DNA from: Escherichia phage Sa157lw
Sequence record: OK322699.1
DNA length: 64,000 bases
Direction: 5' to 3' (one strand)
Program-made: the position numbers and the translations under genes
Part shown: piece after piece, positions 1 through 64,000 of the stretch
How the letters are laid out: each line of letters starts with the position of its first letter
Numbering within the stretch: the stretch's first letter is position 1
The notes under the pieces: model-generated
Told to the model about the DNA's origin: nothing
The model's input: the letters and a program-made list of their open reading frames with translations, nothing else
Databases searched by the model: none

Positions 1-12
1 TAGACACAACAA

Positions 13-34
13 TGAAAAAGAGGCCGAAGCCTCT
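13..34 (-). terminator. intrinsic terminator (agaggc-cgaa-gcctct, then T-run on minus strand)
   Basis: 6-bp GC-rich stem with tetraloop at 19-34; minus-strand reading continues into ttttcatt. Confidence 0.45.
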
Positions 35-256
35 TTAATCGTCATATTTGCCTGTCCTGAAATTCCATTTCCTGGCCTTGGATAGGTCAAGATCTTTGAA
101 TATATTACCGAAGATCTTTTTAAACCCTGACTCTTCTTCAAGATCTTTCGGTCTCTTGACAGGTTCTTGAACCATACCGCCTTCGGGTTTCCCCACATCA
201 GCGGTAGTGGTGGCCGGAGCCGAAGAGTCTTCTAGGTAATCCTGGAAGCTCTTCAT
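35..256 (-). CDS. hypothetical protein (73 aa)
   Basis: Intact ORF in the minus-strand gene series; stop abuts a hairpin plus T-run terminator at 13-34. Confidence 0.4.
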   Translation of the reverse strand: MKSFQDYLEDSSAPATTTADVGKPEGGMVQEPVKRPKDLEEESGFKKIFGNIFKDLDLSKARKWNFRTGKYDD

Positions 257-259
257 AGA

Positions 260-1069
260 TTACACCACAGCCAGTTCACAACGGGCGGAAGTTACAGAAT
301 GGCCGTCCGCGTCTTCTACAACACACCAGTACTCACCCTCAGAAGCAGCGGTGACAGCGTGGTTGACCAGAGACGCAGTCGCTGCTGTTGGGTTAACACC
401 AGCATCAATCACCACACCTTCGCCGCCAGGGGTGTCAGAGAAATACCACACATAAGAGTACGGCGCGGTGCCGCCAGCAGCAACGATAGTGAATGTCGCA
501 TCAGCGCCGTCGGCCACGTCCTGAGAAGCAGCCAGATCGGTTGTCAACGACAACAGTCCTGCGATGGTAATGACGGTAGAATCGGTGTGATTTCCTTCTA
601 CAGTAACACCATAAACTGTAACAGAACCAGACTGAAGCAGTTTGAATTTACCACCGCCGATATGGATCGCCTTCGTCAGGTCGCCAGAATACCAGTTCAC
701 TCCTTGATATGTTGCGTTCACAGGAGCAACAGTGGCCAGCAATTCAACGATTTGGCCTATTTCCCCGCTGGCCGTAGCCGGAGTAATGGTCAGACCTGTG
801 GTAAGAACAGCAGTCGGATCATGGATTTCATAAGAAACCTGGAAACCTACTGGCTTGGTCGGATCAACTTTGGTGACACCGTCCGCTTGCAGATTACTTT
901 TGGTCAGCAACGCATCAAGACCTTTACATTCGGTCAGGATCTCATCAGGATCTTGATTTAGGCTGGTTTTTTGCCAACCCTTTGCAACACCCGTCACGAC
1001 ATGATTGCGTTCGGTTTCCGGTTTGTTGCGGACAACTTCCGGCGCGACTAATACTGTGATTGTTGGCAT
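260..1069 (-). CDS. Ig-like domain protein, possibly Hoc-like capsid decoration protein
   Basis: Thr/Val/Gly-rich beta-strand sequence with an Ig-type Y-x-C signature (GEYWCVVEDADGHSV). Start moved to the ATG at 1067-1069, which has a GGAGG RBS; the ORF-track start at 1081 is GTG. Confidence 0.5.
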   Translation of the reverse strand: MPTITVLVAPEVVRNKPETERNHVVTGVAKGWQKTSLNQDPDEILTECKGLDALLTKSNLQADGVTKVDPTKPVGFQVSYEIHDPTAVLTTGLTITPATASGEIGQIVELLATVAPVNATYQGVNWYSGDLTKAIHIGGGKFKLLQSGSVTVYGVTVEGNHTDSTVITIAGLLSLTTDLAASQDVADGADATFTIVAAGGTAPYSYVWYFSDTPGGEGVVIDAGVNPTAATASLVNHAVTAASEGEYWCVVEDADGHSVTSARCELAVV

Positions 1070-1440
1070 GGTTTCCTCCACTCATCCAAATCGTTGTTCA
1101 GAGCCATCATCAGCTCGTTATCTGGTTCGTATGAACCGGAACATAAATCATCTCTCCAAACTCCTAACGTCAACAGCGCTGCCTTTAGACGAGGATGTTG
1201 GTTCTTATCCGTTTTCAACACCAGCATTCGACACACAGCTTCAGTTTCGAAAGTATTGAAAAGAATAATCAATTGATTGATAAGCACACGAGGACTTTTC
1301 CCTGGCACAAATCTCTTCAATGATTGATTAATTAGCGAAATTCGCTGAATGTCTACCATCAAATCATCCCGTGAGACACCAGCAGTGATATAGTGTCTCA
1401 GGGCATATTCCATCAAATTGCTTTCGTCAACGATAGCCAT
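1048..1440 (-). CDS. hypothetical protein (130 aa)
   Basis: Intact ORF, co-oriented with neighbours. Confidence 0.4.
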   Translation of the reverse strand: MAIVDESNLMEYALRHYITAGVSRDDLMVDIQRISLINQSLKRFVPGKSPRVLINQLIILFNTFETEAVCRMLVLKTDKNQHPRLKAALLTLGVWRDDLCSGSYEPDNELMMALNNDLDEWRKPCQQSQY

Positions 1441-1472
1441 ATTGAATTATAATCAGCAGTTATACACTGGGA

Positions 1473-1886
1473 TTATTTAATCTGGAGTTTTTCAGTCAAT
1501 TGAGAAATAATTTCATTCCGGTCGGTAGAAACAATCCCCAAAGGTTCGGCCAATGTTTTAAGATCATTGATGTCGAGCAAAAGAAGGACTTCAACCGTAA
1601 TATCTGTCGATACCACAGTGCCTGGTTTCATAGGCTTACCGAACTTGTCTAGCCCATATCGACGTAAAGTACCCGCCAGCCCCGTAAGTTCCGCGAGAAG
1701 CTCTTTCGTGCCGTCTTTGTATTCACAGACCCAACCGTAGTCACCAGCATAAACAATGCCGCCGTCGCCACCCTGAGGGATGTTATCCACCACACGCTGA
1801 AGATAACTTGGAAGTTTGTTTTCTTCCTGGGCGGTGATTTCCTGGGACGTTTGGGTATTTTCAATTTTCTTTGGTGTCTTCGCCAT
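1473..1886 (-). CDS. hypothetical protein (138 aa)
   Basis: Start chosen at the internal ATG (MAKTPKK) preceded by GGAG at 8 nt; ORF-track start 1982 is likely an upstream extension. Confidence 0.4.
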   Translation of the reverse strand: MAKTPKKIENTQTSQEITAQEENKLPSYLQRVVDNIPQGGDGGIVYAGDYGWVCEYKDGTKELLAELTGLAGTLRRYGLDKFGKPMKPGTVVSTDITVEVLLLLDINDLKTLAEPLGIVSTDRNEIISQLTEKLQIK

Positions 1887-2160
1887 GATCAGTTCTCCTA
1901 TAGACTGTAATGTATTTACCACAGCAATTGCAGCAATAAACGTGCATGGAATATCCGTCGTCATTGAAATCACACCCACCACAACGACAGAACAATTTCA
2001 CAAACTGGTCACCACTGACTTCTCTTGGAGGAAAATTCTTAAACGAGTATTCTCTGAGTTCACCCTCAAATTGGAATGAATCAACAAGGAACTTTGTTTT
2101 TCGGCGCAGTGATCCAAATGCCTGTTGCTCATACACGAAGTAAACATCTCTGGTTTCCAT
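1861..2160 (-). CDS. Cys-rich small protein (possible zinc-binding)
   Basis: Cys clusters CRCGGC and CCNCCGK in a 99-aa ORF. Confidence 0.35.
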   Translation of the reverse strand: METRDVYFVYEQQAFGSLRRKTKFLVDSFQFEGELREYSFKNFPPREVSGDQFVKLFCRCGGCDFNDDGYSMHVYCCNCCGKYITVYRRTDHGEDTKEN

Positions 2161-2213
2161 ATTAACCTCAAAGAAAAGGAGGCCGAAGCCCCCTCTTTTA
2201 TGTCAGTTCGCGG

Positions 2214-3797
2214 TTACTTGTACAGACCGTCAACGTCAATAGATTTATGTTGGCGGTTGTATTCCGTGGTGTAGTCATCCAACACGAGATATTCACAGCA
2301 GCGGATTTTACTAGAACCGTAATCATCAGTGATAGACACGATGTCTTTCGGGTTCAGCTTACAACGCACAACCCGCTGGCCCAGGCTACCGAAACATTGT
2401 TTCAGATACGCCAGAGAACAAACGTGAAGACCATAGGAGCACAGGTCTTTGTTGTTATCGTTCACGAATGAGCGAGCCATCCGGACGATAGTGCCAGGTG
2501 CGTTACTGACTTTACCTGTGCGCTTATCCATATAATTTCCGCGAACGGATTTGTATAGAATAATGTCGCCGTCTTCATGAATCTCAATGTCTGAGTATGC
2601 CATGAATTCATAGATCCGACCAGACTGAACCAGCGCGGCGCTCGGGTTTTGGAACATCTTGTCAAGGAAACGGCCCAAGCGTTCCAAGTTCGGATAATCG
2701 CCTTTTAATGCCAAAGCCAAAATGCGTTTGGCAACGGAAGTTCCGGTGATATCATAGCCACCCCAGCGAACACGGTTGTCTGAAAGATCAACCATGCCTG
2801 TAGTGAATTGTTTGATGGCTTCACGCGGTTTCATCAGAGTGTAAGCTGTTTTGACGTCACGATTTTTAATCGCTTCAACAATACGGTCATACGCCTGGTG
2901 GCTCGTTGTGATCGTTTCCGGTTTACCATCGACCACAATCACGATACTTTCCGGCAAAATCATGATCTGGTGTTCGTTCAGGAACACAGACAGTTCTTTT
3001 TCATTAAATGAATTCTGAGTTTGCTTGTCGCCTGTTTCTTCAACAACTGCAACCGTCTTGACCACGAATAATACGGATGACAATGCCAGACGAAGTGTAC
3101 GGCCTAAAATTGCATCAAAGTAACCCACGCGCCGACGGGCATCAAGGGAACCGCGCATCGGATATGTTTCACCGTCATGCTGTACGCTGATTTTCACACC
3201 ATCATTGACTTTAACCACGCCATCAACCAATGCAGTAGCCAGTTCTGCTAACGGCGAAATATTTTCTTCATTGAAGCGGCTTGACCGAGTTTCTAACGGT
3301 TTCAGTTCTTCGCTTCTGAAAAGTTTGGCCTGAATAGCAGCAGAGCTATCATAACGCATACAGATAAACACTGTTTGGTTTTCCAGGAAACGGCCAACAT
3401 ACCATTCTTCGCCTTCAGAATCGACAGACACCGAACCTTCCAGAACTTCATAGGTGTCGGGGATTTTGCCTTCTTCAGTCAATTCTTTAATTGGCGAAAT
3501 CACGACCACGTTATTAGATTCTTTGATGATACGAACCATCAGGGCACGGGCAATTGTTTTGGCACTGACACCATAAACTGATGCCAGAGAAGAATTGCTT
3601 TCACCTTTGCTGCTCTTGGTTTGTATTTCTTGAATCTGTTCAGTGGTCAGAGACTTAATCGAAGCCGGATCCACTCCCAGTTCTTTATCCGACACGCGTT
3701 GTATCATTGAGCGCGGTACGCCCAATTCACTGGCTATTGAACTTTGACTTCTGTTCTCATTCAACAGCTTGAGAATACGTTTTTCTATAGCATTCAT
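2214..3797 (-). CDS. rIIB: rIIB-like protein
   Basis: C-terminal stretch (...SYGLHVCSLAYLKQCFGSLGQRVVRCKLNPKDIVSI...) aligns by eye with T4 RIIB (...SRGLHVCSKSYIRHFGSSTSRVVKVKVHPRDVVSI...); N-terminal HTH-like segment; sits directly downstream of the rIIA homologue as in T4. Confidence 0.75.
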   Translation of the reverse strand: MNAIEKRILKLLNENRSQSSIASELGVPRSMIQRVSDKELGVDPASIKSLTTEQIQEIQTKSSKGESNSSLASVYGVSAKTIARALMVRIIKESNNVVVISPIKELTEEGKIPDTYEVLEGSVSVDSEGEEWYVGRFLENQTVFICMRYDSSAAIQAKLFRSEELKPLETRSSRFNEENISPLAELATALVDGVVKVNDGVKISVQHDGETYPMRGSLDARRRVGYFDAILGRTLRLALSSVLFVVKTVAVVEETGDKQTQNSFNEKELSVFLNEHQIMILPESIVIVVDGKPETITTSHQAYDRIVEAIKNRDVKTAYTLMKPREAIKQFTTGMVDLSDNRVRWGGYDITGTSVAKRILALALKGDYPNLERLGRFLDKMFQNPSAALVQSGRIYEFMAYSDIEIHEDGDIILYKSVRGNYMDKRTGKVSNAPGTIVRMARSFVNDNNKDLCSYGLHVCSLAYLKQCFGSLGQRVVRCKLNPKDIVSITDDYGSSKIRCCEYLVLDDYTTEYNRQHKSIDVDGLYK

Positions 3798-3829
3798 CTT
3801 GTAGTTCTCACTATGGGGTAATGGGGCTA

Positions 3830-6571
3830 TTATGCCCCGAGAATACGTTTTGAAATAGCCTTCACAAATCTAGTGGCATCTTCAATCGCATTATGCGCCG
3901 TTGGCTGATATTTTGACATCATGAATTTCACCAAACGATGACATTCAACTCGGTATCGGTTTTTGGCCTTTTGCTTTTGAGATATAGTGCTAGTGACCTT
4001 TATCTCATCAAATCCTTCAGCAGTTAATTTTTCATTCAATAAATCAACAACTTGAGTTAACTGGTTACAGGCGCGGAAAAATCTCGTAGTTGAGAAAGGC
4101 ATTTCTATACGATAATGTAATTCCTCAACAGCCTTGCGGAAATAACCGTACCCCGATCCAGACGGGTTTCGTTTGGCCAGCATACGAACAACCTTCCATT
4201 CTTCTTCAGTGATTTGTTGTTTCGCATAACCGATGATTGCTTTTGCCCTGTGTTGATGATGAGCATAGCCATCCGTAACTTCTCCATGGGAATCAATCAA
4301 CAGCTTGGCACCATAATCAATGCGATGAGACATGATGTTTATGCCCTTGCGAAGTTTCAGGAGTTTCTTAGATTCAAGCGCCTGAAATTCATCTTTATAA
4401 TGCTCAAGCAACATATCAAACACTGCGTCAATGGGGATGAATACTTCTGGGAATTTCTTCATCATCGGAACAGATTTACGACGCGCAAGAACGATTGTTG
4501 GATGCGCTCCCAGCAAATCAAACATGTTTTCGTTTCCATTCTCGCCGAACTTCGTTCTTTCCATCGCTTCACGCAAATGTCCAGCCGTGGATTGTCGTAA
4601 GGTATTACCATGAATTTTATGGATACCTTCTCGGCCAGATACTTCGATATATACGATCTTTTTGCCTGAATCAATAATATCTGAAACGGTTTTTCCATCC
4701 AATTCATAAACGCTGTCGAAGTTAAATGAATTGTAATGGAAACTAAACATCCCAGGATCTTTTTCAACGGTCGGGCGAACATATTCCATTTCATGCATGA
4801 AATAAACTTCATCCGGATTGAATAAATCGCCAAAAACCTCGATCAGTTTATCGGCAAAGACCAGGTAGTCCGGTGTTGTTTCTTGTACACCGATCCATGA
4901 TTCAAAATAAGACTTCAATTCCTCATGGTTGGTGAATGATTCTTTATGTGCCGCCAGCTGATTCCGATTACTGAAATAATTTTCATTCGGCTTGACGACG
5001 ATAACGACATTGAAGTTATTGCGTGCTGTTTGTATCTTCAGGTTTCGAGCACGATTCGAGTTATCAATAATAACAGCAATTTTTGATTTAGATTTCAACC
5101 AATTTCCGACAGAGTTCACATAAATGCTGTCGTGTACTACACCGTCGTCGTGTACTTCAATTTCGTAAGGACTACCAATAGACCGGAAAGGTGCATCCAC
5201 AGAGTAATCGCGCACGACGTCCGGCGCTCCGATATAACGGAACGTGCCTTTGTAGAAACGGTTATCTGCAGGAAATTCTCGCTCCACTAATTTACGGAAA
5301 CCACTACCGAACATATCGGTCAATTGAGCCTTCTTCATATAAAGCATAAGAGGACCCATAGATTCGGCCTGGCGAAGTTCATACATCTTCGCCTGCATAA
5401 TATTGTCAGCCACATATTTGAACACTCGGTTCAGGCTTTCACGGGTGAACTCGTCATATGACAAGTCTTCACGTGATGGAGGAACATTCAATTCTCCAAG
5501 TTCAAAGAATGTATAGGAACTCGGGAATTTCTCCAGCACCGAACGTATTTCAGAATCCAATTGCTCAAGATCTATCGGATAAGAAACCCCGCCCATAACG
5601 GCATAGTGGGTATTATCAGAATCAGACTTCGGCTGAATATACGTGTTGCCCACACGGTTTTCAAAATTGATGTCCTGCCAGCGGAAAGAATAACTGGCAT
5701 TTTCAACCTTCGGGCGCATTGATGGGCGCATAACTCGACCCAGACGGACCAGTTCTTGTTCAAATGCGGTAAATCGCTGATTCTTTACAGGCACTTTAAC
5801 AGTCAGACCATTGAACTCATCAGTGTCTTCTGGTTTCGGATCACGGGTATCCAAATCCTTGGTGATCAGGTCCACAGTAGGAATCCTGTCCGCATTCAGA
5901 TACATAAGAAAGCGATACAGTTTACCTTCATAACGACTTTCTACAGTAAATGAGTCCGACACTGCAAATGGGGATTTAGAACCCAGCCCGAACGCGCCGA
6001 TCTGCCCGTCGTCGTCCTCTTTGGTGCTGTGGAAGAGTGTGGTGTACAAACCAGGTCCACGGATGATCTCGCCATCCTCAGCGCGGAATACCAACACCCC
6101 ATTGTAATAACCAGGCGTCCCAATAACAGCAGTGCTGTCAGGGATTTCATCTTCCTTCACAACAATGTTGCCTTCGACAAGCACTTCATCTTCCCGCGCT
6201 GCGATAGGTTCCCCGATAATCATTTCTAACGGAAGGCCAATCCCATAATCCTTGATTTCCAACCATGGTTCCATAACATCAGGTAAATGGACCACAACGG
6301 GCGTCCCTTTGGGAGCAAGATGCTTGCTGTATCTTTGGGGCATAGGGGTAAGAGGGGCATAATGGGACGGCAACCAACGCTGTTGGCGATCACGCATATT
6401 ATGCGAGTCTATACCGTTACATAACGTCTCACGCAAAGATGCGGCCTCTTTATATTTGTAGAGACTTGAAAATAATGTTTCAAATAATTTATCCGTCATC
6501 TTGACATTAAATGTCTGTCCGACGATAGTGGAAGAAGAGCGCACGAAATGCTCAGACTTGCGCATTTTCAT
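3830..6571 (-). CDS. rIIA: rIIA-like protein (GHKL ATPase-like N-terminal region)
   Basis: Motifs GAFGLGSKSPF, VMGGVSYPID and NVPPSREDLSYDEF match T4 RIIA (GGFGLGSKSPF, IYGGIVYPID, IAPSREALSLDD). Confidence 0.8.
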   Translation of the reverse strand: MKMRKSEHFVRSSSTIVGQTFNVKMTDKLFETLFSSLYKYKEAASLRETLCNGIDSHNMRDRQQRWLPSHYAPLTPMPQRYSKHLAPKGTPVVVHLPDVMEPWLEIKDYGIGLPLEMIIGEPIAAREDEVLVEGNIVVKEDEIPDSTAVIGTPGYYNGVLVFRAEDGEIIRGPGLYTTLFHSTKEDDDGQIGAFGLGSKSPFAVSDSFTVESRYEGKLYRFLMYLNADRIPTVDLITKDLDTRDPKPEDTDEFNGLTVKVPVKNQRFTAFEQELVRLGRVMRPSMRPKVENASYSFRWQDINFENRVGNTYIQPKSDSDNTHYAVMGGVSYPIDLEQLDSEIRSVLEKFPSSYTFFELGELNVPPSREDLSYDEFTRESLNRVFKYVADNIMQAKMYELRQAESMGPLMLYMKKAQLTDMFGSGFRKLVEREFPADNRFYKGTFRYIGAPDVVRDYSVDAPFRSIGSPYEIEVHDDGVVHDSIYVNSVGNWLKSKSKIAVIIDNSNRARNLKIQTARNNFNVVIVVKPNENYFSNRNQLAAHKESFTNHEELKSYFESWIGVQETTPDYLVFADKLIEVFGDLFNPDEVYFMHEMEYVRPTVEKDPGMFSFHYNSFNFDSVYELDGKTVSDIIDSGKKIVYIEVSGREGIHKIHGNTLRQSTAGHLREAMERTKFGENGNENMFDLLGAHPTIVLARRKSVPMMKKFPEVFIPIDAVFDMLLEHYKDEFQALESKKLLKLRKGINIMSHRIDYGAKLLIDSHGEVTDGYAHHQHRAKAIIGYAKQQITEEEWKVVRMLAKRNPSGSGYGYFRKAVEELHYRIEMPFSTTRFFRACNQLTQVVDLLNEKLTAEGFDEIKVTSTISQKQKAKNRYRVECHRLVKFMMSKYQPTAHNAIEDATRFVKAISKRILGA

Positions 6572-6642
6572 AGTATAGAATTCCTATTCAGTTTCAAAGG
6601 GAACACATTATTGGGGTATGGGTATGATACTAGCGGGGGACT

Positions 6643-6670
6643 CAATAGAAAAAGCCTCCAAAAGGAGGCT
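6643..6670 (-). terminator. intrinsic terminator (agcctcc-aaaa-ggaggct)
   Basis: Perfect 7-bp stem followed on the minus strand by ttttct, downstream of the stop at 6680. Confidence 0.5.
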
Positions 6671-6679
6671 TAATCAGGT

Positions 6680-7033
6680 TTAACTCTGGTCTACATTTAC
6701 AACGGCAGCGTTAAAGTTGAATGTCGGATGGGTAGCGCCTGGCTCTAACGTTTCTTCCAGATAACCTGCGATATTCCGCACCACGGTTTTAGGCTCAGAA
6801 CGTGAAGGCTTCGTTGCTCCAAGTTCAATGATACTGGAAGTAACTTGTTCGACTTGGGTGTGAGCCACAACAAAATGGTAACGACTACCAAACGCCGCCA
6901 CTTCAACTTCTGTAATTTCCAAACCACTCAATTCAGAGCTGCTCAACTGCTTCACATTCAGTTGTGAACGAAGGTGTTCCACAATGTTGCTGTAAACATA
7001 TTGTGGCGTGATCAGCTGTTCAATAGAACTCAT
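6680..7033 (-). CDS. hypothetical protein (117 aa)
   Basis: ATG at 7033 with GAGG RBS; start overlaps upstream stop (ATGA). Confidence 0.45.
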   Translation of the reverse strand: MSSIEQLITPQYVYSNIVEHLRSQLNVKQLSSSELSGLEITEVEVAAFGSRYHFVVAHTQVEQVTSSIIELGATKPSRSEPKTVVRNIAGYLEETLEPGATHPTFNFNAAVVNVDQS

Positions 7034-7320
7034 GACATATCCTCATTTCTTTGGGGGTTATTGTTACTTAACCGGACGACCTCTGCTCGAAGGAAAAGGA
7101 TTTCATCGGCCATTATCTTTCCCTCTTCAAACATCACATGGCAACGTGATAATCTGGGTTCGCCTTCAGATAATGCGTGAAGACGATATTCAGGGATGAC
7201 ATCATTTACGGCGTTTCTTTTTGTTCTTTCCATGCGTCTTGGCCTTTTTATGACGACTAACGGAAGGACGGGCATGCCCAGGCTCCCCAGGGGTACAACC
7301 TTGGGCATAACGTTGGTCAT
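7030..7320 (-). CDS. hypothetical small protein (true start uncertain; may be only the C-terminal ~27 aa from 7113)
   Basis: ORF overlaps 7202-7408 in another frame; an internal ATG at 7113 has a GAGGGAAA RBS. Confidence 0.2.
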   Translation of the reverse strand: MTNVMPKVVPLGSLGMPVLPLVVIKRPRRMERTKRNAVNDVIPEYRLHALSEGEPRLSRCHVMFEEGKIMADEILFLRAEVVRLSNNNPQRNEDMS

Positions 7321-7408
7321 CCCAGAGGCGTCCTTTGTAAGACATATCTTCAGCCATCGCGGACAAGGCGAGGGTTGCTACAGCCGCAGCAGATAATGGT
7401 TTAGACAT
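7202..7408 (-). CDS. small secreted basic protein (signal-peptide-like N-terminus, Lys/Arg-rich C-terminus)
   Basis: MSKPLSAAAVATLALSAMA followed by a KKRRK tail. Confidence 0.3.
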   Translation of the reverse strand: MSKPLSAAAVATLALSAMAEDMSYKGRLWDDQRYAQGCTPGEPGHARPSVSRHKKAKTHGKNKKKRRK

Positions 7409-7847
7409 CTGTTTCTCCTTTTGCTGCATATGCCAGTGCTTTTACAATCATCACGGCCAATCCGATTGGGTCGCACGTACCTTCGAATTCTTGTTCTAAA
7501 ATCTCACGTATTTCATCAGAAGATTGTACTTCGGAGCAGTTCTTGCTCTGTCGACGTTGTTCTTGCTCAACGAGGTCTTTGAACAGAAGGTCTTTGAAAG
7601 AATACTCATCGAAGTTTTCCAGATACTGCTGGATACTTGGTTGTTTCGCATCCATCGTTCTACGCAGATTGCTGATAGTTGAACTCGCCTGTTCGCGGTG
7701 TTTGTTCATAACGGAAAAGTTCACGGGTTTCCCCCAAGCGTTCGTCACTGTGTTGGAACACACTTGTCCGAAGAGATCTTGGAAGGCGTCATCCAGATGA
7801 ATCAGCGCGGCGGCCAGTTCATCATAAGTTGGTTTTTGAGCAGTCAT
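7401..7847 (-). CDS. hypothetical protein (148 aa)
   Basis: Intact ORF in operon-like series. Confidence 0.45.
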   Translation of the reverse strand: MTAQKPTYDELAAALIHLDDAFQDLFGQVCSNTVTNAWGKPVNFSVMNKHREQASSTISNLRRTMDAKQPSIQQYLENFDEYSFKDLLFKDLVEQEQRRQSKNCSEVQSSDEIREILEQEFEGTCDPIGLAVMIVKALAYAAKGETDV

Positions 7848-8215
7848 TTTCGTTTATTCCTATTTTTAGATTTCTTGGCTTGACGTTTATGCTGAGCGGC
7901 TCCATACAAGCGCGGAGGCTTTTGATAACGCTGTGAGGCAATTATATCCCTGTAGTCGGCTTCGGCTTCACAGCAAGAAACATCCGTTCTTCGTAATTGC
8001 GCGACCGCTTGTGACACCAGCATTTTACGTTCGCTTTCTACCAGGTCATCACAAATTATCATGCGCTCGCCTGGTTCACAACGACGTTTGGGAATGTCGT
8101 CAACACTGATGCATTCCACCTCAACGCCTTTCAATTTTTCTTGAAGGATGATGGCCATAGTACGAGCGCCCACCCCTCCTCCAATAATTGCAATCTTTCT
8201 TGGCTTGTCAGACAT
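7844..8215 (-). CDS. hypothetical protein with dinucleotide-binding-like glycine motif
   Basis: KIAIIGGGVGART resembles a Rossmann GxGxxG/A motif; start placed at MSDKPRK. Confidence 0.35.
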   Translation of the reverse strand: MSDKPRKIAIIGGGVGARTMAIILQEKLKGVEVECISVDDIPKRRCEPGERMIICDDLVESERKMLVSQAVAQLRRTDVSCCEAEADYRDIIASQRYQKPPRLYGAAQHKRQAKKSKNRNKRK

Positions 8216-8221
8216 ATTACA

Positions 8222-8262
8222 TTCCATAAAAAGAGGATAGAGCAATAATACCCTATCCCCCT
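8222..8262 (-). terminator. intrinsic terminator, member of a recurring TTCAATAAA-hairpin family
   Basis: Hairpin ggatag/ctatcc followed on minus strand by tttttatgg; ccctttattgaagaacg motif is shared with 11083-11102. Confidence 0.4.
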
Positions 8263-8276
8263 TTATTGAAGAACGA

Positions 8277-8702
8277 TTAGTCTTTGGATTCTACTTTATC
8301 ACCGCGCAGATCCTGGACGGGTTTGCCATCCGGCGACATGATGTAGATGGTGTTAATTGTCTCAAACCAAGACAATTCATCAACTCCTTCAGTGTATGGA
8401 GTTACCGGAACTGAAGTTTTGATATGATCACCAACGTTATTTGGGGCACCATCAGACTTCAGCACTGGCTCCAGGAAGGCGAAACGGCCATTTGGATAAA
8501 TCACCCCGCCTTTGAACATGCGAATCTTCTTACGAGGATTATTCGCCTCACCAAGGCACACCACCAGATGATGGATCATCTCAGGACGGGTAAGCAACGT
8601 GTCGTCACGGATGATCCCCTGTTTGATAGCGGAGATCACCACTTCATCCAACAAAGCCTGTTGCTGTTCCAGAGTCAAAGATTCAGTAAGTTTCACGCTC
8701 AT
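8277..8702 (-). CDS. hypothetical protein (141 aa)
   Basis: Intact ORF. Confidence 0.45.
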   Translation of the reverse strand: MSVKLTESLTLEQQQALLDEVVISAIKQGIIRDDTLLTRPEMIHHLVVCLGEANNPRKKIRMFKGGVIYPNGRFAFLEPVLKSDGAPNNVGDHIKTSVPVTPYTEGVDELSWFETINTIYIMSPDGKPVQDLRGDKVESKD

Positions 8703-8705
8703 GGT

Positions 8706-9275
8706 CTAACCTTTGAAATTAATTGGGTTCTGAACCCCAGAGTCAAACGCGGCCTGGGTACGGGTATCGCTCACCACCTGACAGGTCTTGTCAAGATCGA
8801 TGCGAGGGTATCCAAAGATGCCAGCAATGACAGATCCAGGGAACTGGCCGAGTTTGGTTTCATAGATAGCACACGCGTCCAATTTCTTTGTCTGGCTGAT
8901 ACGGAATTCATCACGTCCTGAACTGATGACCACCTGAATTTCTTTGTACAGGCTTGAATCAAACTGGATGTTCTGTTCCTGGATCCATTGCATAACCGCC
9001 TTTGAACCATCAGCACCATAACGACCCTGGAAAGTATCTTTGATCACTTCTTTCAGACCGTCTTTGTACAGGCCAGGTATCTGAGCCGTCTCTTGTACTT
9101 TGTTTGTATAGTTGCTCAGATGGTTTTCAGAATCTTTATTGAACTTTTTGACTTGCTGTTCAATACGATTGAAATCATTGAAATAACTGACGAAACTACC
9201 AACACCGATTACAACAAAAGCCAGAATCGCCAAACCGATGATCCAACCAATTGAAATACCTTTACGCTGCGACAT
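8706..9275 (-). CDS. membrane-anchored protein (N-terminal TM helix, soluble C-terminal domain)
   Basis: Hydrophobic segment GWIIGLAILAFVVIGVGSFV near the N-terminus. Confidence 0.5.
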   Translation of the reverse strand: MSQRKGISIGWIIGLAILAFVVIGVGSFVSYFNDFNRIEQQVKKFNKDSENHLSNYTNKVQETAQIPGLYKDGLKEVIKDTFQGRYGADGSKAVMQWIQEQNIQFDSSLYKEIQVVISSGRDEFRISQTKKLDACAIYETKLGQFPGSVIAGIFGYPRIDLDKTCQVVSDTRTQAAFDSGVQNPINFKG

Positions 9276-9290
9276 CTTTACTTCCTCTTG

Positions 9291-10400
9291 TTAAAACAAA
9301 CGTTTGTAAGTGCGACCATTGTACTGCATATGGCCTAATATGAAAATTGCGGTAAACGGAACACAACCTAATAAAACGACGATAATCACTTCCCATGTCT
9401 TGAGGTCACGCCATTTCAGATACTCCATTTCCTTCATTTCAACGCGGTTATAGCCTTTGCTGATATTGACTGCAACTTCTTGGAATACTGATATCCCCAT
9501 GGGTTTGCCAGTCAATGAAAGACCGTTTCGGGAATGGAGTTCCATGTTATTCATCCCATCAGCAAATGACGTGGATTTACCCCAATTGATTTTCATATCC
9601 TTCGATATGTCAGTAACCACAATGACATCGTTCTTTTTACCACCGGACCATGCATATAGCAGCCCCTGAAAATATTCCACAGGCTGGCCAGAAGTCACTA
9701 CCCACACGATATTGACCTGACGTGATGCCCCCAATGTTTTCAAAGTGTTGTTCAGATAATCATTCCAATAATCAACGGGAATATCCATCCCTGACATATT
9801 CAGAACACGAGTCACCCGATAATAATCATACACCCTTGGATATGACGGGATATGGTCTTTGAACTTCTCAGCGAATTGTTGGTCAGATTTGGAGAATAAA
9901 GAATCCTTGTTCCCCAGAACATAGTTCATATATGCATGTTCACGAGCTGCAGGTTCTCCGATTTTAACTTGCGCCCAACGCGGAGGCTCTGTAGTACCCT
10001 GACGATCAATACGGTCAATGCTCAGATCACCGACGGTTGTTAATACGTCCCAATCAACGTCATAAGAGTGCTCATAGCACGTGCTGCAATGACGCGTTTG
10101 TGTACAAGATCGGTTATTTCCTGAACCAGAGCAAGAAGTTGTGTAATAGCACATACATTCATAAGAATGACTACAGCTTACCTTGTTTCGTTGCTTATCG
10201 GTAACGTATCCATTCAAAATTTCAACATCTCCCGAACTACCCAGGGAAAATGCAGCGTATGCTCCCGCCTGGATAAGACAGGATAATACAACCACTATCG
10301 CAGTAGCAATTAGCGTTTCTTTTGGTTCATGGGTTTTGCGATGGTAAACCACGAACAATATGGCTAAAATAATAGGGACCACAAACAGAAGGTAAATCAT
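9291..10400 (-). CDS. two-TM membrane protein with Cys-rich central domain
   Basis: Hydrophobic helices at both termini (LLFVVPIILAILFVV; VIIVVLLGCVPFTAIFIL) and a Cys-rich stretch (CSHSYECMCYYTTSCSG...CTQTRHCSTC). Confidence 0.5.
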   Translation of the reverse strand: MIYLLFVVPIILAILFVVYHRKTHEPKETLIATAIVVVLSCLIQAGAYAAFSLGSSGDVEILNGYVTDKQRNKVSCSHSYECMCYYTTSCSGSGNNRSCTQTRHCSTCYEHSYDVDWDVLTTVGDLSIDRIDRQGTTEPPRWAQVKIGEPAAREHAYMNYVLGNKDSLFSKSDQQFAEKFKDHIPSYPRVYDYYRVTRVLNMSGMDIPVDYWNDYLNNTLKTLGASRQVNIVWVVTSGQPVEYFQGLLYAWSGGKKNDVIVVTDISKDMKINWGKSTSFADGMNNMELHSRNGLSLTGKPMGISVFQEVAVNISKGYNRVEMKEMEYLKWRDLKTWEVIIVVLLGCVPFTAIFILGHMQYNGRTYKRLF

Positions 10401-10783
10401 AACACACCATCCACGAGTTGTTCCTTCGTCATACCAAGAAGTTGATTTTTATGACCTGATTCAGCTCCATTTTTCAACAACAGATCCCAACGTTCTTCAT
10501 GATACTGTGGAGTCATTGCATCGTCAAAAGAAACATGGTGGCGATGCATAATTGTTGCAACGGTATGAAGAACGATTGCTGTCGCTCTTTTTAAAGCACG
10601 TGTATCAGTGATATGGTCTTCATATTCAATACCCATCAAATCGAGTTCTTTCCGAATATATGCAATAGACAAATCACCTTCAGAATGCAATTTAACAATA
10701 GTCGCTTTCTTAGGATGTAACACGCCGTCTGTTTCTTTCATGAACAGATCGTACAAATATTGTTTGTATTCGGGGCGCATCAT
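10397..10783 (-). CDS. hypothetical protein (128 aa)
   Basis: Intact ORF, start overlaps upstream stop. Confidence 0.45.
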   Translation of the reverse strand: MMRPEYKQYLYDLFMKETDGVLHPKKATIVKLHSEGDLSIAYIRKELDLMGIEYEDHITDTRALKRATAIVLHTVATIMHRHHVSFDDAMTPQYHEERWDLLLKNGAESGHKNQLLGMTKEQLVDGVL

Positions 10784-11034
10784 CTCGTAATCCCTCCGGC
10801 ACAGATAATATTCAGTTCACCGCGACGGAAACCGCCTTGCCCCTCGCCATGTAGTAGACCAAACGCACTCTTGCCGGAATTTTTGTTGCCGTTCAGTATA
10901 TTCCAAAGAGCATCAGCATCGCCTAACTCAGTCATCTGGTATTTTGTTGGATTTTTATGATCTTCTTCCAGAATCACCGATACCATAGATTCAATATCGA
11001 GGGAGTCCATATCTTCAATTCGTTGCATTGCCAT
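10780..11034 (-). CDS. hypothetical protein (84 aa)
   Basis: ATG at 11034 with AAGGAA RBS. Confidence 0.4.
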   Translation of the reverse strand: MAMQRIEDMDSLDIESMVSVILEEDHKNPTKYQMTELGDADALWNILNGNKNSGKSAFGLLHGEGQGGFRRGELNIICAGGITR

Positions 11035-11045
11035 GATGTATTTCC

Positions 11046-11090
11046 TTGTAAAAGAAAGGGGAACGGGCTAATAATAACCCATTCCCCTTT
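11046..11090 (-). terminator. intrinsic terminator (ggggaacggg / cccattcccc hairpin)
   Basis: About 10-bp stem with one mismatch, then T-run on the minus strand; shares flanking motif with 8222-8276. Confidence 0.4.
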
Positions 11091-11115
11091 ATTGAAGAAC
11101 GCAATCGCAGTCAGA

Positions 11116-11283
11116 TTACTTTTTCTTCAGCTCTTCCAGCTTGGCTTCAATTTGGTCCAGAATCTCTTTACCTTTCTGGACGATGGCTTCACCGTCTTGC
11201 GCGTGTTTACGAAAAACCAGAGCGCCAGCAATGAAACCAACAACCACGCCTGGGAGCGCATACACCAACAGATCTTGTAACAT
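11116..11283 (-). CDS. small membrane protein (55 aa, below ORF-track cutoff)
   Basis: Manual translation MLQDLLVYALPGVVVGFIAGALVFRKHAQDGEAIVQKGKEILDQIEAKLEELKKK: one hydrophobic helix plus amphipathic tail. Confidence 0.35.
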   Translation of the reverse strand: MLQDLLVYALPGVVVGFIAGALVFRKHAQDGEAIVQKGKEILDQIEAKLEELKKK

Positions 11284-11321
11284 GATTTATATCCTCACTT
11301 TTATAAGCAAGGATATTTATA

Positions 11322-12557
11322 TCATCGTTTCAACAAAGACATGAGGTTTACACTGGTCGACTTCGGATTGTCCTCTATCTTCCGGACGGGCATTTTCAGA
11401 TTAGTGTAAACCTCAGATGGTTCCCAACGCGTACCCTGCTGCAGGTGCCATATATGTAGAGGAACACCTGTCTCAAAGAACACAGGCATCTTCCACTTCT
11501 GGACGCCAGGAACGTGCCCTGCAGGAGCTTTTTCGCATAACAGGGTATCTGGTAGCCAGAGGGAACGGGCTTCCCATAATGCCTTACAGGAGTACTCAGG
11601 CCAGATGCGTTCCATGTAGTCGATCTCATCCCAAGTACGCTCGGCATCCCACCCGATGTAACGAGTGTTTTTCAGACGGAAGAATTTCTTAAGCCAACAA
11701 GCACCGGAAGTCTCAAAGTTCAAACGATTGATGAACGTGATGTGACCAAACTCGGCGACACAATCTTTGAATGCCTGTTCAAGATCAGCCTCAAGGATGT
11801 CGCATTCTTCATCGGTGATAGGACAGCCGTTGATCTTTTTCTTTCCGTGCTTGGTCACCCAGTCGTCACGGTTTGACAAGAATGCCGCGCCGTTGCGGTT
11901 GGACTCACTACCATCACGGTCACGCAACATGAACCCAGGGACGTCGATCTGATACATGTTGCCGAATACCATGTTCAGGGCTTCCAGGAAGTTCCAGGCG
12001 CTCAGGCGACCGAAGTATTTCCACCCCATAGCCGTGTCCCATAGCTTAACGAATTGATCACTTTGCAGTTTAGTCTCCAACAACGGACGGAAAGCATCCA
12101 TCTGAGTACGACCAGCCAGCCAATCAATGTAGGACTGAACACACGGGATCATCTTCGATTTGCGATAGCGGCAATCAGTATCGAATCGCATACGCTCGAA
12201 GTTCAGGTTATACCAATCACAGAATCGCTTGAACTCTTGTGGTGACTGAGGCGGTACAGGAAACTCACTATAAATCGTCCATGGGCCAATCCCATTATAA
12301 CAACAGCCCCAAAGGAACGCCATCCAGATCTTGCGCTCGATCTTCTCAAGCTGCGTAATGCCTTCAGTGACTTCAATCGCATAATCCATCAGACGAACTT
12401 GTTGGTTGTGTTCTTCCGTATACGACAGCGCCTCCACCCATGCTTTGAGCAGATACATCCGATTCTCTGGCTTACGATAATCGATTGACAAATCAATTGG
12501 GTACTTCCATTCAGCCGGAGGCGTATAACCTGTCGGCATTTTAGATAGATGCGTCAT
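11322..12557 (-). CDS. hypothetical enzyme-sized protein (411 aa); possible DNA-modification or nucleotide-metabolism role
   Basis: Long intact ORF near a P-loop kinase and a HAD hydrolase; no motif recognised with confidence. Confidence 0.45.
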   Translation of the reverse strand: MTHLSKMPTGYTPPAEWKYPIDLSIDYRKPENRMYLLKAWVEALSYTEEHNQQVRLMDYAIEVTEGITQLEKIERKIWMAFLWGCCYNGIGPWTIYSEFPVPPQSPQEFKRFCDWYNLNFERMRFDTDCRYRKSKMIPCVQSYIDWLAGRTQMDAFRPLLETKLQSDQFVKLWDTAMGWKYFGRLSAWNFLEALNMVFGNMYQIDVPGFMLRDRDGSESNRNGAAFLSNRDDWVTKHGKKKINGCPITDEECDILEADLEQAFKDCVAEFGHITFINRLNFETSGACWLKKFFRLKNTRYIGWDAERTWDEIDYMERIWPEYSCKALWEARSLWLPDTLLCEKAPAGHVPGVQKWKMPVFFETGVPLHIWHLQQGTRWEPSEVYTNLKMPVRKIEDNPKSTSVNLMSLLKR

Positions 12558-12915
12558 CCTTCACCTCGGCTTCGAGTTGGATATCTTCAGGGTTTAAAAC
12601 GGGCTGGCCCAAAGACCAAATTGGAAGGAACCGACGGTCATTGGATACTACCCAGATTTGCTTGGCGGTTTTCGTTTTTTCAGAAATATAATGCTGGGCA
12701 TTAACCTGAGTCCGTGCCAGCCCAATTTGCCGCCATGCACCGAAATCTTTAGAAGATGGATTGGTGTTCAGCTGGAATTGGGGAATGATTTTATTCTGTT
12801 CCGGATAATATCGGACAGCGTTAATCATATTGGCATCGCCACGATAGTCAACAGCAATAGCAATGGCATTGCGTGGAATAAGAATTTTCATTTTAATTCC
12901 TTTTGAAACTTTCAA
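12541..12915 (-). CDS. hypothetical protein (124 aa)
   Basis: Intact ORF. Confidence 0.4.
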   Translation of the reverse strand: MKVSKGIKMKILIPRNAIAIAVDYRGDANMINAVRYYPEQNKIIPQFQLNTNPSSKDFGAWRQIGLARTQVNAQHYISEKTKTAKQIWVVSNDRRFLPIWSLGQPVLNPEDIQLEAEVKDDASI

Positions 12916-13096
12916 TTATGTTGTAAACGAACGGCGTTAATAAAGCAACACCGCCCGAATAATATAACGCGTAAACATTCAATATTTCGGTTGAGTCTAA
13001 TTCAACGATGCCCAAATATTTCATAACACCGACAAGCATAGCTGAAAAGCACATCACCAGACCGACGAACACAAAATATTTAGACATCTTTTTCAT
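12893..13096 (-). CDS. small membrane protein (67 aa)
   Basis: Two hydrophobic segments (YFVFVGLVMCFSAMLVGV; GGVALLTPFVYNII). Confidence 0.35.
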   Translation of the reverse strand: MKKMSKYFVFVGLVMCFSAMLVGVMKYLGIVELDSTEILNVYALYYSGGVALLTPFVYNIIESFKRN

Positions 13097-13099
13097 TAT

Positions 13100-14014
13100 C
13101 TACACCTTACGCATTAGCCCCAGAAGGGACACGGATGAGGTCTTTGGTTCTTCCTTGGCGACGGCCTTGTTTTTAGTTTTGGATGCCTTCTGCGGCTTCT
13201 CAGGCACTCTGTGAGCCAAAGGATCCTGACCGCCGACTTCACGCGTCATCGGATTGGTTTCGCAATAGCCGTAGAAGTCTTTCGACATCAGATTGTTAGC
13301 GCGGCAAACTGTGCCAAGCTGATGATAGATAGCATTACCCACCACCCACAACGGGGCGTCGAACGGCAACATAGCCAATTCGCTATCATTCCCAGTCTTG
13401 AATTCTTGGGTGTTCGTAACCGTTTGGTGGTACAAAACGTCTTGCCCACTGTAATCATCCACGGCAACATTCCAGCCCAGCGCCAGCATTTCAGATTTCG
13501 ACTTCTCGAACTCCTTGGAGTAAGATTCGTTGCGCGACCAGCCGGAATCCCCCGCTTCTTTACCAGAGCGTCCACGGATGCGGGCATCGTACTGATAGCG
13601 ATCAGGATACGCAAAGTACAGCAGCGCCAAAGAATCAATCGGATAGTTCTTGAACATCCATTCAGGACGCCACTTGTCCGACAGCATCAGGGGTTCGCCC
13701 TCACACACCAGGGTATATCCCTGAGCCAGCCAACCCTTGATGAGGTCGCGAGCAATATCCCCAGAGCCTGTGGCAGCATGAATGGCGTCCATAGAGGTCC
13801 AAGACGCCAGGCCGGATTTATTGGACACTGTGTATTGGCCGACGAAGATTAACTTCAGCTCTTCAAATTTCAGGCCGAAGGGGCGCGTCTTATCCCCAAC
13901 AGTGTACGACAATTCAGTCGGCTTCAGCTTAGTGCGGAGCCACTCGATGAACTGTACGACACGAGTGCCTTTACCCGTGCCGCTGGTTCCTTTGATTACA
14001 ATGATCTTTGCCAT
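13100..14014 (-). CDS. P-loop kinase (candidate dNMP kinase or 5-hydroxymethyl-dU DNA kinase-like)
   Basis: Walker A motif IKGTSGTGKGT at the N-terminus. Confidence 0.55.
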   Translation of the reverse strand: MAKIIVIKGTSGTGKGTRVVQFIEWLRTKLKPTELSYTVGDKTRPFGLKFEELKLIFVGQYTVSNKSGLASWTSMDAIHAATGSGDIARDLIKGWLAQGYTLVCEGEPLMLSDKWRPEWMFKNYPIDSLALLYFAYPDRYQYDARIRGRSGKEAGDSGWSRNESYSKEFEKSKSEMLALGWNVAVDDYSGQDVLYHQTVTNTQEFKTGNDSELAMLPFDAPLWVVGNAIYHQLGTVCRANNLMSKDFYGYCETNPMTREVGGQDPLAHRVPEKPQKASKTKNKAVAKEEPKTSSVSLLGLMRKV

Positions 14015-14319
14015 TATGCAGCATCCTCAATGCGCCAACTCACTCCACCCAACCAAGGTGCCCAAAACACGGCAACTTGCGGATGACCATTCTCAACAAA
14101 CTTCACTTTATACTGGTCATCAAAGTTATAGAAAATTTCGTCGTCATCAGGTGCCATACCGTTTTCAATCAGAACTCGTTTTAATTCCAACGCTGCGCCA
14201 ACGGAAGTTGGTGGATTCTGATTACGGATGAAGTTGTTTACATGGATAATGATACCATCCATATCACTGTCACCGGAACGCTTGTCAGGGCTTTCTACAA
14301 CTTTATTTTGTTCTTGCAC
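14014..14319 (-). CDS. hypothetical protein (101 aa)
   Basis: Intact ORF. Confidence 0.4.
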   Translation of the reverse strand: MQEQNKVVESPDKRSGDSDMDGIIIHVNNFIRNQNPPTSVGAALELKRVLIENGMAPDDDEIFYNFDDQYKVKFVENGHPQVAVFWAPWLGGVSWRIEDAA

Positions 14320-14328
14320 GATGTGCTC

Positions 14329-15171
14329 CTATCGGACATATTGATAATGAGAAACCAGGCGATTCACCACTTCATCGAGGTTACGATTTAAGAAGTCAAA
14401 GTGGTTTTGGCCTTCTACATGCTTAATATAAAGCATATCCTCGCAATTCGAAAGATCCAGTTTTTCATAATTGCCCTGAGGGACGAAGATGACGAAGATG
14501 TTATTCAGGGCACACGGCTCAACATACTTCGGATTGTCGTCGATCAGGACATCGCCAGCAAGCAGATGCTTTTCATCCGTGCTCACGAACCCATTAATCA
14601 ACGATTCAAAGTGATGGTATATGAACTGACGCTTGCTGCGTTCGTGTTCCGGTTCGCATTTTGTAACTGCCACCATTTCCACTTGCTCAAACTTCTGAAG
14701 GAGAGCGGCCTTTAAATTCGTAAGGAATTCAACAGCCCCTGGCAGTGGTGACATTCTGGAATACAGATCAGGCATACGCCACCAATCCATCGGATCACGT
14801 CCTGTTGGCGAATCCATCCACTGACCAGCAACGAATACACGGCGCGTTAACCAGGCCGGATGCGCGCGTTCACGCATGAGGATCGCCAGATCACCAGCGT
14901 GTGACATATAACACTCTTTGGTGATTGGTTGAAATTCAGATGGGTAGTCGTGACATCCCATATTTTCCGCAGCGGCTTTAGAATTAGAAATATTGAACCA
15001 TTCAACCCACGGCGATAGGGAATCAACCAGAGTCAAATCCACATCCACCAGAACGCGATATAACCCGCCAATTTTAGAACATGCGTCATACAGACCAACG
15101 TGATTATTCATCAGATTTCTCCACATTGTCATAACCAGTTGCGGTGCATTGCTCTTCGGTGCAATCGGCAT
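14329..15171 (-). CDS. HAD-superfamily hydrolase-like protein (possible nucleotidase)
   Basis: Motif I-like VLVDVDLTLVDS (DxDxT). Confidence 0.45.
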   Translation of the reverse strand: MPIAPKSNAPQLVMTMWRNLMNNHVGLYDACSKIGGLYRVLVDVDLTLVDSLSPWVEWFNISNSKAAAENMGCHDYPSEFQPITKECYMSHAGDLAILMRERAHPAWLTRRVFVAGQWMDSPTGRDPMDWWRMPDLYSRMSPLPGAVEFLTNLKAALLQKFEQVEMVAVTKCEPEHERSKRQFIYHHFESLINGFVSTDEKHLLAGDVLIDDNPKYVEPCALNNIFVIFVPQGNYEKLDLSNCEDMLYIKHVEGQNHFDFLNRNLDEVVNRLVSHYQYVR

Positions 15172-15448
15172 ACAGAACCACAGAAGATTCCTTCACGTAA
15201 GTGGTGCAGTGATAGGTTTCATCTTCCTGGATGGAATCATCATAATTGCAAACAGTTTGCAACGGACCAGGAGTCGTGTTGTCCAAAGCTGCATGTGCCT
15301 TGATGGTGTCTTCCATCTTATTCACCGCTTGCTGATTGGTGAACGTCGGCGCATCGAGGTCAACAGTAGACGCAACGTCCAGAAGGGTAGAGCATGCAGT
15401 GGTAGAGAAAGCCAGAGCACACACCAGAAGAATCTTATTGAGTTTCAT
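15104..15448 (-). CDS. putative lipoprotein
   Basis: MKLNKILLVCALAFSTTAC signal/lipobox-like N-terminus when started at internal ATG 15448. Confidence 0.4.
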   Translation of the reverse strand: MKLNKILLVCALAFSTTACSTLLDVASTVDLDAPTFTNQQAVNKMEDTIKAHAALDNTTPGPLQTVCNYDDSIQEDETYHCTTYVKESSVVLYADCTEEQCTATGYDNVEKSDE

Positions 15449-15464
15449 AACAATACCTGTTGTC

Positions 15465-15495
15465 AAAGGGATAACAGGGGGAATTATATCCCCCT
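15465..15495 (-). terminator. intrinsic terminator downstream of DNA polymerase
   Basis: Hairpin ggggga-attata-tccccc, T-rich on minus strand. Confidence 0.4.
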
Positions 15496-15508
15496 TTGTT
15501 TTATTGAA

Positions 15509-18505
15509 TCAACCTTTCTTGCCCATCATGGACAACAGATTAACTCGACGTTTGTGAGACCAACCAACCACGTCTAGAATAGATTGAATCGGCTCTATGA
15601 AGGTCTTTTCAAACGTGGTGTGATAATCTACCCACTTATCCAGCCCCAACTCCGGAGGGAGGAAGTCAGGGAAGGCTATGCGGTCGTTCCCCACAGGGTT
15701 CCCAGGTTTCAGGTTAATGATTTTAACCTTATCGCCAGATTCTATCGGCGGGAGACCGAGGTCTTCATGCTTGTCTATCAGCTTGTTGTACATAATACAA
15801 GCCTTGGCAGCAAAGTGTGTGCCACTGATATAATTTCCGTTGCCGTCTAACCACTTCTCAATATCACTAACGCCAGAGGCTTGAGCAATATCATCCACGG
15901 TTAATTCCATATATTCCTTCTTATAACCCGCGATCAATTCCTGAACTTCAGCCTCCGTCCCCAGAAGAACTTTCTCATAGCATTTAACCAGACGCTCACG
16001 ACACCATTCCGGCGTTGTAGATTTACGCGCTTCCAGACCTTTGAATTTGATCTTTGGCTTCTCATACTTGATGCCTTCGCTATCGTATACCGCCATGCAA
16101 TACATCTTCTTGGCTCGCCATACAGCAGACGATGCGATGACCTCACGTTCCCAGACCATGCGCTGCTCAAACCCGTTCATGGTATTACATAACAACTGCG
16201 CCCATTCGCTGGTTTTTGGCTGGTAATTCTCTTTGATCCATTGGTCAATGTTATCAACGAGTTTGTGATGGTCCTTTTCTTCAGGCCACAATTGCTTGAC
16301 CAGGCGTTCAATGCAAATGTAGTTGGAGTCAGTATCACCCGCGATAACAAAATCCTGACCAGTAGTGCCGCAAAGTTTGTTCAGATAATCATCGGTGTGG
16401 CGTTTGTTCCATTTGTTGATCAGCTGGCCGGAAGTGGTGATTGCTTCAGCGATGTTGATGTTGAAGTATTCTTTAAACCAGACGTTGGAGATTGCGCCAT
16501 AACCTGCGTTCATCAAGATCTTCAGACCTTGTTGTAACGTGTCTTGAGCAACCCCCAGATCTTCCCATTTATGCATGACTTCAGTCAGGTGATCAAGATC
16601 GATATGCTTGTGTTCTTCATACCATTCAGGATCGTAGAAACGAGACTTCATGGCAGACTCAAGGTGGAAATCACCTTTAGACATTTCCTTACACCAACCA
16701 GCCCATTGCTCATACTTCAGGCCAGTTGCTTTCTCTCCTTTACGGTCAGCGTATATGCCTCGCATAATTTCGGAAAGGAAGGACATCTTCTCATTACTGA
16801 AGAACTGAACGTTCGGGGTAAACGAAACGTTATATCGGCGTAGTGTTTCAAAATGGAATTCGCCCAGCGCGACCAATTCATCAACAACTTGTATGCGTTC
16901 ATCAATAGCACGCTGCAACTTGTCGTGAAGATTTTTGAGATGACGACGTTTATTCATCGGCGTTGTCATATCATTCATCGCTTTGGTCAATTCCTCACAC
17001 ATGGCCTCAATAATATCACGGCGTGTGTGCTTATCAGAAACGATAGTCTCTGGACCAAGGTTGTATTGCTGTATGATGTGGGGATACAGGGAGTTTAAGT
17101 CCTCAGAGAAGACCCAGAAATATATCCCTGGTGCAACCTCCATGACATATGCGCCTTCAAAATCTGTTGGCCCATCATAGACGCGCTGGATTTTCGGGAC
17201 AATCCCCTTCTCATAAAGACGATAATAGCACATCGCCAGCCACGGTGCTACAGTGCCGAGACCGTCTTCATAGTTGGATTTAGTGCGATAAGCCAATACA
17301 AACATCAGCTGTATCAAACGCAGTTTTTGTTCTAAGCGCCACACCAGCTTGACGTCTTTGATACCATATCGCGTATGCTTGCAATAATCATTGAAATAAA
17401 GGTCATACAATGATTTGCTTTCACTATAATCCAACTTCTTCTCACCGAGTTCACAATAAGCGATCCAGTCCAGTGAGTATTTTTCGCGGGTGGTGTAAGT
17501 GTGTTTCTTGTACACTTGCATGTAGTCCATCATTGGACAACCCACAAACTGATAAGACGTGACGTCGCCTTTACGGTCTTTGATGAAACGTTTCTTCAGT
17601 TTACCCCAAGGACTGAGACGCTGGGCTTCGGATTCACCAAGAACCTGCGTAATTCGTTCAACCAAATAGGGGCTATCGAACGTTTCAATGTTCCACCCCG
17701 TCCAACCGTCAAATTGACGCTGCGACCAGTAGTTAAGGAATGAACGCAGCAGATCCTGCTCGGTGACGAACTCCATATACTCAACCTGAAGCCCACCGAT
17801 TTCAGGATCGTTCTCATCATACCTGAACTTCGCGCGATCCTTGGAACACGGCATGCCCCAGACATAGAATTTATTGGTATTCATATCTTGGAGCTGTATC
17901 AGCGTAATAGGGAACGCCGCATTCATGTTCTGTGTGATTTTACCGTTACTGTCAATTATAGGGAATTGGTCAGTCACGTTGTTGGAAATAAAGGAACCAG
18001 GGAAATGCTCCCGAACGAAGTCATGGTTGGCCAGTACTTGCTTATGGAAACGACGAACCCGCGCCTCGCTGCCTTTAAACGTGTGAGATTCGATCGTTGC
18101 GTGTGGGAATGGACCTTTAGTCATTTCTCCGTCACGCCAACCAGCCGAGAACACTTCGATATCCACGTTGGCGATGTGGATATTTGAATAATCAGGTGTG
18201 ATCATCCCAGGAAAACTATGGGCGATGAATTGATATGCATAATCCGTTTGTCCATACACCGCAGCGCCTTCGACCTCCTTGTACTCCTCAAGATAGTTGT
18301 CAGCGTCGCGCATTGATGCAAACTTTTTAGACACCAACGGTTCGTTGAGGAGGCCAATCTTTTCAACTTTGGAATAATCAGCTGTGGGTAAATACAAGGT
18401 GGGTTCGAATTTCTTACGCAACATGCGGCGATTGCCGTTGTCGTCTGCGATACGAATCAGAAGGTCGTTACCCTGTCGGGCAACGTTCGTATAGAAAACA
18501 GTCAT
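15509..18505 (-). CDS. family B DNA polymerase (T4 gp43-like)
   Basis: Exo I DIE (HIANVDIEVF), motif A DLNSLYP, motif C GDTDS; N-terminus MTVFYTNVA parallels T4 MKEFYISIE. Start set at ATG 18505 (GGAG RBS) rather than upstream ORF-track start 18607. Confidence 0.9.
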   Translation of the reverse strand: MTVFYTNVARQGNDLLIRIADDNGNRRMLRKKFEPTLYLPTADYSKVEKIGLLNEPLVSKKFASMRDADNYLEEYKEVEGAAVYGQTDYAYQFIAHSFPGMITPDYSNIHIANVDIEVFSAGWRDGEMTKGPFPHATIESHTFKGSEARVRRFHKQVLANHDFVREHFPGSFISNNVTDQFPIIDSNGKITQNMNAAFPITLIQLQDMNTNKFYVWGMPCSKDRAKFRYDENDPEIGGLQVEYMEFVTEQDLLRSFLNYWSQRQFDGWTGWNIETFDSPYLVERITQVLGESEAQRLSPWGKLKKRFIKDRKGDVTSYQFVGCPMMDYMQVYKKHTYTTREKYSLDWIAYCELGEKKLDYSESKSLYDLYFNDYCKHTRYGIKDVKLVWRLEQKLRLIQLMFVLAYRTKSNYEDGLGTVAPWLAMCYYRLYEKGIVPKIQRVYDGPTDFEGAYVMEVAPGIYFWVFSEDLNSLYPHIIQQYNLGPETIVSDKHTRRDIIEAMCEELTKAMNDMTTPMNKRRHLKNLHDKLQRAIDERIQVVDELVALGEFHFETLRRYNVSFTPNVQFFSNEKMSFLSEIMRGIYADRKGEKATGLKYEQWAGWCKEMSKGDFHLESAMKSRFYDPEWYEEHKHIDLDHLTEVMHKWEDLGVAQDTLQQGLKILMNAGYGAISNVWFKEYFNINIAEAITTSGQLINKWNKRHTDDYLNKLCGTTGQDFVIAGDTDSNYICIERLVKQLWPEEKDHHKLVDNIDQWIKENYQPKTSEWAQLLCNTMNGFEQRMVWEREVIASSAVWRAKKMYCMAVYDSEGIKYEKPKIKFKGLEARKSTTPEWCRERLVKCYEKVLLGTEAEVQELIAGYKKEYMELTVDDIAQASGVSDIEKWLDGNGNYISGTHFAAKACIMYNKLIDKHEDLGLPPIESGDKVKIINLKPGNPVGNDRIAFPDFLPPELGLDKWVDYHTTFEKTFIEPIQSILDVVGWSHKRRVNLLSMMGKKG

Positions 18506-18584
18506 TGTTTGTCTCCGGTTAACCGTGCCGTCAGCACGTCCCCGTAATTTAACCGAGGAACGTTCAATGACCAAGGAGTTTAAA

Positions 18585-19157
18585 ATGGCAATCCCCTTTG
18601 TGAGCATGATTCCAGGGGCGCTAAAGCAACTCTGGAATCTTGGGACTGATTTGGTGCAATATAAGCGGGAAATTGTTCAGGCTAAACACGATGTTAAACT
18701 GGAGGCAATAAAGTCTTCTTCAGAATGGGAACTTTCTAAGATTACCGAAGTCGGCGGATCTTGGAAAGATGAATTCTGGACAATCGTTTTGGCTGTTCCC
18801 GCTATCCTTGTTATGATCGCTCCGGTTGTGGAACTTCTAATGTTCCCCACCGAGTATCATAAAGGGGATTTCATCAAAGCAGTAATTGATGGTATGCAAG
18901 CCCTTGAAACAGCGCCTGATTGGTATACTGCTTCGCTATTGACAGCAATTAGTGCATCATTCGGTATCAAGGGGTACAACCATTACAAAAGCAATAGCCG
19001 GAAGGCGCAAGCTGTGGATGCTCTCAAACAGTTTGGGGTCAAAGTGGTTAACAAAGATCCCACTGTTGTTACTCAGTCGGGTTCTCCCGATCTTGAGTCT
19101 GCTCCCCCAGCTGGGTCTACTGCGACCTCTGGTGCGTGGCCTGATCTGAAGAAATAA
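18585..19157 (+). CDS. membrane protein, divergent from DNA polymerase
   Basis: ATG 18585 with AAGGAG RBS; hydrophobic helix FWTIVLAVPAILVMIAPVVELLMF. Confidence 0.5.
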   Translation: MAIPFVSMIPGALKQLWNLGTDLVQYKREIVQAKHDVKLEAIKSSSEWELSKITEVGGSWKDEFWTIVLAVPAILVMIAPVVELLMFPTEYHKGDFIKAVIDGMQALETAPDWYTASLLTAISASFGIKGYNHYKSNSRKAQAVDALKQFGVKVVNKDPTVVTQSGSPDLESAPPAGSTATSGAWPDLKK

Positions 19158-19198
19158 GTTCAAGGGGAGGAAACTCCCCTTTCTTTTGGTGTTAGGGA

Positions 19199-19411
19199 AT
19201 GAAAGTGGTAAACAAGAGATTGCTCGTCACCCAAGGCGGGGCGACGATAGTACGTGGACGGATATATGAACAAACCAAGCTGGGTGATCATAAGACTCGT
19301 CTGACGGTTAAAGCCCCCGACGGCGGTTGGCCAACAAAGGTGATTGTCCCAGACGGCCTCATAGAACGAGGGACGGCGACGTATAAGGGAGCAGAGTTCA
19401 AAATTTATTAA
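19199..19411 (+). CDS. hypothetical protein (70 aa)
   Basis: Intact ORF. Confidence 0.35.
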   Translation: MKVVNKRLLVTQGGATIVRGRIYEQTKLGDHKTRLTVKAPDGGWPTKVIVPDGLIERGTATYKGAEFKIY

Positions 19412-19506
19412 AATATTTATTGAATAAAGTTTACTTCTTCAATAACTGGCGTATACTTCTAATTGTAGTACGAACAAACAACAATCTGAAGAGAAGGAAA
19501 TACATC

Positions 19507-20064
19507 ATGGCAATCGAAATTATCGCTCAATCAAAATCAGGCAAGACTGTAATGTACGGCACTGAAGAAGGCCGCTGCATCATCAACTACGGCACTATCA
19601 CTGGCGAGTCTCCAGAGAAAGGTGGCCGCTATCTGGTTGAGTACGGTTCACGCCTGCTAATGGTAAGCAAAGTCGATGGTCGTGAAATCATGATTCCTCG
19701 TAAAGAATACTTTGACTCACGCTCTGCCGCGATGACTTTCTTCCTCTTCCAGAAACGCCACGAACTCTTCGTTGAAGCGAAAGACGCAGGTCTGGACGAC
19801 GCGACGGCTGAGCTGATTGCCGAAGGTAAAATGACTCTCGAAGCTGCTCTGGGAGACATGGATTGCGAAGCCGAAGCACATTATATTGAATATTCCGCAT
19901 ATCAGAACGAATGTGAAGATGATCCGGAAGACGACGGATTCGACCCTGACCTCCACGGCGGTGAAGACGATAACACCCCTTCCTTAGAAGTTCTGATGGC
20001 TGGCGGCCAGGCCGCGTGGGAATGGCAGAACGAGAAGAACGCCTGGCTGGATTCCCGTATCTAA
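19507..20064 (+). CDS. hypothetical protein with acidic C-terminus
   Basis: Start at MAIEII with GAAGGAAA RBS; Asp/Glu-rich tail. Confidence 0.45.
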   Translation: MAIEIIAQSKSGKTVMYGTEEGRCIINYGTITGESPEKGGRYLVEYGSRLLMVSKVDGREIMIPRKEYFDSRSAAMTFFLFQKRHELFVEAKDAGLDDATAELIAEGKMTLEAALGDMDCEAEAHYIEYSAYQNECEDDPEDDGFDPDLHGGEDDNTPSLEVLMAGGQAAWEWQNEKNAWLDSRI

Positions 20065-20112
20065 TTGACTGAAGCCCCTTCGGGGGCTTACTTTGAACTG
20101 AAGGACTATATC

Positions 20113-20265
20113 ATGATTTTAATCTTATGGTTTGTATTCACATTTCTGGCCATGGCCGACATCGGCAAGTATCACGTTCTCCCAAGCGACCTGACCGTCC
20201 TGCTATACGGCATAGTTTCGTTTGTGCTGGGTTCCTTGCGCGCCCATATGAGGACTATATCATGA
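20113..20265 (+). CDS. small membrane protein (50 aa)
   Basis: GAAGGA RBS; ILILWFVFTFLAM hydrophobic core; same RBS-spacer motif (ggactatatcATG) as next gene. Confidence 0.3.
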   Translation: MILILWFVFTFLAMADIGKYHVLPSDLTVLLYGIVSFVLGSLRAHMRTIS

Positions 20266-20804
20266 GCACCCCAAAAACTCCTGTCCGTATCGCTGTTGAG
20301 CCTCTGCTGGTTGATGCTGAGAATGCTGCTGAGCAGTACGCGAACAAAATCATCAAGAACATAATGGACGATCTAGCATCCAACGGCTGGGACGTTGAGA
20401 AGTGCGCTCCGTGGCCATCTTCGGTTGGCGTCAAGTTTGGTGATCCAGATTACCAACGAATGAAATCAAAACACGCACTCTACCGTTCTTTGACCCAGGC
20501 AGTGAATCCTTCTTACACACCTGGGAAGCCGGATATTGTCAAAGCTGATCCTGAGCGCCATGCTCTGTTTGTCAAGGAAGCACGTCGAAACGCTGCGATG
20601 CAATATGAGTCTTTCATTTGTAAACTGGAAAACAAAATTGGTGGTCATAGCGCGGCTGTACTGAACGGTTCCCATGTATGGGGTTATTCAATCCTGACCG
20701 TGACTACACCAGAGGGGATCGAGCGCTGGAAGACTCAGACGATTATCAATATGTCCAAGTTGGGCAAACTTTTTAACCAATATCCAACGAGGAAGGTGAA
20801 ATGA
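20262..20804 (+). CDS. hypothetical protein (180 aa)
   Basis: Start at MSTPKTP with GAGGA RBS. Confidence 0.5.
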   Translation: MSTPKTPVRIAVEPLLVDAENAAEQYANKIIKNIMDDLASNGWDVEKCAPWPSSVGVKFGDPDYQRMKSKHALYRSLTQAVNPSYTPGKPDIVKADPERHALFVKEARRNAAMQYESFICKLENKIGGHSAAVLNGSHVWGYSILTVTTPEGIERWKTQTIINMSKLGKLFNQYPTRKVK

Positions 20805-21175
20805 TGAAAAACTTCGCACAAGAATTACAGACTACGATTGATCAGGCTCAGATTTGGGAAGCCATGGGGATAGTTGAAAAAGCCGTCGATATCTTTGTTT
20901 GCAAAATGAAGAAGCAACTCGTTTCCCAAGCAAAACGCGGAGTTGAAATTGATGACATGGTGTACGCTGTTGGTGGCCATAGGTTTGACGAAATATTAAC
21001 AGCATTCCAACAGGCACATAAGTCTCAAAAATACCCAACAGACAGGCAAGTCGAAAAGTTCAAAACATTGTTGGTGGCGAGTCTTCTGAAGGAAGGTTTG
21101 AAGTTCGAATTACACAAGGATGAAAGGACAGATGTCGTAACAATGAGATTCACAGTATACACAAACGATATCTAA
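20801..21175 (+). CDS. hypothetical protein (124 aa)
   Basis: Start overlaps upstream stop. Confidence 0.45.
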   Translation: MMKNFAQELQTTIDQAQIWEAMGIVEKAVDIFVCKMKKQLVSQAKRGVEIDDMVYAVGGHRFDEILTAFQQAHKSQKYPTDRQVEKFKTLLVASLLKEGLKFELHKDERTDVVTMRFTVYTNDI

Positions 21176-21201
21176 AATAAAGGGGCTTAATGCCCCTTTG
21201 T

Positions 21202-21660
21202 TTATTTCCCATCCCAAAAGTCGTCTTCATCGTCTACTTCATCAAACGCAGAATCCAATTCTTCGTCAGAGTACTCTGGAAGGCGACCATTCTGTTTCAG
21301 ATATTCAATCTCGTCATCTTCCAATTGAAGATCCGTTGCTATAAACAGTGCTCCGGTCTCTTCATCATGTTCAATGCTATAAGACGTATATTCAGAACCC
21401 TGAACTGTAATGATGATAGATGTCGGATCTTCTGGATCCACGTGAGCTTCAAACGGGATACCGTCAATTGGGGCGTCTTCTAAGAACGTTGCAAGGGCTA
21501 CGGCAGCGCGGACAACATCCGTGCCCTGTACCGATGCATAAATTTCTTCTGCACCCGTTTCCCCGCGCTCAAAGAATTCAATCGTAGTTCCGTCTTGAAC
21601 ACCAGTCCAGATAGGCATATCTGCTGGGGAATCAGATTCAAATAATTTCGAAATTGGCAT
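21202..21660 (-). CDS. highly acidic protein (152 aa)
   Basis: Very high Asp/Glu content throughout (e.g. DSAFDEVDDEDDFWDGK). Confidence 0.5.
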   Translation of the reverse strand: MPISKLFESDSPADMPIWTGVQDGTTIEFFERGETGAEEIYASVQGTDVVRAAVALATFLEDAPIDGIPFEAHVDPEDPTSIIITVQGSEYTSYSIEHDEETGALFIATDLQLEDDEIEYLKQNGRLPEYSDEELDSAFDEVDDEDDFWDGK

Positions 21661-21695
21661 GGCAATGTCCTCTTGAATAAAACGCTTTGGACTAT

Positions 21696-22144
21696 TTAGG
21701 CTTCTCTGGTCGCCAACCCTGGCTTAAACACCACCATTTCCTCAACGTTATTGGCACTCATAGAGGCTATAGAATCGAACCCTTTGTTGACAAGTTCTTT
21801 CACATTATCATGTATCTTACCAGGCTTTATCCCCAACTCTCGCATTTTATTTTCCCACACCGAAACATTGTTGGAATCTATTACAAGAGTCTTCTTGGCC
21901 TTGACACGAAATGCCATGACAATAGGTTCACCAGATTGACGATAGCGCACGGCATTTTCTGCGTAGATCTGTGCCTTTCCGGATCCCCTGTCAGGTAAAA
22001 CCCAGCACCCATCGTACCAGAGTCAGTCTGGCCAAATTTTTCAAAATCAAATATATCGAATTCAACATTAGACCCATGATACAAAACGATATTCGTAAAA
22101 TCAGGTAGCGTTGATTCGCGATAAAATTCTAGAAAGGTTTTCAT
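21696..22144 (-). pseudogene. gene split by a frameshift at a C4/G4 homopolymer (N-part 21881-22144, C-part 21696-21950)
   Basis: Two overlapping same-strand ORFs in different frames; joining at the run at 21985-21988 gives one continuous ~139-aa protein (...GAGFYLTG|GSGKAQIYAENAV...). Confidence 0.45.
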
Positions 22145-22183
22145 AGATACCCCACACTGGTCGTATGGGGTATTTAGGATGGA

Positions 22184-23611
22184 TTAGCTGGGGACAAACT
22201 CATTCACAGGGACATGTTCGGGGATTGATAATTCAGGACAAGCAGCTTTCATCGCTTCCAGATATGGCTTGCTCCCCACGATCCAAAACAATGAGTTCTC
22301 ATTAAGCAATTCTGGTTTGTGTTCCTGTATCCATGTCATGACCTTACCTTCATAACGAGGATGCAACTCAATATCCCCCCACTGGTAATCCATGAGGTCG
22401 TTGTAACGAACCCAATTAGTGGTATGAAGATCCCAATGGTGTACCTCAAAGCGAGGAAGCACGATATCCGGCTCGTTCTTTGGCCTGATACCACTTAGGA
22501 GGCCAGCCAACGAAACGCTCTTAGAGGCATGCGGAAGATCCTTCTTACCATACACATAGTCTGGGTTGTCGTGATAGCGACGAGTGAAATCAGTTATGTG
22601 AGGGAGGTTTGCTTGCTTACCGATAATGCGCAAACGACTTTCAATGAAATCTAATCGGTTAGGTCCAATCCCGATCAGATAGACATTCTTCAGATTTGGT
22701 TTCGGATGCATCGCCAAACCTGTCAGGATACTGGTGCACGAATTACAAGAACCAGCAGGAATGATCAGATCAGTGATATGGTCTGGGATATTGGCAACCT
22801 GCTCACCACCCAGCATATGGAATCCAGCAATGCGTTCTGGTGAATGAACGGTATGATCCAATGTAATGCCATATTCCAGATAATACGCCTTTGGATTTAA
22901 TTGTTCAATGAGTTTCTTACAGCGCGGCTGAATGGTGCTATTGTAACCAGATCCAACAAAGTTAAATTCACTACCAAACCATGCTGACATTGAAACCATA
23001 TCATGGTTCATGCATGTGGTTGGTTTAGTGGCACCCAGCACAGTGGTTGTCTTGCCGCCGAAATGCCGTGAGACTGCCGTCGCCATAGGGGACTGCGGAC
23101 TACCAACGACAGTACCATGGATAAGATCTGGGGATCCTCCCGCTTTAAGATGCTCCATCATGAGCCAGATGGCCTGACGGAGTTTGCTGCCATTGATCCC
23201 CTGCTTGCCGTTCTCATAGTGGGACAGGGGCGCAAAGTAATCTTCACGCTTGAACCAAACCTTCTGATCGGTTTCTGGATTGGCGACGAGTTCACACGGG
23301 GTGTGCTTGTAGAGGTAGTCTTCCCAGTGCACCAGATTGCGGTCGAGGGAGAGAGTGGTGAATATAGACTTGCTGTGGTGCTGGGAGATTACACCATTTG
23401 GTAATGGCTGCACAGAACAGAGTTCTTCACAAATTTTCTTTGTGTCGATCGCCTGAGGTATGCCAGCGGCTGACATCTCTTCTTTCAAGGCGGCGGCAGT
23501 CCATTCTTCTAAAGTATCGCGATCGATACCGTCGGGAAAGATAAAGGGGCTGGCGGTTTCTTCGACTGCCTGTTTGGTGTGATCTATAAGTTTCTGAAGT
23601 TTGTCGTTCAT
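22184..23611 (-). CDS. enzyme-sized protein (475 aa), weakly PLP-dependent-enzyme-like
   Basis: GINGSKLRQ and Gly/Ser-rich loops loosely resemble fold-type II PLP enzymes; not a confident assignment. Confidence 0.4.
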   Translation of the reverse strand: MNDKLQKLIDHTKQAVEETASPFIFPDGIDRDTLEEWTAAALKEEMSAAGIPQAIDTKKICEELCSVQPLPNGVISQHHSKSIFTTLSLDRNLVHWEDYLYKHTPCELVANPETDQKVWFKREDYFAPLSHYENGKQGINGSKLRQAIWLMMEHLKAGGSPDLIHGTVVGSPQSPMATAVSRHFGGKTTTVLGATKPTTCMNHDMVSMSAWFGSEFNFVGSGYNSTIQPRCKKLIEQLNPKAYYLEYGITLDHTVHSPERIAGFHMLGGEQVANIPDHITDLIIPAGSCNSCTSILTGLAMHPKPNLKNVYLIGIGPNRLDFIESRLRIIGKQANLPHITDFTRRYHDNPDYVYGKKDLPHASKSVSLAGLLSGIRPKNEPDIVLPRFEVHHWDLHTTNWVRYNDLMDYQWGDIELHPRYEGKVMTWIQEHKPELLNENSLFWIVGSKPYLEAMKAACPELSIPEHVPVNEFVPS

Positions 23612-23680
23612 TCTATTTCTCCTGTAGGCATTGGCTTATCATAGCGTATCTACAGGAGTATAGAAAAGGAGAATCTCGGC

Positions 23681-24382
23681 TTACTTCTTGAACAGACGAA
23701 GGAACTTCATCATGTTATCCATGAAAGTCGGCTTCTTGACCTTTTGTTTTACCGGAGCGCCCTGATCATTCAGAACACGACTGGCCGGAGGAGTAGGCGG
23801 TGTCGGGATTGAACTGTCATGTTTAACAACCGGAGCACCACTGGCCAGAGGAGTTGGCTTCAAAGATTTAATTGCCTGATCCAAATAGGAATTGTCCACG
23901 ACACTCACGTCTTCACCGACCGTAACGCATGGTTTGATTAGAACGGATTTCTTAGATTGCTCATATTGATGAGCAATATCCATATATTTCTTGCGCTCTG
24001 CGTAGAAATCAACATTCTTTACTTTACGGCGGCGAGCAGTAGAACTCTCTTCACCATAGAAATCATAACCATTTTTGAATAACCAATTCACGGCTTGCTC
24101 AAATGTATTGAACACCATATACAGACCGCGTCGACCATTTACCATGTCGTCTTCGCTGGAATAACCAATGAATACCGCTTGCCCTTTCTTGTTGATATCA
24201 AAAGGAGTACACACACCAGTTTCTTCAAGTGATCGCGGAGAAAGATGCCCGTCCCGATAGATATATGCCGGATACAAGAACTCATTCAGAGTACGTTTGT
24301 TCCCTTTGTATGTGTACAGGCGAGCAAATGGAGGCAGGTCACAAACGATATCGTTGTAATCCCAAATCGTAACATTACGCAT
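23681..24382 (-). CDS. hypothetical protein (233 aa)
   Basis: Intact ORF. Confidence 0.45.
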   Translation of the reverse strand: MRNVTIWDYNDIVCDLPPFARLYTYKGNKRTLNEFLYPAYIYRDGHLSPRSLEETGVCTPFDINKKGQAVFIGYSSEDDMVNGRRGLYMVFNTFEQAVNWLFKNGYDFYGEESSTARRRKVKNVDFYAERKKYMDIAHQYEQSKKSVLIKPCVTVGEDVSVVDNSYLDQAIKSLKPTPLASGAPVVKHDSSIPTPPTPPASRVLNDQGAPVKQKVKKPTFMDNMMKFLRLFKK

Positions 24383-24453
24383 GTTGTTTCCTCAAATCAA
24401 TGAAGGGGTTTATAAACGGTTAAATTTTAAACCCCTCTTCCTCATTGAACAAA

Positions 24454-24972
24454 TCAAATACTAGTCATATAGAGTGGGACAACCTGCTCAGCGATAAACA
24501 CGACCTCGGTAATGGTAAAATCACCACCATAAGAGTACAGTTTCATTTGCGCCCCGTTGGTCGCCAGGTTCCCATCCTTGTCAACACTGAAGAACGTAAT
24601 GAAAGACAAAGTGTCCGGCGGCGGTACGCTAGCATCACGACTTCTTGATAACTGGTTCCCCACAGAACCCACAAAATCTAATATCATGGTTCTATTAGAA
24701 GTAGACCCAGACCATGATCCGACAATATTAACCTTCACAGGAAGAATAGAATCATAGGGAAACGCATGAAATTTGTGATCTGATAATTTAAAGAACGGAG
24801 CCAAACCAGTAGGAGAAGAAGGGTTTGGTGTCTTCCCATCCAACTCAGTTAACAAATCTATTCCAGTTGCCCCAGAAGTTAGCAGTTGTGACAATCCAGA
24901 AAATCTGACTTCTGTTTTAATGCGGTGGGTCTGAAGCATATTCCCCAAATAGGGAGATGTCAAAATAGCCAT
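24454..24972 (-). CDS. hypothetical protein (172 aa)
   Basis: Intact ORF. Confidence 0.45.
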   Translation of the reverse strand: MAILTSPYLGNMLQTHRIKTEVRFSGLSQLLTSGATGIDLLTELDGKTPNPSSPTGLAPFFKLSDHKFHAFPYDSILPVKVNIVGSWSGSTSNRTMILDFVGSVGNQLSRSRDASVPPPDTLSFITFFSVDKDGNLATNGAQMKLYSYGGDFTITEVVFIAEQVVPLYMTSI

Positions 24973-24981
24973 ATCTCCCCC

Positions 24982-25215
24982 TTAAGAAACGATAACCGTC
25001 GCATCAGAATTAATTGCCTTAACCCATCCCACCGTCGGCGGGGTTAAAACGACCATATTTCCTTGATATATGATATGCGCGTTGTTACCCGTTGGAGCGC
25101 TGGGGCTATCACACAGATACACAGAACCGTGAGTCACTTGAAGAGTTTTCAAAGATGTGCCGTCTGAGACTTGCGTCCATGTACTTGCGTTTGGTGTGAT
25201 CTTAGCAGTTGCCAT
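24982..25215 (-). CDS. hypothetical protein (77 aa)
   Basis: Intact ORF just downstream of the tRNA-cluster terminator. Confidence 0.4.
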   Translation of the reverse strand: MATAKITPNASTWTQVSDGTSLKTLQVTHGSVYLCDSPSAPTGNNAHIIYQGNMVVLTPPTVGWVKAINSDATVIVS

Positions 25216-25250
25216 AATAGACCTCCTTTACAAGTCAGATCTATTTATTA

Positions 25251-25285
25251 CAGACAAAAAGAAGCCCGATCGTCCTGATCGGGCT
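25251..25285 (-). terminator. intrinsic terminator at the 3' end of the tRNA cluster
   Basis: Perfect 9-bp stem agcccgatc/gatcgggct with 5-nt loop; minus strand continues tctttttgtc. Confidence 0.55.
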
Positions 25286-25508
25286 ATGTTAAACCATCGT
25301 GGGGATGGAAAGACTACTCACAGCAATTTCTGATAATGGGCGTTGGGAGAGTGCGTCGGGAATCGAACCCGAAATCGTCAGGACGCTGAAAGCTATTTGC
25401 ATTTCACTTGCATATCCTGCGACTTTCTTAACTTCCTTAACCCCAGATTGTTATGAAGTCAGCATGCACACCTTCTTCATCTTCAGGAAGTCACACTCAT
25501 TATTCTGA

Positions 25509-25594
25509 TTGCTTCAACTGGATTCGAACCAGTGACCTCAGGCACCTTGTTCTCTCGAAACTTTCCTGCGCTCTACCACTCGAGCTATGAAGCA
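25509..25594 (-). tRNA. tRNA-like element (canonical acceptor, D-arm and T-arm; anticodon arm does not fold canonically)
   Basis: Acceptor tgcttca/tgaagca, D-arm gctc-gagtggta-gagc and T-arm actgg-ttcgaat-ccagt are textbook, but the 36 nt between cannot be folded by eye. Confidence 0.4.
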
Positions 25595-25597
25595 ATT

Positions 25598-25686
25598 TGG
25601 CGGAAGGTGAAGGATTCGAACCTTCGGGGGCTAAAAGCCCCACTCGATTAGCAGTCGAGTCCCTTAAACCTCTCGGGCAACCTTCC
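25598..25686 (-). tRNA. tRNA-Ser (GCU), type II with long variable arm, CCA encoded
   Basis: Hand fold: acceptor ggaaggt/accttcc, 3-bp D-stem, anticodon arm ctcga-cuGCUaa-tcgag, variable hairpin gggc-tttt-agccc, T-arm gaagg-ttcgaat-ccttc. Confidence 0.8.
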
Positions 25687-25690
25687 AATT

Positions 25691-25774
25691 TGGAGCGGGA
25701 GAACAGGATTCGAACCTGTCCAGTGATCGTCGCCGATGATCAGTCGGCTACTGGCCAACCCCTATGGCTCCCGC
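25691..25774 (-). tRNA. tRNA-like element with GAU anticodon-like loop (possible Ile), non-canonical D region, CCA encoded
   Basis: Perfect acceptor gcgggag/ctcccgc, T-arm acagg-ttcgaat-cctgt, hairpin gccga-cuGAUca-tcggc; extra nucleotide before the 3' acceptor strand and no clean D-arm. Confidence 0.4.
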
Positions 25775-26249
25775 GAAATTTGGACGGGCTTCACACCCGA
25801 TTGAGCATTTGATCTGCCGTAGCCCAACTCCCCGCGCTTCACAGCGCCGATTGGTTAACTGGCGACCAGTGCCTTCTGGTTCGATCTCCTGGAACTTTAC
25901 AGGCTTCGCGCCCGACCATTTCTGGAAGTTGGGGCATCGTTTCCGATGTGGAGTCACCCCATTTTATACACAGCTGGCTGCAACGCTTACTGTGTTTGGT
26001 CTACCGCTACGTGCTGGGCCACGCTCGAGGACATCGGCCATCCTTCCTCAGCTAATCCACGCAGCGGCAGATTTGTATCAGAGTGTCCGGTGTAGCTTTC
26101 CGTGAGGTGCGCACTACTGTAGCCTCTACACTCTGAAATTGTTTGAAGTAGGTCTCACTCCCCTGGGTATCTGTATCCTGCAGCCTTACATTGGCAGCTA
26201 TCGCGCGATTCGCACTTCCGAAGGCGCTTCGAGATACTCTACTTCAATT

Positions 26250-26325
26250 TGGCGACGATGGCAGGACTTGAACCTGCGACATACGATTTAACAGACCGCC
26301 GTTCTACCGACTGAACTACATCGTC
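26250..26325 (-). tRNA. tRNA-Asn (GUU), CCA encoded
   Basis: Hand fold: acceptor gacgatg/catcgtc, D-arm gttc-agtcggta-gaac, anticodon arm gcggt-cuGUUaa-atcgt, T-arm gcagg-ttcaagt-cctgc. Confidence 0.85.
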
Positions 26326-26326
26326 A

Positions 26327-26527
26327 TTATCCGTGCTTGTTTGCTTCAATTGCCCTTAATTGGGCATCAGCGTCAGCTTTGGTGTCATGTGTCCCAAGAA
26401 CCTTCGTCTTGGTGTGGTCAAGGACAACCCACTTGTCGCCTCGCTTTTCAACAAACTCAACAATCTCTTTGTTGTCAGTAGAGAGGCCATCCCACTCAGC
26501 AAGAAACTCACCGAACGTTTTCATCAT
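26327..26527 (-). CDS. small hypothetical protein (67 aa) between tRNA genes
   Basis: ORF fits exactly between tRNA-Asn and tRNA-Met. Confidence 0.3.
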   Translation of the reverse strand: MMKTFGEFLAEWDGLSTDNKEIVEFVEKRGDKWVVLDHTKTKVLGTHDTKADADAQLRAIEANKHG

Positions 26528-26644
26528 ACTCACCAATCGTTTATTGAACAACTGGTTTATTTAGGTGCTCCCGAGGCGGTATTTTAATCCCGCGATCCCA
26601 TCTCGCCTGTCGTAGACCGGAGCATGCTGACAGTCCAACATATT

Positions 26645-26720
26645 TGGTGACCCTGGCTGGACTTGAACCAGCGACCAATCGATTATGAGTCGACTGCTCT
26701 AACCACTGAGCTACGGGGCC
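26645..26720 (-). tRNA. tRNA-Met (CAU; elongator-type or lysidine Ile2), CCA encoded
   Basis: Hand fold: acceptor ggccccg/cagggtc (one C-A mismatch), D-arm gctc-agtggtta-gagc, anticodon arm gtcga-cuCAUaa-tcgat, T-arm gctgg-ttcaagt-ccagc. Confidence 0.75.
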
Positions 26721-26828
26721 AAAATTGGCGGGGTCTGAGGCTTTTCACCTCACCTGCTGGATTGGCCTCCAGCTGTTCTCTCTGGGGACTCGCTGTCCGG
26801 ACAGCTATCCCTTAAACTATCGCCCCTT

Positions 26829-26943
26829 AATTCATATTGCTGTGGGTAATACCAAAGCGGAGGTTTGGAATCTCTCGCCCTATAGCGACCTTTAAACCGT
26901 TTGATCAGTCCGATCCAAAGGACTACCCACAGCAATATGAATT
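26829..26943. repeat. perfect 20-bp inverted repeat (26829-26848 / 26924-26943) around a 75-nt spacer
   Basis: aattcatattgctgtgggta is the exact reverse complement of tacccacagcaatatgaatt. Confidence 0.9.
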
Positions 26944-27150
26944 TGTTGTGTCCAATCAAGGACTGTCAACCTTTTATCCCGTTTGTGCATGATCAGTTCA
27001 TGCAGGCCTCTTTGTGCGCCTCACAGCAACGCGCTTCTGTAGGTCATTGACTTGCACCGTAGTCTCACCACAGGCGTTTATTTTTCCAGGGCTTTCCACT
27101 TACAAGTCTTAACCAGATCGGGATACGGGCTTGTAAGATCAGATTGGACA

Positions 27151-27228
27151 CAACTTTGATGGCTCTAGGACTAAAGATCCCGCGTCACCCATAGACTTGG
27201 TTTATAAAATCTAGAGCCATCAAAGTTG
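27151..27228. repeat. perfect 18-bp inverted repeat (27151-27168 / 27211-27228) around a 42-nt spacer
   Basis: caactttgatggctctag vs ctagagccatcaaagttg. Confidence 0.9.
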
Positions 27229-27608
27229 CAACCAATGTCGCAACTCGCACTTCAGCGTCTTCGTCTCGCTTCAGCACTTGTCCTCTACGCTCGGACCAAA
27301 CGAGGCTGGCCGACAGAAACATGACACCACTCATCACTAGAGCGAGGATGTGGTTGATAGCCACGATGTTACATCTCTGTCGCAGAGTGATCACACTTGT
27401 CAGGATGATCACTGTTTTGCGAACTTGAAAATACTGCGCCTGTCTCGGGTTTCCCCTTAGTTCGGCCTCTCATTGTTCGTCTAGTCAGGGAGCTACCCTT
27501 GATGACCAGCTTATTTTGAGATCTTCGCCAGCACCCACTAGTGTCTAGAATATGTAGGTGTCGAGGTCTGCAAGGCATTGCCCTATTTCATACAACGCTC
27601 TCTCAAGT

Positions 27609-27744
27609 ACGCAAATCGAAGTTCTCTGGGCTTAACAGGTTCGACCCAACATGTTGTATATCGCCTAACTTGCTCATGGGACGGACACATCTGTGTACAG
27701 ACCTTGAGGGTTAAAAGATATACCCAAAGAACTTCGATTTGCGT
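27609..27744. repeat. perfect 17-bp inverted repeat (27609-27625 / 27728-27744) around a 102-nt spacer
   Basis: acgcaaatcgaagttct vs agaacttcgatttgcgt. Confidence 0.85.
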
Positions 27745-27889
27745 TGTGGGGGCAAACCCCCACACGGCTACTTCTTTGACAGGGATTGCTAGCCCTGGGG
27801 ATTCCACTGTTTAAGGCTTTATCCCATAACGCCTGAGGCGCGTTTTAACTTATTGAGCTTGCATAACTGCAAACTGATGCGCTGTGAGA

Positions 27890-28022
27890 CACATCTTTGA
27901 GGGCACTCAGTGTACAACAGGCTCCGATATTTCATAGGGCATTACTGCCTCGGATTTAAGTTGCCTTTCTCCTGAAACTCCATGCAGTCTCGCGTCTGAC
28001 GCGGAATGCCCTCAAAGATGTG
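27890..28022. repeat. perfect 16-bp inverted repeat (27890-27905 / 28007-28022) around a 101-nt spacer
   Basis: cacatctttgagggca vs tgccctcaaagatgtg; right arm ends at the tgg of the adjacent tRNA-like 3' module. Confidence 0.85.
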
Positions 28023-28146
28023 GAGCCGTTTTAGGGAGTCGAACCCAAATGCTTGGCCAGCGCTGACCTTACATCCCATCTGACTTAGGCAACCCACCTC
28101 TGCTTACTCAGGAGCTTATCCCCTTTGGACAGTCAGATATAACGGC
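28021..28146 (-). ncRNA. tRNA-like 3' module (CCA, acceptor, T-arm) whose only matching 5' acceptor strand is ~120 nt away
   Basis: tgg-a-gccgttt-taggg-agtcgaa-cccaa at 28021-28048; complementary aacggc only at 28141-28146. Confidence 0.25.
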
Positions 28147-28148
28147 TT

Positions 28149-28217
28149 TGGGATTGGAGGAAGGACTCGAACCTTCTCATGTACGCTCCTGATTTCTCAG
28201 AAGTAGCCTGCTCCCAT
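28149..28217 (-). tRNA. short tRNA-like element (about 69 nt with CCA), anticodon arm atypical
   Basis: CCA-discriminator-acceptor attggag, T-arm gaagg-actcgaa-ccttc, 5' strand atgggag (one mismatch); central ctga-gaaa-tcag hairpin has a 4-nt loop. Confidence 0.3.
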
Positions 28218-28434
28218 CGACCTATTAAGTACACGCTCCGCTCATTGTTCGGCGGGAGCTTATTAATCACACCCTCCCGCCTATTGTTAGTGCGCCGAAT
28301 TTTGTTATGAGGAATCGGAAGACCTCACTGGTGTATGGCTATTAAGCTACTGCCAGGAACGTGTTATCATTAGCGATTATTTTTGTGGTCAGTTTCTAAA
28401 AACCCGCAAAGTCACGCACAACGAAAACGAAAAC

Positions 28435-28499
28435 CTGTTTGAGTCCTAAACCTACCTGTCTTGGTCTCACATCGCTATGAGTGGCCAGGACTCAAACAG
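28435..28499. repeat. perfect 13-bp inverted repeat (28435-28447 / 28487-28499) around a 39-nt spacer
   Basis: ctgtttgagtcct vs aggactcaaacag. Confidence 0.8.
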
Positions 28500-29289
28500 C
28501 TTGCCGTTCAGTGAGTTAACTATACTTTGTAACCCGTTATTGATAAAACCTTTTATTTTTGTTGACGAGGGTGTGGAATCGAACCACACTTCTGAGCGCT
28601 GCCCCGTGTCACCAATGCACCACCTCACCATCGATTTGCCGGAACTTACGCATCCGGCCTCGCCTGTTGGTGATCCTTCGAATCCGGGAAGATTAGTAGG
28701 AACTATGAATCAAGTTAATTCGACCAACAGGAATCCTCGTGTTGCCCTTTGACGCAACATTATGAACCCTCTATGAAGACTCATAATGTTGTCGGCGTGA
28801 TGGAGATTAGCGCCCCCGACCTCCCCTTATATGTTGGTGTCGACTTGCCAACGGGGTGCTCTCATTCTTCTGAGCTAATCACGCTACAACAGGGAGTTTC
28901 GTTCTCCGACGGTCAAGTGCGTCCACTGACACCAGCGAGGTGGATGTGACGCCTCTATTCACACAAGCCCCAGAGACTAGGGGTTCACTGTTTTCGGTTT
29001 CAAGCCTACTCACACTGTGCTGTTTCCCTCATGTTTGATACTTTACTGCAAGCCAGCCAATTTGAAAAATCCTCTCCCCTTTGAATTACACTGCCCACAG
29101 CAGTGCGGACGAACCTTCATTCAAAACCGGATGCGCCGAAATGGGCGACTGTGTACCGGACTGATCAGGTCGACCCAGGAGAGAGCAGGTAATCCCGATC
29201 AGGAGGATGAGGAGTAACATCATGTAAAACATAGTGTTCCCTCCCTTCCATGCAACTAACTTTACCGCATTTATTTATTGAATAAAGCG

Positions 29290-29859
29290 TTATTTTATCA
29301 ATTCTAACTTCACAACGCGGCGCAGAAGATAAACATATTCACCAGACGCTTCATGCGACATATAATGTGTAGAAGGGGTGGAATGGTTGTTCTGGGTTTC
29401 TTTTAACCCAACGCGTTCAGCCCAACCATTAATGGAGTTCCCGTAAAACCCGATAATCGCGCCGAAATAAATGCGCTGGCTTTCTGGTTCTAAAATATAG
29501 TTGACAGTGAAGCAGATGTCAGAACGAATAGATTCTAATTTTATACCAACCCGACCTTCAGAGAATTCGTTGCGAACATACAAATGACGAAAACGATCGC
29601 GCCGCGCTTGTGATGACTCTTCCAATTCTTGGCGAAGTGAGGATGTTGCATCGATATTAAATGAAAATGTCGGGTTTTGTAGATCGGTACGGGCTAACTC
29701 TAATGCTGATTCAACAACACGGCGGTAATTAATATTTTTGCCAGTCAGACGTTTCACTTCTTCTGTAATTGTTCCGAAAGGAATTTTTGTAGCACGTTCC
29801 CCTTCGTATTTTGCTAACAAAGGAATGATGTGTTTCATTATTGCTGTATTAATGTGCAT
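29290..29859 (-). CDS. hypothetical protein (189 aa)
   Basis: Intact minus-strand ORF at the edge of the non-coding region, divergent from the structural module. Confidence 0.45.
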   Translation of the reverse strand: MHINTAIMKHIIPLLAKYEGERATKIPFGTITEEVKRLTGKNINYRRVVESALELARTDLQNPTFSFNIDATSSLRQELEESSQARRDRFRHLYVRNEFSEGRVGIKLESIRSDICFTVNYILEPESQRIYFGAIIGFYGNSINGWAERVGLKETQNNHSTPSTHYMSHEASGEYVYLLRRVVKLELIK

Positions 29860-30222
29860 TTCCTGAGCCTCGTCAAATTAATTAAATGTCCCCACTATTA
29901 TATTGGGAATATGTTTATTGAATATAACCCCAAGAAAGGCCAATAAAATAATGACAGCGATTATTAATAGGTAAAAACTACTTTTCTACAACATCAAGAA
30001 ACTGTATCTTAACGCGGTGCCCTTCGAGTTGTGAGTGTTAACGAACAACGAGAAGCAGCCTCCATGGCTGCGGAATGGGACTGCCTGTCAAGGCGGTGTT
30101 ACGAGCGAGGGCGTCAGCCCCCTCGCGAGTATATTCGAATAAATTAACGCGCGAGAGCGTTTTGATTCCCTTTGGCTAAATATCTTCAACACCATATTCA
30201 AACTCAGGTGATGGAGATTATC

Positions 30223-32004
30223 ATGGCCACGCAAACAGTTCCTTCACTCGACGTCAGAGCCTTTGAGTACATTATCAAACAGCGAATGAAAGCTGATCCC
30301 ACCTTTAAAGATTATGACTTTGAAGGTTCTGGTCTTAGTGCTATTATTCGTTTGTTGGCATCTGATGCGAACGCCATAGCCTTTATGCAGAACATGCTTA
30401 ATGGTGAAGGCCATTTAAAAACAGCAAATCAACGTTCTAATGTTGGTTTGTCTGCTGCTTTTCTTTCTTATACCCCCGACAACTATCGGGCGGCATACAT
30501 GTATGCCAACATCAAAGTAACGCCGTATGACGCCAGTACAGCTCCTAATGAGATCATTATGGACCGCCGTGTGATGTTCGTTGGGGCGAAGGATGGGAGT
30601 TCCTACAACTTTACTGTTGAAAAACCCGTGTCCGCCACGTTGACAACAGACGGTTATTACATGTTCAACAACGTGAAACTGATTCAGGGTAACTGGTTGT
30701 ACAAGACATATGATGTTGAAGGAAGCGCGATTTCGACTTATACGATACCTTCGGAAAATGTTGATATCAATCATCTGGTCGTACAGGTACAGGAATCAGA
30801 GTCCTCTGATGTTTCAACGACATACCAGAGATACAACAGTCCGTTCGACCTGAATCAATATGCATATCTCTATTTTGTGGAATTAGGGATAGATGGCCTG
30901 TATGTGTTTGAGTTCGGAGATGGTTATCTGTCTCGCCGAGTAGAAGATGGCAACGTTATTTTCCTCCAGTATTTAGAAACTTCTGGTGCTGAAGGTAATG
31001 ACATCACTAGTTTATCTTCCGCATCTTCGATAGGCGGGTTTAACCAGGTTGATATAGAATTGGTTTCCGAACGCAGTGCGGGTGGGGGAGATCCGGAATC
31101 TATTGAAGATACGAAGCGTCTGGCACCTTTGGCTTATCAGGCTGATGGCGCTGCCGTTACGGAAACCGATTACGGTGTTTTAACTGAACGCTTGTTTTCT
31201 AACGTTGCCCGTGCTAAATCATATGGGGGTGATACGCTTTCCCCTCCGGATTCTGGTTACGTTTATATCGCTGTGATACCATCTGTTGGGGAGACTCTTT
31301 CAGACGCAGAGAAGGCTGATATCGTTGCCGCGTTGGACAAATACAACGTTGGGTCCATCACCCCCAAAGTGGTAGATTCTGAGATCACATATATCCAAGT
31401 CACCACGACTATATTTTGGGATCCGACTTCGACAGTTTATGTTGAAGAACAGATGAAAGTCGTAGTTGGCAACAGTATTGTCAAATGGGGCGAAAACAAT
31501 CTCGGTGGATTTGATCAGTTGTTCGACAAAGAGATATTGCAGGAAGCAATTACGAAAATGGAACGTTCCATTAACTCAAATATCACGTCTGTCGGTTATA
31601 AACGTCATTTCAAACCCGATTATGGTGTGTTGGATAGCTTTACTTTCAGTTATGGGAGAAGCATTAAACCTGGTTCTGTGAAAATAACAGGGTTTAAACC
31701 GCTTCCGGCCGAAGTTGATTTCACATATTATATGCGCGATGACAATGGCGATTTGAACATGTATAAAGTGAACAACAACGACACCACTAAAGAATTTTTG
31801 GTTCAAAAGACTGGTGTTGTGGATTACGCCAACGGCGTCGTAGATCTTCAGCAGATTACGGTTTCAAACTATAATACTGAAGGAGTAACGATCGTTGTGC
31901 TACCAGATGGCCTGAATCAGAATATACAGGCTTCACAAAACCAGGTATTCAAAATCGGTGATGTGGTTGTTACGCCAGAGGTGCGCTATGTCCAAAGATC
32001 TTAA
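30223..32004 (+). CDS. baseplate wedge protein, T4 gp6-like
   Basis: N-terminal DYDFEGSGLSAIIRLLASDAN matches T4 gp6 LDYDFEGSRLNVLCDLLAYN; start placed at ATG 30223 (GGAG RBS) inside ORF-track ORF 30172-32004. Confidence 0.75.
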   Translation: MATQTVPSLDVRAFEYIIKQRMKADPTFKDYDFEGSGLSAIIRLLASDANAIAFMQNMLNGEGHLKTANQRSNVGLSAAFLSYTPDNYRAAYMYANIKVTPYDASTAPNEIIMDRRVMFVGAKDGSSYNFTVEKPVSATLTTDGYYMFNNVKLIQGNWLYKTYDVEGSAISTYTIPSENVDINHLVVQVQESESSDVSTTYQRYNSPFDLNQYAYLYFVELGIDGLYVFEFGDGYLSRRVEDGNVIFLQYLETSGAEGNDITSLSSASSIGGFNQVDIELVSERSAGGGDPESIEDTKRLAPLAYQADGAAVTETDYGVLTERLFSNVARAKSYGGDTLSPPDSGYVYIAVIPSVGETLSDAEKADIVAALDKYNVGSITPKVVDSEITYIQVTTTIFWDPTSTVYVEEQMKVVVGNSIVKWGENNLGGFDQLFDKEILQEAITKMERSINSNITSVGYKRHFKPDYGVLDSFTFSYGRSIKPGSVKITGFKPLPAEVDFTYYMRDDNGDLNMYKVNNNDTTKEFLVQKTGVVDYANGVVDLQQITVSNYNTEGVTIVVLPDGLNQNIQASQNQVFKIGDVVVTPEVRYVQRS

Positions 32005-32842
32005 TAATGGTCACAATGGGGTTAAGTATGAAACCCCGTTGTTTTACCAAAACGATTTTCCTCTGTTCATCGAGTTCATGGACACGTTCTTTAATTGGCT
32101 GTATCGGCAGCAGGGCTTCACTCAAGAAGAAATTTTGGCATATCTGGCAGACACTTCGAGTTGGATGAATCCTGAGAGTGAAGATTCACCTGTTAAACAA
32201 CTCATAGATTTAAAGGCCGACAAAACGCCAGGTTCTGAAGCCAAAGATTATTTGTCAGATAAATTTTTGGTCAGAACATTTGAGAACATGATGGCTCTTG
32301 ATGCCGAGATGCTGCTAGACGCTGATGGAAGGCCGTTGCTTTCTATTGAAGACAAGAACAAGCAGATAGACGACTGGTATAATGATTTTGGGTTTCAACG
32401 AACTGTCGATAAATCATTTCAAGAATTTGGACATTTTATTCCAGTCGGTTCGGATTCTTTATTGACGGCCACGGGCGATACGTTCTCTGTTTATATTGAA
32501 GGAACTAAACGAAGAACTCTGGATCATCCGCGTTGGCTGAAATTGTTGAAACACATCTATAAAATACGTGGAACAAAGAAAGCGATTGAATTGTTCTTTT
32601 GGATATATTTCGGTTGTCCAGTCAGCGTCTATTTTACGAAAGAAGACATAGGCGGACTGGACGGAAATTTTGAATGTGACGGCACGACAGGGATGCGTGA
32701 TGATTACTATTATGATGAATACACTTATGTTATAGGAGTCCCAGGCGACGTATCTGATTTTGAAGGTGTGTTTGAGCGCGTCTTCCGTCAGCATTTCCAT
32801 CCTGCTGGATTTACTGTATTCCTAGAAAGCACAAGGAGCTAA
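31988..32842 (+). CDS. putative baseplate/tail structural protein (284 aa)
   Basis: Follows gp6-like gene with overlapping start (AGGT RBS); structural role inferred from position only. Confidence 0.45.
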   Translation: MSKDLNNGHNGVKYETPLFYQNDFPLFIEFMDTFFNWLYRQQGFTQEEILAYLADTSSWMNPESEDSPVKQLIDLKADKTPGSEAKDYLSDKFLVRTFENMMALDAEMLLDADGRPLLSIEDKNKQIDDWYNDFGFQRTVDKSFQEFGHFIPVGSDSLLTATGDTFSVYIEGTKRRTLDHPRWLKLLKHIYKIRGTKKAIELFFWIYFGCPVSVYFTKEDIGGLDGNFECDGTTGMRDDYYYDEYTYVIGVPGDVSDFEGVFERVFRQHFHPAGFTVFLESTRS

Positions 32843-32844
32843 AA

Positions 32845-34035
32845 ATGGCCGATTTCCTGAGTCAATATACAGGTCAGCAGATAGATCAGATATTGGGTTC
32901 TGTTGACGACAAAGTAAGTAAAAACGACGTCATTGATGATTTTGAAGTCAGTGACCCATTGTTTCCGCCTTCTGCTCGCCTGACTTATGAGTTGAAAAGG
33001 TCTGTGGATACGATTAATGATACCCTGACCAACAAAGTTATAAGAACGGATAGTGGCGAACAGACAATCAACGGTAAGAAGACATTTAATGCGCTGTTGG
33101 TTACTAACGGGGGAATCCAAGTCCCCACTGGGAAATCTGTTTCAATCGCGGACGAACCAACCAACTCAACAGACGGTGTCAACCTGAGTATGTTGAGGAA
33201 ACATGGTGTCAGTGAAGACACCGCGCCAGATGGGTCTGGTTTGGCTGGGGAATTATTGACTTCCGGATATTACAAATTCAAACTGGATTTTAACAGATTG
33301 GCTGCGTATACGGAATTAACTCTCCCAACATCAGTTCCCGTGCAAACAGATTCTGGAGTTCGCACATGGTCAATGACTGCATTTTTTAATGCGTTATTTG
33401 CCGACAACCGTTTTAACGGTTATGTAACGACGACCACGTATGATGCCGACATGTTGAGTCTGGAGTCTCAGCTTAACAATATCAACACGACGTTGAACGG
33501 CAAAGTCAACACGTCAACTTACAACACAAAAATGGCTTCGTTGGATTTGAGTATATCCAACATTAACACATCTTTGAGCAACAAGGTTGAGGTCAGCACA
33601 TATAATACGAAGATGACTTCCTTGGACGGCAGTATCAGTTCTCTTACGACTGGTAAGGTCGATGTATCAACGTATAATGCCAAAATGGCCACAATTGATA
33701 ACAGTTTGGGGAACGCTGTTTATCGCACCAAAACAAACTTGTCATCACTGACGGTATCGGCTTCTGGAACAACAGCTCTGCCAGACTTTGATTTGGTGAA
33801 ACTTTGCCAGATATTGGTAACAGCACAATGGGGTACAGGAGATGTCGTAGACACATATCGAGTCACCATAACTCGAGATGGGACGATTAAGTCTGAGCTG
33901 CTGATCCAGAAAAGTACGAGCGGAACTGTGACGTTTACGGGTTCTGTAGTTGGTGGGAAACTGAGGATTTCTGTTGTCAATGCCAATACGACAACACCTT
34001 GCTCAGTCGATTATTCTATTACAGCATCTTTCTAA
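32845..34035 (+). CDS. tail fiber protein with internal ~20-aa tandem repeats
   Basis: Repeats V(N/S)TSTYNTKM(A/T)SLD.SIS..; Ser/Thr/Asn-rich fibrous composition. Confidence 0.6.
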   Translation: MADFLSQYTGQQIDQILGSVDDKVSKNDVIDDFEVSDPLFPPSARLTYELKRSVDTINDTLTNKVIRTDSGEQTINGKKTFNALLVTNGGIQVPTGKSVSIADEPTNSTDGVNLSMLRKHGVSEDTAPDGSGLAGELLTSGYYKFKLDFNRLAAYTELTLPTSVPVQTDSGVRTWSMTAFFNALFADNRFNGYVTTTTYDADMLSLESQLNNINTTLNGKVNTSTYNTKMASLDLSISNINTSLSNKVEVSTYNTKMTSLDGSISSLTTGKVDVSTYNAKMATIDNSLGNAVYRTKTNLSSLTVSASGTTALPDFDLVKLCQILVTAQWGTGDVVDTYRVTITRDGTIKSELLIQKSTSGTVTFTGSVVGGKLRISVVNANTTTPCSVDYSITASF

Positions 34036-34037
34036 AA

Positions 34038-34044
34038 CTAAATA
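34038..34044 (+). promoter_or_regulatory. CTAAATA late-promoter-like motif upstream of first tailspike gene
   Basis: The heptamer recurs 20-45 nt upstream of at least eight structural-gene starts; resembles T4 late promoter TATAAATA. Confidence 0.3.
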
Positions 34045-34077
34045 CCCCTAGATGACATGAATACATTTAGGGGTATT
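34041..34077 (+). repeat. 10-bp-stem hairpin (aataccccta / taggggtatt) at gene junction before first tailspike
   Basis: Perfect complement; variant of the element before the second and third tailspike genes. Confidence 0.6.
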
Positions 34078-34081
34078 ACAA

Positions 34082-37000
34082 ATGGCCAACAAACCAACAC
34101 AGCCTCTTTTCCCTTTGGGTTTAGAAACTTCGGAGTCTTCGAACATAAAAGGCTTCAACAACTCCGGCACCATAGAGCATTCCCCTGGTGCAATATTGAC
34201 GTTCCCTGAAGATACTGATGTTGCGGGTCTCCCATCTTCTGTGCGTTACAATCCTGATAGTGATGAATTCGAAGGTTATTACGAAAATGGCGGGTGGTTG
34301 TCTTTGGGTGGTGGCGGAATACGCTGGGAAACGCTCCCATACGCTCCCTCCAGCAATCTGTTAGAAGGGCGCGGCTATCTCATTAATAACTCCACTGGGA
34401 CTTCTACGGTGGTTCTTCCTTCCCCTACGCGCGTTGGTGACTCGGTTACAATTTGTGATGCCTATGGTAAATTCGCGACGTATCCATTGACCGTATCTCC
34501 AGCGGGAAATAACCTGTACGGCTCCACCGAAGATATGACGATATCCACCGATAACGTGTCGGCGACTTTCACTTGGTCTGGTGCTGAGCAGGGTTGGGTT
34601 GTTACATCTGGTGTTGGCCTCGGTCAAGGTCGTGTGTACAGTCGAGAGATTTTCACTCAAATTTTAGCATCTGATACAAATGAAGTGACTCTCAACATCC
34701 CTCCGACAATTGTGGACGTGTACACTGATGGGAAACGCCTTACAGAATCCAAATATTCTTTAAATGGAAACGTAATCACTTTCGACCCTTCTTTACCTGC
34801 TGGCACTGAATTGCAGGTAATAGAATATACTCCGATTCAGTTAGGTACTGGCGGCGGGGGTTCGGGCGCTTCTGCAATCACCTGGATTTACAATGGCGGA
34901 TCCGCTATCGGCGGCGAAACCGAAATAACGCTAGACATCGTTGTAGATGATGTTCCGGCTATTGATATAAACGGGTCTCGTCAGTACAAAAATCTTGGAT
35001 TCACGTTCGACCCATTGACGAGTAAAATCACTCTGACGCAAGAACTGGAACCAGAAGATGAAGTTGTTGTGGTTATAAATGGGACACCAAACATTTATAA
35101 CCAGATCGATCGTTCTTTACAGGAAGTTGCTCGCGCCTACAATTTTACAAATGCTCAAGTTATTTTGAGCAACGATTATACTTCTGCACTGGATAATAAA
35201 GTCGTTATTTATGATACGACATCCCAACGTTCTTGGGGGATTCCATCTGGAATTCCAGCAGGTTCTACAGTGGTTTCCGTCAATGGGGATCAACTGAAAT
35301 ACAAAAATGGATCAACTGAAACCACTGTTACATTGGTGAGCGTACCAGGTAGTGCAGAGAAGTTGAAGAACGATCTGGCGTCGAACTCTGGCGCGGGCAT
35401 GTTGAAAACTTCTAGAGGTGATACCGTAGAAGAAGAATTGACTTTTATTAATCAGAATATGGTCGTTCAAATTTCAGATTTCGCGAGCCTTAGAACTTTA
35501 GTGCCAGCCACAGCGGGCATCCGAGTCAAATTGAAAGGTTATTATTCTGGTTCTGAAATCGGTGGCGGAGAATTCATTTCCGTCGCTGGTGATGCTGTTG
35601 ATGATGCTGGGATGATTGCTCGAGTGTCAAGCAGCTTTTATTGGAAGAGAATTATCGACAAACATATTACTCCTGGTATGTATGGCATCAAAGGGAATCT
35701 TCCAGAAGATCCGGCAGTGAAACTGAACGCTATGTTTACGGCTGCGGCTGCGGCTAACGCTTATGTCTTACTGAACGATGTTGATACTCTGGTCTGTAAA
35801 AGCCCTGTCGTGATCCCAGCACATTCATTAGTGTACGGCAACAAACGGACCATATTGAAACGTGATGCATCGTTGTCATATGCTAATGATTTCTTGACAA
35901 TTATGAATGATTCATATGTCAAGGGGATCTATGTTGATGGTAGCCGTTTAGATTCTCAGACTCCTCTAGAAGCAGTTTTGGTGCGCATCGCTGGGAATGT
36001 GACTATCCATAAGAGCGAGATCCGAAACAATGCTGGCTATGGCGTTGTTGGTAACGCAGTCCCTGGCATTCGTATCACCAAGAACATTTTTTCCAACTTC
36101 GCCAAAGGTTGTGTGGCTATGTTTGGCGACGGAACGGCGACGAGTGATGATCTGCAAATTAATGATAACAGATTCTTTAACCTGGGCGCGGGAACCATTT
36201 ATGTTGGCGGTTACTCAAACTTCCTTGTCGACAAAAACGTCGGAAGAGGCACTTACGTGGGTTCTCCAGGAAACCGTCTGTATGTTGTGACCAATACCAA
36301 CGGGACTATCACCCAAAGCGCTGGGCCAGATTTTGGGGCGCTGAAAACGGGTATGTTCTTTGTATTGCCTGGTGGTTCTGAACATATGATAACTGCTGTC
36401 AACAGCCTTACAAGTGTGACAGTAACCCCACCACCGCCGTCGAACGCCACAGTTCGTGCAATCGCAGGGACAGGGGATCTTCTGGGCATCCAATCATGCT
36501 CCTACGGCACCATCAGCCGTAACAACCTGACCGATTGTGTGACTTACGGAACTGGTGGAGGCACGATGGAGGGGAGCACTCTGGGTTGCAATTATGTCAC
36601 TTGGGAAGACAACTTCATCCGCAACACAGGTAAGAACGGAATCAACGTCGGGCAATCAGGTGCTGGGGTCGCCACGTGTTCTATCCTGAGGAACACTCTG
36701 ATACAGGTTGGTAACGGCGGTCAGGGTGTTGGCCCAGCGTATCTTCTGCCTTGGTTCGATACGGTAGGTATCGCTCTGTATCAGGGAAACCCAGGTTATA
36801 TGGCGAATATGGACGTCAGTGATAACAACGTCTCTACATGGTCTGGCGATCTGAATGACGGCGCTGCTTGGTTTGGTATGAGCGGTTGTACGGAAGCCAC
36901 TGTGACTTGTACAGGCAACAAATCTTCTGGTTATTCCGACGGCTATGTTCGTGGAGATATATTAGAAGTCACGTTGACAGGTTATGGTACAGGGGCGGCT

Positions 37001-37255
37001 GCGACTTCATTCGTTAGTGATGGTGAGTCTATACAGATAACCGTTCAAACAGGTACTTCACCAACAGCTTCTCCTTATTTTTCAGTGCGGAAGGCGATCC
37101 GCACCCGCCATCAACCGATGATAACGGCGCAGATCGTCACCACAACTGGGAACATGTCTCATTGTTGGGGTATGCAATCTAGTACAGCAGGAAACTGGAT
37201 GGTGGGTCAGAATACAACTCCTTCAGGGGTCACGACGTATTACGCAAAAGGGTAA
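34082..37255 (+). CDS. tailspike protein 1 (1057 aa; beta-helix-like repeats)
   Basis: First of four tandem large genes; N-terminal module resembles that of 39518-42283; periodic Gly/Asn/Thr-rich repeats suggestive of a right-handed beta-helix. Confidence 0.7.
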   Translation: MANKPTQPLFPLGLETSESSNIKGFNNSGTIEHSPGAILTFPEDTDVAGLPSSVRYNPDSDEFEGYYENGGWLSLGGGGIRWETLPYAPSSNLLEGRGYLINNSTGTSTVVLPSPTRVGDSVTICDAYGKFATYPLTVSPAGNNLYGSTEDMTISTDNVSATFTWSGAEQGWVVTSGVGLGQGRVYSREIFTQILASDTNEVTLNIPPTIVDVYTDGKRLTESKYSLNGNVITFDPSLPAGTELQVIEYTPIQLGTGGGGSGASAITWIYNGGSAIGGETEITLDIVVDDVPAIDINGSRQYKNLGFTFDPLTSKITLTQELEPEDEVVVVINGTPNIYNQIDRSLQEVARAYNFTNAQVILSNDYTSALDNKVVIYDTTSQRSWGIPSGIPAGSTVVSVNGDQLKYKNGSTETTVTLVSVPGSAEKLKNDLASNSGAGMLKTSRGDTVEEELTFINQNMVVQISDFASLRTLVPATAGIRVKLKGYYSGSEIGGGEFISVAGDAVDDAGMIARVSSSFYWKRIIDKHITPGMYGIKGNLPEDPAVKLNAMFTAAAAANAYVLLNDVDTLVCKSPVVIPAHSLVYGNKRTILKRDASLSYANDFLTIMNDSYVKGIYVDGSRLDSQTPLEAVLVRIAGNVTIHKSEIRNNAGYGVVGNAVPGIRITKNIFSNFAKGCVAMFGDGTATSDDLQINDNRFFNLGAGTIYVGGYSNFLVDKNVGRGTYVGSPGNRLYVVTNTNGTITQSAGPDFGALKTGMFFVLPGGSEHMITAVNSLTSVTVTPPPPSNATVRAIAGTGDLLGIQSCSYGTISRNNLTDCVTYGTGGGTMEGSTLGCNYVTWEDNFIRNTGKNGINVGQSGAGVATCSILRNTLIQVGNGGQGVGPAYLLPWFDTVGIALYQGNPGYMANMDVSDNNVSTWSGDLNDGAAWFGMSGCTEATVTCTGNKSSGYSDGYVRGDILEVTLTGYGTGAAATSFVSDGESIQITVQTGTSPTASPYFSVRKAIRTRHQPMITAQIVTTTGNMSHCWGMQSSTAGNWMVGQNTTPSGVTTYYAKG

Positions 37256-37265
37256 TATTGAATGC

Positions 37266-37272
37266 CTAAATA
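37266..37272 (+). promoter_or_regulatory. CTAAATA late-promoter-like motif
   Basis: Same heptamer, 34 nt upstream of ATG 37306. Confidence 0.3.
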
Positions 37273-37302
37273 CCCCATATTGGACATCCTTTATGGGGTA
37301 TT
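37269..37302 (+). repeat. 10-bp-stem hairpin (aataccccat / atggggtatt) immediately before tailspike 2 start
   Basis: Identical stem to the element at 39479-39512. Confidence 0.65.
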
Positions 37303-37305
37303 ATC

Positions 37306-39402
37306 ATGATTTCTCAATTCAATCAGCCACACGGCTCCACTTCAATATTTGTTAACAAACAATCTATCGCTCGAAATTTCGGTGTCAAAGAAGACGAAGT
37401 CGTTTATTTCACTGCTGGTATTGATCTCAGTGGATTTAAAGTAATTTATGATGAGTCTACCCAACGGGCTTATTCTCTTCCTTCGGGTATTGTTTCAGGA
37501 ACGACTGCGATAAGTCTGAACGAACAAGCCATCCTCACTCATTCCGCTGGCTCTGTTGACCTTGGGGAATTAGCAGTAAGCCGCGAAGAATATGTGACTT
37601 TACCTGGTTCTTTTAATTTCGGCCATACCATTAATGTGAAAAATGAACTTCTTGTTCACGATGATAAAAAATATCGATGGGATGGTTCACTTCCTAAAAC
37701 TGTCGATGCTGGCTCAACACCTGAAACATCTGGTGGCGTTGGTATTGGTACATGGCTGAGTGTTGGTGACGCAGCATTTAGACAGGAAGCCAACAAAAAA
37801 TTCAAATATTCAGTAAAGTTATCTGATTATTCTACATTACAGGATGCAGCGACAGCAGCCGTAGATGGATTGCTTATTGATGTTGACTACACTTTTACTG
37901 CAGATGAGAGTGTAGATTTTAGCGGTAAAGTTTTAATCATTGAATGCAAGGGAAAATTCATTGGCGATGGTATGTTGGTTTGGAATGGTTTGGGTGCGGG
38001 TTCAGTAATTAAGAAACCGCACATGCATACTAAAACTACGCCGTATACTGTTTACCGATTCGATGCAAACGGTAATTGGGTTACAGACCCAACACAAGTT
38101 CTGGCATCTGTTCAGCAGCGTTTGGATGTTGGATATAAGCCAAATATTAACGATTTAGATATTTGGGACGACCTTCCTGATAATGTAAAAAATCAGGTTG
38201 CTGGTGCTACTTTGCGAATAATGAGCGGCGATAATATCATCGTAGAGAACCCAGAAGCTACATTTGGTGGTTATCTATTTACTTTATGTAATAGGATTCT
38301 TGTTAAGAATCCACGCAATTTTATTGCTTTGGAATCGGGCATTACATTTGAGAACCATCATACAACTGCATGGGGTACTGGCAACTGGGTTGTTGGGGGT
38401 GAGATTAAATATGGCTCTGGTTCCGCTGTACTGTTCATTCGCAATGATGGTGGTACAGACCATGATGGTGGAGTAAGGGATTTAATATCCTATCGCGTTG
38501 GAGAATCTGGTGTTAAAACCTATCAAAATGAAATAGGTGGTCGTTCAGCCAGGAACTACCGTTTAGTGTTCGACAATATAACTACAATCCAGTGTTACTA
38601 TGATGGTATTGATGTTAATGCTGACACAGGGTCGCCAACTGAACGTGTGGATGACTACTCACTCGCAGAGTATCCATGGTTCCACCTACCTACTCAACAT
38701 ATCATCCGTAATATTATTACTCGTGATTGTATGGGGATTGGTGCTTGGTGGGATGGTCAGAAAAATATTATTGATAATGTTGTTACTTATGAGGCCCATA
38801 AGGAAGGCGTCTTCGATAGGGGTACTAACAATGATATTACTAACATTACTGTAGTAGGTGCGAATAAGGATTTAACTAACCTAAATCAGATTACCTGTGA
38901 GGGAGGTAGTAGACTTCGTGGTATTAACATCCATGCATATACTACACAAGGTTACGCTATATACGCTCCGTCTTCAGAAGTAAGTAATGTTTCCTGTGCT
39001 GGTTCCGGTACTAAGAAATTACTATGTACCTATATAAGCGATATTCAGGGAGGTAATATCAATGTTCAGCATAGTGCCAACCAAATGACACTTGCAATGC
39101 AACCTGCTATGGGTGGTACTACAAACCCATCTTTGCTTATGACGGCAGATTGCCAGGTTGCTACACCAGGGGGTGAGGCAAGTATTGTCAAGCTTTCGGC
39201 AATTCAGGAGGGTGTACGTGTAGGTGAGTTTCAGCTTAACCGCTTAGGCTTTAAGCATATGAGTATACCTGCTGCCCCTTTACAATTACCAGAGAGCGCT
39301 CTGGAACATAATTCATCTATAGGATTCTTCTTCGGAAGTGACGGAGCATTGAGGTTGCTTGCTAAAAAACCAGATGGAAGTTATGTAACATACACACTTT
39401 AA
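37306..39402 (+). CDS. tailspike protein 2 (698 aa)
   Basis: N-terminus MISQFNQPHGSTSIFVNKQSIARNFGVKEDEVVYFTAG...YDESTQRAYSLPSGI parallels that of 42338-44128. Confidence 0.7.
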   Translation: MISQFNQPHGSTSIFVNKQSIARNFGVKEDEVVYFTAGIDLSGFKVIYDESTQRAYSLPSGIVSGTTAISLNEQAILTHSAGSVDLGELAVSREEYVTLPGSFNFGHTINVKNELLVHDDKKYRWDGSLPKTVDAGSTPETSGGVGIGTWLSVGDAAFRQEANKKFKYSVKLSDYSTLQDAATAAVDGLLIDVDYTFTADESVDFSGKVLIIECKGKFIGDGMLVWNGLGAGSVIKKPHMHTKTTPYTVYRFDANGNWVTDPTQVLASVQQRLDVGYKPNINDLDIWDDLPDNVKNQVAGATLRIMSGDNIIVENPEATFGGYLFTLCNRILVKNPRNFIALESGITFENHHTTAWGTGNWVVGGEIKYGSGSAVLFIRNDGGTDHDGGVRDLISYRVGESGVKTYQNEIGGRSARNYRLVFDNITTIQCYYDGIDVNADTGSPTERVDDYSLAEYPWFHLPTQHIIRNIITRDCMGIGAWWDGQKNIIDNVVTYEAHKEGVFDRGTNNDITNITVVGANKDLTNLNQITCEGGSRLRGINIHAYTTQGYAIYAPSSEVSNVSCAGSGTKKLLCTYISDIQGGNINVQHSANQMTLAMQPAMGGTTNPSLLMTADCQVATPGGEASIVKLSAIQEGVRVGEFQLNRLGFKHMSIPAAPLQLPESALEHNSSIGFFFGSDGALRLLAKKPDGSYVTYTL

Positions 39403-39416
39403 TTTATCTTGAGCAA

Positions 39417-39445
39417 AAACCCCGCTTTGGCGGGGTTCTTATTAT
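39417..39445 (+). terminator. intrinsic terminator (aaccccgc-tttg-gcggggtt)
   Basis: GC stem then T-rich run after stop at 39402. Confidence 0.5.
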
Positions 39446-39475
39446 ACCTTTGTTCATAAATTTTATTAGTTCAGA

Positions 39476-39482
39476 CTAAATA
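39476..39482 (+). promoter_or_regulatory. CTAAATA late-promoter-like motif
   Basis: Same heptamer, 36 nt upstream of ATG 39518. Confidence 0.3.
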
Positions 39483-39512
39483 CCCCATATTGGCAAATCC
39501 TTATGGGGTATT
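39479..39512 (+). repeat. 10-bp-stem hairpin (aataccccat / atggggtatt) immediately before tailspike 3 start
   Basis: Same element as 37269-37302 with a different loop. Confidence 0.65.
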
Positions 39513-39517
39513 TTCAA

Positions 39518-42283
39518 ATGACCAGAAATGTAGAAGAATTATTCGGCGGCGTAATCACAGCTCCCCACCAGATTCCTTTCACGTATAAATCAAATGTCGG
39601 TGGAGAAACTTTCATTTCTCTACCTTTCTATCCTGTCGCTGGTGTTGTCACAATTAACGGCGGGGTGCAAGTTCCGTTAGACAACTTCGAAATAGACGGG
39701 AATACGTTAAACCTCGGGCGCGCATTGTCTAAAGATGACGTGGTTTATTGCCTGTTCGACAAAATCCTTTCACCAGAAGATACTTCTAAAGGTATTCGAA
39801 TATACAAATTTCAAGCCGTGGGTGGAGAAACTGAATTCACGCCTGACTTTACTTCTTATGGTGTCCAGTCTCTTTATATCGGTGGTGAGTACAAAACTCC
39901 TGATATAGAATATTCATACAACAGTACGACTGGGAAAGTTTCCTTACAAACTGCGCTGACTGCAGGGGTGTGGGTTGTTGCGGAGATGTCTGTTAAACAA
40001 CCGAATATCAGTCCGGCGTTCGATCGCAGTATCCAAGAAATTGCCCGTTCGGCTAACGTAAAAGACTCTGAAGTCATTGTCAGCACTGATACCATATCTT
40101 TACTCGACGACAAGAAAGTTGTTTATGATTCAGCGGCGCAGATTATTTATGGTTTACCAACTATCCCTGATGGTTCAGTGATTTCTTCTGTTAGTAATGG
40201 GCAACTTACTTATAATCCAGGTAATGTTGTAGTGGATTTGTTGCCTTTAGAAGATTCATTTATTAATGTGATAAACACTCTGGGGCGCAATGATGGTGCC
40301 AAGTATATCGGAGAATGCCATTCTGTTGCTGATCTCAGGAATACTGAACCCACTATGGATGGACAACGCATTATTCTTAAGCAACACACTGCGGGTACTC
40401 TTCTTGGTGGAGGGGTATTCCGTGCGTTAATTGATGGTACAGGAAAGACTGATGATAACGGCACTGTGATCAAAACTGTTGGAGGCGCAGCCTGGTTACG
40501 TGTTAATGCTGATAGAGTTAACCCATTCATGTTTGGTGCTTTGGGCGGTTCTAATGATGATACTATTCCAGTACAATCTTGTGTGGACAGTGGTAAGGCC
40601 ACACAATTAACTGGTGTACATTACGTTAGCAATATCCGGTTAAAATATAATACGTCGTCTATTTATGGGTCTGGATTACATTACTCCAGGTTGCATCAGT
40701 TGCCTTCTGCTACTGGGAATTGTATTACCATAAAAGATACATGCTCCCTTATTGTATTAGACTCCTTTGGGGTATATGGCACAGGTGCACAACAAGGCAC
40801 ATCATTTACTGCGGGTACAACAGGTATCTATATAGAAACTCCTTCAGGTCTCTCAGCTGATTATCCGTTCCACACTACCGCAGACCCAAGACGCGACTTG
40901 TGTATTTCTAAGGTCCATATAGCAGGTTTTGATGAATATGGGTTAAATATTGATAGTGGTAACTTTAGTGTTACTACAGATTCTCTTTTAGTCAACCACA
41001 TCAATCAGGTGGGCGTCCGTTGTGCTACTACTGATTGGACTTGGACAAATATCCAGGTTAATACCTGCGGTAAACAATGTCTGGTTCTTGATGGTTGTGG
41101 TAATGGTCGTATTATTGGTGGTAAATTCATTTGGGCTAACTGGCAACCTTATGGTACAGTAGGACAGTTCCCAGGCATTACTATTAATAATAGCCAGAAT
41201 ATGGTTATTAATGGTATTGAGGTACAAGATTGTGGCGGGAATGGCATTGAGATTAGCGATTCATATTCAATTTCCATGAACGGATTGAACACCAATCGTA
41301 ACGGCATCAACGCTAACAACACTTTCTACAACATCGTATTTAACAAAAGTGATGCAGTTATCAACGGATTCGTAGGACTCAATTATGCCGCGAATAGTGG
41401 TTCAGGTGCTAACTCTAGTGCGGGCAATTTTCAGTTCCTGTCTAATGATTGCAGCGTCACCATTAATGGTGTGGTTGAGACTGGTTATATGGGCATTAAC
41501 TTTATTGGTGATAACAATATTATCAACCCCACAAATTCCGACCTGAGCATTAACGGATTGGTTAATTATTCCAAGACTGGTTTGCAAACCATGAACGAGA
41601 CCCCTACATTTGATGGTGTTAGCACTACACCTGTTTATGTAAGTGTCCCATCTTCTGTAGGGCAAGTAAATGGTCTGAGACTATCACAAGCCAACAAAGA
41701 TAAATTACTGTACTCAAGAACAGCAGGTCCAGAAGGTATTACCATGGCTGCTGTTGTAGTACCTACCATATCTGGAGCTGAAGTATTTAACTTCATGGCC
41801 ATTGGTTCAGGGTTTAGTGATACATCCAACAGTCTTCATCTTCAATTAGTTATAGACGCTTCCGGAAAACAAACAATTGCTTTGCTATTGGGGGGCGATG
41901 GTACAACCCAAATTTTATCTGGGGATTTACCTAACGACCTTAAACTACAAAGTGGTGTGCCATATCATATAGCTATTGGTGCTAAACCTGGATATTTCTG
42001 GTGGAGTATTCTTAATATTCAGACGGGTAAGAGAATCAGACGGTCATTCCGAGGCGCTTATTTAGCTGTACCATTTAATTCTATATTCGGATTAACTTCT
42101 TCATTAACATTCTTCTCGGATAGCAATGCTGGTGGGGATGCCTGTTCTGGTGTAGGTGCTAAAGTGTATGTTGGTATGTTCTCTTCTGAGAATGATTATG
42201 TAGCTTCACGGTACTACAACCTGATTAATCCTGTAGACCCTAATAAGTTAATTAGTTACCGTATATTGGATTCTTCTATTTAA
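39518..42283 (+). CDS. tailspike protein 3 (921 aa; start at ATG 39518 after the hairpin)
   Basis: ORF-track start 39503 lies inside the hairpin; by analogy with 37306 the ATG at 39518 is preferred. Confidence 0.7.
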   Translation: MTRNVEELFGGVITAPHQIPFTYKSNVGGETFISLPFYPVAGVVTINGGVQVPLDNFEIDGNTLNLGRALSKDDVVYCLFDKILSPEDTSKGIRIYKFQAVGGETEFTPDFTSYGVQSLYIGGEYKTPDIEYSYNSTTGKVSLQTALTAGVWVVAEMSVKQPNISPAFDRSIQEIARSANVKDSEVIVSTDTISLLDDKKVVYDSAAQIIYGLPTIPDGSVISSVSNGQLTYNPGNVVVDLLPLEDSFINVINTLGRNDGAKYIGECHSVADLRNTEPTMDGQRIILKQHTAGTLLGGGVFRALIDGTGKTDDNGTVIKTVGGAAWLRVNADRVNPFMFGALGGSNDDTIPVQSCVDSGKATQLTGVHYVSNIRLKYNTSSIYGSGLHYSRLHQLPSATGNCITIKDTCSLIVLDSFGVYGTGAQQGTSFTAGTTGIYIETPSGLSADYPFHTTADPRRDLCISKVHIAGFDEYGLNIDSGNFSVTTDSLLVNHINQVGVRCATTDWTWTNIQVNTCGKQCLVLDGCGNGRIIGGKFIWANWQPYGTVGQFPGITINNSQNMVINGIEVQDCGGNGIEISDSYSISMNGLNTNRNGINANNTFYNIVFNKSDAVINGFVGLNYAANSGSGANSSAGNFQFLSNDCSVTINGVVETGYMGINFIGDNNIINPTNSDLSINGLVNYSKTGLQTMNETPTFDGVSTTPVYVSVPSSVGQVNGLRLSQANKDKLLYSRTAGPEGITMAAVVVPTISGAEVFNFMAIGSGFSDTSNSLHLQLVIDASGKQTIALLLGGDGTTQILSGDLPNDLKLQSGVPYHIAIGAKPGYFWWSILNIQTGKRIRRSFRGAYLAVPFNSIFGLTSSLTFFSDSNAGGDACSGVGAKVYVGMFSSENDYVASRYYNLINPVDPNKLISYRILDSSI

Positions 42284-42337
42284 AAATATACCCCTCTTCG
42301 GAGGGTATTTACTAGAGAAAAACAGGAGATTCTTATT

Positions 42338-44128
42338 ATGAATCCGCAATTTGCTCAACCGAAAGGTTCTACTTCAAAAGAAACGAACAAAGATAGCATT
42401 GCCCGTAAATTTGGGTGTAAAAAGTCGGAAGTCGTTTATGCCAAAGCAGGACAGTCCTTGTCTGGTTATAAAGTGATCTATGATAAGGTGTCTCAACGTG
42501 CCTATTCTCTTCCTTCTAACATTGATGCTGTAACGGTCACCAGTTTAGTTGACGGCATCCTTACGCACTCTGGAGGCACCGTAGATTTAAATGAATTGGC
42601 AATGACACGCCGCGAGTTTATTACTTTGCAAGGAGACTTTGTTTCCGGTGTTACCGTCAATGCTAAGCATGAAGTGATCGCATACGGAAATAGCCGATTC
42701 CGTTGGGACGGGGATCTGCCGAAAGTTGTTCCCCCTAATTCAGAACCTGTCATACCAGATTGGGTTAACGTTGATGCCAACCCAGCACTGTCTGAATTAG
42801 CGAAATCTGTTGGCTCGTCTCTGGTGGGATATAAACCAACGGGGACAACCACTACGACTGGTACGGTCAAAGGAAAATTGGATAGTTTTATTGATTTTGC
42901 AAATGACTATTGCGGTGGCCCAATTACAGGACAACCTGATCTCACTTCTCAATTACAACAAGCAATTATTGATGCTTTTAATTCTGGTATTGCCGACATT
43001 AAGATTGTTGGGGATTTTTATATATCTGGCATGATATTATGGTATCCAGGTGTTCGATTGATTGGTGGACGTTATGACTCTACATTGATACGCGTTTCCA
43101 ATACTTTCCCAGTGGGTGGGACAATGTTTCGTTCTTACCGTCCTCCACTGTGGGCGGCGGGTTGTCATGGTCTATCTCTTGAAAATGTGTATTTGGTAGG
43201 CCGCGCCGCCAAGGACGTTTATGGCATAGATATCAATGATGCATCTTATTTTAATCTTGAAGGTGTGCGTCTGGATCTGTTTGATAAAGCAATTTCTTTT
43301 AATAGATGGATTGATGAAACTCGTGTAGACACGAGCGGTACAATTACCTATCCCAACGCGCATAGTGCCGAAATGGGTGGCCAATCATATTTTGGTACAA
43401 TAACTCGTTGCTACGCAGGCAATTGCGTCACGTGCGTTGATTTTAATGGTGTGGTAAACCGTTGTACATTTATTAGCAACACATGGACAACTAGTGATCT
43501 GGCATATAATTTCAGCAACCCGCGTGGAGTTTATGAAACTAACACATTCATCACTTGTAATATTGAAGGTGTGAAGAGTGCATTTGAATGGTTCTTTTCT
43601 ATAAATTCACCATATCACAATGTGTGGATTAATACGAGCATCGATAACGGGAACCCAGATATCACGAGTTTAGCGAAAGATGGTGGTCGACAGACATTTA
43701 TTGGTTTAGCGATTTTCCCTTATGGAAACCCATCGTTGGTTAATTGGTATGGAATTAACCCCAATGGTCATCGGAGTACTGTCTTGGGTACTGATCTTGG
43801 GGAAAATTTACCAGAAGATCAGTTAAAAACTCAGGTTCGGGAAGAATTACACACTTTAACAGGTATTGCCAACAAGCAATGGGCTGGACAACAAGTAACT
43901 GAGACAATTCCCGCCAATGGTTACAAAGCATTGAATATTAGCGTGCCAGGATTAAAAGGTAACTCAGCAGTTATTGCTTCATTATCTGCCATATATCATG
44001 GTATTACAGTTGATGCCGCCAGCAACAACACTGGTACAGTTTCAGTAATAATAAGCAATTACACAGGTTCTCCAATTGATGTAAATGCTTACCTGAGTGT
44101 CACAGGCATAGCCAAAAGTTTCTTGTGA
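42338..44128 (+). CDS. tailspike protein 4 (596 aa)
   Basis: N-terminus MNPQFAQPKGSTSKETNKDSIARKFGCKKSEVVYAKAG...YDKVSQRAYSLPSNI homologous to that of 37306-39402. Confidence 0.7.
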   Translation: MNPQFAQPKGSTSKETNKDSIARKFGCKKSEVVYAKAGQSLSGYKVIYDKVSQRAYSLPSNIDAVTVTSLVDGILTHSGGTVDLNELAMTRREFITLQGDFVSGVTVNAKHEVIAYGNSRFRWDGDLPKVVPPNSEPVIPDWVNVDANPALSELAKSVGSSLVGYKPTGTTTTTGTVKGKLDSFIDFANDYCGGPITGQPDLTSQLQQAIIDAFNSGIADIKIVGDFYISGMILWYPGVRLIGGRYDSTLIRVSNTFPVGGTMFRSYRPPLWAAGCHGLSLENVYLVGRAAKDVYGIDINDASYFNLEGVRLDLFDKAISFNRWIDETRVDTSGTITYPNAHSAEMGGQSYFGTITRCYAGNCVTCVDFNGVVNRCTFISNTWTTSDLAYNFSNPRGVYETNTFITCNIEGVKSAFEWFFSINSPYHNVWINTSIDNGNPDITSLAKDGGRQTFIGLAIFPYGNPSLVNWYGINPNGHRSTVLGTDLGENLPEDQLKTQVREELHTLTGIANKQWAGQQVTETIPANGYKALNISVPGLKGNSAVIASLSAIYHGITVDAASNNTGTVSVIISNYTGSPIDVNAYLSVTGIAKSFL

Positions 44129-44133
44129 TCAAA

Positions 44134-44160
44134 CAACCCCGCTTCGGCGGGGTTTTTATT
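44134..44160 (+). terminator. intrinsic terminator (aaccccgc-ttcg-gcggggtt + T-run)
   Basis: Perfect GC stem, tttttattt after stop 44128. Confidence 0.55.
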
Positions 44161-44183
44161 TCTATCTGTCTGTTGGCTGTATA

Positions 44184-44190
44184 CTAAATA
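44184..44190 (+). promoter_or_regulatory. CTAAATA late-promoter-like motif
   Basis: 33 nt upstream of ATG 44223; a second TATAAATG lies just downstream. Confidence 0.3.
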
Positions 44191-44222
44191 TCTCTATAAA
44201 TGGCACTCGATGGAGCATCAAA

Positions 44223-47200
44223 ATGCAATCTACAAATCTAAACCGTCGCCCGTATTGGGACGACTGGAATCCTGGAAAACGGTTTTCACGGATTCTTTTT
44301 CGCCCGATGCCTATTAAGGTTCAGACACGTGAACTGAACCAGATGCAGACTATTCTACAAGACCAGATTGAAAAGCTGGGAAACCATCTGTTCAAAGATG
44401 GATCTATGGTTATTCCTGGCGGTCTGACGATTACTAACGCCGCTGTGTCTATGAAATTCACCCTGGCTGGTGGCACTGAGTTCACTGATCTGGAAGGGAT
44501 TACTGAACTTTATGTTCTGGGAAAAGACAATAACGCCAAAGCGCGTGTGCTATCTCTTGAACGTGATCTGTCTGCTCCGGATACGATGTTGGCCATCCTT
44601 GAAATGACAGAAGTGGGTAATGCAGATGGCTTCCACGTCAACGACAATCTGTATTTCCAAACTTATGACGTCAATGACAACTTCATTCGTATTGGTTATG
44701 GTATCGCAGCTGCGGTGACTGGTTCTATCGTCGCTCGTATGACGAAGGGCGTTTACTTCATTCGTGGGATGTTCCTTGATGTTGATGACGCGACTCTCAT
44801 CGTCGATAAAACTTCAAACACTTCTTCCCATCGCGTCGGGTTTAAAGTCACCGAAACCATCGTGACTGAATCTGAAGACGAATCCCTTTATTCAAACGCT
44901 CAGGGAACGATTAACTCCAAAGCCCCAGGCGCTCATCGTCTTCGAATAGATCTGGTCTTATCTCGATTTGATTATGATGCTGTGGTTGAAGACTTTGTTG
45001 AACTGGCCAAAGTTCGTGATGGTAAAATCCAGTCTATGGTGACTCAGTCCACCTATAATATTCTGGAAGACACGTTGGCTCAACGGACGTATGAAACCAA
45101 CGGCGATTACAACGTTTCAACGCATCAGATCGACATCCGCGAACACCTGAAAGTCAATAACAATGGTGGTGTATTCAATGCTGCTGATGGCGGCGACGAA
45201 AGTAAATTCGTGTCTGTAATGAAACCAGGTATTTCCTATGTTCGCGGTCGTCGTATCGAAAACGTCGGGGAAGAGTTGGTGATCGTTGACAAGGCACGGG
45301 ATACCGATGTCCTGAATAACACGCCTGTCGCAGTTGCTACAGGGAATTATCTGGTCACCAAGAACTCCAAAGGTGTTCCAGTAATATCTCGCACAGTGCG
45401 ATACAAGTTATTGAACGCATCTGGCGCTGCTCAAGCCACGGCGTTGTGTATATCCGCTGAACGCAATTCAACTGAATTCCGTCTGTACATGCGTGATTTG
45501 GTTGTGACTGGGGACGCGTCCACTATCACCAAAGTGTCTTATGAAGAAAGTGGGATCACCATGTTCTCTGCCGAACTGGAATCCAACCAGTTTAACCAGA
45601 GTTCTATGGTAGACCTGATCTTCTCTCTTCCGGTCTTCGGTGTTAAAACATTAGCGCCAACAGGTTCCGTGGATATCAACTACACAGTCCTCAGAACTTA
45701 TAAGGTGACGCTAGACAGCAGCGGTTCTGGTTCTATTTCAGCCCCGCTGGGATATAGTTTCTCTCCTGAATTTTCGTTGTATTCTTCTGCGAAATCCGAT
45801 GGTTCAGAAGCGCAATTTGATATCTCTGGCTCTTTGTCACTGACTGGTTCTCCGGTGGGTTCGGCTTTGCAGATTTCCCTGGGTAGCGGTAATGCTAACC
45901 AGTCAATCAATTTGCTGGCACTGATGATCCGCACTACGGCCACGATCAAAACGAAGACGATAACTGAAACCACAGAGTCTGTGACTTTTACTTCCCAAAC
46001 CAGTAGACCTCTGGCAAATCACGACGGCTGGAAATTGGTATCTGTCAAAAATGATACTGGCGCGGACGTGACTTCGAGCTTCACCCTCGACGGTGGTCAA
46101 CGCGATGCGGGATATTACAAGGCTAATCTGTTATCCACCGCCGGAGCCATTTCAGGGACGTATACGGTGGTGTATCAATACTTCGCGCATAGTTCGGGGG
46201 ATTTCTTCTCAGCGGATTCGTATACTTCAATGGATTACAAAGATATCCCGAATTATACATCCTCCACATCAGGGGCGGTGTATGGTTTGGCCGATAGCCT
46301 TGATTTCCGTCCGAAAATTACCAACGGGACATCCGACACTGATATGGTTCGCCCGAATACGGCTGTCATCCTGGACACAGAGTATTATTTGCCTCGTATC
46401 GACGCGATTTATCTGGCAGATAATGGCGTGTTTGGTGTAGCCCGTGGCATCAGTTCCAACAACCTGGCGTCCCCAGCAATACCTGCAAACTCCATGCGTT
46501 TGTATGAACTGTTGATTCCCCCATACACGCCGAATATCGATGATATACAAATTCGCACCATCGATAACCGTCGTTATACGATGCGTGATATCGGTAAACT
46601 GGAAACGCGTATTTCCAACGTTGAATACTACACCTCTCTGTCGCAGCTGGAATCTTCGGCGATGACACAACAGGTATTTGATCCAATCACGGGTAATCCG
46701 CGATTCAAAAACGGTATCGCCGCCGATCCATTCAAAGACTTCCGTCTTATTGATGATCTGTCTGAAGATTGGATGGGATCTATCGATACGGAAAATGGAC
46801 GTTTGCGTCCGTTTGTTCAACAGAACGCCGTTGACATGACTCCAGTAGGCTGGAACAAAGTGATGGATGGTATGGTGGTTTGTAACTACACGCCTGAAAT
46901 CTCCGTAAACCAAGAATACGCGACGACGACGATCAACGTTAACCCGTATGCTGTATTCAACTGGGAAGGTTTCTTGAAGATTAACCCGACCACGGATTAC
47001 TGGTTTGAAAACTACTATGTCGCCCCGCGTGTTATCAATGAAACGATCAACACTCGTGGTACTGTACAAGAAGGTTCGGTGTACGGGACGTGGCGTACTG
47101 TTTCTGTTTCTGATCGTGTTTGGGAGCCGCATGGCGCTGGTGGTGTGTGGTGGGGATACCGCTATCGCACGACTGTTTCTGCCCGTGATGTCACCACATA

Positions 47201-49061
47201 CACATACACGGACAAAACAACCACGACCATGACTGGCGAACAGATTGTGGAAACGCAGGTTATCCCATACATGCGCGAAATTGATATTTCTTTCGACGCT
47301 TCTGGGTTGCGACCTTTCACTCGCATGTATGCATTCTTCTCAGGTCGTGATGTGAATCTGTATTGCAAGCCGAATGGCGGTAATTTTGGTGACCCAATCA
47401 CCACTGATGCCAATGGCGCAGTCAAAGGCGTGTTCCGCGTTCCTCAGAACGATACGATCAAGTTCAACACAGGTGACAACGTGTTCCGCTTAACGGATAG
47501 CCCTGTTGACAGTAAATCTGCAGATGATACGCTGACCAATGCTGAAATTGTTCACAAGTCTTTCGGTAAGAAACAAGGGATTCAAAAGACCTTTGTCAAC
47601 ACTCGAGTTCTGGGTTATACCGCAAGCACCAGCACCGAAACCAGCACTTCTGAAGTTGTGGTCGATCAATGGCGTGATCCAATTGCCCAATCGTTTATGG
47701 TGGCAACTAAGATCGGTGGTGAATATATCGAAGGCGTGGAAGTATTCTTCTCCACCAAGTCACGTGATGTTCCGATCACCCTGGAAATTCGCGAGATGGA
47801 GAATGGATTACCGTCCCATACCGTCATAACTCGTAAAACTTTGAACCCGTCTGAAGTGACGATCTCTACAGACTCTTCCGGCGGAACGAAGTTCACCTTC
47901 GATTATCCGGTGTACTTGCAAGCATCGACTGAGTTTGCTATTGTTTTGTTGGCGAATACTCAGGATTACAACGCGTATATCGCGGAAATGGGCAAGAAAA
48001 ACCTTTTGTCCAACGAATATATCGCCAAGCAGCCGTATACAGGGGTGTTCTTCACTTCTTCAAACGGTTCAACATGGTCTCCCAACCAGATGGCAGATAT
48101 GAAGTTCCGTGTTTATCGTTGTAACTTTGCTGCTGGACAGAACGTTGTAACATTTGATCCGAAACTTGGACCGAAACAACGTCCGCTGGGATTGAACACT
48201 CTCAACTGTGTGAGCGGGTCTTCTGTCGTGACCGTGTTTGCGCCTGGTCATGGTTTGGTTGCTGGGAACAATGTTACTCTGTCTGAATTGACAGGTGGCT
48301 GTGGATTTACTCCTGAACAACTTAACAAAACATTTACCGTGACAGATGCGAGCTATACTTCATTCAAGATCGATGTCGGTTCAGCGGCAGACAGCAACGG
48401 GCAAATCGGCGGGGATAATGCTTCATTCTTGGGCAATTATCTGGTTGACATGTTCTATGCCAGTGTCACCAATTCAGCTCTGGAAGGTTCAATTCTGAAA
48501 TTGGAATATCGCTATCGCGATGCTACTTCCAATTCTATGTCTGATTGGGCTGAATTTGAAACTGACACTGACGTGGCGTTGCCGACTGAAGGGATCTATC
48601 GTCAGGTTGGGGATTTCCAGATCCGAGCCACCATGACGCGCAGTGAAAACAACGTGTACACCGCTCCAATGATTGATGGCGATGACCTGAGCGTAATCTT
48701 CAACTCATACGGCGTGGATCCATTTGAAGATGTCTTCAAATATGTGACAAAAGACATCGGATTTGATAACCCATGTTCGACTGTGAAGTTGTTCTTTGGT
48801 GCAATGCTCCCATCTCAGTCTTCTATGAAGGTGCAGGTGAAACTTCTTAGAGCAGGTCAGGAGATGGATAGTGTGGCTTGGGAAGATGTTACTCCAACGT
48901 CGCCTCTGGTCAACGACGGTTCTACATTCTTTGAATATGAATACGACAAGACTGTGGCGAGCAATAACCCGTTTGTTGGCCTGAAAGTCCGAGCGCTTGT
49001 ACGGGGGAACCGCGTTGCTCCTCCATCATTCAAAGACTTCCGTCTTATTGCTCTGGCATAA
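44223..49061 (+). CDS. large virion structural protein (1612 aa); putative baseplate or tail fiber component
   Basis: Single uninterrupted ORF between tailspikes and neck genes; function inferred from position only. Confidence 0.55.
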   Translation: MQSTNLNRRPYWDDWNPGKRFSRILFRPMPIKVQTRELNQMQTILQDQIEKLGNHLFKDGSMVIPGGLTITNAAVSMKFTLAGGTEFTDLEGITELYVLGKDNNAKARVLSLERDLSAPDTMLAILEMTEVGNADGFHVNDNLYFQTYDVNDNFIRIGYGIAAAVTGSIVARMTKGVYFIRGMFLDVDDATLIVDKTSNTSSHRVGFKVTETIVTESEDESLYSNAQGTINSKAPGAHRLRIDLVLSRFDYDAVVEDFVELAKVRDGKIQSMVTQSTYNILEDTLAQRTYETNGDYNVSTHQIDIREHLKVNNNGGVFNAADGGDESKFVSVMKPGISYVRGRRIENVGEELVIVDKARDTDVLNNTPVAVATGNYLVTKNSKGVPVISRTVRYKLLNASGAAQATALCISAERNSTEFRLYMRDLVVTGDASTITKVSYEESGITMFSAELESNQFNQSSMVDLIFSLPVFGVKTLAPTGSVDINYTVLRTYKVTLDSSGSGSISAPLGYSFSPEFSLYSSAKSDGSEAQFDISGSLSLTGSPVGSALQISLGSGNANQSINLLALMIRTTATIKTKTITETTESVTFTSQTSRPLANHDGWKLVSVKNDTGADVTSSFTLDGGQRDAGYYKANLLSTAGAISGTYTVVYQYFAHSSGDFFSADSYTSMDYKDIPNYTSSTSGAVYGLADSLDFRPKITNGTSDTDMVRPNTAVILDTEYYLPRIDAIYLADNGVFGVARGISSNNLASPAIPANSMRLYELLIPPYTPNIDDIQIRTIDNRRYTMRDIGKLETRISNVEYYTSLSQLESSAMTQQVFDPITGNPRFKNGIAADPFKDFRLIDDLSEDWMGSIDTENGRLRPFVQQNAVDMTPVGWNKVMDGMVVCNYTPEISVNQEYATTTINVNPYAVFNWEGFLKINPTTDYWFENYYVAPRVINETINTRGTVQEGSVYGTWRTVSVSDRVWEPHGAGGVWWGYRYRTTVSARDVTTYTYTDKTTTTMTGEQIVETQVIPYMREIDISFDASGLRPFTRMYAFFSGRDVNLYCKPNGGNFGDPITTDANGAVKGVFRVPQNDTIKFNTGDNVFRLTDSPVDSKSADDTLTNAEIVHKSFGKKQGIQKTFVNTRVLGYTASTSTETSTSEVVVDQWRDPIAQSFMVATKIGGEYIEGVEVFFSTKSRDVPITLEIREMENGLPSHTVITRKTLNPSEVTISTDSSGGTKFTFDYPVYLQASTEFAIVLLANTQDYNAYIAEMGKKNLLSNEYIAKQPYTGVFFTSSNGSTWSPNQMADMKFRVYRCNFAAGQNVVTFDPKLGPKQRPLGLNTLNCVSGSSVVTVFAPGHGLVAGNNVTLSELTGGCGFTPEQLNKTFTVTDASYTSFKIDVGSAADSNGQIGGDNASFLGNYLVDMFYASVTNSALEGSILKLEYRYRDATSNSMSDWAEFETDTDVALPTEGIYRQVGDFQIRATMTRSENNVYTAPMIDGDDLSVIFNSYGVDPFEDVFKYVTKDIGFDNPCSTVKLFFGAMLPSQSSMKVQVKLLRAGQEMDSVAWEDVTPTSPLVNDGSTFFEYEYDKTVASNNPFVGLKVRALVRGNRVAPPSFKDFRLIALA

Positions 49062-49113
49062 ATAATGTTGAAAGGTGGGCGTAAAGCCCACCAAACCAAT
49101 AGAGGATAAAGAT

Positions 49114-49362
49114 ATGCGTGGAATGAAAGTACAGGGGCACGCATCCATGTTGAGAAGCAGTTCTTGTCCAGGCGCGATCATTTGTACTGATCATGCTGCA
49201 GGTATGGCTGCATTGCAAGCCCGTCAACGCAACGAAACCCGTGAAGCCACCATTGTTGAACAATCAAACCAGATATCGAATCTGGAGGCGACGATCAAAA
49301 TGATGGCCGAAAAGTTGGGGATAGAAATCCCCGAAGGAGGTCAGAATGGCGACGCAAGCTGA
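49114..49362 (+). CDS. hypothetical protein (82 aa)
   Basis: ATG 49114 with AGAGGA RBS. Confidence 0.35.
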   Translation: MRGMKVQGHASMLRSSSCPGAIICTDHAAGMAALQARQRNETREATIVEQSNQISNLEATIKMMAEKLGIEIPEGGQNGDAS

Positions 49363-49687
49363 AAGATCTGGGCTTGATATCCGTGGTATCTTGACTGCTG
49401 TCGTGGCTTCTGCATTGGTCTCGGCGGCGTCGTTCCTTTGGTTTATGGGTGGGATGGAAACACGCGTGAATGTATTGGAGCGAGATTCTAATAAAATGGA
49501 TCAGGTCCTTCAAAAGGTGAATGACATGAGTGAGCGCATGGCGATCATGAATACAGACCTCGCATATGTCAAACAAAATATGGCTGAGTTAAAACTCAAT
49601 AGCAGCAGCCTATCAGACGATGTCCGCACATTGCGGATTACTGTATCTGATTTGCAGCAACGAGGGAATAACAATGGCCGTCAATAA
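49346..49687 (+). CDS. membrane-anchored coiled-coil protein (113 aa)
   Basis: GGAGG RBS; hydrophobic segment ILTAVVASALVSAASFLWFM then heptad-like region. Confidence 0.4.
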   Translation: MATQAERSGLDIRGILTAVVASALVSAASFLWFMGGMETRVNVLERDSNKMDQVLQKVNDMSERMAIMNTDLAYVKQNMAELKLNSSSLSDDVRTLRITVSDLQQRGNNNGRQ

Positions 49688-50426
49688 AATTCGCGACAAG
49701 AAATCTTTTATGAACTATGTCTTGCGTAAATTGGGCGCTCCGGTCATCCAAATTAACCTTGACAGTTCACAAGTAGAAGATGCTGTTGATGATGCTCTAC
49801 AGAAGTTTTGGGAATATCATCGCGACGGTAGCCAAGATGCGTTCTTCCTGTACCAAGTTAAGCAAGAAGATATCGACAAGGGTTATATTGAATTCCCAGA
49901 AGATATTGACGATGTGATTGAAGTTATCCCTGGACCTCCTATTGAGTCAATTGGAAACTGGGCAACTCCTCAATGGCAAATGGCCCAAGCCATGCTTGTA
50001 CCAAAAGCGGCGCTTGTGTCTATTCGTCTCATTGATTACGTTTCCATGCAACAGCGCCTGTCTGATATCACAAGCGTCTTGAATGTTCGTCGTAATTTTG
50101 TGTACAAGAAGTTCCAGCGACGCCTTTACCCGCAATTTGCTGCCACCATTGATGAAACTCTGGCTTTCCGTTGTTATCAGAATATCGACCCCGAATCGGA
50201 AGAAAACGCTGAAGCATGGAATGACATGTGGTTGAAAGCGTATGCGACTGCATTGGTTAAGCGCCGTTGGGCTGAGGTGCTTAAGAAGGCAAGAGGCATC
50301 CGTCTCCCAGGTGGTATCGAACTGGATGGTGATAGTATGTTCAGTGAGGCCGAGACCGAGATAGAGCGGTTGGAGGAAGAATTGCGTACTGGTCAGCAAT
50401 ACCCTATCGATTTTATGATGGGATAA
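49674..50426 (+). CDS. neck protein, T4 gp13-like
   Basis: LRKLGAPVIQINLDSSQVEDAVDDALQKFWEYHRDG vs T4 gp13 [36 protein letters not shown]; C-terminal LPGGIELDGDSMFSEAETEIERLEEEL also matches. Confidence 0.75.
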   Translation: MAVNKIRDKKSFMNYVLRKLGAPVIQINLDSSQVEDAVDDALQKFWEYHRDGSQDAFFLYQVKQEDIDKGYIEFPEDIDDVIEVIPGPPIESIGNWATPQWQMAQAMLVPKAALVSIRLIDYVSMQQRLSDITSVLNVRRNFVYKKFQRRLYPQFAATIDETLAFRCYQNIDPESEENAEAWNDMWLKAYATALVKRRWAEVLKKARGIRLPGGIELDGDSMFSEAETEIERLEEELRTGQQYPIDFMMG

Positions 50427-50429
50427 GAG

Positions 50430-50457
50430 AAGGCGGGATAACCCGCCTTTCTTTTTA
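50430..50457. terminator. bidirectional intrinsic terminator (aggcggg-ataa-cccgcct)
   Basis: Between convergent genes 49674-50426 (+) and 50455-50667 (-); T-run on plus, A-run upstream. Confidence 0.5.
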
Positions 50458-50667
50458 TAACTTGATGTCGCGTTCGGAAGGATTTGAATTTGCTAGAATA
50501 TAACCATCAACCACGTTCTTTTCATCCCACCATTCAATAAAATCATTCCCATCTTTGCCTTTAATAAGACCCACAATGTTATAAGAATTATTTGCGACTT
50601 TAGCGTCCACACAGATAATTCTCACACGCCTTCCGTCACGAGTTTCTTTAATATCTTCAACCTTCAT
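50455..50667 (-). CDS. small hypothetical protein (70 aa), opposite strand within the structural module
   Basis: Only minus-strand ORF in a non-overlapping gap. Confidence 0.3.
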   Translation of the reverse strand: MKVEDIKETRDGRRVRIICVDAKVANNSYNIVGLIKGKDGNDFIEWWDEKNVVDGYILANSNPSERDIKL

Positions 50668-50728
50668 TTATCAATTCCTCAAAAGAATTAATGATTGACT
50701 AAATACCTTCAAAATTGAGGGTAAAGTC

Positions 50729-51370
50729 ATGGCTACTTCAAAATATTTCAACTATACAGCACACCAAGGTACTCAGAAATTAATTGACGACTTGGTGGTC
50801 GAGATGATACAACTACGTGGGATTGACGTCAAGTATATCCCACGTTCCATCGTTGAAAAATACCCAATTTTAAACGAGGCTGAACATAAATTCGACCAGG
50901 CGTTCGATATCGAAGTATACATGCAAGATTACCAAGGCTTTAACACCCAAATGTGGGAGAAGTTTGGCGGTATTCAATTACAAGATGAAGTGACGTTCAC
51001 CATTGCTCGTCGCCGTTTTTCGGAAGTGATTGGTAATGGGCCAGGACTTGAGCAGATGCCTCAAGAAGGTGATTTGATATACCTCCCAATGGCGAACAAG
51101 ATATTCAAAGTGAATAACCCGAATAACGACGAAGAATTTATGCAATTCGGTAAATGGTACACATATTCCTTACCGTGCACGTTGTTCCAATATGGTAATG
51201 AAGATTTTGATACTGGTGTATCTGAAATTGACGACATCGATAAACGTTTACAAGATCTAGACGGCGATGGTGTCTATAAAGATGCCAGTCTACAGACAGA
51301 TAACCAATTTGCGGACGAAATAGAGAAAGATCTTTCGCCCAATAAAATGAAGATAGACTTCGGGGAATAA
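50729..51370 (+). CDS. putative neck protein (T4 gp14 position)
   Basis: Synteny: between gp13-like and terminase genes; CTAAATA motif at 50699-50705. Confidence 0.5.
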   Translation: MATSKYFNYTAHQGTQKLIDDLVVEMIQLRGIDVKYIPRSIVEKYPILNEAEHKFDQAFDIEVYMQDYQGFNTQMWEKFGGIQLQDEVTFTIARRRFSEVIGNGPGLEQMPQEGDLIYLPMANKIFKVNNPNNDEEFMQFGKWYTYSLPCTLFQYGNEDFDTGVSEIDDIDKRLQDLDGDGVYKDASLQTDNQFADEIEKDLSPNKMKIDFGE

Positions 51371-51372
51371 TC

Positions 51373-52071
51373 ATGGCCAGACCATTTGAAAAATATTTCT
51401 ACCATGAATCGTTGTTGAAATACATTCATGTCTTCAACGCTATCATGTCAGATTTAAAAGTCAAAACCGAACGTGGCTTGATGGAAATCCCGCTGCATAT
51501 GGCTATTGGCCGTCGCAATGACCTCAACAGGAACGTGCCAGCCAATATGCTGCCATTTGCGACTATGTCCTTCGGTCAATTCGAAATTAATAAACAAGTG
51601 ACCAAGTCGTATCATAATCAGATATCGACTGCAACTGCGCGGTCCAAACAACGAATTCCGATCATTATAGATTTTGAATATAACATCAGAACGAAGAAAC
51701 TGGTCGAAATGCTACAGGTGTTGGAACAAATTTATTCTGTGTTCACTCCTTCTATTGATTGTCAGATAAAAGACAACGATACGTTATCTCAAGATCAAAA
51801 CGTGAAGATTATGTTGACATCCCATACCATTTCCGATAACTGGGAAGGGGATGCCGCTGAATCACCCCATATAGATTGCACCTTTAATTTTCAATTACAT
51901 GGGCACATTTATGGCGAAGATTATTGGGTCGATGACGGCTCTGGCGGTGGTGATCCGAACGTTATCAAAGAGATAATTATTGAAATGTCTAATGATTTGA
52001 ACACGCCATGGTCGGAACTGCCTGAGTGGTTCCGAGTTGACAAAGATGGCATACATCATCCGGAGGATTGA
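51373..52071 (+). CDS. putative tail completion/sheath stabiliser protein (T4 gp15 position)
   Basis: Synteny only. Confidence 0.45.
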   Translation: MARPFEKYFYHESLLKYIHVFNAIMSDLKVKTERGLMEIPLHMAIGRRNDLNRNVPANMLPFATMSFGQFEINKQVTKSYHNQISTATARSKQRIPIIIDFEYNIRTKKLVEMLQVLEQIYSVFTPSIDCQIKDNDTLSQDQNVKIMLTSHTISDNWEGDAAESPHIDCTFNFQLHGHIYGEDYWVDDGSGGGDPNVIKEIIIEMSNDLNTPWSELPEWFRVDKDGIHHPED

Positions 52072-52754
52072 TCATGAGCAATATGTCAGAAAGGTTACTT
52101 GCGACGCTAGACGCGGTGACTGCCAGAGATGAAGTTGGTAAGGAGGCGATGGAAGCCGTCTCTCCACGTCCAGGTATTGACTTCGATGAAAAAACGGGCG
52201 AGTGGTTTGGTGAACGCCCAGAAGGTTATCAGCCGATTCCAGAACCTCCATCATTGGAAGATATCGCGTCCAAAGAATCCAAGGTTCCGGAGTTTGCGGA
52301 TACTGATGCCACAACAGATTACAAGCGGATACGCGATACAACATACGCCATGCAGGAAGCCACGATGTTCATGATGGGGCAAGCTGCTAAATTAGCTGCA
52401 TCTACCGAAGCCCCAAGAGCGTTTTCCGTGTTTCGTGAATTGGGCGAACTCATGCGCGGCCTGAACAAAGACCTGATGGAAAACCAAAAAACCATCAAAG
52501 CTGTGACAGGGGATAAAGAACCGCCGACTGATGACACAACCGTGGATGTTACCACTTCACCCGACGGGACCACAACAGTATCTGTTGGGAAGAAAGCGAG
52601 ATCTTCGCGCGATTTATTGAAAACGATCGAAGATGCACGCCGCCGCGCTGAAGAACGCGCCCAGGCAAAAGCCACCCAACAAACCGAAGATGAAATTATC
52701 GACGGTGAAACGGTTGACGTGAAGGAAGAAGACGATGGCGTATCAGAAGCGTGA
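52068..52754 (+). CDS. terminase small subunit (T4 gp16-like)
   Basis: ...TDYKRIRDTTYAMQEATMFMMGQAAKLAASTEAPRAFSVFRELGELM resembles T4 gp16 ...[47 protein letters not shown]; immediately upstream of large subunit. Confidence 0.7.
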   Translation: MIMSNMSERLLATLDAVTARDEVGKEAMEAVSPRPGIDFDEKTGEWFGERPEGYQPIPEPPSLEDIASKESKVPEFADTDATTDYKRIRDTTYAMQEATMFMMGQAAKLAASTEAPRAFSVFRELGELMRGLNKDLMENQKTIKAVTGDKEPPTDDTTVDVTTSPDGTTTVSVGKKARSSRDLLKTIEDARRRAEERAQAKATQQTEDEIIDGETVDVKEEDDGVSEA

Positions 52755-54945
52755 TATAGAATATGCTCCGATAAAAACGGGGTTTAAAATCGACGACGTG
52801 AAATTGCGTATGGACCAGACGTTCATGCGCAAGCCTTCTGTGCGCGCTCCACGAGTCGAGTTGATGCTAACAGATGAACAAGAAGACGAATTTGTTGAAT
52901 GTTCAATGGACGCGCATTACTTCGCTGCCAATTACTACAAGATAACGACAATCGATAAAGGCTTCATCCTTTTCGATATGCATGATTATCAGAAACAATT
53001 ATTTCACGATTTTCAAGATTATCGTTTCAATGCCGTTGTCCAGGCGCGTCAGTCCGGTAAATGCGTCCGTGGTGATACTCTTGTTTATGTCTATGATACA
53101 GTCAGTCAACAAGAGTTGCATCTCACCATAGAAGAGCTTCACAAGCGCTTCGAAGGACCGAACCATGCTGTGCCACTGAATACCATTGGCAACCACAATA
53201 AGTTTGTAGACAGCCGTTTCGGGAAACGATATTTTGTTGAGTCCGACACTGGCTGGGTTCCGGTTATTGCCGCTCATAAAACGAAAGAATACGCTGAATA
53301 CGTGGTCAGGACTGAAACCGGACGCACAATTCATGTCGCAGATGAGCACATGTTCTTCAATGAATATGGGCGCGAAGTATTTGCTAAAGACATGGAGGCC
53401 GGAGATGCCATAATGACCCAGGAGGGAATAGAATTCATCTCTGAGATCTGGGAGACTGGTGAGTACCACCACATGTATGACTTGCAAGTCAAGTCCAGCG
53501 ATCAACGTTATTACACGAATGGGTTCCTCAGCCATAATACCACGGTCGTGGCTGCGTTTCTTCTTTGGTATGCGATGTTCCACTCAGACAAAGAAATCGC
53601 GGTACTGGCAAACAAAGAGAAACAAGCGATTGAAATTCTTGACCGTATCAGGAAGGCGTATCAGGACCTCCCATTCTTCCTTCAGCAGGGTTGTGAGAAG
53701 TTTGGTTCTACACTGATAGAGTTTGAGAACGGCTCTAAGATATATGCTTATGCAACGTCTTCGGACTCTATTCGTGGTCGTTCTGTATCTCTCTTGTACG
53801 TGGACGAAGTCGCATTCATCGAAAATGACTTTGAATTTTGGGAATCAACATTCCCAGCGATCGCATCTGCTGATACTTCACGTTGTATTCTGACCAGTAC
53901 TCCGAAAGGCCAGCGAGGGTTGTTCTATGATATCGTCACCAAAGCAGACCCGCGCCATCCGCAATACAACGACTTCCATCTTACCGAAGTCCCTTGGTAC
54001 AAGGTTCCGGCGTACACCAAAGACCCTGATTGGGAAACCAAACAACGCGCTCGTCTGGGGGATGCCCGTTTTGACCAGGAATTTGGAATCAAGTTCCGTG
54101 GTTCTGTAGGTTCATTGATACCAGCCAAATGCTTGGATAAAATGACATCCAAGTTATATCGAGAGCCTAATGAGTTCACCAAAATTTACAAGGAATATGA
54201 CCCGCAACGCATCTACTTCGGGATCGCAGATACGGGGAAAGGTGTTGAAGGAGATTATTCGGTTCTGACAATTCTGGATATAACGGAATACCCGCATGTC
54301 ATAGCGGCCAAGTACAGGAACAATACAATACCTCCGATGATGTATGCATACACGATAGCTGATATGTGTACTGAATACGGGGAATGCCCTGTCCTTGTCG
54401 AGACGAATAACGACGTTGGTGGACAGGTTATCACGATCTTGTATCAAGAAATTGAGTATCCAGAGATCATATTCACGTCGACGGATAACAAAGGGACAGG
54501 GAAACGGATTGGTGGTCGTAAACCAGAGCCAGGCATTAACACCAACAGGAAAGTGCGATCTATTGGTTGTGCTAACCTGAAAGCGCTTATTGAGAAAGAA
54601 ATGTTGGTGATTGAAGATCAAGACACGATAGATGAACTCAGCACATTCGTGTTCCGTGGTGCGCGTTATGAAGCAGATGATGGATGTCACGACGACTGCG
54701 TTATGCCGTTGGTATTATATTCTTGGGCAGTTAAACAAGAATGGTTCAGTGATCTGACTTCTACCAGTATTTCTCAAGACATGAGAAATAGAATGTCTTC
54801 GACTGAGTCACAACAAGTATTCCCATTTGGTGGTTTAGTCGTGGGAGACACTCCATCTGGAACTGAGCATCTCCCTGGGTTCGGTGGTGTTCAAGTCTTC
54901 GACGAACGTTCAGGGATGACAATGGACGAGTGGTTTAAGAATTGA
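52735..54945 (+). CDS. terminase large subunit (T4 gp17-like), interrupted by a mini-intein
   Basis: Walker A reads ARQSGK|C...HN|TTVVAAFLLWYAMFH; without the insert it becomes ARQSGKTTVVA, matching T4 gp17 SRQLGKTTVVA. Confidence 0.9.
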   Translation: MAYQKRDIEYAPIKTGFKIDDVKLRMDQTFMRKPSVRAPRVELMLTDEQEDEFVECSMDAHYFAANYYKITTIDKGFILFDMHDYQKQLFHDFQDYRFNAVVQARQSGKCVRGDTLVYVYDTVSQQELHLTIEELHKRFEGPNHAVPLNTIGNHNKFVDSRFGKRYFVESDTGWVPVIAAHKTKEYAEYVVRTETGRTIHVADEHMFFNEYGREVFAKDMEAGDAIMTQEGIEFISEIWETGEYHHMYDLQVKSSDQRYYTNGFLSHNTTVVAAFLLWYAMFHSDKEIAVLANKEKQAIEILDRIRKAYQDLPFFLQQGCEKFGSTLIEFENGSKIYAYATSSDSIRGRSVSLLYVDEVAFIENDFEFWESTFPAIASADTSRCILTSTPKGQRGLFYDIVTKADPRHPQYNDFHLTEVPWYKVPAYTKDPDWETKQRARLGDARFDQEFGIKFRGSVGSLIPAKCLDKMTSKLYREPNEFTKIYKEYDPQRIYFGIADTGKGVEGDYSVLTILDITEYPHVIAAKYRNNTIPPMMYAYTIADMCTEYGECPVLVETNNDVGGQVITILYQEIEYPEIIFTSTDNKGTGKRIGGRKPEPGINTNRKVRSIGCANLKALIEKEMLVIEDQDTIDELSTFVFRGARYEADDGCHDDCVMPLVLYSWAVKQEWFSDLTSTSISQDMRNRMSSTESQQVFPFGGLVVGDTPSGTEHLPGFGGVQVFDERSGMTMDEWFKN
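53062..53538 (+). mobile_element. mini-intein (159 aa, no homing endonuclease domain) in the terminase P-loop
   Basis: Begins Cys (CVRGDTLVYV), block-B-like GRTIHVADEH, ends ...FLSHN with +1 Thr; length multiple of 3. Confidence 0.8.
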
Positions 54946-54948
54946 TCA

Positions 54949-54955
54949 CTAAATA
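54949..54955 (+). promoter_or_regulatory. CTAAATA late-promoter-like motif
   Basis: 43 nt upstream of tail sheath ATG 54998. Confidence 0.3.
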
Positions 54956-54997
54956 TCTTTCAAATTGAGCGAAACTCTACCGAGAAGGAATAACATT

Positions 54998-56893
54998 ATG
55001 GCAACTCAAAGCTTCAGCGTTGCGCCGTCCGTACAGTGGACTGAGCGTGATGCCACGCTTCAGACTTCTCCGTCCGTGGTTGTTCAGGGCGCGACAGTCG
55101 GCAAATTTCAATGGGGTGAAGTCGAACTCCCAGTGCTGGTGACTGGTGGTGAGACGGGTTTGGTGAAGAAATTCTTCAAACCTAATGACAGCACTGCGAC
55201 AGATTTCCTTGTGATTGCAGACTTTTTGTCTTACAGCTCTATGGCATGGGTCACTCGTGTTGTTGGTCCTCTGGCCAAGAACTCTGTCACCAAAGGCCAG
55301 ACAGCCATCACGATCAAAAACAAGCTGGATTTTGAAACAGCAAGTCCGTCAGCGTCTATCACTTGGGCTGGTCGTTATCCAGGATCTCTGGGGAATGACA
55401 TCGCCATCAATGTTTGTGACTCCGCTGGATTCCCGACATGGGAATTCCGTAACAACTTTGCGTACGCACCTCAGTCTGGTGAATTCCATGTTGTGGTTGT
55501 AGACAAAGTTGGGCGCATTACTGACTCTGCTGGTGCGGTTGGTCAGGTTGACCGTATCTCTGTTTCTGGCACGGCAACCGCAGCTGGCACCATCAGTGTG
55601 GCGGGTGAAGATATCGCATATCTGGATACTGATACTCCGGCCACTTTGGCGACCAAAATTGGCGCGGCGCTGACGGCGCTAACAGATGTTTATTCTTCTG
55701 TCGTTGTTAAGTCTAACACTGTCATCGTGACCCATAAAGCCATTGGTCCCCAGACAGTTACTGCTATTGTTCCAGATGATAAGGGGCTGACTGCAACCGC
55801 CGTGATTACCACTGTTGGCGCATCTGGTTCTATTATCGAAAAATACGAACTCATGCAGAACACACAGGGTTCCAAAAAGTCCGATGGCGCGAATGCGTAC
55901 TTCAAAGATGTCATCAATGATACATCAAATTGGGTGTACACCTTCGCCACCGCTCTGGCCGCAGGTGTTGTTGAATTAGAAGGCGGCGTAGACGACTACA
56001 ATATCAACCGTGTCGCGGCTATCCAAGTTCTGAACAACGCCGAAGCATATGATGCGAAGCCAGTATTTGCATACTGTGAAGAGTTGATTGAACAACAGGC
56101 ATTAATCGACTTGTCTACCGAGCGAAAAGACACCGTTTCCTTCGTGTCGCCTTTGCGTGATACTGTGGTCGGCAACCGTGGCCGTGAGATGGACGATGTG
56201 GTCGCTTGGCGTGAAAGTCTGGTGCGCGACTCCTCCTATTTCTTCATGGACGACAACTGGGCATACGTGTACGATAAATACAACGATAAGATGCGCTGGA
56301 TCCCTGCTTGCGGCGGTACAGCGGGTGTTTGGGCACGTAGTATTGAAATCGCGGGTATCTACAAATCTCCTGCGTTCCACAACCGTGGCAAATACAACAA
56401 CTACAATCGAATGGCGTGGTCTGCGTCTTCCGATGAACGTGCCGTGTTGTACCGCAACCAGATTAACAGCATCGTGACCTTCTCCAATGAAGGTATCGTG
56501 TTGTATGGTGACAAAACTGGTCTGACTCGTCCGTCTGCTTTCGATCGTATCAATGTTCGCGGTCTGTTTATTATGGCAGAACAGAACATCGCTGCAATCG
56601 CCAAATATTACCTTGGTGAGAACAATGATGCGTTCACTCGCAGTCTGTTCAGCAACGCTGTTCGTCCTTATATTCGCCAGCTGGCAAATATGGGTGCGAT
56701 CTACGATGGTAAAGTCAAGTGTGACGAAGATAACAACACTGCTGACGTTATTGCGGCAAACCAGATGGTCGCTGGTATCTGGCTGAAACCGGAATACAGC
56801 ATCAATTGGGTGTATCTTGACTTTGCTGCAGTTCGTCCGGATATGGAGTTCTCGGAAATTGAATCCGGCGGCGGCATCGTTGCTGCTTCTTAA
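54998..56893 (+). CDS. tail sheath protein (T4 gp18-like)
   Basis: VGKFQWGEVELPV vs T4 AGKFQWGPAFQIK; C-terminal YVYDKYNDKMRWIP...VLYGDKTGLTRPSAFDRINVRGLF...NDAFTRS matches T4 gp18. Start at ATG 54998 (AGAAGGAA RBS). Confidence 0.9.
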   Translation: MATQSFSVAPSVQWTERDATLQTSPSVVVQGATVGKFQWGEVELPVLVTGGETGLVKKFFKPNDSTATDFLVIADFLSYSSMAWVTRVVGPLAKNSVTKGQTAITIKNKLDFETASPSASITWAGRYPGSLGNDIAINVCDSAGFPTWEFRNNFAYAPQSGEFHVVVVDKVGRITDSAGAVGQVDRISVSGTATAAGTISVAGEDIAYLDTDTPATLATKIGAALTALTDVYSSVVVKSNTVIVTHKAIGPQTVTAIVPDDKGLTATAVITTVGASGSIIEKYELMQNTQGSKKSDGANAYFKDVINDTSNWVYTFATALAAGVVELEGGVDDYNINRVAAIQVLNNAEAYDAKPVFAYCEELIEQQALIDLSTERKDTVSFVSPLRDTVVGNRGREMDDVVAWRESLVRDSSYFFMDDNWAYVYDKYNDKMRWIPACGGTAGVWARSIEIAGIYKSPAFHNRGKYNNYNRMAWSASSDERAVLYRNQINSIVTFSNEGIVLYGDKTGLTRPSAFDRINVRGLFIMAEQNIAAIAKYYLGENNDAFTRSLFSNAVRPYIRQLANMGAIYDGKVKCDEDNNTADVIAANQMVAGIWLKPEYSINWVYLDFAAVRPDMEFSEIESGGGIVAAS

Positions 56894-56899
56894 AAGATC

Positions 56900-56928
56900 A
56901 ACCCCGCTTCGGCGGGGTTTTCCTTTAT
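56900..56928 (+). terminator. intrinsic terminator (aaccccgc-ttcg-gcggggtt)
   Basis: GC stem and T-rich run after stop 56893. Confidence 0.55.
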
Positions 56929-56949
56929 CCCACATATTTGAGTTATTGA

Positions 56950-57408
56950 ATGATATACGCATACAAAATTGAAATGGTTTGTAATGGAAAGGTCTACATC
57001 GGTGTGACCAATGACCCACAACGAAGATATGATCAGCATTTTGCGAATGCCTTTCATCATGGCGTCCAAAGTGAATTGTATGACGCCATGCGTAAGTATG
57101 GAACATCTGGATTTACTTTCGTTGTAATTGCTCAGACCGATGAAGTCCATAAATGGGAATTAGAGAAGCAACTCATCGCTCAATATAATTCTTATGAGAT
57201 GGGTTACAACATGAATAAAGGCGGTAATGATGGAAGTCATATGCTGGGTAAAACTGCAGCAAAATTGACATCCACAGGTGAACACATTGGTCTTGTTTCT
57301 CTCATAGATCCCCGTTGGGAATTGTGTGAAATCGAACCTGTTTCAAGTAATGTTCATCATAGTTTCGATCTTTCTTCTATGAAGATTAAAAGATTGACGA
57401 CTAATTAG
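56950..57408 (+). CDS. free-standing GIY-YIG homing endonuclease (152 aa)
   Basis: IYAYKIEMVCNGKVYIGVTNDPQRRYDQH is a GIY-YIG core; inserted between sheath and tube genes that are adjacent in T4. Confidence 0.7.
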   Translation: MIYAYKIEMVCNGKVYIGVTNDPQRRYDQHFANAFHHGVQSELYDAMRKYGTSGFTFVVIAQTDEVHKWELEKQLIAQYNSYEMGYNMNKGGNDGSHMLGKTAAKLTSTGEHIGLVSLIDPRWELCEIEPVSSNVHHSFDLSSMKIKRLTTN

Positions 57409-57438
57409 AATTGTGTACTCTTATTTGGAGATATAAAA

Positions 57439-57972
57439 ATGGCGACAGTCAATGAGTTTCGCGCAGCCATGTCACGAGGGGGCGGCGTACAACGCCAACA
57501 CCGCTGGCGTGTGACTGTAAACTTTCCTTCTTTTGTTGCTGGTTCCGACACAATTCGCGACGTGTCCTTGCTGGCTGTAACTACCAACACCCCGACAGGT
57601 CAGCTGGGTGAAATTCTGGTGCCCTGGGGTGGTCGTGAACTTCCATTCCCAGGCGACCGTCGTTTCGAAGCACTGCCTGTAACATTCATTAACGTTGTGA
57701 ACAACGCGCCGTACAACGCATTTGAAGTGTGGCAGCAATTCATCAATGGTAGTGAAAACAACCGTGCCAGCGCGAATCCAGATGATTATTTCCGTGATAT
57801 CATCATGGAGCTTCTGGATGCGAATGACAATGTCACCAAGACATGGACTTTGCAGGGTGGCTGGCCTCAAAACCTCGGCCAATTGGAACTCGATATGTCT
57901 GCGATGGACTCTTATACACAGTTCACCGTCGATCTGCGTTATTTCCAAGCCGTGTCAGACAAATCTTTATAA
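57439..57972 (+). CDS. tail tube protein (T4 gp19-like)
   Basis: C-terminal TKTWTLQGGWPQNLGQLELDMSAMDSYTQFTVDL vs T4 gp19 TKEIEIKGLWPTNVGELQLDWDSNNEIQTFEVTL. Confidence 0.85.
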   Translation: MATVNEFRAAMSRGGGVQRQHRWRVTVNFPSFVAGSDTIRDVSLLAVTTNTPTGQLGEILVPWGGRELPFPGDRRFEALPVTFINVVNNAPYNAFEVWQQFINGSENNRASANPDDYFRDIIMELLDANDNVTKTWTLQGGWPQNLGQLELDMSAMDSYTQFTVDLRYFQAVSDKSL

Positions 57973-58039
57973 TGTCCTCGGTGCTGGGGGAATCATATTC
58001 CCCCTCACTAATTACAAGAAAATGTTGAGGACTTAGATC

Positions 58040-59722
58040 ATGGCTGGATACGGCAGAGGGTTCTTCGGTTTGTTTGGCGGCGGCGGTTTGGTGAACGCTA
58101 AAGTCGACACCGATAAGTTAGCCCAAAAACAAGATGAACGGTTGCTAACCAAAGCGACAGTTGTTGCTCTGGACGACGCTCAAGACGGTTCTATAATCCT
58201 TCAGGGTGGTGCGAACACCTACAACTATGTTGGCGTTGAAAGTGAACTTCTCAGCGTTAAAACAGTTGTGGAAGAATATCAGTCCATGGCTCAACAGCCT
58301 GAAATTCGCAAAGCGGTGGACATTATTGTCAATGATGTTGTCACCTGTGAGGAAGATGAAACTCCAGTGACAGTAAACCTTGACAAAGTTGAAGGGATAT
58401 CTGATACTGTTAAAGAATCTATCACTGAATGCTTCAAAGAAGTTATGCACTTGATGGACTTTGACAATACGGCATATCAGAAGATCCGGAAATGGTATGT
58501 TGACGGTCGACAAGCATATCATGTCATCGTTGATCCCACGAATAAAAAAGGCGGGATCAAGAAATTAGTTATGCTTGATTCTCGTTGCATTCGTCCTGTC
58601 TATATCGTTGAGAAGGCGATGCGTGAAGGCGGTATTGAAGCAATAGAATCCGTAACATTGAAGTATTATTACAACCCGAATTATAATCGAAACCAATTCA
58701 CTGGCCAATCTGGTACTTCCCAGAACTTCCAGCCTTCACAGCAAGAACTCGTATTCGATGACGAAAGCATTGTTTACATCGATAGTGGTGAAGAGCCATT
58801 GGCCAATGGTATTGTCCCAGGCCTTTTAAATCCTGCTATCCGTCCGTTGAACAACCTGGTTACGACTGAAGATGCGACTGTAATTTATGCCATCACTCGC
58901 GCCCCTGAGAAACGCGCATTCTATCTTGACGTCGGTACTCTCGGTAAGAAATCTGCTGAAGAATACATGACCATGATGATGGGTAAATTCAAAAACCGCA
59001 ACGCATATGACCGCACCACTGGTAAGATAACAGGTAATGCCCATCTTATGGGTATTGCAGAGGATTATTGGTTGCCGCGCCGCGAAGGTCAGAATGCTAC
59101 AGAGATCGCGACTGTTGGGGGTGGGAATCAATTGGGTGAAATGGATCACGTGAACTATTTCCGTGAAAAACTCTATGATGCTCTAATGATCCCTAAGAGC
59201 CGCCTCCAAGAGGAAGGATCTATTAACATTGGGGGTTCTAACCTTGCGGAGATTACACAGGAAGAGCTGCGTTTCAGCAAGTTCTGTGCTGGGTTACGTC
59301 GTCGTTACTCCCATTTCTTTATGGAGTTTTTACGTCGCCAATTAATTTTGAAAGGCGTGACTGACGAAAAAGATTGGAATGAAAAAATCAAGCCGTTTAT
59401 TAAGTTTGAATTCACTTCTGATAGCTATATTCGTGAGCAACAAGAAAACGCCATATTAAATGATCGCCTGGCTTCTCTGAACACTGTTGAGCCTTTTGTT
59501 GGTTCTATATTCTCCATCGATTATGTCATGCGGAATGTTCTGCGTATGTCAGACGAAGAAGTTAAAGAACAACAGGCTAAGATCGCGGAAGAGAAGAAGA
59601 AAGGTCTCTATCCGAAGGTTCAAGCAGATGAAACTGGCAATTATAGTGGTTCAGATGTTAGTCCGTTGAAGTTTAAACCTGAGACTCTCCCATTCTCCGG
59701 TTCAACAGACGATAGTATTTAA
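58040..59722 (+). CDS. portal protein (T4 gp20-like)
   Basis: IRKWYVDGRQAYHVIVDP and VIYAITRAPEKRAFYLDVGT...GKITGNAHLMGIAEDYWLPRREGQNATEI match T4 gp20. Confidence 0.9.
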   Translation: MAGYGRGFFGLFGGGGLVNAKVDTDKLAQKQDERLLTKATVVALDDAQDGSIILQGGANTYNYVGVESELLSVKTVVEEYQSMAQQPEIRKAVDIIVNDVVTCEEDETPVTVNLDKVEGISDTVKESITECFKEVMHLMDFDNTAYQKIRKWYVDGRQAYHVIVDPTNKKGGIKKLVMLDSRCIRPVYIVEKAMREGGIEAIESVTLKYYYNPNYNRNQFTGQSGTSQNFQPSQQELVFDDESIVYIDSGEEPLANGIVPGLLNPAIRPLNNLVTTEDATVIYAITRAPEKRAFYLDVGTLGKKSAEEYMTMMMGKFKNRNAYDRTTGKITGNAHLMGIAEDYWLPRREGQNATEIATVGGGNQLGEMDHVNYFREKLYDALMIPKSRLQEEGSINIGGSNLAEITQEELRFSKFCAGLRRRYSHFFMEFLRRQLILKGVTDEKDWNEKIKPFIKFEFTSDSYIREQQENAILNDRLASLNTVEPFVGSIFSIDYVMRNVLRMSDEEVKEQQAKIAEEKKKGLYPKVQADETGNYSGSDVSPLKFKPETLPFSGSTDDSI

Positions 59723-59763
59723 AGTTCAACTAAATATAGAAAATTAATTCGGAGATCAAAATC

Positions 59764-59934
59764 ATGAGCGCAATTGATATCGTTCGTGCAGTAATTGACG
59801 GTGACACTGAAACTGCTGTTGCAGAATGCAACATGGAACTTGATGCACGTAGTCAAGAACTATTGAACCAAGGCACAGCATATGTTCTGGATTCTATCGC
59901 AGCCGATATGAATTCAAACAACAACGGCCAGTAA
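59764..59934 (+). CDS. small protein (56 aa) at prohead-core position; below ORF-track cutoff
   Basis: Manual ORF with CTAAATA motif at 59730-59736 upstream. Confidence 0.3.
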   Translation: MSAIDIVRAVIDGDTETAVAECNMELDARSQELLNQGTAYVLDSIAADMNSNNNGQ

Positions 59935-59942
59935 GGAGATGC

Positions 59943-60260
59943 ATGATGGAAATCACAGAGATCGCCACGTTCGCTGATTTCCTGGCCTCTCGTATGGACG
60001 AGCAGCGAGTCATCGATAAAGTGAACGCTCGTGGTAAACGCCGCCGCCGCTTGAAATGTGCCCCTGGGTTCAAATTGTCGGCTGATGGTTCACGTTGTGA
60101 AGTTATGGACGCCAGCGAACGTCGTGTTCGCAAGATCGGCAACCGCAAAGCCCTCCGCTCTAAAAAGCGTATGGGAATGGGCTATCAACGTAAAATCGAG
60201 CGCCGCAAGAAAAAGGCTATGAAGTTCCGCAAAATGATGGGACTGAGTAAGAACAAGTAA
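59943..60260 (+). CDS. basic small protein (105 aa), possible prohead core/internal protein
   Basis: Arg/Lys-rich (KRRRRLK, RRKKKAMKFRK); sits between portal and prohead protease. Confidence 0.4.
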   Translation: MMEITEIATFADFLASRMDEQRVIDKVNARGKRRRRLKCAPGFKLSADGSRCEVMDASERRVRKIGNRKALRSKKRMGMGYQRKIERRKKKAMKFRKMMGLSKNK

Positions 60261-60267
60261 GGAGTTT

Positions 60268-60936
60268 ATGATGAAACTGTTGCGTGAGATCACAGCGATA
60301 GGGAAGGATCTTCAAATCGGTGAGGCCACAACCTCAACTGGTGGGAAGGCCATGTTCATCGAAGGTCCGTTTGTGATGTGTAACCAAGTCAACCGTAACG
60401 GGCGTAACTATGATCTACAGAAAGTGGGTATTCCTGCTGTCGAAGCATACGACAAAGAGTATATCCAAGATCGTCGCGCAATCGGTGAAGTCACACATCC
60501 TGACTATCCTTTCCCTAATTTAGTGGAAGCTGCGCTCAAAACCGAATCCCTTCGATGGGAAGGCACTAATGCCATCGGTCGGGCGAGAATTTTAAACACA
60601 CCAAAAGGCCAAATCATTCGTGCATTGGCCGAAGCAGACTTCAATCTGGCCGTATCTACTCGTGGCCTGGGTGAGACTAAGTCGGTAAGCGGTTATGATG
60701 ATGTTCAGCCTGGCTTTATGCTTACCGCCGTTGACGCAGTTGACCGTCCTTCTGGACAAGTTTGTTATGTTAAGGCTGTGAGTGAATCTGTTGAATGGCA
60801 GCTGGACGAGGCTTCGGGTATTTGGATGCCTCGTGATGTTAAAGGGAAAGTTGTAGACCAGTTGGTGAAAGCCAATATCCAGGTTGAAGACGATTTCCTG
60901 CGCCGCCTTGATGCAGCATTGAATCATCTGGGCTGA
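60268..60936 (+). CDS. prohead core protease (T4 gp21 position)
   Basis: Synteny and size (222 aa). Confidence 0.55.
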   Translation: MMKLLREITAIGKDLQIGEATTSTGGKAMFIEGPFVMCNQVNRNGRNYDLQKVGIPAVEAYDKEYIQDRRAIGEVTHPDYPFPNLVEAALKTESLRWEGTNAIGRARILNTPKGQIIRALAEADFNLAVSTRGLGETKSVSGYDDVQPGFMLTAVDAVDRPSGQVCYVKAVSESVEWQLDEASGIWMPRDVKGKVVDQLVKANIQVEDDFLRRLDAALNHLG

Positions 60937-60947
60937 ATTTCAGCTCA

Positions 60948-60954
60948 CTAAATA
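60948..60954 (+). promoter_or_regulatory. CTAAATA late-promoter-like motif
   Basis: 29 nt upstream of scaffold gene ATG 60983. Confidence 0.3.
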
Positions 60955-60982
60955 CTGAAAAATCGTTCAGAAGGAAACTATC

Positions 60983-61822
60983 ATGAAACCTGAATTGCAA
61001 AATCTGTTTGAAGGCGTTAACGGCATCAGCCCAGATTTCCTGGATAAAGTATCCAATTTGCTGGAATCGAAAGTTGAAGCGGCTCGTCTGAAAGCTATCC
61101 AAGAAACCGAAGCAGCTGGCAACGTCGAGCGCCTGAATCTGGTAGAATCTCACCAGAAAGAAATCGCCGACCTGAAAGAAAATTTCATTCTGCAATTGGC
61201 TGGGAAAGTTGACTCATTCCTCAACGCGGTGGTTGAAGAATGGGCTAACAAAAATGCCCCAGCTATTGACGCTCAGATCAAAACTGAAGCTGCTGAACGC
61301 TTCCTCACTGGTTTCTCCAACGTGCTGAAAGAAGCAGGTGTGAGTTTCGCTACTGACCCAGACGGTCAGATTGCCGCCCTCACCAGTCGCCTTGCTGAAG
61401 CAGAACAACGCGCCAACATGGCTAATACAGAGTTGAGCCAACTCAAAGAAAGCGAGACTAAACGCCAGCGCACCGACGTAATTGATCGCATTTGTGAAGG
61501 TATGGTTGACACCAAGAAAGACACTGTTGTCAACCTGCTGGAAGGTATTGAATTCCAGACCGAGTCTGAATTCGAATCGCGTGTTCGCACCTTCCGTAAT
61601 CTGGTAGAAGGTAAAGATGACTTCTCTGACAAAGTCGGTAAAGACAATGAAAAGGGTAAGCCAGATGGCGACAAGGCTGAAAAAGACATCAAAGAAGGTA
61701 AGAAACAGAAAAAAGAAGGTGATGATGTTGACGACGATAAAGACGACGACGACAAAGACGAAGTTGGCAAAGAAGTCAACGAAGCCGTCCGTCGCCAGAT
61801 CAGCGCCATTCTGAACGGCTAA
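60983..61822 (+). CDS. prohead scaffold protein (T4 gp22 position)
   Basis: Coiled-coil-like, charged sequence with poly-acidic tail (DDVDDDKDDDDKDE), immediately upstream of major capsid gene. Confidence 0.6.
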   Translation: MKPELQNLFEGVNGISPDFLDKVSNLLESKVEAARLKAIQETEAAGNVERLNLVESHQKEIADLKENFILQLAGKVDSFLNAVVEEWANKNAPAIDAQIKTEAAERFLTGFSNVLKEAGVSFATDPDGQIAALTSRLAEAEQRANMANTELSQLKESETKRQRTDVIDRICEGMVDTKKDTVVNLLEGIEFQTESEFESRVRTFRNLVEGKDDFSDKVGKDNEKGKPDGDKAEKDIKEGKKQKKEGDDVDDDKDDDDKDEVGKEVNEAVRRQISAILNG

Positions 61823-61913
61823 TTTTAGCAGCCACAGCCCTCGAAAGGGGGCTTGATTTTGAACTACTAAGTAATTTCAACTTAACTGAATATCAATGTA
61901 AGGAACGAGCATC

Positions 61914-63236
61914 ATGACTAAGAAACTTGTAACCGAAGAAATGCGCAAACAGTGGCTGCCAGTTCTCCAAAAAGAATCTGAAGCCATCCAACCTCTGTCT
62001 GCCGAAAACGTAACCATCCGTCTGATGCAAAACCAGGCCGAGTGGAACGCTAAAAACCTGGGCGAATCCGACGCTCCTGGTTCTGTAAACAGCACTGTCG
62101 GTAAATGGCAGCCAGTCCTGATCGACATGGCAAAACGTCTAGCGCCGATCAACATCGCAATGGACTTCTTCGGCGTTCAGCCGCTGTCTGGTCCTGATGG
62201 TCAGATCTTCGCACTGCGTGCTCGCCAAGGTGTTGGTGACGGTTCTACTACCGCTCAGGCGCGTAAAGAACTGTTCATGAACGAAGCCGATTCCGGCTAC
62301 TCTGGTGATGGCACTGTACAGGCTGGTGACCCGTCAGGCTTCAGTCAGGCTGAGATCGAAGGTTCCGGCTCTGTCGTGACCACTATCGGTAAAGGTATGC
62401 CGTCAACCGACGCGGAACTGCTGGGTACTACCACCAATCCGTGGGCGCGTGTTGGTATTACCGTTCAGAAAGCGACCGTTACTGCCAAGTCTCGCGGCCT
62501 GTATGCTGATTACAGCCATGAACTGCGTCAGGATATGATGGCAATTCACGGCGAAGACGTGGACAATATCCTGTCTGACGTGATGGTAACTGAAATTCAG
62601 GCGGAAATGAACCGTGAATTCATCCGCACCATGAACTTCAGTGCTGTTCGTTTCAAAAAATTCGGCACCAACGGTGTTGTTGATATCGCACAGGACATCT
62701 CCGGTCGTTGGGCGCTGGAAAAATGGAAATTCCTGACTTTCATGCTGGAAGTCGAAGCGAATGGTATCGGCGTTGACACCCGTCGTGGTAAAGGCAACCG
62801 TGTTCTGTGTTCTCCGAACGTGGCGTCTGCTCTGGCGATGTCCGGCATGCTGGACTATGCTCCGGTTCTGCAGGAAAACACCAAACTGGCTGTTGACCCG
62901 ACTGGTCAGACCTTCGCGGGTGTTCTGTCCAACGGCATGCGCGTCTATGTTGACCCATATGCTGTAGCAGAATATATCACCCTGGCGTATAAAGGCGCGA
63001 CCGCGCTGGATGCTGGTATCTTCTTCGCACCGTATGTGCCGCTGGAAATGTACCGTACTCAGGGTGAAACCACCTTCGCTCCGCGTATGGCGTTCAAAAC
63101 CCGTTACGGCATCTGTGCTAACCCGTTCGTTCAGATTCCGGCTAACCAAGACCCGCAGGTTTACGTGACTGCTGACGGTATTGCTCAAGACAGCAACCCA
63201 TACTTCCGTAAAGGTCTCATCAAATCTCTGTTCTAA
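61914..63236 (+). CDS. major capsid protein (T4 gp23-like)
   Basis: FGVQPLSGPDGQIFALRA, NPWARVGITVQKATVTAKSRGL...EIQAEMNREF and YKGATALDAGIFFAPYVPL...FKTRYGICANPF match T4 gp23. Confidence 0.9.
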   Translation: MTKKLVTEEMRKQWLPVLQKESEAIQPLSAENVTIRLMQNQAEWNAKNLGESDAPGSVNSTVGKWQPVLIDMAKRLAPINIAMDFFGVQPLSGPDGQIFALRARQGVGDGSTTAQARKELFMNEADSGYSGDGTVQAGDPSGFSQAEIEGSGSVVTTIGKGMPSTDAELLGTTTNPWARVGITVQKATVTAKSRGLYADYSHELRQDMMAIHGEDVDNILSDVMVTEIQAEMNREFIRTMNFSAVRFKKFGTNGVVDIAQDISGRWALEKWKFLTFMLEVEANGIGVDTRRGKGNRVLCSPNVASALAMSGMLDYAPVLQENTKLAVDPTGQTFAGVLSNGMRVYVDPYAVAEYITLAYKGATALDAGIFFAPYVPLEMYRTQGETTFAPRMAFKTRYGICANPFVQIPANQDPQVYVTADGIAQDSNPYFRKGLIKSLF

Positions 63237-63255
63237 TCAACAGGTTTTGATAAAC

Positions 63256-63285
63256 AAACCCCGCCATGTGCGGGGTTTTTCTTTA
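63256..63285 (+). terminator. intrinsic terminator (aaccccgc-catgt-gcggggtt + T-run)
   Basis: After major capsid stop 63236. Confidence 0.55.
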
Positions 63286-63372
63286 TAGGGATTCACTATA
63301 AGACCGCTAATAGTTTTCAATAAGTGGGCAATGAACGATCATTACCTAACTTTCACAACTGGAACGCTACTC

Positions 63373-63567
63373 ATGGCTAAAGAAACTCTGACTAAAGAAA
63401 ACTCTAACTTCGCAGAATGGCATGCAGAATTAGAGCGTGTCGCTCGTTCTCAACATGGCTCTGCCGCCGATGCTATGGCGTGGCATGAAGATTATGAGTC
63501 TGGCAAAACCCCGCGTCAGGCTTGGGAAGATGAATGGGGGTGGAATGATGCAGACTCTAATTCGTAA
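63373..63567 (+). CDS. small hypothetical protein
   Basis: Start at MAKETL inside ORF-track ORF 63331-63567. Confidence 0.3.
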   Translation: MAKETLTKENSNFAEWHAELERVARSQHGSAADAMAWHEDYESGKTPRQAWEDEWGWNDADSNS

Positions 63568-63778
63568 GATATATCTGGATAAGAACTATTTGGAATCCAA
63601 AATCGAAGTTTTCTCGGCTCAAAAAATAATTGAAGACGGTGAAACGAGATATTATCTGAAACCTGACCTTTATCTTCCAGGAAGTAGTTTGAATCGCGAT
63701 ATAATTCAGTCGGACGGTATTACTGTTCGTTGGGAAATGGCGTCACAGGAAGACAACTGTCATAGCATAACACTTTGA
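63545..63778 (+). CDS. small hypothetical protein
   Basis: Start at MMQTL with G-rich RBS; overlaps upstream stop. Confidence 0.3.
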   Translation: MMQTLIRKIYLDKNYLESKIEVFSAQKIIEDGETRYYLKPDLYLPGSSLNRDIIQSDGITVRWEMASQEDNCHSITL

Positions 63779-63793
63779 AGAGAGATCTATATT

Positions 63794-64000
63794 ATGTCAA
63801 AAGAAAAATACATATTCATCAGCCCCGCTACGAAGGAGTTCTTCATCTCCGACGTGAAAGATCGTGTTGAGAAGTTCCGCTACATGCGCAGCTATGGTCT
63901 GGCATCCGGTGATATTGATTATCAGTCACTGGACAATGATCGCCAAGATCTGATCGACGACGGTTGGCGTTTAGTTCCGTCCCCTCAGTACATTCATATC
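63794..64000 (+). CDS. hypothetical protein, 3'-truncated by window end
   Basis: ORF MSKEKYIFISPATKEFF... runs off the window. Confidence 0.3.
   Translation, partial: MSKEKYIFISPATKEFFISDVKDRVEKFRYMRSYGLASGDIDYQSLDNDRQDLIDDGWRLVPSPQYIHI

Follow-up and report, generated by a model that had tools for sequence, protein, structure and literature searches.

Escherichia phage Sa157lw, a Kuttervirus (sequence record OK322699.1), carries, beside its tRNA cluster, a region (26721-29289) within the 64,000-nt window, that is, the whole stretch of DNA that was analysed, in which inverted repeats are concentrated. The minus strand carries all tRNAs and the flanking CDS, and GC content is higher and GC skew negative in the region. 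The initial annotation had reported at least five perfect inverted repeats here (20, 18, 17, 16 and 13 bp) and had judged such stems to be far beyond chance. Both an exact scan and a repeat search recovered these five, along with a second repeat of 13 bp, and 300 dinucleotide shuffles of the region bore out the judgement: 7 repeats of at least 11 bp were observed versus a mean of 0.08 in the shuffles, and the longest repeat in any shuffle was 14 bp versus 20 bp observed. Of the seven perfect inverted repeats in the entire window that reach 13 bp with a spacer of no more than 200 nt, six sit in this region. The exact scan placed the repeats as follows:

26829-48 / 26924-43: inverted repeat, 20 bp, 75-nt spacer
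26945-57 / 27142-54: inverted repeat, 13 bp, 184-nt spacer
27151-68 / 27211-28: inverted repeat, 18 bp, 42-nt spacer
27609-25 / 27728-44: inverted repeat, 17 bp, 102-nt spacer
27890-905 / 28007-22: inverted repeat, 16 bp, 101-nt spacer
28435-47 / 28487-99: inverted repeat, 13 bp, 39-nt spacer
28755-65 / 28781-91: inverted repeat, 11 bp

In addition, a long-range complementary pair (25315-42 / 26821-48) flanks the tRNA cluster on both sides.

An ORF-poor stretch of 1.3-2.6 kb is found between tRNA-Met and the gp6-adjacent CDS in five Ackermannviridae lineages (Kuttervirus, Taipeivirus, Limestonevirus, Miltonvirus and two Aglimvirinae phages without a listed genus). The cross-genus nucleotide identity of the noncoding blocks is 80-100%, versus 66-79% for the flanking CDS. 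The initial annotation had allowed that related phages might hold only degraded remnants; the region is instead more conserved than the neighbouring CDS, and its stems are kept. The depositors' records that were examined contain either short hypothetical proteins of 40-75 aa or no annotation over the region. These entries, together with a good Shine-Dalgarno sequence before a 48-aa ORF, could be taken to mean that the region encodes several unannotated small proteins, with the hairpins acting as terminators or translational signals. We consider this extremely improbable: the annotated mini-ORFs are inconsistent from record to record, and the stems lack U-tracts. ORFs of 75 and 91 aa were considered as CDS and rejected: in close relatives they are disrupted by frameshifts or cut short, and they lack the third-position excess of substitutions that control CDS display. 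The earlier description of the region as poor in ORFs, none with a convincing start, holds except for a 48-codon ORF with an ATG and a GGAGGG Shine-Dalgarno sequence, which from its sequence is the sole plausible CDS within 26721-29289:

29086-29232, minus strand: possible small membrane-protein ORF, 48 aa (MFYMMLLLILLIGITCSLL...)

This ORF is intact in 8 homologues and annotated in CBA120 (orf219) and other phages; its substitutions by codon position (5/25/8) are unlike those of constrained coding sequence. The remainder, 26721-29085, contains at least 12 helix-closed RNA modules arranged head to tail on the minus strand, and these modules are not protein-coding. They abut with gaps of 0-4 nt (for example, the CCA of one module runs into hairpin I4, module D is followed by I25, and I1 by module R and then I6). 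Uninterrupted stems in the region reach 16-22 bp. The long-stem hairpins, the multi-helix module R and the leader block next to the tRNA genes are:

26721-26828, minus strand: three-hairpin leader block directly 5' of tRNA-Met, 90-100% identical across genera
26829-26943, minus strand: hairpin I6, 20 bp perfect, an optional cassette; the minimum free energy fold extends to a three-way structure
26945-27154, minus strand: module R, a multi-helix RNA of 210 nt whose closing stem is the 13-bp repeat
27143-27236, minus strand: hairpin RNA I1, 19-22 bp stem, conserved loop motif UAUGGGUGAC
27609-27744, minus strand: hairpin RNA I3, 22-bp stem with one U-G pair
27890-28022, minus strand: hairpin I4, 16 bp perfect, 24 bp at 88%, beginning on the CA of the CCA of module C
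28426-28508, minus strand: hairpin I7, 13 bp perfect, 22 bp at 86% (exact scan and alignment)

The modules are conserved across Ackermannviridae lineages and are held together by covarying base pairs. Module R, the most widely conserved element, is present in all five lineages sampled; its 51 pairs are 99.0% paired in alignment A1 (18 sequences), 15 of them being compensatory, whereas slid alignments gave 28-38% paired and 0/500 shuffles matched. For I1, 6 of the 25 pairs in alignment A3 (9 sequences) are compensatory and none is broken in the main stem, every one-sided change being G-U or A-U. The closing stem of I3 (18 pairs) has 9 compensatory pairs and 1 broken cell in alignment A5, which joins 3 Ackermannviridae sequences to 6 from SSU5-like phage-plasmids, cross-matched by nhmmer; the interior motifs CACAGA and ACAUGUUGGGUCGAAC of I3 are shared with long hairpins that lie 3' of the tmRNA-like RNA, described below, in those phage-plasmids. 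Among 14 unique homologues of I7, arms are replaced with pairing kept (GAGUCCU/AGGACUC versus GGGCA../UGUGCUC), and in the I6 copy of homologue L036 double changes preserve the stem (GCUGUGG/CCACAGC to GUCGUGG/CCACGAC). Folding z-scores of the hairpins are -7.4 (I1) to -7.5 (I6).

The initial annotation had left DNA-level elements open as an alternative. The same repeats could in principle be cruciform palindromes or terminal repeats of MITE-like or homing-associated cassettes that invade a recombination hot spot, and have no function as RNA. The arms in Sa157lw are indeed perfect Watson-Crick pairs, I6 is precisely absent from LIMEstone1 and many other phages, including many Kutterviruses, with other inserts of 300-500 nt occupying its site in Taipeivirus, I4 and module B occur in only 5-8 and 8 of 21 related loci, respectively, an HNH homing endonuclease is encoded at this locus in CBA120, and cross-genus block identities of 95-100% suggest recent lateral exchange. 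We nevertheless regard a purely DNA-level role as distinctly unlikely. Read on the minus strand, the alignments show the stems surviving by compensatory and G-U-compatible changes, both from genus to genus and from one phage family to another. Nearly every one-sided change in the validated helices gives a G-U pair in that reading (38 G-U versus 9 unpaired cells), and those in I1 are all G-U or A-U, which disfavours the DNA-level alternative; such G-U intermediates would be A-C mismatches in the other arm of a cruciform. Moreover, conserved motifs and nested covarying helices lie inside the loops, and neither a transposase nor a target-site duplication was seen at the locus. Modules are gained, lost and swapped independently between related loci, that is, they are shuffled as cassettes. 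The presence/absence patterns of I4, I6 and module B and the homing endonuclease of CBA120 also fit mobile DNA cassettes, which we note as a point against an RNA island.

Further modules resemble tRNAs, two of them ending in an encoded CCA, and a conserved block forms the 5' part of the array:

28021-28146, minus strand: tRNA-like module C, 126-nt cloverleaf (predicted fold), acceptor GCCGUU/AACGGC
28149-28217, minus strand: tRNA-like module B, optional, acceptor AUGGGAG/CUCCAAU with a G3-A70 mismatch
28563-28629, minus strand: tRNA-like module A, four-arm cloverleaf, its "anticodon" stem capped by a triloop
28640-29085, minus strand: conserved 5' helix block (alignment A4)
28663-28731, minus strand: stem CCUGUUGGU/ACCAACAGG in the 5' block
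28752-28793, minus strand: hairpin I25, 17 bp, in the 5' block
28795-28884, minus strand: tRNA-like module D in the 5' block, acceptor GCGUGAU/AUCACGC, normal D-arm
28893-28907, minus strand: hairpin GGAG-AACGAAA-CUCC in the 5' block

The three tRNA-like 3' modules noticed in the initial annotation proved to be real minus-strand T-arm and acceptor ends, two of which end in CCA. Module A has the D-loop AUUGGUGAC, the T-arm GUGUGGUUCGAUUCCACAC, an acceptor GGUGAGG/CCUCGUC with U3-G70, discriminator A73 and ACA instead of CCA; 4 of its 23 pairs are compensatory (alignment A7, 8 sequences), and its copy in homologue L010 aligns weakly to the Rfam permuted-tmRNA and tRNA-Sec models. In module B, a 7-bp stem capped by GAAA replaces the anticodon arm, the T-arm is GAAGGUUCGAGUCCUUC and discriminator C73 precedes the CCA encoded at 28149-28151. 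Module C has a 63-nt first arm, a second arm with a tetraloop cap and no anticodon loop, the T-arm GGGUUCGACUCCC, and U73 followed by an encoded CCA (28021-28023). It is a sharp-bordered cassette with 95-99% identity across genera, its flanks diverging right up to the first acceptor base; because alignment A6 (12 sequences) is nearly invariant, the fold of module C is beyond the reach of covariation. In module D, a 26-nt hairpin-bearing insert replaces the anticodon loop, and the L010 homologue reaches the gathering score of the Rfam tRNA model at 29.9 bits. The 5' block as a whole has 98 predicted pairs, 12 of which show compensatory changes (alignment A4, 15 sequences), and a folding z-score of -3.7. 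Modules A, B, C and D of Sa157lw drew no call from ARAGORN (default settings) or Rfam, and instead of the 7-nt anticodon loop of a tRNA they have tri- or tetraloop caps or large inserts. The array contains four or five tRNA-like RNAs without anticodon loops.

Such modules invite the explanation that the region is a graveyard of neutrally drifting tRNA genes from a once larger cluster. In keeping with this, relaxed ARAGORN gives many weak tRNA-like matches, relatives have more true tRNAs, some of them within the island (such as the tRNA-Tyr of Serratia phage 3M), and module D meets the tRNA threshold in L010. However, the supposed remnants exceed the adjacent protein genes in conservation, compensation keeps their acceptor, D and T helices, encoded CCA ends are retained, and tRNA ancestry is lacking for the greater part of the island (module R, I1, I3 and the tmRNA-like RNA), which together make this explanation very unlikely. 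The earlier reading as structured RNAs holds in that these are selected structures rather than remnants. They are not one "family", however: the array is a mixture of modules unrelated to one another, each gained or lost on its own. That they fit "no standard category" was too strong, since several modules are tRNA-derived and one, missed in the initial annotation, is tmRNA-derived.

The latter was located by relaxed ARAGORN and weak Rfam tmRNA matches, and lies downstream of hairpin I7, whose 3' arm contains its first GUUUUCGUU:

28251-28434, minus strand: tmRNA-like RNA without a tRNA-like domain
28251-28258 / 28274-28281 and 28268-28272 / 28290-28294, minus strand: pseudoknot B
28295-28298 / 28315-28318 and 28307-28312 / 28323-28328, minus strand: pseudoknot A
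28339-28374, minus strand: tag ORF after the resume context AUAAUC, encoding ANDNTFLAVA and two stops
28411-28434, minus strand: 5' arm GUUUUCGUUUUCGUUGUGCGUGAC
28519-28546, minus strand: putative sigma-70-type promoter TTATCA-16-TATAGT (consensus scan)

Judged from its sequence, we believe that 28251-28434 is clearly a tmRNA derivative. Its tag frame (GCU AAU GAU AAC ACG UUC CUG GCA GUA GCU UAA UAG) has what is expected of a tmRNA: an Ala resume codon without AUG or Shine-Dalgarno sequence, stops, and a hydrophobic, Ala-rich C-terminus. At least 121 homologues have tags of ten codons that read AN[DE]xx[FY]LAVA or ..LMAA; among 28 distinct tag DNAs, differences by codon position amount to 577/646/1492, a synonymous-site signature, and Ala10 is encoded by all four GCN codons. 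The resume context reads ..A(A/G)AUAA(A/C)U followed by GCA across 32 distinct contexts (AAAAAUAAUC followed by GCU in Sa157lw). U(-5)A(-4) is kept, as in the segment upstream of the resume codon in tmRNA; with sequence L133 alongside, we take this pair to correspond to U85/A86 of E. coli. Both pseudoknots are of the H type, lie downstream of the tag and are supported by covariation: in alignment A2, 23 pairs are 88.8% paired, versus 35-56% in slid controls, and 13 of them are compensatory. Upstream of the tag PK1 is missing, and the hairpin that lies there (helix 1, 83.7% paired) is weakly supported. The putative promoter is directly upstream of I7 and the tmRNA-like RNA, and equivalents occur at the same position in L010 (TTGTCA-17-TATAGT), Felixounavirus (TTGACA-17-TATAGT) and SSU5-like elements.

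The family extends to at least 120 viral contigs, from Felixounavirus, SSU5-like phage-plasmids, lambdoid prophages and Klebsiella siphoviruses, and in other phages the RNA stands alone. It is distinct from host ssrA, with matches in only 137 of 5,426 E. coli genomes; the one match examined in context lay in a lambdoid prophage, between Q and the holin gene. The RNA thus resembles tmRNA (SsrA) in its A-rich resume context with U(-5)A(-4), its Ala resume codon, a 10-codon tag starting with AND (compare E. coli ANDENYALAA) with an aromatic residue at position 6, the hydrophobic, Ala-rich end of that tag, its double stops and the H-type pseudoknots that follow. It differs in having a simple hairpin instead of PK1, tags ending in ..LAVA or ..LMAA rather than ..ALAA, and no joined tRNA-like domain: the conserved 5' GUUUUCG has no acceptor partner, and the Rfam alignments cover the template region alone. 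Scores against the tmRNA models (RF00023, RF01850 and RF04321) are at best 20.6 bits in Sa157lw and 32.5-32.8 bits in L005 and L010, far under the gathering score of 47, and ARAGORN calls the RNA solely at -ps80. Modules A and B next to it form cloverleaf or minihelix units of their own, and neither has G3-U70: A has U3-G70 and lacks CCA, and B has G3-A70 and C73. The unjoined template, and the U3-G70 and missing CCA of module A, offer no explanation of how the tag could be translated and count against the reading favoured below. Phage-borne tmRNA derivatives are also represented by the tmRNA genes of mycobacteriophage cluster C and Bacillus phage G, and by mycobacteriophage DS6A, which retains only one half of tmRNA, the tRNA-like domain (TLD); a similar molecule inhibits host tmRNA (PMC4131195, PMC11915505). 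In contrast to DS6A, Sa157lw keeps the complementary half, template and pseudoknots with no TLD. Unlike in those phages, the hosts here are Enterobacteriaceae, and the anticodon-less tRNA-like RNAs A and B are encoded alongside as separate modules.

Phage T4 encodes "species 1 and 2" (rnaC/rnaD), small stable RNAs of unknown function that are co-transcribed with tRNAs and have tRNA-like ends and RNase III-sensitive hairpins. The earlier likening of the region to the stable RNAs of the T4 tRNA region appears apt as an analogy; no sequence or Rfam relationship to species 1 and 2 was found, and the island, at ~2.4 kb and with at least 12 modules, is far larger and includes a derivative of tmRNA. 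Structured small-RNA clusters beside phage tRNAs are also seen in the late-leader sRNA islands of lambdoid prophages (STnc100, PasA-D, AgvB, AsxR; bioRxiv 10.64898/2026.05.13.724894). The E. coli prophage mentioned above has its tmRNA-like RNA in exactly that late-leader region, and the homologous island of Klebsiella Taipeivirus P01 holds a bona fide STnc100 (53.6 bits) where Sa157lw has 27250-27276. Rfam cmscan of 24500-30000 gave no match to STnc100 (RF02076, gathering score 47 bits) or Pas in Sa157lw, and at E<=5 it returned only tRNA, weak tmRNA and spurious miRNA or plastid matches. The lambdoid sRNAs, moreover, regulate by base pairing and carry terminators; they are neither tRNA mimics nor hairpins closed by a stem. 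None of the RNA modules was found annotated in the records examined or described in the papers searched.

Large, highly structured, tRNA-adjacent RNAs borne by phages are known in GOLLD and ROOL. The whole 2.4 kb could likewise be a single giant ornate RNA rather than separate small RNAs, given that the tRNA cluster adjoins the region, that helix-closed domains 0-4 nt apart could stack, and that the complementary pair 25315-42 / 26821-48 brackets the cluster. We think this quite unlikely, as the modules are independent cassettes, a conserved internal promoter (itself putative) precedes the tmRNA-like RNA, which occurs alone elsewhere, no long-range covarying helices were found between modules, and there is no Rfam match to GOLLD or ROOL at E<=5.

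On balance, we favour the reading that the minus strand of 26721-29085 is probably an island of noncoding RNA genes that continues the tRNA operon: processing of the array would yield stable RNAs, and one of these would intervene in host trans-translation. Transcription would come from upstream late or early genes and from the sigma-70 promoter predicted by consensus at 28519-28546, and host enzymes would cut the array into stable small RNAs. Going by their anatomy, tRNA-like modules A, B, C and D may serve as RNase P or 3'-end "punctuation", and possibly as tRNA decoys, and the long near-perfect stems may be sites of RNase III-type processing or stabilising clamps, whose cleavage would release the conserved hairpin interiors as functional RNAs.

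For the tmRNA-like RNA, a likely role in host trans-translation is suggested by its 5' end, which is complementary to the template of host tmRNA, a further difference from tmRNA itself. Each of the 18 distinct 5' arms docks at nt ~65-105 of host tmRNA (resume codon at nt 90), with a mean dG of -25.0 kcal/mol versus -12.0 kcal/mol on the phage's own equivalent segment, and this host target is invariant in 109 of the 120 proteobacterial species sampled. For the arms of L004 and L016, 0 of 513 enterobacterial background tiles match or beat the host-tmRNA energy; the arm of Sa157lw itself is modestly better than background only (24/513 tiles; 28/150 shuffles), and that of L010 is no better than background (157/513 tiles). 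The conserved arm may mask the host tag template. Template and tRNA-like domain can be separate RNA chains in the two-piece (permuted) tmRNAs of alpha-proteobacteria and cyanobacteria, and the phage template might instead dock onto host tmRNA in the style of a natural two-piece tmRNA. A bolder version, which we put forward tentatively and consider doubtful, is that the template-only tmRNA pairs over the host resume codon, forms a hybrid two-piece tmRNA, silences the host tag and imposes ...FLAVA or ...LMAA, whereby a virus would reprogram ribosome rescue and protein tagging; the tRNA mimics and hairpins of the island would act as decoys and processing signals in the same takeover of host translation quality control and tRNA machinery. 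This reading spans at least five unrelated lineages (Ackermannviridae, Felixounavirus, SSU5-like phage-plasmids, lambdoid prophages and Klebsiella siphoviruses).

Ackermannviridae (CBA120, ViI-like), FelixO1-like phages and lambdoid prophages are heavily used and sequenced, yet the 2.4-kb island is barely annotated in the records examined. Module R and the I1 and I3 hairpin RNAs are new covariation-supported RNA families; also new are the CCA-ended tRNA mimics. A further result is a truncated tmRNA that is widespread and has both a tag frame that looks translated and an arm complementary to host tmRNA. This RNA raises a testable question, namely whether phages manipulate trans-translation by RNA. 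The known precedents are the TLD-only RNA of DS6A and the complete tmRNA genes that a few actinobacterial and Bacillus phages carry; a template-only counterpart would complete the picture. It would also have implications for phage therapy strains, for tRNA-targeting defence and counter-defence, and for ssrA-degron biology.

The window is a segment of a Kuttervirus (Ackermannviridae) genome, with ~98% identity to Salmonella phage vB_Hercules_SET and 96-97% identity to E. coli phage CBA120. The ORF-poor region under study, 26721-29289, is set among the following features:

24982-25215 and 29290-29859, minus strand: flanking CDSs
25509-25594, minus strand: aberrant tRNA (ARAGORN and Rfam; 48.7 bits against Rfam tRNA)
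25598-26720, minus strand: tRNA-Ser, Ile, Asn and Met (ARAGORN and Rfam)
26327-26524, minus strand: 65-aa CDS, MKTFGEFLAEWDGL..., between tRNA-Asn and tRNA-Met

From 25400 to 29200, the GC content lies above that of the adjoining coding DNA and the plus-strand GC skew is negative. Given this composition, together with the minus-strand tRNAs and flanking CDSs, the region is read in the minus-strand sense, with its 5' end at 29289 and its 3' end at 26721. The 65-aa CDS is clearly coding (30/6/84 substitutions by codon position) and is kept across genera. A 28-nt long-range pair, 25315-25342 with 26821-26848 (75% complementary, 1,478 nt apart), flanks the entire tRNA cluster, and one of its arms is a diverged copy of an arm of the I6 hairpin.

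The initial annotation had described these 2.6 kb as free of ORFs and packed with perfect inverted repeats far beyond chance. The repeats are indeed there, with stems of 20, 18, 17, 16, 13 and 13 bp around spacers of 75, 42, 102, 101, 184 and 39 nt, respectively, and the same 2.6 kb holds an additional repeat of 11 bp. Seven repeats of at least 11 bp were thus observed, versus 0.08 in dinucleotide shuffles, and the hairpins have folding z-scores around -7.5. The hairpins of the region are referred to as I1, I3, I4, I6, I7 and I25. Six of the seven perfect inverted repeats of at least 13 bp in the 64-kb window fall inside the region; the only other one is at 11342-11415, with a 48-nt spacer. 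As for the ORFs, the description holds for those of 75 and 91 aa, which are frameshifted in relatives, but needs a caveat for a 48-codon ORF at 29086-29232 (minus strand), which combines an ATG start with a GGAGGG Shine-Dalgarno sequence and appears among the annotated genes of CBA120. Its substitution pattern is not coding-like; in the same codon-position comparison, control CDSs showed the expected third-position excess.

In every Ackermannviridae lineage sampled (Kuttervirus, Taipeivirus, Limestonevirus, Miltonvirus and two Aglimvirinae phages without a listed genus), 1.3-2.6 kb of ORF-poor sequence separates tRNA-Met from the CDS adjoining the baseplate gene gp6. Between genera, its noncoding blocks are 80-100% identical, versus 66-79% for the flanking CDS189 and gp6. 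In this comparison the region is conserved and not decaying into remnants, an outcome that had been considered beforehand. Among 21 related loci, the blocks 29300-28250 and 27350-26950 and module R (a 210-nt RNA, 26945-27154, minus strand) are nearly universal, while the optional blocks comprise the tRNA-like module B (8 loci), the I4 region (5-8) and the I6 interior (6-12); block borders are sharp. In CBA120 (L002 4746-5159), and likewise in several Salmonella phages, the place of 26721-26922, beside tRNA-Met, is taken by an HNH homing endonuclease gene, and such an enzyme could account for the mosaic of neighbouring RNA cassettes with 95-100% identity across genera. Klebsiella phage P01 (Taipeivirus) carries an Rfam STnc100 RNA (L003 3399-3613, minus strand; 53.6 bits, gathering threshold 47), inserted in the homologous island at the site matching 27250-27276, which links the RNA island of virulent phages with prophage sRNA families (PasD/STnc100). 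Among 132 phage loci, nhmmer found no homologues of R, I1, I4, I6, I7 or the 5' block (28640-29085, minus strand) outside Ackermannviridae. The 48-nt stretch of module R with the highest conservation (27093-27140) is 93.8% identical to 73217-73264 of the 144-kb Klebsiella phage KP13-26 (OP617743.1), whose taxonomy is unchecked; because of this match, the range of the module may reach past Ackermannviridae.

The alignment among Ackermannviridae that the initial annotation had proposed revealed compensatory changes in module R, I1, I3 (with SSU5-like homologues), the 5' block and module A, another of the tRNA-like units. Module R is a multi-helix RNA closed by a 13-bp repeat, and its 51 pairs are 99.0% paired over 18 distinct sequences from five lineages, with compensatory changes at 15 pairs; slid controls were 28-38% paired, and none of 500 shuffles matched. 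Nine sequences of hairpin I1 retain its 19-bp stem; 6 of the pairs are compensated and no pair is broken (one instance is the double change from GAUGGCUCUAG/CUAGAGCCAUC to GAGGACACUGG/UCAGUGUCCUC). Homologues of I3 in SSU5-like phage-plasmids lie downstream of a tmRNA-like RNA and keep the interior motifs CACAGA and AUGUUGGG; the sequence of their 17-22-bp closing stem is wholly different, with compensatory changes at 9 of 18 pairs. The 5' block has 12 compensatory pairs and module A has 4. DNA-level elements had been named as an alternative to structured RNAs, but the one-sided changes in validated helices are G-U in the minus-strand sense, which favours minus-strand RNA over DNA cruciforms. 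This strand test is informative only for helices of the validated consensus; over raw MFE pairs, with G-U versus A-C at 88 versus 84, it was uninformative. Two other ideas were discarded. The ~100-kb contigs were at one point taken for T5-like phages and are SSU5-like phage-plasmids, and a role of module R as an RNA anti-CRISPR was dropped, given 4/13 mismatches in a by-eye comparison of its CGGGAUAAAAGG with the type I-E CRISPR repeat.

Several of the modules are derived from tRNA or tmRNA:

28795-28884, minus strand: module D, with normal acceptor and D-arm and a hairpin-bearing insert replacing the anticodon loop
28563-28629, minus strand: module A, a four-arm cloverleaf with a triloop-capped 'anticodon' stem, U3-G70, A73 and no CCA
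28251-28434, minus strand: tmRNA-like core, with 5' arm GUUUUCGUUUUCGUUGUGCGUGAC, small hairpin, A-rich segment, tag frame and two H-type pseudoknots
28149-28217, minus strand: module B, with a G3-A70 mismatch in the acceptor, a GAAA-capped stem, canonical T-arm, C73 and CCA
28021-28146, minus strand: module C, a 126-nt cloverleaf ending in U73-CCA

The "tRNA-like 3' modules" of the initial annotation proved to be genuine T-arm/acceptor ends, with an encoded CCA in two of three, and neither ARAGORN nor Rfam found a decoding tRNA among modules A-D. Module C is 95-99% identical across genera and cassette-like, its identity beginning at the first acceptor base. The units form a tightly packed head-to-tail series: module D directly adjoins I25, I4 begins within the CCA of module C, I1 and the closing stem of R share 4 nt, and R and I6 are 1 nt apart. 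Considering this packing and known E. coli RNA processing, the anatomy is as would be expected for a polycistronic precursor, in which the tRNA-like units would act as RNase P/3'-end punctuation and the long stems as RNase III-type processing sites.

The tmRNA-like RNA surfaced, along with the tRNAs, from the suggested Rfam and ARAGORN searches; module R, I1, I3 and the tRNA mimics have no family in Rfam 15. Matches from ARAGORN at relaxed settings and weak ones from Rfam marked 28149-28616, of which 28251-28434 is the solid core. Its tag frame, GCU AAU GAU AAC ACG UUC CUG GCA GUA GCU UAA UAG, encodes ANDNTFLAVA followed by two stops; the E. coli tmRNA tag is ANDENYALAA. Over 140 nt, the core matches DNA that carries no annotation in Felixounavirus, in Klebsiella/Salmonella siphoviruses of ~47 kb and in E. 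coli prophages, and at least 120 loci came out of a pattern scan of IMG/VR. A 10-codon tag AN[DE]xx[FY]LAVA plus stop occurs in 121 copies; other Ackermannviridae have ANDEKFLMAA, ANDSEVLMAA and ANDNAFLMAA. Among 28 distinct tag DNAs, differences by codon position number 577/646/1492, all four codons are used for the last Ala, and position 6 is Y/F in 27, so that the tag frame looks translated. The pseudoknots covary (88.8% paired versus 35-56% in slid controls; 13 compensatory pairs), and in every lineage examined a candidate sigma-70-type promoter immediately precedes the RNA. The RNA has no match to host ssrA, and only 137 of 5,426 E. coli genomes contain a match; none of the matches listed carries an annotated feature, and the one examined in context lies in a lambdoid prophage, between the Q antiterminator and holin genes.

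In non-Ackermannviridae loci, among them L004 (lambdoid E. coli prophage), L006 (Klebsiella siphovirus) and L123, repeated complementary boxes, GUGCUCUUUCC ... GGUAAGAGCA, bracket the tmRNA-like RNA as well as variable inserts, some with a T-arm GGUUCGAnnCC; their repetition permits alternative pairings. Just downstream of the RNA in L004 (~4251-4340) and L006 (~2765-2860) are tRNA-like genes whose expanded loop is near-identical to the 22-nt anticodon loop of the aberrant tRNA at 25509-25594, CAGG-AAAGUUUCGAGAGAACAAGGUG-CCUG, differing by 4 substitutions, including a GNRA swap from GAGA to GGAA. This tRNA is labelled tRNA-OTHER, Tyr or Undet among Kuttervirus records, and by eye its loop resembles the sarcin-ricin loop.

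Partner, ARAGORN and Rfam searches found no tRNA-like domain joined to the phage tag template, and the RNA therefore lacks a defining tmRNA feature. A CGAAAAC partner near a T-arm was absent in 125 loci, and the lambdoid prophage copy likewise gave only fragments. The 468-nt 'standard' ARAGORN model over 28149-28616 was judged spurious, since it borrows part of module A for its 5' strand and contains a U-U mismatch, and the permuted Rfam tmRNA model takes in a neighbouring tRNA or module A, the acceptor 5' strand being absent. At E<=5, Rfam returned for 24500-30000 only tRNAs, weak tmRNA matches and chance miRNA/plastid-UTR matches, which are antisense tRNA.

The invariant 5' end of the tmRNA-like RNA is the reverse complement of the resume-codon region of host tmRNA, ...GCCGCAAAAAAUAGUC|GCA AAC GAC GAA AAC U, a target invariant in 109 of 120 proteobacterial species sampled. 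All 18 distinct arms are predicted to dock on host nt ~65-105, with a mean dG of -25.0 kcal/mol versus -12.0 kcal/mol for the phage's own equivalent segment, and the GCGAC box variants GUGAC, GCGGC and GCGAU were judged by eye to be wobble-compatible with host GUCGC. When 513 enterobacterial DNA tiles were compared, those matching or beating the host-tmRNA energy numbered 0 both for the arm of L004 (representing lambdoid prophages and Klebsiella siphoviruses) and for that of the SSU5 type, 8 for a third arm type, 20 for Felixounavirus, 24 for the window and 157 for L010, a locus with copies of module A/D and the tmRNA-like RNA; the docking evidence is weakest for the Ackermannviridae copy. In natural two-piece tmRNAs, the template and the tRNA-like domain can sit on separate chains, which makes it our leading hypothesis that the phage RNA would dock on host tmRNA. 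The docked RNA would mask the host tag template and possibly present its own, although we regard such a tag hijack as rather unlikely. In their tails (FLAVA, FLMAA), the phage tags are similar to potent ssrA-like degrons, whose consensus is [L/F/Y/W]-[L/A/R]-L-A-A and of which FKLVA is the strongest (bioRxiv 10.1101/2024.01.29.576913). A host-tmRNA-like AACGAAA motif also occurs in the conserved hairpin loop GGAG-AACGAAA-CUCC (28893-28907, minus strand) and in the I7 5' arm (28500-28508, minus strand: AACGGCAAG; other genera AACGAAAAG). Since this motif and the GUUUUCGUU arm of the tmRNA-like RNA are complementary, the two elements could act as internal masks or could imitate the host target.

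In the papers covered, the phage tmRNAs reported are complete genes, in mycobacteriophages and in Bacillus phage G, and an RNA with only the tRNA-like domain, in DS6A (PMC4131195, PMC11915505). Our literature search, which was incomplete, found no published mention of these tags, of tmRNA-like RNA in these phages or of the island RNAs, and nothing relevant on anti-tmRNA factors or Kuttervirus transcriptomics. The initial reading of the region as structured RNAs is borne out by the compensatory changes, but not as one family, the modules being heterogeneous. The kinds concerned, stable phage RNAs in tRNA operons and tmRNA derivatives, are already known, and we file the island's RNAs as a new variant of these. 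Its architecture is probably best explained as an array of stable RNAs released by processing, one of them a template-only tmRNA mimic.

What the first reader, a model, noticed from the sequence alone, without database searches (positions are those of the whole stretch)
26829..26943. Perfect 20-bp inverted repeat around a 75-nt spacer
aattcatattgctgtgggta (26829-26848) and its exact reverse complement (26924-26943) flank a tRNA-sized spacer that does not fold as a cloverleaf by eye. The geometry recalls flanking repeats of processed structured RNAs or a miniature palindromic element.
Basis: seen in the sequence. Interest (0 to 1): 0.6.

Follow-up and report, generated by a model that had tools for sequence, protein, structure and literature searches.

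The report
Stem-clamped small RNA beside phage tRNAs
The repeat is real and closes a conserved, folded RNA of about 115 bases next to the tRNA genes of a Salmonella/E. coli phage; it is one of a string of similarly clamped RNA modules, some holding true or degenerate tRNAs, and its function is unknown.

Summary
The perfect 20-bp inverted repeat with a 75-nt spacer is confirmed. The window is a Vi01/ECML-4-type Kuttervirus (Ackermannviridae). The element, E1 (26829-26943), lies 5' of tRNA-Met on the minus strand in about 2.5 kb without convincing ORFs. Eight distinct variants from two genera fit one fold: a 22-bp closing helix and two hairpins. 98.9% of cells pair, six pairs change on both sides, and there are 66 G·U against 0 A·C cells on the minus strand. 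Loops are nearly invariant and there is no coding signal. This indicates a minus-strand structured RNA, not a DNA-level repeat. E1 is single-copy, absent from E. coli genomes, plasmids and metagenomes, and matches no Rfam family. It is one of five long stem-closed modules (26.8-28.5 kb) downstream of a promoter-like site conserved in four genera. At the E4 slot similar stems hold different cargo: a mini-cloverleaf, a T-arm-bearing fragment, or nothing. In an unrelated Felixounavirus a tRNA-Ser called by ARAGORN sits inside such a stem. Best reading: a leader-trailer-clamped small RNA co-transcribed with the tRNAs, comparable to T4 species I/II RNAs. Expression, processing and function are untested. 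The MITE reading is not supported.

The parts
26829..26943 (-). E1: the whole stem-closed RNA module (115 nt), read on the minus strand
   Evidence: Perfect inverted repeat. MFE -52.3 kcal/mol on minus against -46.4 on plus, z -7.5. Eight variants keep one fold. Covariance model scores 131 bits on minus and 38 on plus, single copy in the window.
26922..26943 (-). 5' strand of the 22-bp closing helix (alignment columns 1-22)
   Evidence: All 22 pairs are standard in 8/8 variants. Three pairs change on both sides and three change on one side through G.U.
26829..26850 (-). 3' strand of the closing helix (columns 94-115)
   Evidence: Same as above. In CBA120-type phages this strand is deleted together with the interior, replaced by an HNH endonuclease gene.
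26889..26921 (-). Hairpin A: 11-bp stem (columns 23-33 with 45-55) plus an 11-nt loop
   Evidence: 95.5% of cells paired. Uses G.U pairs that would be A.C on the plus strand.
26900..26910 (-). Loop A, GACUGAUCAAA, identical in 7 of 8 variants across two genera
   Evidence: Alignment A1. Only 1 of 25 unpaired positions differs between the Vi01-type and Menlow copies, against 18 of 90 paired positions (Fisher p=0.045).
26851..26886 (-). Hairpin B (columns 58-93): 4 bp, UA internal loop, 5 bp, bulged A, 3 bp, 9-nt loop AUUCCAAAC (loop at 26863-26871)
   Evidence: 100% of cells paired. GCG/CGC changes to ACA/UGU between genera, two double compensatory changes.
26721..26828 (-). S module: 108-nt structured spacer between E1 and tRNA-Met; ends ...CCCCGCCA
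   Evidence: 96% identical in Taipeiviruses KWBSE43-6 and P01 but located on the other side of tRNA-Met. Its central hairpin is replaced by a different hairpin in SFP10.
26645..26720 (-). tRNA-Met(CAU), the next gene 3' of E1 on the same strand
   Evidence: ARAGORN and Rfam, 68.4 bits. In Taipeiviruses E1 ends 8 nt before this tRNA.
26945..27154 (-). M module: 210-nt neighbour of E1, closed by a 13-bp perfect stem that overlaps E2's arm
   Evidence: Inverted repeat I3. One compensatory change, CCAATC/GATTGG to CCAACC/GGTTGG, across phages.
27143..27236 (-). E2: stem-closed module (26-nt arms, 42-nt interior)
   Evidence: G.U:A.C = 7:2 on minus.
27609..27744 (-). E3: stem-closed module (22-nt arms, 92-nt interior)
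   Evidence: Stem kept by compensatory changes at 69% overall identity. G.U:A.C = 26:6.
27890..28022 (-). E4: stem-closed module (24-nt arms, 85-nt interior); a slot with at least four allelic cargo states in related phages
   Evidence: G.U:A.C = 26:6. Allelic states.
28426..28508 (-). E5: stem-closed module at the predicted 5' end of the transcript
   Evidence: -38.0 on minus, -28.2 on plus; G.U:A.C = 15:1.
28519..28546 (-). Sigma-70-type promoter-like site (TTATCA, 16 nt, TATAGT) with an A-rich upstream tract; would start transcription a few bases before E5
   Evidence: Consensus scan. Conserved in Kuttervirus, Taipeivirus, Agtrevirus and Miltonvirus while the flanks diverge. Activity not tested.

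Best explanation
E1 is a gene for a small structured RNA read from the minus strand, the same strand as the adjacent tRNA genes. It is not a tRNA and not a transposon. SHOWN: the 115-nt unit folds into a 22-bp closing helix formed by its two ends and two internal hairpins joined at a three-way junction. This fold, and the loop sequences, are conserved between Kuttervirus and Taipeivirus. The stems change by compensatory and G.U-intermediate substitutions that fit only the minus-strand RNA. It sits 8-108 nt 5' of tRNA-Met. INFERRED: it is transcribed as part of one long precursor that starts at a promoter-like site conserved in four genera, just upstream of E5 (about 28510), and runs through E5, E4, E3, E2, M, E1 and S into the tRNAs. 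Within that precursor each module closes on itself through a leader-trailer 'clamp'. RNase P cutting at the 5' end of tRNA-Met, and host RNase III cutting in the clamp (22 perfect bp, long enough for a substrate), would release E1 as a discrete stable RNA. The near-invariant loops, above all GACUGAUCAAA, would be the surface that binds a protein or RNA partner. The clamp is an architecture shared with real tRNAs. A Felixounavirus tRNA-Ser sits inside such a stem, and sister Ackermannviridae carry a mini-cloverleaf, a T-arm-bearing fragment or an empty hairpin in the E4 clamp. E1 is therefore most likely a tRNA-slot cassette whose cargo has diverged into a new accessory RNA, analogous to the T4 species I and II RNAs made from the T4 tRNA precursor. 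Its biological target is unknown, and it is dispensable for growth.
For: Repeat confirmed. Fold: minus strand -52.3 against -46.4 kcal/mol, z -7.5. Eight distinct ungapped variants: 98.9% of 360 pair cells standard, against 38-48% with slid partners; 6 pairs with double changes; 0/500 shuffles reach the covariation score. 66 G.U and 0 A.C cells on the minus strand, so the same helices are only 80.6% paired on the plus strand; 14 of 14 non-Watson-Crick pair columns are G.U on minus. 18 of 19 inter-genus differences fall in paired positions, 17 are transitions, and there is no codon periodicity (Fisher p=0.045). Taipeivirus arms carry 3 G.U pairs, so DNA-level arm homogenisation is not what maintains pairing. 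Same strand as the tRNAs and 8 nt from tRNA-Met in Taipeivirus. Promoter-like site conserved in four genera. E2-E5 show the same strand bias, 7:2, 26:6, 26:6 and 15:1, with compensatory stems. Homology between genera stops at the stem ends for E1, E3, E4 and E5. E4-slot alleles with tRNA-like cargo or none. Felixounavirus tRNA-Ser(UGA) called by ARAGORN inside a 14-bp flanking stem, and two more clamped modules 3-6 nt from tRNAs, with all arm mismatches G.U on the tRNA strand. T4 precedent of stable RNAs processed from the tRNA-cluster transcript (PMC2330249).
Against: There is no direct evidence that the RNA exists, and I found no transcriptome data for these phages. The comparison rests on two lineages: the covariance model's effective sequence number is 0.62, so most compensatory changes trace to one deep split, and the shuffle control is known to overstate significance for related sequences. 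The promoter is about 1.6 kb upstream and is only a consensus match, though conserved. The scan found no more promoter-like sites than chance, and it found a weak terminator-like site at 27345-27327 between the promoter and E1. RNase III and RNase P processing are inferred from geometry only. E1 is dispensable: it is absent from most Kutterviruses, with a precise empty site in SFP10 and S117, and is half-deleted by an HNH gene in CBA120. A tRNA origin of E1's own cargo is not demonstrated: Rfam tRNA models do not match it even at E<=10.
Confidence: 0.6

Rival explanations
1. E1 is purely a cis-acting element of the tRNA precursor. Its long helix would be an RNase III processing site, a folding insulator or a nuclease barrier that helps neighbouring tRNAs mature, and the interior would have no function of its own.
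For: A 22-bp perfect helix sits next to a tRNA. The same stems can hold different cargo or none, a plain tetraloop hairpin in P01 and CECAV_050, which suggests the stem is the constant part. E5 lies at the predicted 5' end of the transcript, where a hairpin would protect against decay.
Against: In E1 the loops are more conserved than the stems, with 1/25 against 18/90 positions changed. Both internal hairpins are maintained by compensatory changes. That is unexpected if only the outer helix mattered.
Confidence: 0.2
2. E1 is a miniature inverted-repeat transposable element or another selfish DNA palindrome. The 20-bp arms would be terminal inverted repeats, and AATT a target-site duplication.
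For: Perfect terminal repeats in a 115-bp unit. Precise presence or absence, with a single AATT at the empty site in SFP10 and S117. Patchy distribution, 64 of 366 related records. Different flanks in the two genera.
Against: One copy per genome (the second 'place' in Phi_10 is a 55-bp tandem duplication). No copy in E. coli genomes, plasmids or metagenomes. No transposase annotated in the ~154 of 156 kb read of the E1-carrying genome bering. The strand-specific G.U bias and the covarying internal hairpins are not predicted by transposase-binding repeats. In Taipeivirus the right end is AACT rather than AATT. Slippage across a hairpin between the two AATTs gives the same empty site.
Confidence: 0.06
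3. The repeats act as folded DNA: cruciforms or single-strand hairpins that serve as recombination sites for cassette exchange (integron attC-like) or as part of a replication origin near the strand-switch region.
For: Homology breakpoints coincide with stem ends and cargoes are exchanged within similar stems. A duplication has its junctions at hairpin tops. The cumulative GC-skew minimum is at 28-30 kb. The phage encodes SbcCD-like and RuvC-like nucleases and homing endonucleases. A single-stranded DNA hairpin of minus-strand sequence would show the same G.T bias.
Against: No integrase or recombinase is annotated. The skew minimum coincides with the switch in gene orientation. Co-orientation with the tRNAs, their close adjacency, and a real tRNA inside such a stem fit RNA better. 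Conserved loops and a branched interior are not needed for a recombination site.
Confidence: 0.07
4. E1 is a decaying tRNA pseudogene or other non-functional remnant that happens to retain a palindrome.
For: The island contains degenerate tRNA-like pieces that ARAGORN and Rfam do not call. E1 is dispensable.
Against: A remnant would accumulate pair-breaking changes. Instead 356 of 360 cells pair, and every one-sided change is a G.U. Loops are nearly invariant at 84% overall identity.
Confidence: 0.05
5. The region encodes a small protein, as several GenBank records annotate.
For: 'Hypothetical protein' features overlap E1 in GEC_vB_N6, Menlow, FKP14 and others. One plus-strand frame has no stop codon within the 115 nt in all variants.
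Against: Substitutions show no codon periodicity (8/6/5) and cluster in paired positions. The annotated ORFs differ between records in strand and extent, and they run into flanks that are not homologous between genera.
Confidence: 0.02

Closest known systems
T4 species I and species II RNAs (small stable RNAs encoded in the T4 tRNA gene cluster)
   Same: Small structured RNAs of unknown function encoded among phage tRNA genes on the same strand. In T4 they are made from one primary transcript of about 1.75 kb that is also the precursor of eight tRNAs (PMC2330249). A homing endonuclease gene lies in the same cluster in both systems.
   Different: No sequence similarity: a distant search of 50,697 phage records with E1 hit only Ackermannviridae. 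E1 has a 22-bp perfect terminal clamp and belongs to an array of clamped cassettes with exchangeable cargo. I did not examine whether the T4 RNAs share that architecture.
Processing stems formed by leader-trailer pairing around stable RNAs (for example the RNase III stems flanking 16S and 23S rRNA; established knowledge, not tested here)
   Same: Sequences on both sides of a structured RNA pair into a helix of 20 bp or more that encloses the mature RNA. The Felixounavirus tRNA-Ser enclosed by a 14-bp flanking stem is a direct small-scale parallel.
   Different: The cargo is 40-90 nt rather than kilobases. Cleavage by RNase III is not shown. In E1 the interior is not a known stable RNA.
Bacterial Y RNAs (YrlA/Yrn1)
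   Same: RNAs of 80-150 nt in which the 5' and 3' ends form a long stem and the rest forms a structured, in their case tRNA-like, domain (PMC4201824). Some sister cassettes carry T-arms.
   Different: E1's stem lacks the GNCGAAN0-1G Ro-binding motif and E1 has no D or T arms. No TROVE/Rsr gene is annotated in the ~154 of 156 kb read of an E1-carrying phage. In the tRNA-like cassettes the long stem takes the place of the acceptor stem, unlike in YrlA.
MITEs and REP-type palindromic elements
   Same: Short non-coding unit bounded by perfect inverted repeats, present or absent as a precise unit.
   Different: Single copy, no host copies, no transposase annotated, strand-specific G.U bias, and a conserved branched interior.
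STnc100 (Rfam RF02076), a prophage-borne sRNA
   Same: A curated sRNA family that occupies a slot in the same island in Taipeiviruses (53-54 bits, threshold 47). This shows that the island carries sRNA genes.
   Different: It is a different RNA at a different slot, corresponding to window ~27250-27276, which the window lacks. There is no similarity to E1.

Membership tests
tRNA | Cloverleaf with D, anticodon and T arms that tRNA detectors recognise | tested here: not met
   ARAGORN finds no tRNA at 26829-26943. The Rfam tRNA model gives no hit even at E<=10. The consensus fold is a three-way junction with two hairpins.
Any curated Rfam family | Score at or above the family's gathering threshold | tested here: not met
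   No hit at gathering thresholds over the window and none at E<=10 over 26700-27300 at E1.
MITE | Terminal inverted repeats bounding a short non-coding unit | tested here: met
   20-bp perfect arms, 115-bp unit.
MITE | Target-site duplication flanking the element | tested here: inconclusive
   AATT lies at both ends and once at the empty site. But AATT is a palindrome that forms part of the stem, the Taipeivirus right end is AACT, and hairpin slippage predicts the same pattern.
MITE | Multiple dispersed copies within or between genomes | tested here: not met
   One copy in 64 kb, always in the same slot beside tRNA-Met. None in E. coli genomes, plasmids or metagenomes.
MITE | A cognate transposase available in trans | tested here: not met
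   No transposase or integrase is annotated in phage bering, which carries E1 (~154 of 156 kb read). This rests on annotation, and host transposases were not examined.
Bacterial Y RNA (YrlA type) | Long stem formed by the 5' and 3' ends | tested here: met
   22-bp closing helix.
Bacterial Y RNA (YrlA type) | GNCGAAN0-1G Ro/Rsr-binding motif in the 5' strand of the stem (PMC4201824) | tested here: not met
   The 5' strand AAUUCAUAUUGCUGUGGGUAGU has no such motif. E3's arm has the near-miss AAUCGAAG.
Bacterial Y RNA (YrlA type) | tRNA-like domain with D and T arms, and an rsr (TROVE) gene within about 4 kb on the same strand | tested here: not met
   E1 has no D or T arms. No TROVE protein is annotated in the parts of bering that were read.
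Phage tRNA-cluster stable RNA (T4 species I/II type) | Non-tRNA structured RNA gene inside a phage tRNA cluster, on the tRNA strand | tested here: met
   On the minus strand, 8-108 nt 5' of tRNA-Met. The strand is assigned from the G.U bias.
Phage tRNA-cluster stable RNA (T4 species I/II type) | Co-transcription with the tRNAs and accumulation as a discrete stable RNA | not testable with these tools
   Only a conserved promoter-like site upstream. No RNA data found.
RNase III substrate | About two turns (20 bp or more) of uninterrupted double helix | tested here: met
   22 consecutive standard pairs in all variants.
RNase III substrate | Actual cleavage by RNase III | not testable with these tools
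   Needs an in vitro assay or comparison with an rnc mutant.
Retron ncRNA (msr-msd) | Flanking inverted repeats plus an adjacent reverse transcriptase | tested here: not met
   Inverted repeats are present, but no reverse transcriptase is annotated in the parts of bering that were read, and the ORFs around E1 are all short.

The most novel reading that the evidence does not exclude
E1 would be one member of an unrecognised class: leader-trailer-clamped RNA cassettes that populate the tRNA islands of virulent enterobacterial phages, seen here in Ackermannviridae and in a Felixounavirus. In this reading the clamp is a shared device for processing, insulating or exchanging the modules. The cargo ranges from working tRNAs through miniaturised cloverleaves to new non-tRNA RNAs such as E1. 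Those RNAs would act in trans through their conserved loops, for example as decoys or regulators aimed at host tRNA-targeting or RNA-surveillance systems.
Probability: 0.3. Interest if true: 0.8.

Novelty: new variant of a known kind. Interest (0 to 1): 0.6.

Why it matters
Phage tRNA clusters are usually annotated as tRNAs plus 'hypothetical proteins'. Here about 2.5 kb beside the tRNAs appears to be an array of conserved structured RNAs that no database names. GenBank records annotate this stretch inconsistently as small ORFs. If E1 and its neighbours are expressed, Ackermannviridae, which are widely used as therapeutic and biocontrol phages against Salmonella, E. coli O157 and Klebsiella, carry a set of accessory non-coding RNAs that vary between otherwise near-identical isolates. 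The series from a real tRNA inside a clamp, through a mini-cloverleaf and a T-arm fragment, to non-tRNA cargo gives a concrete, testable route by which new phage RNAs could arise from tRNA genes. It also revives the old open question of what the T4 species I and II RNAs are for.

Tried and rejected
- tRNA or tRNA with an intron: rejected by ARAGORN and Rfam.
- Known RNA family: rejected. The only nearby hits are spurious miRNA-precursor matches to the E2 hairpin and weak tmRNA-like fragments elsewhere.
- Host-derived MITE: no copies in E. coli genomes or plasmids. The three bacterial genome hits and L013 match only the 19-nt loop word, about the number chance predicts, and score 10-15 bits with the model.
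- More divergent E1 homologues: the covariance model found none in the Agtrevirus, Limestonevirus or Miltonvirus loci. Loop-anchored pattern scans found only the same isolates in viral contigs and nothing in metagenomes.
- Terminal-repeat or packaging role, suggested by a 'repeat_region' annotation in phage bering: that feature is only E1's left arm.
- Second copy in Phi_10: a local 55-bp tandem duplication.
- STnc100 as the identity of E1: it is a different module at another slot, which the window lacks.
- Y RNA: the defining motif and the partner gene are absent.
- Protein-coding: no codon periodicity.
- Literature: searches for transcriptome or sRNA data on Kuttervirus or Ackermannviridae gave nothing usable. 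The T4 genome review could not be retrieved.
- Loop A has an 11-nt complement at 29157-29167. I did not pursue it, because the match is partly a palindrome, has p of about 0.03, and lies upstream of the predicted promoter.
Full report
OBSERVATION. The repeat is exactly as described. AATTCATATTGCTGTGGGTA at 26829-26848 and its reverse complement at 26924-26943 are 100% complementary, with 75 nt between them. About 1.7e-5 such repeats are expected by chance in 64 kb. The arm sequence is otherwise absent from the window apart from one 3-mismatch hit, within chance. The region is not a tRNA for ARAGORN or Rfam and matches no Rfam family even at E<=10.

WHERE IT IS. The window is a Kuttervirus (Ackermannviridae). 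Over 26815-26960 it is identical to Salmonella phage Vi01, Escherichia phage ECML-4 and Salmonella phage STML-13-1. The element, which I call E1, lies on the 5' side (minus-strand sense) of a cluster of four minus-strand genes that ARAGORN calls as tRNAs: Met, Asn, Ile and Ser at 26720-25598. Rfam confirms three of them and does not support the Ile call. E1 sits inside roughly 2.5 kb (26721 to about 29200) that has only short, mutually overlapping ORFs. GenBank records leave E1 unannotated or place inconsistent 'hypothetical proteins' over it. One record (bering) marks its left arm as a 'repeat_region'.

IT IS A MINUS-STRAND STRUCTURED RNA.
- E1 folds more stably as minus-strand RNA (-52.3 kcal/mol) than as plus-strand RNA (-46.4), with z of about -7.5 against shuffles.
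- I collected eight distinct variants, all 115 nt and ungapped: four from Kutterviruses and four from Klebsiella/Escherichia Taipeiviruses at about 84% identity.
- The consensus fold has a 22-bp closing helix made by the two ends. Hairpin A has 11 bp and an 11-nt loop, GACUGAUCAAA. A 2-nt linker follows. Hairpin B has 12 bp in three segments and a 9-nt loop, AUUCCAAAC.
- On this fold 98.9% of the 360 pair cells are standard pairs, against 38-48% when the partners are slid by 1-3 columns. Six pairs change on both sides, for example GCG/CGC to ACA/UGU in hairpin B and CU/AG to UC/GA in the closing helix. No shuffle reaches the observed covariation score.
- The strand test is the strongest result. 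There are 66 G.U cells and no A.C cell on the minus strand. The same helices are therefore only 80.6% paired on the plus strand. All 14 pair columns that contain a non-Watson-Crick pair have G.U on the minus strand, which has p of about 6e-5 if the strands were equivalent.
- The Taipeivirus arms themselves contain three G.U pairs. Pairing is therefore not being kept by DNA-level copying of one arm onto the other.
- Of the 19 differences between the Vi01-type and Menlow copies, 18 fall in the 90 paired positions and one in the 25 unpaired positions (Fisher p=0.045). Seventeen are transitions, and they show no codon periodicity.
- So the stems drift under a pairing constraint, the loops are held constant, and the element is not coding.
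- Caveat: the comparison has essentially two lineages, and the model's effective sequence number is 0.62. The number of independent events is therefore modest.

DISTRIBUTION.
- E1 is single-copy and always sits beside tRNA-Met.
- It is patchy. It occurs in 64 of 366 related phage records: a minority of Kutterviruses and 38 Taipeivirus-type records.
- In the Taipeiviruses the match covers window 26827-26941, almost exactly the repeat-bounded unit. There E1 ends 8 nt before tRNA-Met.
- SFP10 and S117 have a precise empty site with a single AATT.
- In CBA120, SS9 and Mutine an HNH homing-endonuclease gene replaces the S module, the 3' strand of the E1 clamp and the E1 interior, leaving only the 5' strand of the clamp.
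- E1 is therefore dispensable.
- It is absent from 5,426 E. coli genomes, 72,556 plasmids and the metagenome collection. In viral contigs it occurs only in the same isolates.
- Three bacterial hits to a 19-mer are chance.
- Phage bering carries E1. In the ~154 of 156 kb of its record that I read, no transposase, integrase, reverse transcriptase, TROVE protein, RNase III or RNA ligase is annotated. It does carry GIY-YIG endonucleases, a RegB-like protein and SbcCD-like and RuvC-like nucleases.
- These results speak against a transposing MITE. The precise empty site is equally well explained by replication slippage across a hairpin between the two AATTs. Phi_10 shows a 55-bp tandem duplication with junctions at hairpin tops, which is the kind of error such hairpins provoke.

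E1 IS ONE OF A SERIES.
- A scan of the whole window finds five long inverted repeats of this kind, all between 26.8 and 28.5 kb. Its only other hit is an overlapping-arm palindrome at 54.3 kb.
- The five are E1; E2 at 27143-27236; E3 at 27609-27744; E4 at 27890-28022; and E5 at 28426-28508.
- Each folds better as minus-strand RNA and each keeps its stem through compensatory changes in other genera.
- The G.U:A.C counts on the minus strand are 7:2, 26:6, 26:6 and 15:1 for E2-E5.
- Homology between genera stops at the stem ends.
- Directly next to E1, a further 210-nt module (26945-27154) is closed by a 13-bp stem that overlaps E2's arm and shows one compensatory change across phages.
- The 108-nt spacer between E1 and tRNA-Met is itself a conserved structured module. 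It lies on the other side of tRNA-Met in some Taipeiviruses, and its central hairpin is swapped for a different one in SFP10.
- Agtrevirus, Taipeivirus and Miltonvirus carry their own sets of such modules in the same island. The Limestonevirus locus showed only shorter, weaker repeats.
- In Taipeiviruses one slot holds the curated sRNA STnc100, where the window has a deletion.

TRANSCRIPTION.
- A sigma-70-type promoter-like site on the minus strand (28546-28519) would start transcription a few bases before E5.
- It has an A-rich upstream tract, a -35 of TT(A/G)TCA, a 16-17-nt spacer and an invariant GTATAGTTAAC.
- It is conserved in four genera while the flanking sequence diverges.
- I infer, but cannot show, that one transcript runs from there through the modules into the tRNAs.
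- T4 does this: a primary transcript of about 1.75 kb is the precursor of eight tRNAs and the species I and II RNAs (PMC2330249).

WHAT THE CLAMPS HOLD. Directly beside a 128-nt block (28023-28150) that is 95-100% identical across three genera, the E4 slot has at least four states closed by similar stems (CACATCT...AGATGTG):
- the window's 85-nt cargo;
- a 51-nt cargo with a canonical T-arm in SeKF_19;
- a four-hairpin mini-cloverleaf with the T-loop TTCGAAT behind a 19-bp stem in KWBSE43-6;
- a bare tetraloop hairpin in P01 and CECAV_050.

ARAGORN and Rfam call none of these a tRNA. The same architecture recurs in the tRNA cluster of an unrelated phage, Felixounavirus VpaE1. Two clamped modules lie 3 and 6 nt from tRNAs. 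A third clamp, a 14-bp flanking stem, encloses a tRNA-Ser(UGA) that ARAGORN calls and the record does not annotate. All four arm mismatches there are G.U on the tRNA strand.

INTERPRETATION.
- E1 is best seen as a leader-trailer-clamped small RNA in a tRNA-island transcript. Its cargo no longer resembles a tRNA but is under selection for both fold and loop sequence.
- The likely mechanics are these. RNase P cutting at tRNA-Met would define the 3' side. Host RNase III would cut the 22-bp clamp, since no phage RNase III is annotated. The loops would be presented to a partner.
- These mechanics are inferred from geometry and from known enzyme requirements, not shown.
- A purely cis-acting role as a processing or insulating hairpin is the main rival. 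It is weakened by the loop conservation.
- DNA-level roles (mobile palindrome, attC-like recombination site, origin) cannot be fully excluded. They explain neither the orientation shared with the tRNAs nor the conserved branched interior.

COMPARISON WITH KNOWN SYSTEMS.
- It works most like the T4 species I/II RNAs and like leader-trailer processing stems.
- It is not a member of tRNA, of any Rfam family, of Y RNAs (motif and partner gene absent), of MITEs (copy number and transposase criteria fail) or of retrons (no reverse transcriptase annotated).
- I rate it a new variant of a known kind. It is a new, unnamed RNA family with an unusual clamp-and-cassette organisation, within the known phenomenon of accessory stable RNAs in phage tRNA clusters.

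Noticed in passing
window 27143-27236, 27609-27744, 27890-28022, 28426-28508: Four more long inverted repeats (E2-E5; arms 22-26 nt, interiors 39-92 nt) cluster with the given one. The scan's only other hit in the 64 kb is a palindrome at 54328-54365. All four fold better on the minus strand and keep their stems by compensatory changes in other genera. The arms of E2 and E4 share a CA(A/T)CTTTGA(T/G)GG-type sequence.
   Followed up: yes
L010:3172-3292 (KWBSE43-6), L022:1874-1962 (SeKF_19), L011 and L023:1674-1715; equivalent to window 27890-28022: At the E4 slot, similar closing stems hold different cargo in different phages: a four-hairpin mini-cloverleaf with a canonical T-arm behind a 19-bp stem, a 51-nt cargo with a T-arm, or a bare tetraloop. 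ARAGORN and Rfam call none of them a tRNA.
   Followed up: yes
L035:1016-1131, 1920-2063, 779-856 (Escherichia phage VpaE1, Felixounavirus): An unrelated phage family has the same architecture in its tRNA cluster. A tRNA-Ser(UGA) called by ARAGORN (1028-1117), which the record does not annotate, sits inside a 14-bp flanking stem. Two other stem-closed modules lie 3-6 nt from tRNA-Lys and tRNA-Leu. All arm mismatches are G.U on the tRNA strand.
   Followed up: partly
window 28023-28150: A 128-nt block directly beside E4 is 95-100% identical across Kuttervirus, Taipeivirus and Agtrevirus, which is more conserved than the tRNAs. On the minus strand it contains GGGTTCGACTCCC (T-arm-like) and a 7-bp closing stem, and it folds better on minus (-43.5 against -30.7 kcal/mol). 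Rfam does not recognise it.
   Followed up: partly
window 28289-28428: A segment of about 100-140 nt is shared at 74-81% identity with hundreds of unrelated phages (Felixounavirus, T1-like siphoviruses and others). In VpaE1 it also lies inside the tRNA cluster, in the same orientation. It has only weak tmRNA-like Rfam hits and no significant fold (z -0.2 and -1.2).
   Followed up: partly
window 28519-28546 (minus strand): A sigma-70-type promoter-like site with an A-rich upstream tract, conserved in four Ackermannviridae genera. It would start transcription a few bases before E5.
   Followed up: yes
window ~27250-27276; L011:2400-2614, L004:2590-2804: Taipeiviruses carry the prophage-type sRNA STnc100 (Rfam RF02076, 53-54 bits against a threshold of 47) at a position where the window has a deletion.
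   Followed up: partly
window 26721-26828: The 108-nt spacer between E1 and tRNA-Met is a conserved structured module that ends in ...CCCCGCCA. It is 96% identical in some Taipeiviruses but lies on the other side of tRNA-Met. In SFP10 its central hairpin GCTGTCCGGACAGC is replaced by GATGCGCGCGCATC.
   Followed up: partly
L003/L006 (CBA120), equivalent to window 26721-26921: In CBA120, SS9, Mutine and related phages an HNH homing-endonuclease gene replaces the S module, one arm of E1 and the E1 interior. It overlaps the 5' end of tRNA-Met by about 10 nt, and its start codon lies about 5 nt after the surviving arm.
   Followed up: partly
window 25691-25774: ARAGORN calls an 84-nt tRNA-Ile(GAU), but the Rfam tRNA model does not reach threshold there. 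One GenBank record places this feature on the opposite strand. It may be a degenerate or unusual tRNA.
   Followed up: no
window ~28565-28640 (minus strand): A tRNA-like sequence with a good T-arm (GTGTGGTTCGATTCCACAC) and a 7-bp acceptor-like stem but a defective anticodon arm, followed by an A/T-rich tract. Neither ARAGORN nor Rfam calls it.
   Followed up: no
window 27415-27627: Probable sixth clamped module, the equivalent of Taipeivirus L004:2972-3188 (24-nt arms, 169-nt interior). Its arm overlaps E3's arm by about 7 nt, so neighbouring modules are interlocked, as with M and E2.
   Followed up: no
window 29157-29167: An 11-nt stretch of the minus-strand transcript (UGAUCAGUCCG), inside a 48-codon ORF, is perfectly complementary to E1 loop A plus its closing pairs. 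About 0.03 such matches are expected by chance, and the match is partly palindromic.
   Followed up: no
L030:1446-1500 (Salmonella phage Phi_10): A 55-bp tandem duplication of the flank plus E1 left arm, with junctions at the top of the E1 arm and inside the neighbouring small palindrome. This is consistent with hairpin-provoked template switching.
   Followed up: yes

Follow-up and report, generated by a model that had tools for sequence, protein, structure and literature searches.

We asked what a perfect inverted repeat at positions 27151-27228 of the genome of Escherichia phage Sa157lw stands for: an element that acts in the DNA, or the imprint of a structure in a transcript. The analysis covered a 64,000-nt stretch of this genome (sequence record OK322699.1; hereafter the window). 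The + strand arms, caactttgatggctctag (27151-27168) and ctagagccatcaaagttg (27211-27228), are perfectly complementary over 18 bp around a 42-nt spacer, as the first-pass annotation had claimed, and a repeat finder lengthened them to 26 nt at 88% (27143-27168 / 27211-27236). Eight perfect inverted repeats of at least 12 bp (loops of 3-130 nt) were found in the window, five of them inside 26.8-28.5 kb. By comparison, 20 dinucleotide-preserving shuffles of the window yielded 0-3 such repeats each, with a longest stem of 15 bp; the repeat and its local class are therefore real and far beyond chance. Folded as RNA, the minus strand of the repeat reached -44.4 kcal/mol (z = -6.1 versus shuffles).

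The repeat had also been described as one of a class whose members differ in arm sequence, and both descriptions proved sound. Its four siblings, all on the minus strand, are I6 (26829-26943; a 20-22 bp stem with a 71-75 nt interior, 5 nt downstream in RNA sense of D2, the structured RNA described below), I4 (27609-27744; 19-23 bp stem), I5 (27890-28022; a 17-19 bp helix by MFE count and a 24-nt, 88% complementary inverted repeat) and I7 (28426-28508; 21-25 bp stem, preserved, with compensatory changes, out to Serratia phage phiMAM1). Across the five hairpins, helix lengths are 17-25 bp. No arm copied another in a self-comparison, and the search for paralogy among the hairpins and their flanking blocks returned T-arm motifs only. 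A 9/10 match between arms of the 27151-27228 and 27890-28022 hairpins (CTTTGATGGC / CTTTGAGGGC) is absent in relatives and may be coincidental. Two further inverted repeats lie outside the tRNA region, at 11040-11105 (31 nt, 74% complementary, 4-nt loop) and 11342-11415 (perfect over 13 bp, 48-nt loop).

Genomic setting of the hairpin

The phage belongs to the genus Kuttervirus (Ackermannviridae, Vi01/CBA120 type). The 5-kb stretch around the hairpin is 98% identical to that of Salmonella phage vB_Hercules_SET (Kuttervirus; hereafter Hercules) and has matches in 369 phage records. From about 25.3 to 29.3 kb, some 4 kb contain no long or conserved ORFs; hairpins and phage tRNA genes lie inside, and all tRNA genes of the window are on the minus strand. 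An early-type promoter, TTCAAT-N14-TATAAT (29922-29897, minus strand), is located 38 nt upstream of the first ORF that follows it (29859-29290, minus strand; 189 aa, no assigned function). This motif, which has 2 matches in the window versus 0.04 expected, was described as an early promoter of the Vi01/CBA120-type phage family (PMC7283392). At the other end, a terminator scan found only one strong minus-strand intrinsic terminator (25285-25263; a 9-bp stem with 6 G-C pairs, then a U-run), which follows the last tRNA-like module, and terminators are independently annotated at the matching place in the KWBSE43-6 and Menlow records. Promoter and terminator would place the hairpin inside a putative early transcription unit of 4.6 kb that is almost entirely untranslated.

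The tRNA/ncRNA operon carries, on the minus strand, tRNA-Met (26645-26720), tRNA-Asn (26250-26325), tRNA-Ile (25691-25774), tRNA-Ser (25598-25686) and a tRNA-like element (25509-25594). The latter scored 48.7 bits on the Rfam tRNA model and has 22 nt in place of the anticodon loop; it corresponds to tRNA-OTHER in Hercules, the closest relative, and some other records annotate a tRNA-Tyr in that part of the cluster. Together with this element, degenerate tRNA-like modules with T-arm motifs, which ARAGORN missed, were found on the minus strand at 25343-25440, 26725-26823, 28027-28115, 28150-28245 and 28562-28640. Consecutive tRNAs of the operon are linked by CCA-AAUU, and these A/U-rich junctions fit the RNase E site type. 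The last tRNA-like module ahead of the terminator has the same position as rnaC of phage T4.

Several other features of the region were recorded. Between tRNA-Met and tRNA-Asn lies a small conserved ORF (26327-26551, minus strand; 74 aa, phrog_3684, function unassigned), whose stop codon directly precedes the 5′ end of tRNA-Asn. The sole ORF over the hairpin (27185-27412, minus strand) was rejected as a gene: S8, SP1 and phage 38 have stops or frameshifts within it, it is replaced, in part, in 3384-D8 and fGh-Ecl02, and it appears as ‘hypothetical’ in some records. A sigma-70-like promoter, TTATCA-16-TATAGT (28519-28546, minus strand), stands about 10 nt upstream of I7 and is kept in phiMAM1 as TTGTCA...TATAGT; I7 could be the 5′-terminal stem-loop of an internal transcript from this promoter. 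Around I7 (28294-28492, minus strand) and in the fetched stretch of S8 (3697-3895), sub-threshold Rfam matches to permuted tmRNA and beta-tmRNA fragments recurred (20.6 bits for permuted tmRNA near I7, against a gathering score of 47), and these matches probably arise from T-arm-like motifs. A late-promoter-like family motif, CTAAATACCC, occurs 9 times with at most one mismatch versus 2.6 expected; at several sites it lies within short inverted repeats (AATACCCC.../...GGGGTATT), namely at 34038-34077, 37266-37302 and 39476-39513.

Strand-specific conservation of the pairing

The orthologous region was taken from 14 annotated phage genomes, IMG/VR and metagenome contigs. An orthologous hairpin, with site and flanks unchanged, occurs in Kuttervirus, Agtrevirus (Ag3, EspM4VN), Taipeivirus (Menlow, KWBSE43-6) and Limestonevirus (Coodle). 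Read in RNA sense from the minus strand, it consists of a 5′ arm, CAACUUUGAUGGCUCUAG (27211-27228), which is the perfect complement of 27151-27168; of a 42-nt loop (27169-27210); and of the 3′ arm, CUAGAGCCAUCAAAGUUG (27151-27168). Two extra pairs, U-G and G-U (27229-27230 with 27149-27150, minus strand), extend the helix to 20 bp in RNA sense only, the same positions being A-C and C-A mismatches on the + strand. The loop differs between genera and holds a motif, UAUGGGUGAC, that is semi-conserved in the alignments and kept in three genera; a search of the vicinity for a complementary partner of this motif found none.

In an alignment of 20 distinct sequences from four genera (alignment A3), 98.8% of the cells of the 20-pair helix are paired. 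Compensatory double changes occur in 7 of the 20 pairs (for example U-A to G-C, G-C to A-U and U-A to A-U), and the covariation score of 0.278, compared with 0.128 in shuffles, was reached by none of 500 shuffles. When the partner was slid by 1-3 columns as a control, pairing dropped to 35-41%. The first-pass annotation had let its reading depend on conserved pairing in relatives, and 20 distinct relatives do preserve it, with compensatory changes. Across the 20-sequence alignment, the sequence of the stem's lower 10 bp is near-invariant, and the upper stem and loop vary freely among relatives. The loop ranges from about 4 nt in Limestonevirus through 42 nt in Kuttervirus and 49 nt, of other sequence, in Taipeivirus to 53 nt in Ag3, while stem length stays at 18-20 bp. 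Because pairing and stem length are kept while the loop varies, it is the stem that is under selection and not the loop; the pairing is selected and the loop is dispensable. Miltonvirus (phiMAM1) lacks the hairpin, and in Limestonevirus it is much reduced.

Single-sequence folding had suggested an outer 5-bp helix, AUUGG/CCAAU, which we discarded: it pairs poorly among relatives (76 of 97 cells), Hercules has lost it through a deletion, and the 3′ strand of this helix already belongs to the covarying closing stem of D2. The Hercules deletion removes 12 nt between two GUUGC repeats just 5′ of the hairpin (window 27231-27242; about 3730-3745 of the Hercules stretch), with loss of the short outer helix and the 20-bp stem untouched.

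The two strands differ in how well this pairing is preserved. In the minus sense, 395 of the 400 cells are paired versus 347 on the + strand, a gap to which two terminal wobble pairs, included because they pair in the minus sense, contribute about 38 cells; within the 18 core pairs, the strand bias comes from about 13 G-U cells. The variants that keep pairing by wobbles are exclusively G-U in the minus sense, and they are C-A mismatches on the + strand. The terminal wobbles are UG in 18 and GU in 19 of the 20 sequences, and one sequence has A-U in place of G-U. The whole class shares this asymmetry: among 51 distinct homologues of the five hairpins, 47 have an arm duplex that is more stable when read in the minus sense. 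Selection on the hairpin is thus strand-specific and acts in the minus sense, on a transcript or on the minus single strand, and the G-U bias together with the co-orientation with the tRNA genes points to the minus-strand transcript as the selected object.

These results bear directly on a DNA-level role, be it a cruciform, a nuclease or recombinase site, or a single-strand replication initiation signal. Such a role could draw on the perfect 18-bp palindromic pair in this genome and on the position of the hairpin cluster near a transcription-direction switch and the cumulative GC-skew minimum at 28-30 kb; however, the skew switch coincides with divergent promoters, which makes an origin unnecessary. 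With 53 of 400 cells mismatched on the + strand, against 5 of 400 in the minus sense, many relatives would be unable to form both arms of a cruciform, and a double-stranded cruciform is disfavoured because it needs both strands to pair. A 42-nt spacer likewise disfavours cruciform extrusion. The reading implied by the first-pass annotation, a site of cruciform formation or nuclease recognition, is accordingly not supported: the bias towards the minus sense is seen in the 20-sequence alignment and among the homologues alike, and the element lies within a promoter-to-terminator unit, in the orientation of the tRNAs, adjoining and continuous with a covarying RNA that bears a GNRA tetraloop (D2). 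G-T wobbles could stabilise a hairpin in minus-strand ssDNA too, and since ssDNA hairpins tolerate them, a role of the minus strand as ssDNA is compatible with the data and formally possible. As a whole, we consider a DNA-level element very improbable.

The adjoining RNA D2 and exchange among modules

Directly next to the hairpin lies D2, a structured RNA of 206 nt (26947-27152, minus strand) delineated by alifold from 30 distinct sequences. Its consensus comprises nine helices with 54 pairs, of which 99.1% of the cells are paired and 15 pairs show compensatory changes, and none of 500 shuffles equalled this. Two motifs, GGAAAGCCCUGGAAAAAUAAAC and GCAUGAACUGAUCAUGC, are invariant in D2, and one of its hairpins reads GCC-GNRA-GGC. 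The D2 closing stem (P1) pairs UGUGUCCAAUC (27152-27142) with GAUUGGACACA (26957-26947) in RNA sense, and in phiMAM1 the corresponding stem, GUACUCAACC/GGUUGAGUAC, amounts to a set of compensatory changes. D2 is the most conserved block of the region and is recognisable in phiMAM1. It was found in 272 phage records, all of them enterobacterial Ackermannviridae, and every one of the matches listed is annotated there as ‘none’ or ‘hypothetical protein’. A comparison of D2 with Rfam gave no match, the D2 motif pattern gave 0 matches in 185,579 bacterial and archaeal species genomes, and the I6-D2-I2 stretch had no match in 5,426 E. coli genomes. Scans of IMG/VR with D2 and the hairpin returned matches in 150-160-kb contigs only, and 2 of the 14 matches in the metagenome scan were true relatives. 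These comparisons make D2 a candidate for an undescribed class of phage ncRNA.

The 3′ arm of the hairpin and P1 overlap by 2 nt and leave no spacer, so the two helices could stack end to end. This arrangement raises the possibility of a single RNA of about 300 nt, hairpin plus D2, to which the hairpin belongs as an integral peripheral helix; coaxial on the D2 closing stem, it would provide a scaffold or bind a phage or host protein and would not be a cleavage signal. The near-invariant lower stem, which suggests sequence-specific recognition, and the semi-conservation of the UAUGGGUGAC loop motif in three genera would be in keeping with such a helix, and large structured RNAs beside phage tRNA genes offer a precedent in GOLLD/ROOL (PMC5737381) and the lncRNAs of phage K (PMC9241854). 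However, phages of the phiMAM1 type carry D2 without the hairpin, the loop is essentially lost in Limestonevirus, and upper stem and loop change freely. We regard the peripheral helix as possible, if unlikely.

Comparison of relatives shows that modules make up the tRNA region as a mosaic. The I6 site is an empty junction in S8 and Coodle (…AAAUUAUGGGGCG); the same point is filled by the I6 hairpin in the window and by a tRNA-Ser(UGA) gene in EspM4VN and Ag3, each with AAUU after it. In SS9/SeKF_64, an HNH endonuclease gene appears from coordinate comparison to replace the tRNA-like block and I6, and in Taipeivirus the I6 hairpin occurs in another flank context, beside tRNA-Met. In phiMAM1, the 3′ end of a tRNA-like element (GGTTCGAATCC...GCCA) lies upstream of D2, where the hairpin sits in other genera, and tRNA-Met lies downstream of D2. 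The I5 stem is kept with many compensatory changes and its interior is swapped between relatives, with 85-101 nt in the window, 36 nt in phiMAM1 and a tRNA-like module of 51-57 nt in S8-type phages. From these sequences, hairpins and tRNA or tRNA-like units look like interchangeable punctuation between RNA modules.

The S8-type I5 (3339-3427 of the fetched S8 stretch; five further loci) has a 19-bp stem around the tRNA-like module, which carries a canonical T-arm, GGCGGGTTCGAGTCCCGTGC, lacks a proper anticodon loop and gave weak Rfam matches to tRNA-Sec and mascRNA. This interior is unrelated to that of I5 in the window.

Exchange of this kind could also suit two further readings. As generic structural filler that no specific enzyme recognises, the hairpins, like the tRNA relics, would mainly keep the untranslated transcript folded, exclude Rho and insulate modules. 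The region extends over about 4 kb from promoter to terminator with no conserved ORF and is densely structured throughout, and its loops, even entire hairpins, are exchangeable, all of which would agree with filler. Filler, however, needs neither a conserved length and position nor a near-invariant lower stem, yet helix length is near two turns in five unrelated sequences and positions are orthologous across genera; we therefore judge this reading improbable. Alternatively, the hairpin could be a palindromic cassette, selfish or relic in nature and either MITE-like or tRNA-derived, that was spread by recombination, possibly with homing endonucleases, and whose pairing is kept for propagation. 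Consistent with a cassette are the insertion polymorphism of I6 at an AATT junction, its different flanks in Taipeivirus, the HNH endonuclease genes inserted in the tRNA region of SS9/SeKF_64, SeF3a and SP1, and the tRNA T-arm in the loop of one I5 variant. The 27151-27228 hairpin, however, is single-copy and is found in four genera at one orthologous site with unchanged flanks, its arms are unrepeated elsewhere in the window, no copies occur in 5,426 E. coli genomes and no transposase lies nearby, which leaves a mobile or relic cassette quite improbable.

In a broader proposal, the hairpin and D2 might form one undescribed RNA class, confined to enterobacterial Ackermannviridae, in which D2 would be a catalytic or protein-mimicking core and the hairpins of about 20 bp exchangeable cassette modules, swapped with tRNAs or their relics at CCA-AAUU and serving, for example, as decoys or substrates against host defences that target tRNA or dsRNA. 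We consider this proposal distinctly unlikely.

Hairpin function and known systems

The function that we infer for the hairpin, with moderate confidence, is RNA punctuation, whether as a site of RNase III-type processing that borders D2 on its 5′ side, as an end-protecting stem, or as both. Most likely, the hairpin marks a point of cutting or end protection rather than acting on DNA. In T7 early RNA and rRNA precursors, helices of about two turns serve as cleavage points, which is one reason to favour an RNase III-type site here. The 20-pair helix falls within the length expected of an RNase III site (about 20-22 bp, two turns), and the siblings have 17-25 bp. A second reason is that these helices come close to the idealized E. 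coli substrate of 22 bp, or two A-helical turns (PMC3867540).

According to this model, the repeat in the DNA would reflect an RNA hairpin that is made from the minus strand as part of a long, untranslated early operon, which would run from the promoter at about 29.9 kb through the 189-aa ORF and some 4 kb of hairpins, tRNA-like relics, D2 and tRNA genes to the terminator at 25.27 kb. In the RNA, 18 Watson-Crick and two G-U pairs would form a helix of 20 bp, about two A-form turns, that runs into the D2 closing stem with no unpaired base. Host RNase III would cut the precursor at this helix and thereby set the 5′ border of D2, and after cutting, or without it, the terminal stem would shield the D2 end from 5′-end-dependent RNase E and from exonucleases. 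Elsewhere in the operon, tRNAs and tRNA-like modules, through RNase P and through RNase E at the CCA-AAUU junctions, would provide the same punctuation, as might the module found at the hairpin position in phiMAM1. Transcription of the hairpin is inferred indirectly, from the promoter/terminator bracket, the co-orientation with the tRNAs and the minus-sense G-U bias, and its processing and the enzyme are likewise putative. The near-invariant lower 10 bp speak against this explanation, as RNase III does not require them, and could point to a sequence-specific partner or another constraint. A further point against it is that D2 can do without the hairpin, as its absence from phiMAM1 and its strong reduction in Limestonevirus show. 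Behind the RNase III-type site, we rank the alternatives in the order of peripheral helix, fold-keeping and Rho-shielding filler, relic or mobile cassette, and DNA-level element.

As analogues, RNase III hairpins appear closest in function and T4 rnaC/rnaD closest in context. Like the RNase III sites of T7 early RNA (R1.1-R5) and of rRNA stems, the hairpin has a helix of about two turns (20 bp here, 22 bp in the idealized substrate), lies between functional units of a long precursor, at the stem that joins the two ends of D2, and may vary in sequence provided that pairing is kept. Unlike the T7 sites, it is a predicted cleavage point, has a large loop of 42 nt and belongs to a precursor that is almost wholly non-coding. 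T7 RNase III sites also carry internal loops, whereas the stem here is perfect.

The T4 RNAs rnaC (species 1) and rnaD (species 2) are, as here, structured non-tRNA RNAs on the tRNA strand of a phage tRNA cluster; they lie beside the homing-endonuclease gene segB, and some Kutterviruses have HNH genes. T4 rnaC combines a T-arm with a long hairpin, as does the S8-type I5 variant, whereas nothing tRNA-like is present in the 27151-27228 hairpin. The T4 cluster contains two such RNAs, compared with five hairpins, D2 and several tRNA relics here. A blastn comparison of rnaC/rnaD with the region gave T-arm matches elsewhere and none at the hairpin. D2, for its part, resembles GOLLD/ROOL and the phage K lncRNAs in its phage setting beside tRNA genes (PMC5737381, PMC9241854) and in a structure supported by covariation, but differs from GOLLD/ROOL in length (about 206 nt versus 580-800 nt), hosts and phage family; the Rfam models of GOLLD/ROOL gave no match at E <= 10. 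The hairpin itself, a simple helix, is unlike GOLLD/ROOL.

With REP/BIME and MITE elements, the hairpin shares a palindrome, imperfect to perfect among such elements, that lies outside coding sequence and folds once transcribed. REP elements have a much shorter stem and loop. In contrast to these repeats, the hairpin is orthologous across genera and absent from host genomes; as a single copy with the same flanks in four genera and with no match in the E. coli genomes, it was rejected as a MITE or repeated palindrome. An intrinsic terminator was also rejected: the scan did not call one, the loop has 42 nt, and the 3′ flank in RNA sense, UGUCCAAUCUGAUC, has no U-run. The same holds for a tRNA or tRNA-like element, as neither ARAGORN nor the Rfam tRNA model gave a match at 27143-27236, where the T-arm was sought as GGTTCGAnnCC. 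Over this interval, Rfam 15 returned no family at the gathering threshold and spurious miRNA-precursor matches (29.4 versus 80 bits). Rfam was searched at gathering thresholds and at E <= 10 with the whole window, the 4.5-kb region, a 331-nt region and one relative; these stretches yielded tRNAs and sub-threshold matches to miRNA precursors and tmRNA fragments only. Our literature searches found no description of the hairpins or of this region of Ackermannviridae.

Phages of the Vi01/CBA120 type are used in the biocontrol of Salmonella and E. coli O157 and are heavily sequenced, and in the records examined about 2.5 kb beside the tRNA genes were left blank or given spurious small ORFs. Taken alone, the hairpin is a modest result, a probable processing or stability signal that was previously unannotated; D2 and the cassette-like behaviour of the region are more novel. 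The region as a whole appears to be a conserved, strand-specific and highly structured RNA operon with five two-turn hairpins, tRNA relics and a covarying RNA of 206 nt. Its description corrects the annotation, supplies concrete candidate RNA-processing sites, and provides a second system, besides T4 rnaC/rnaD, for the question of why phages keep stable non-tRNA RNAs in their tRNA clusters.
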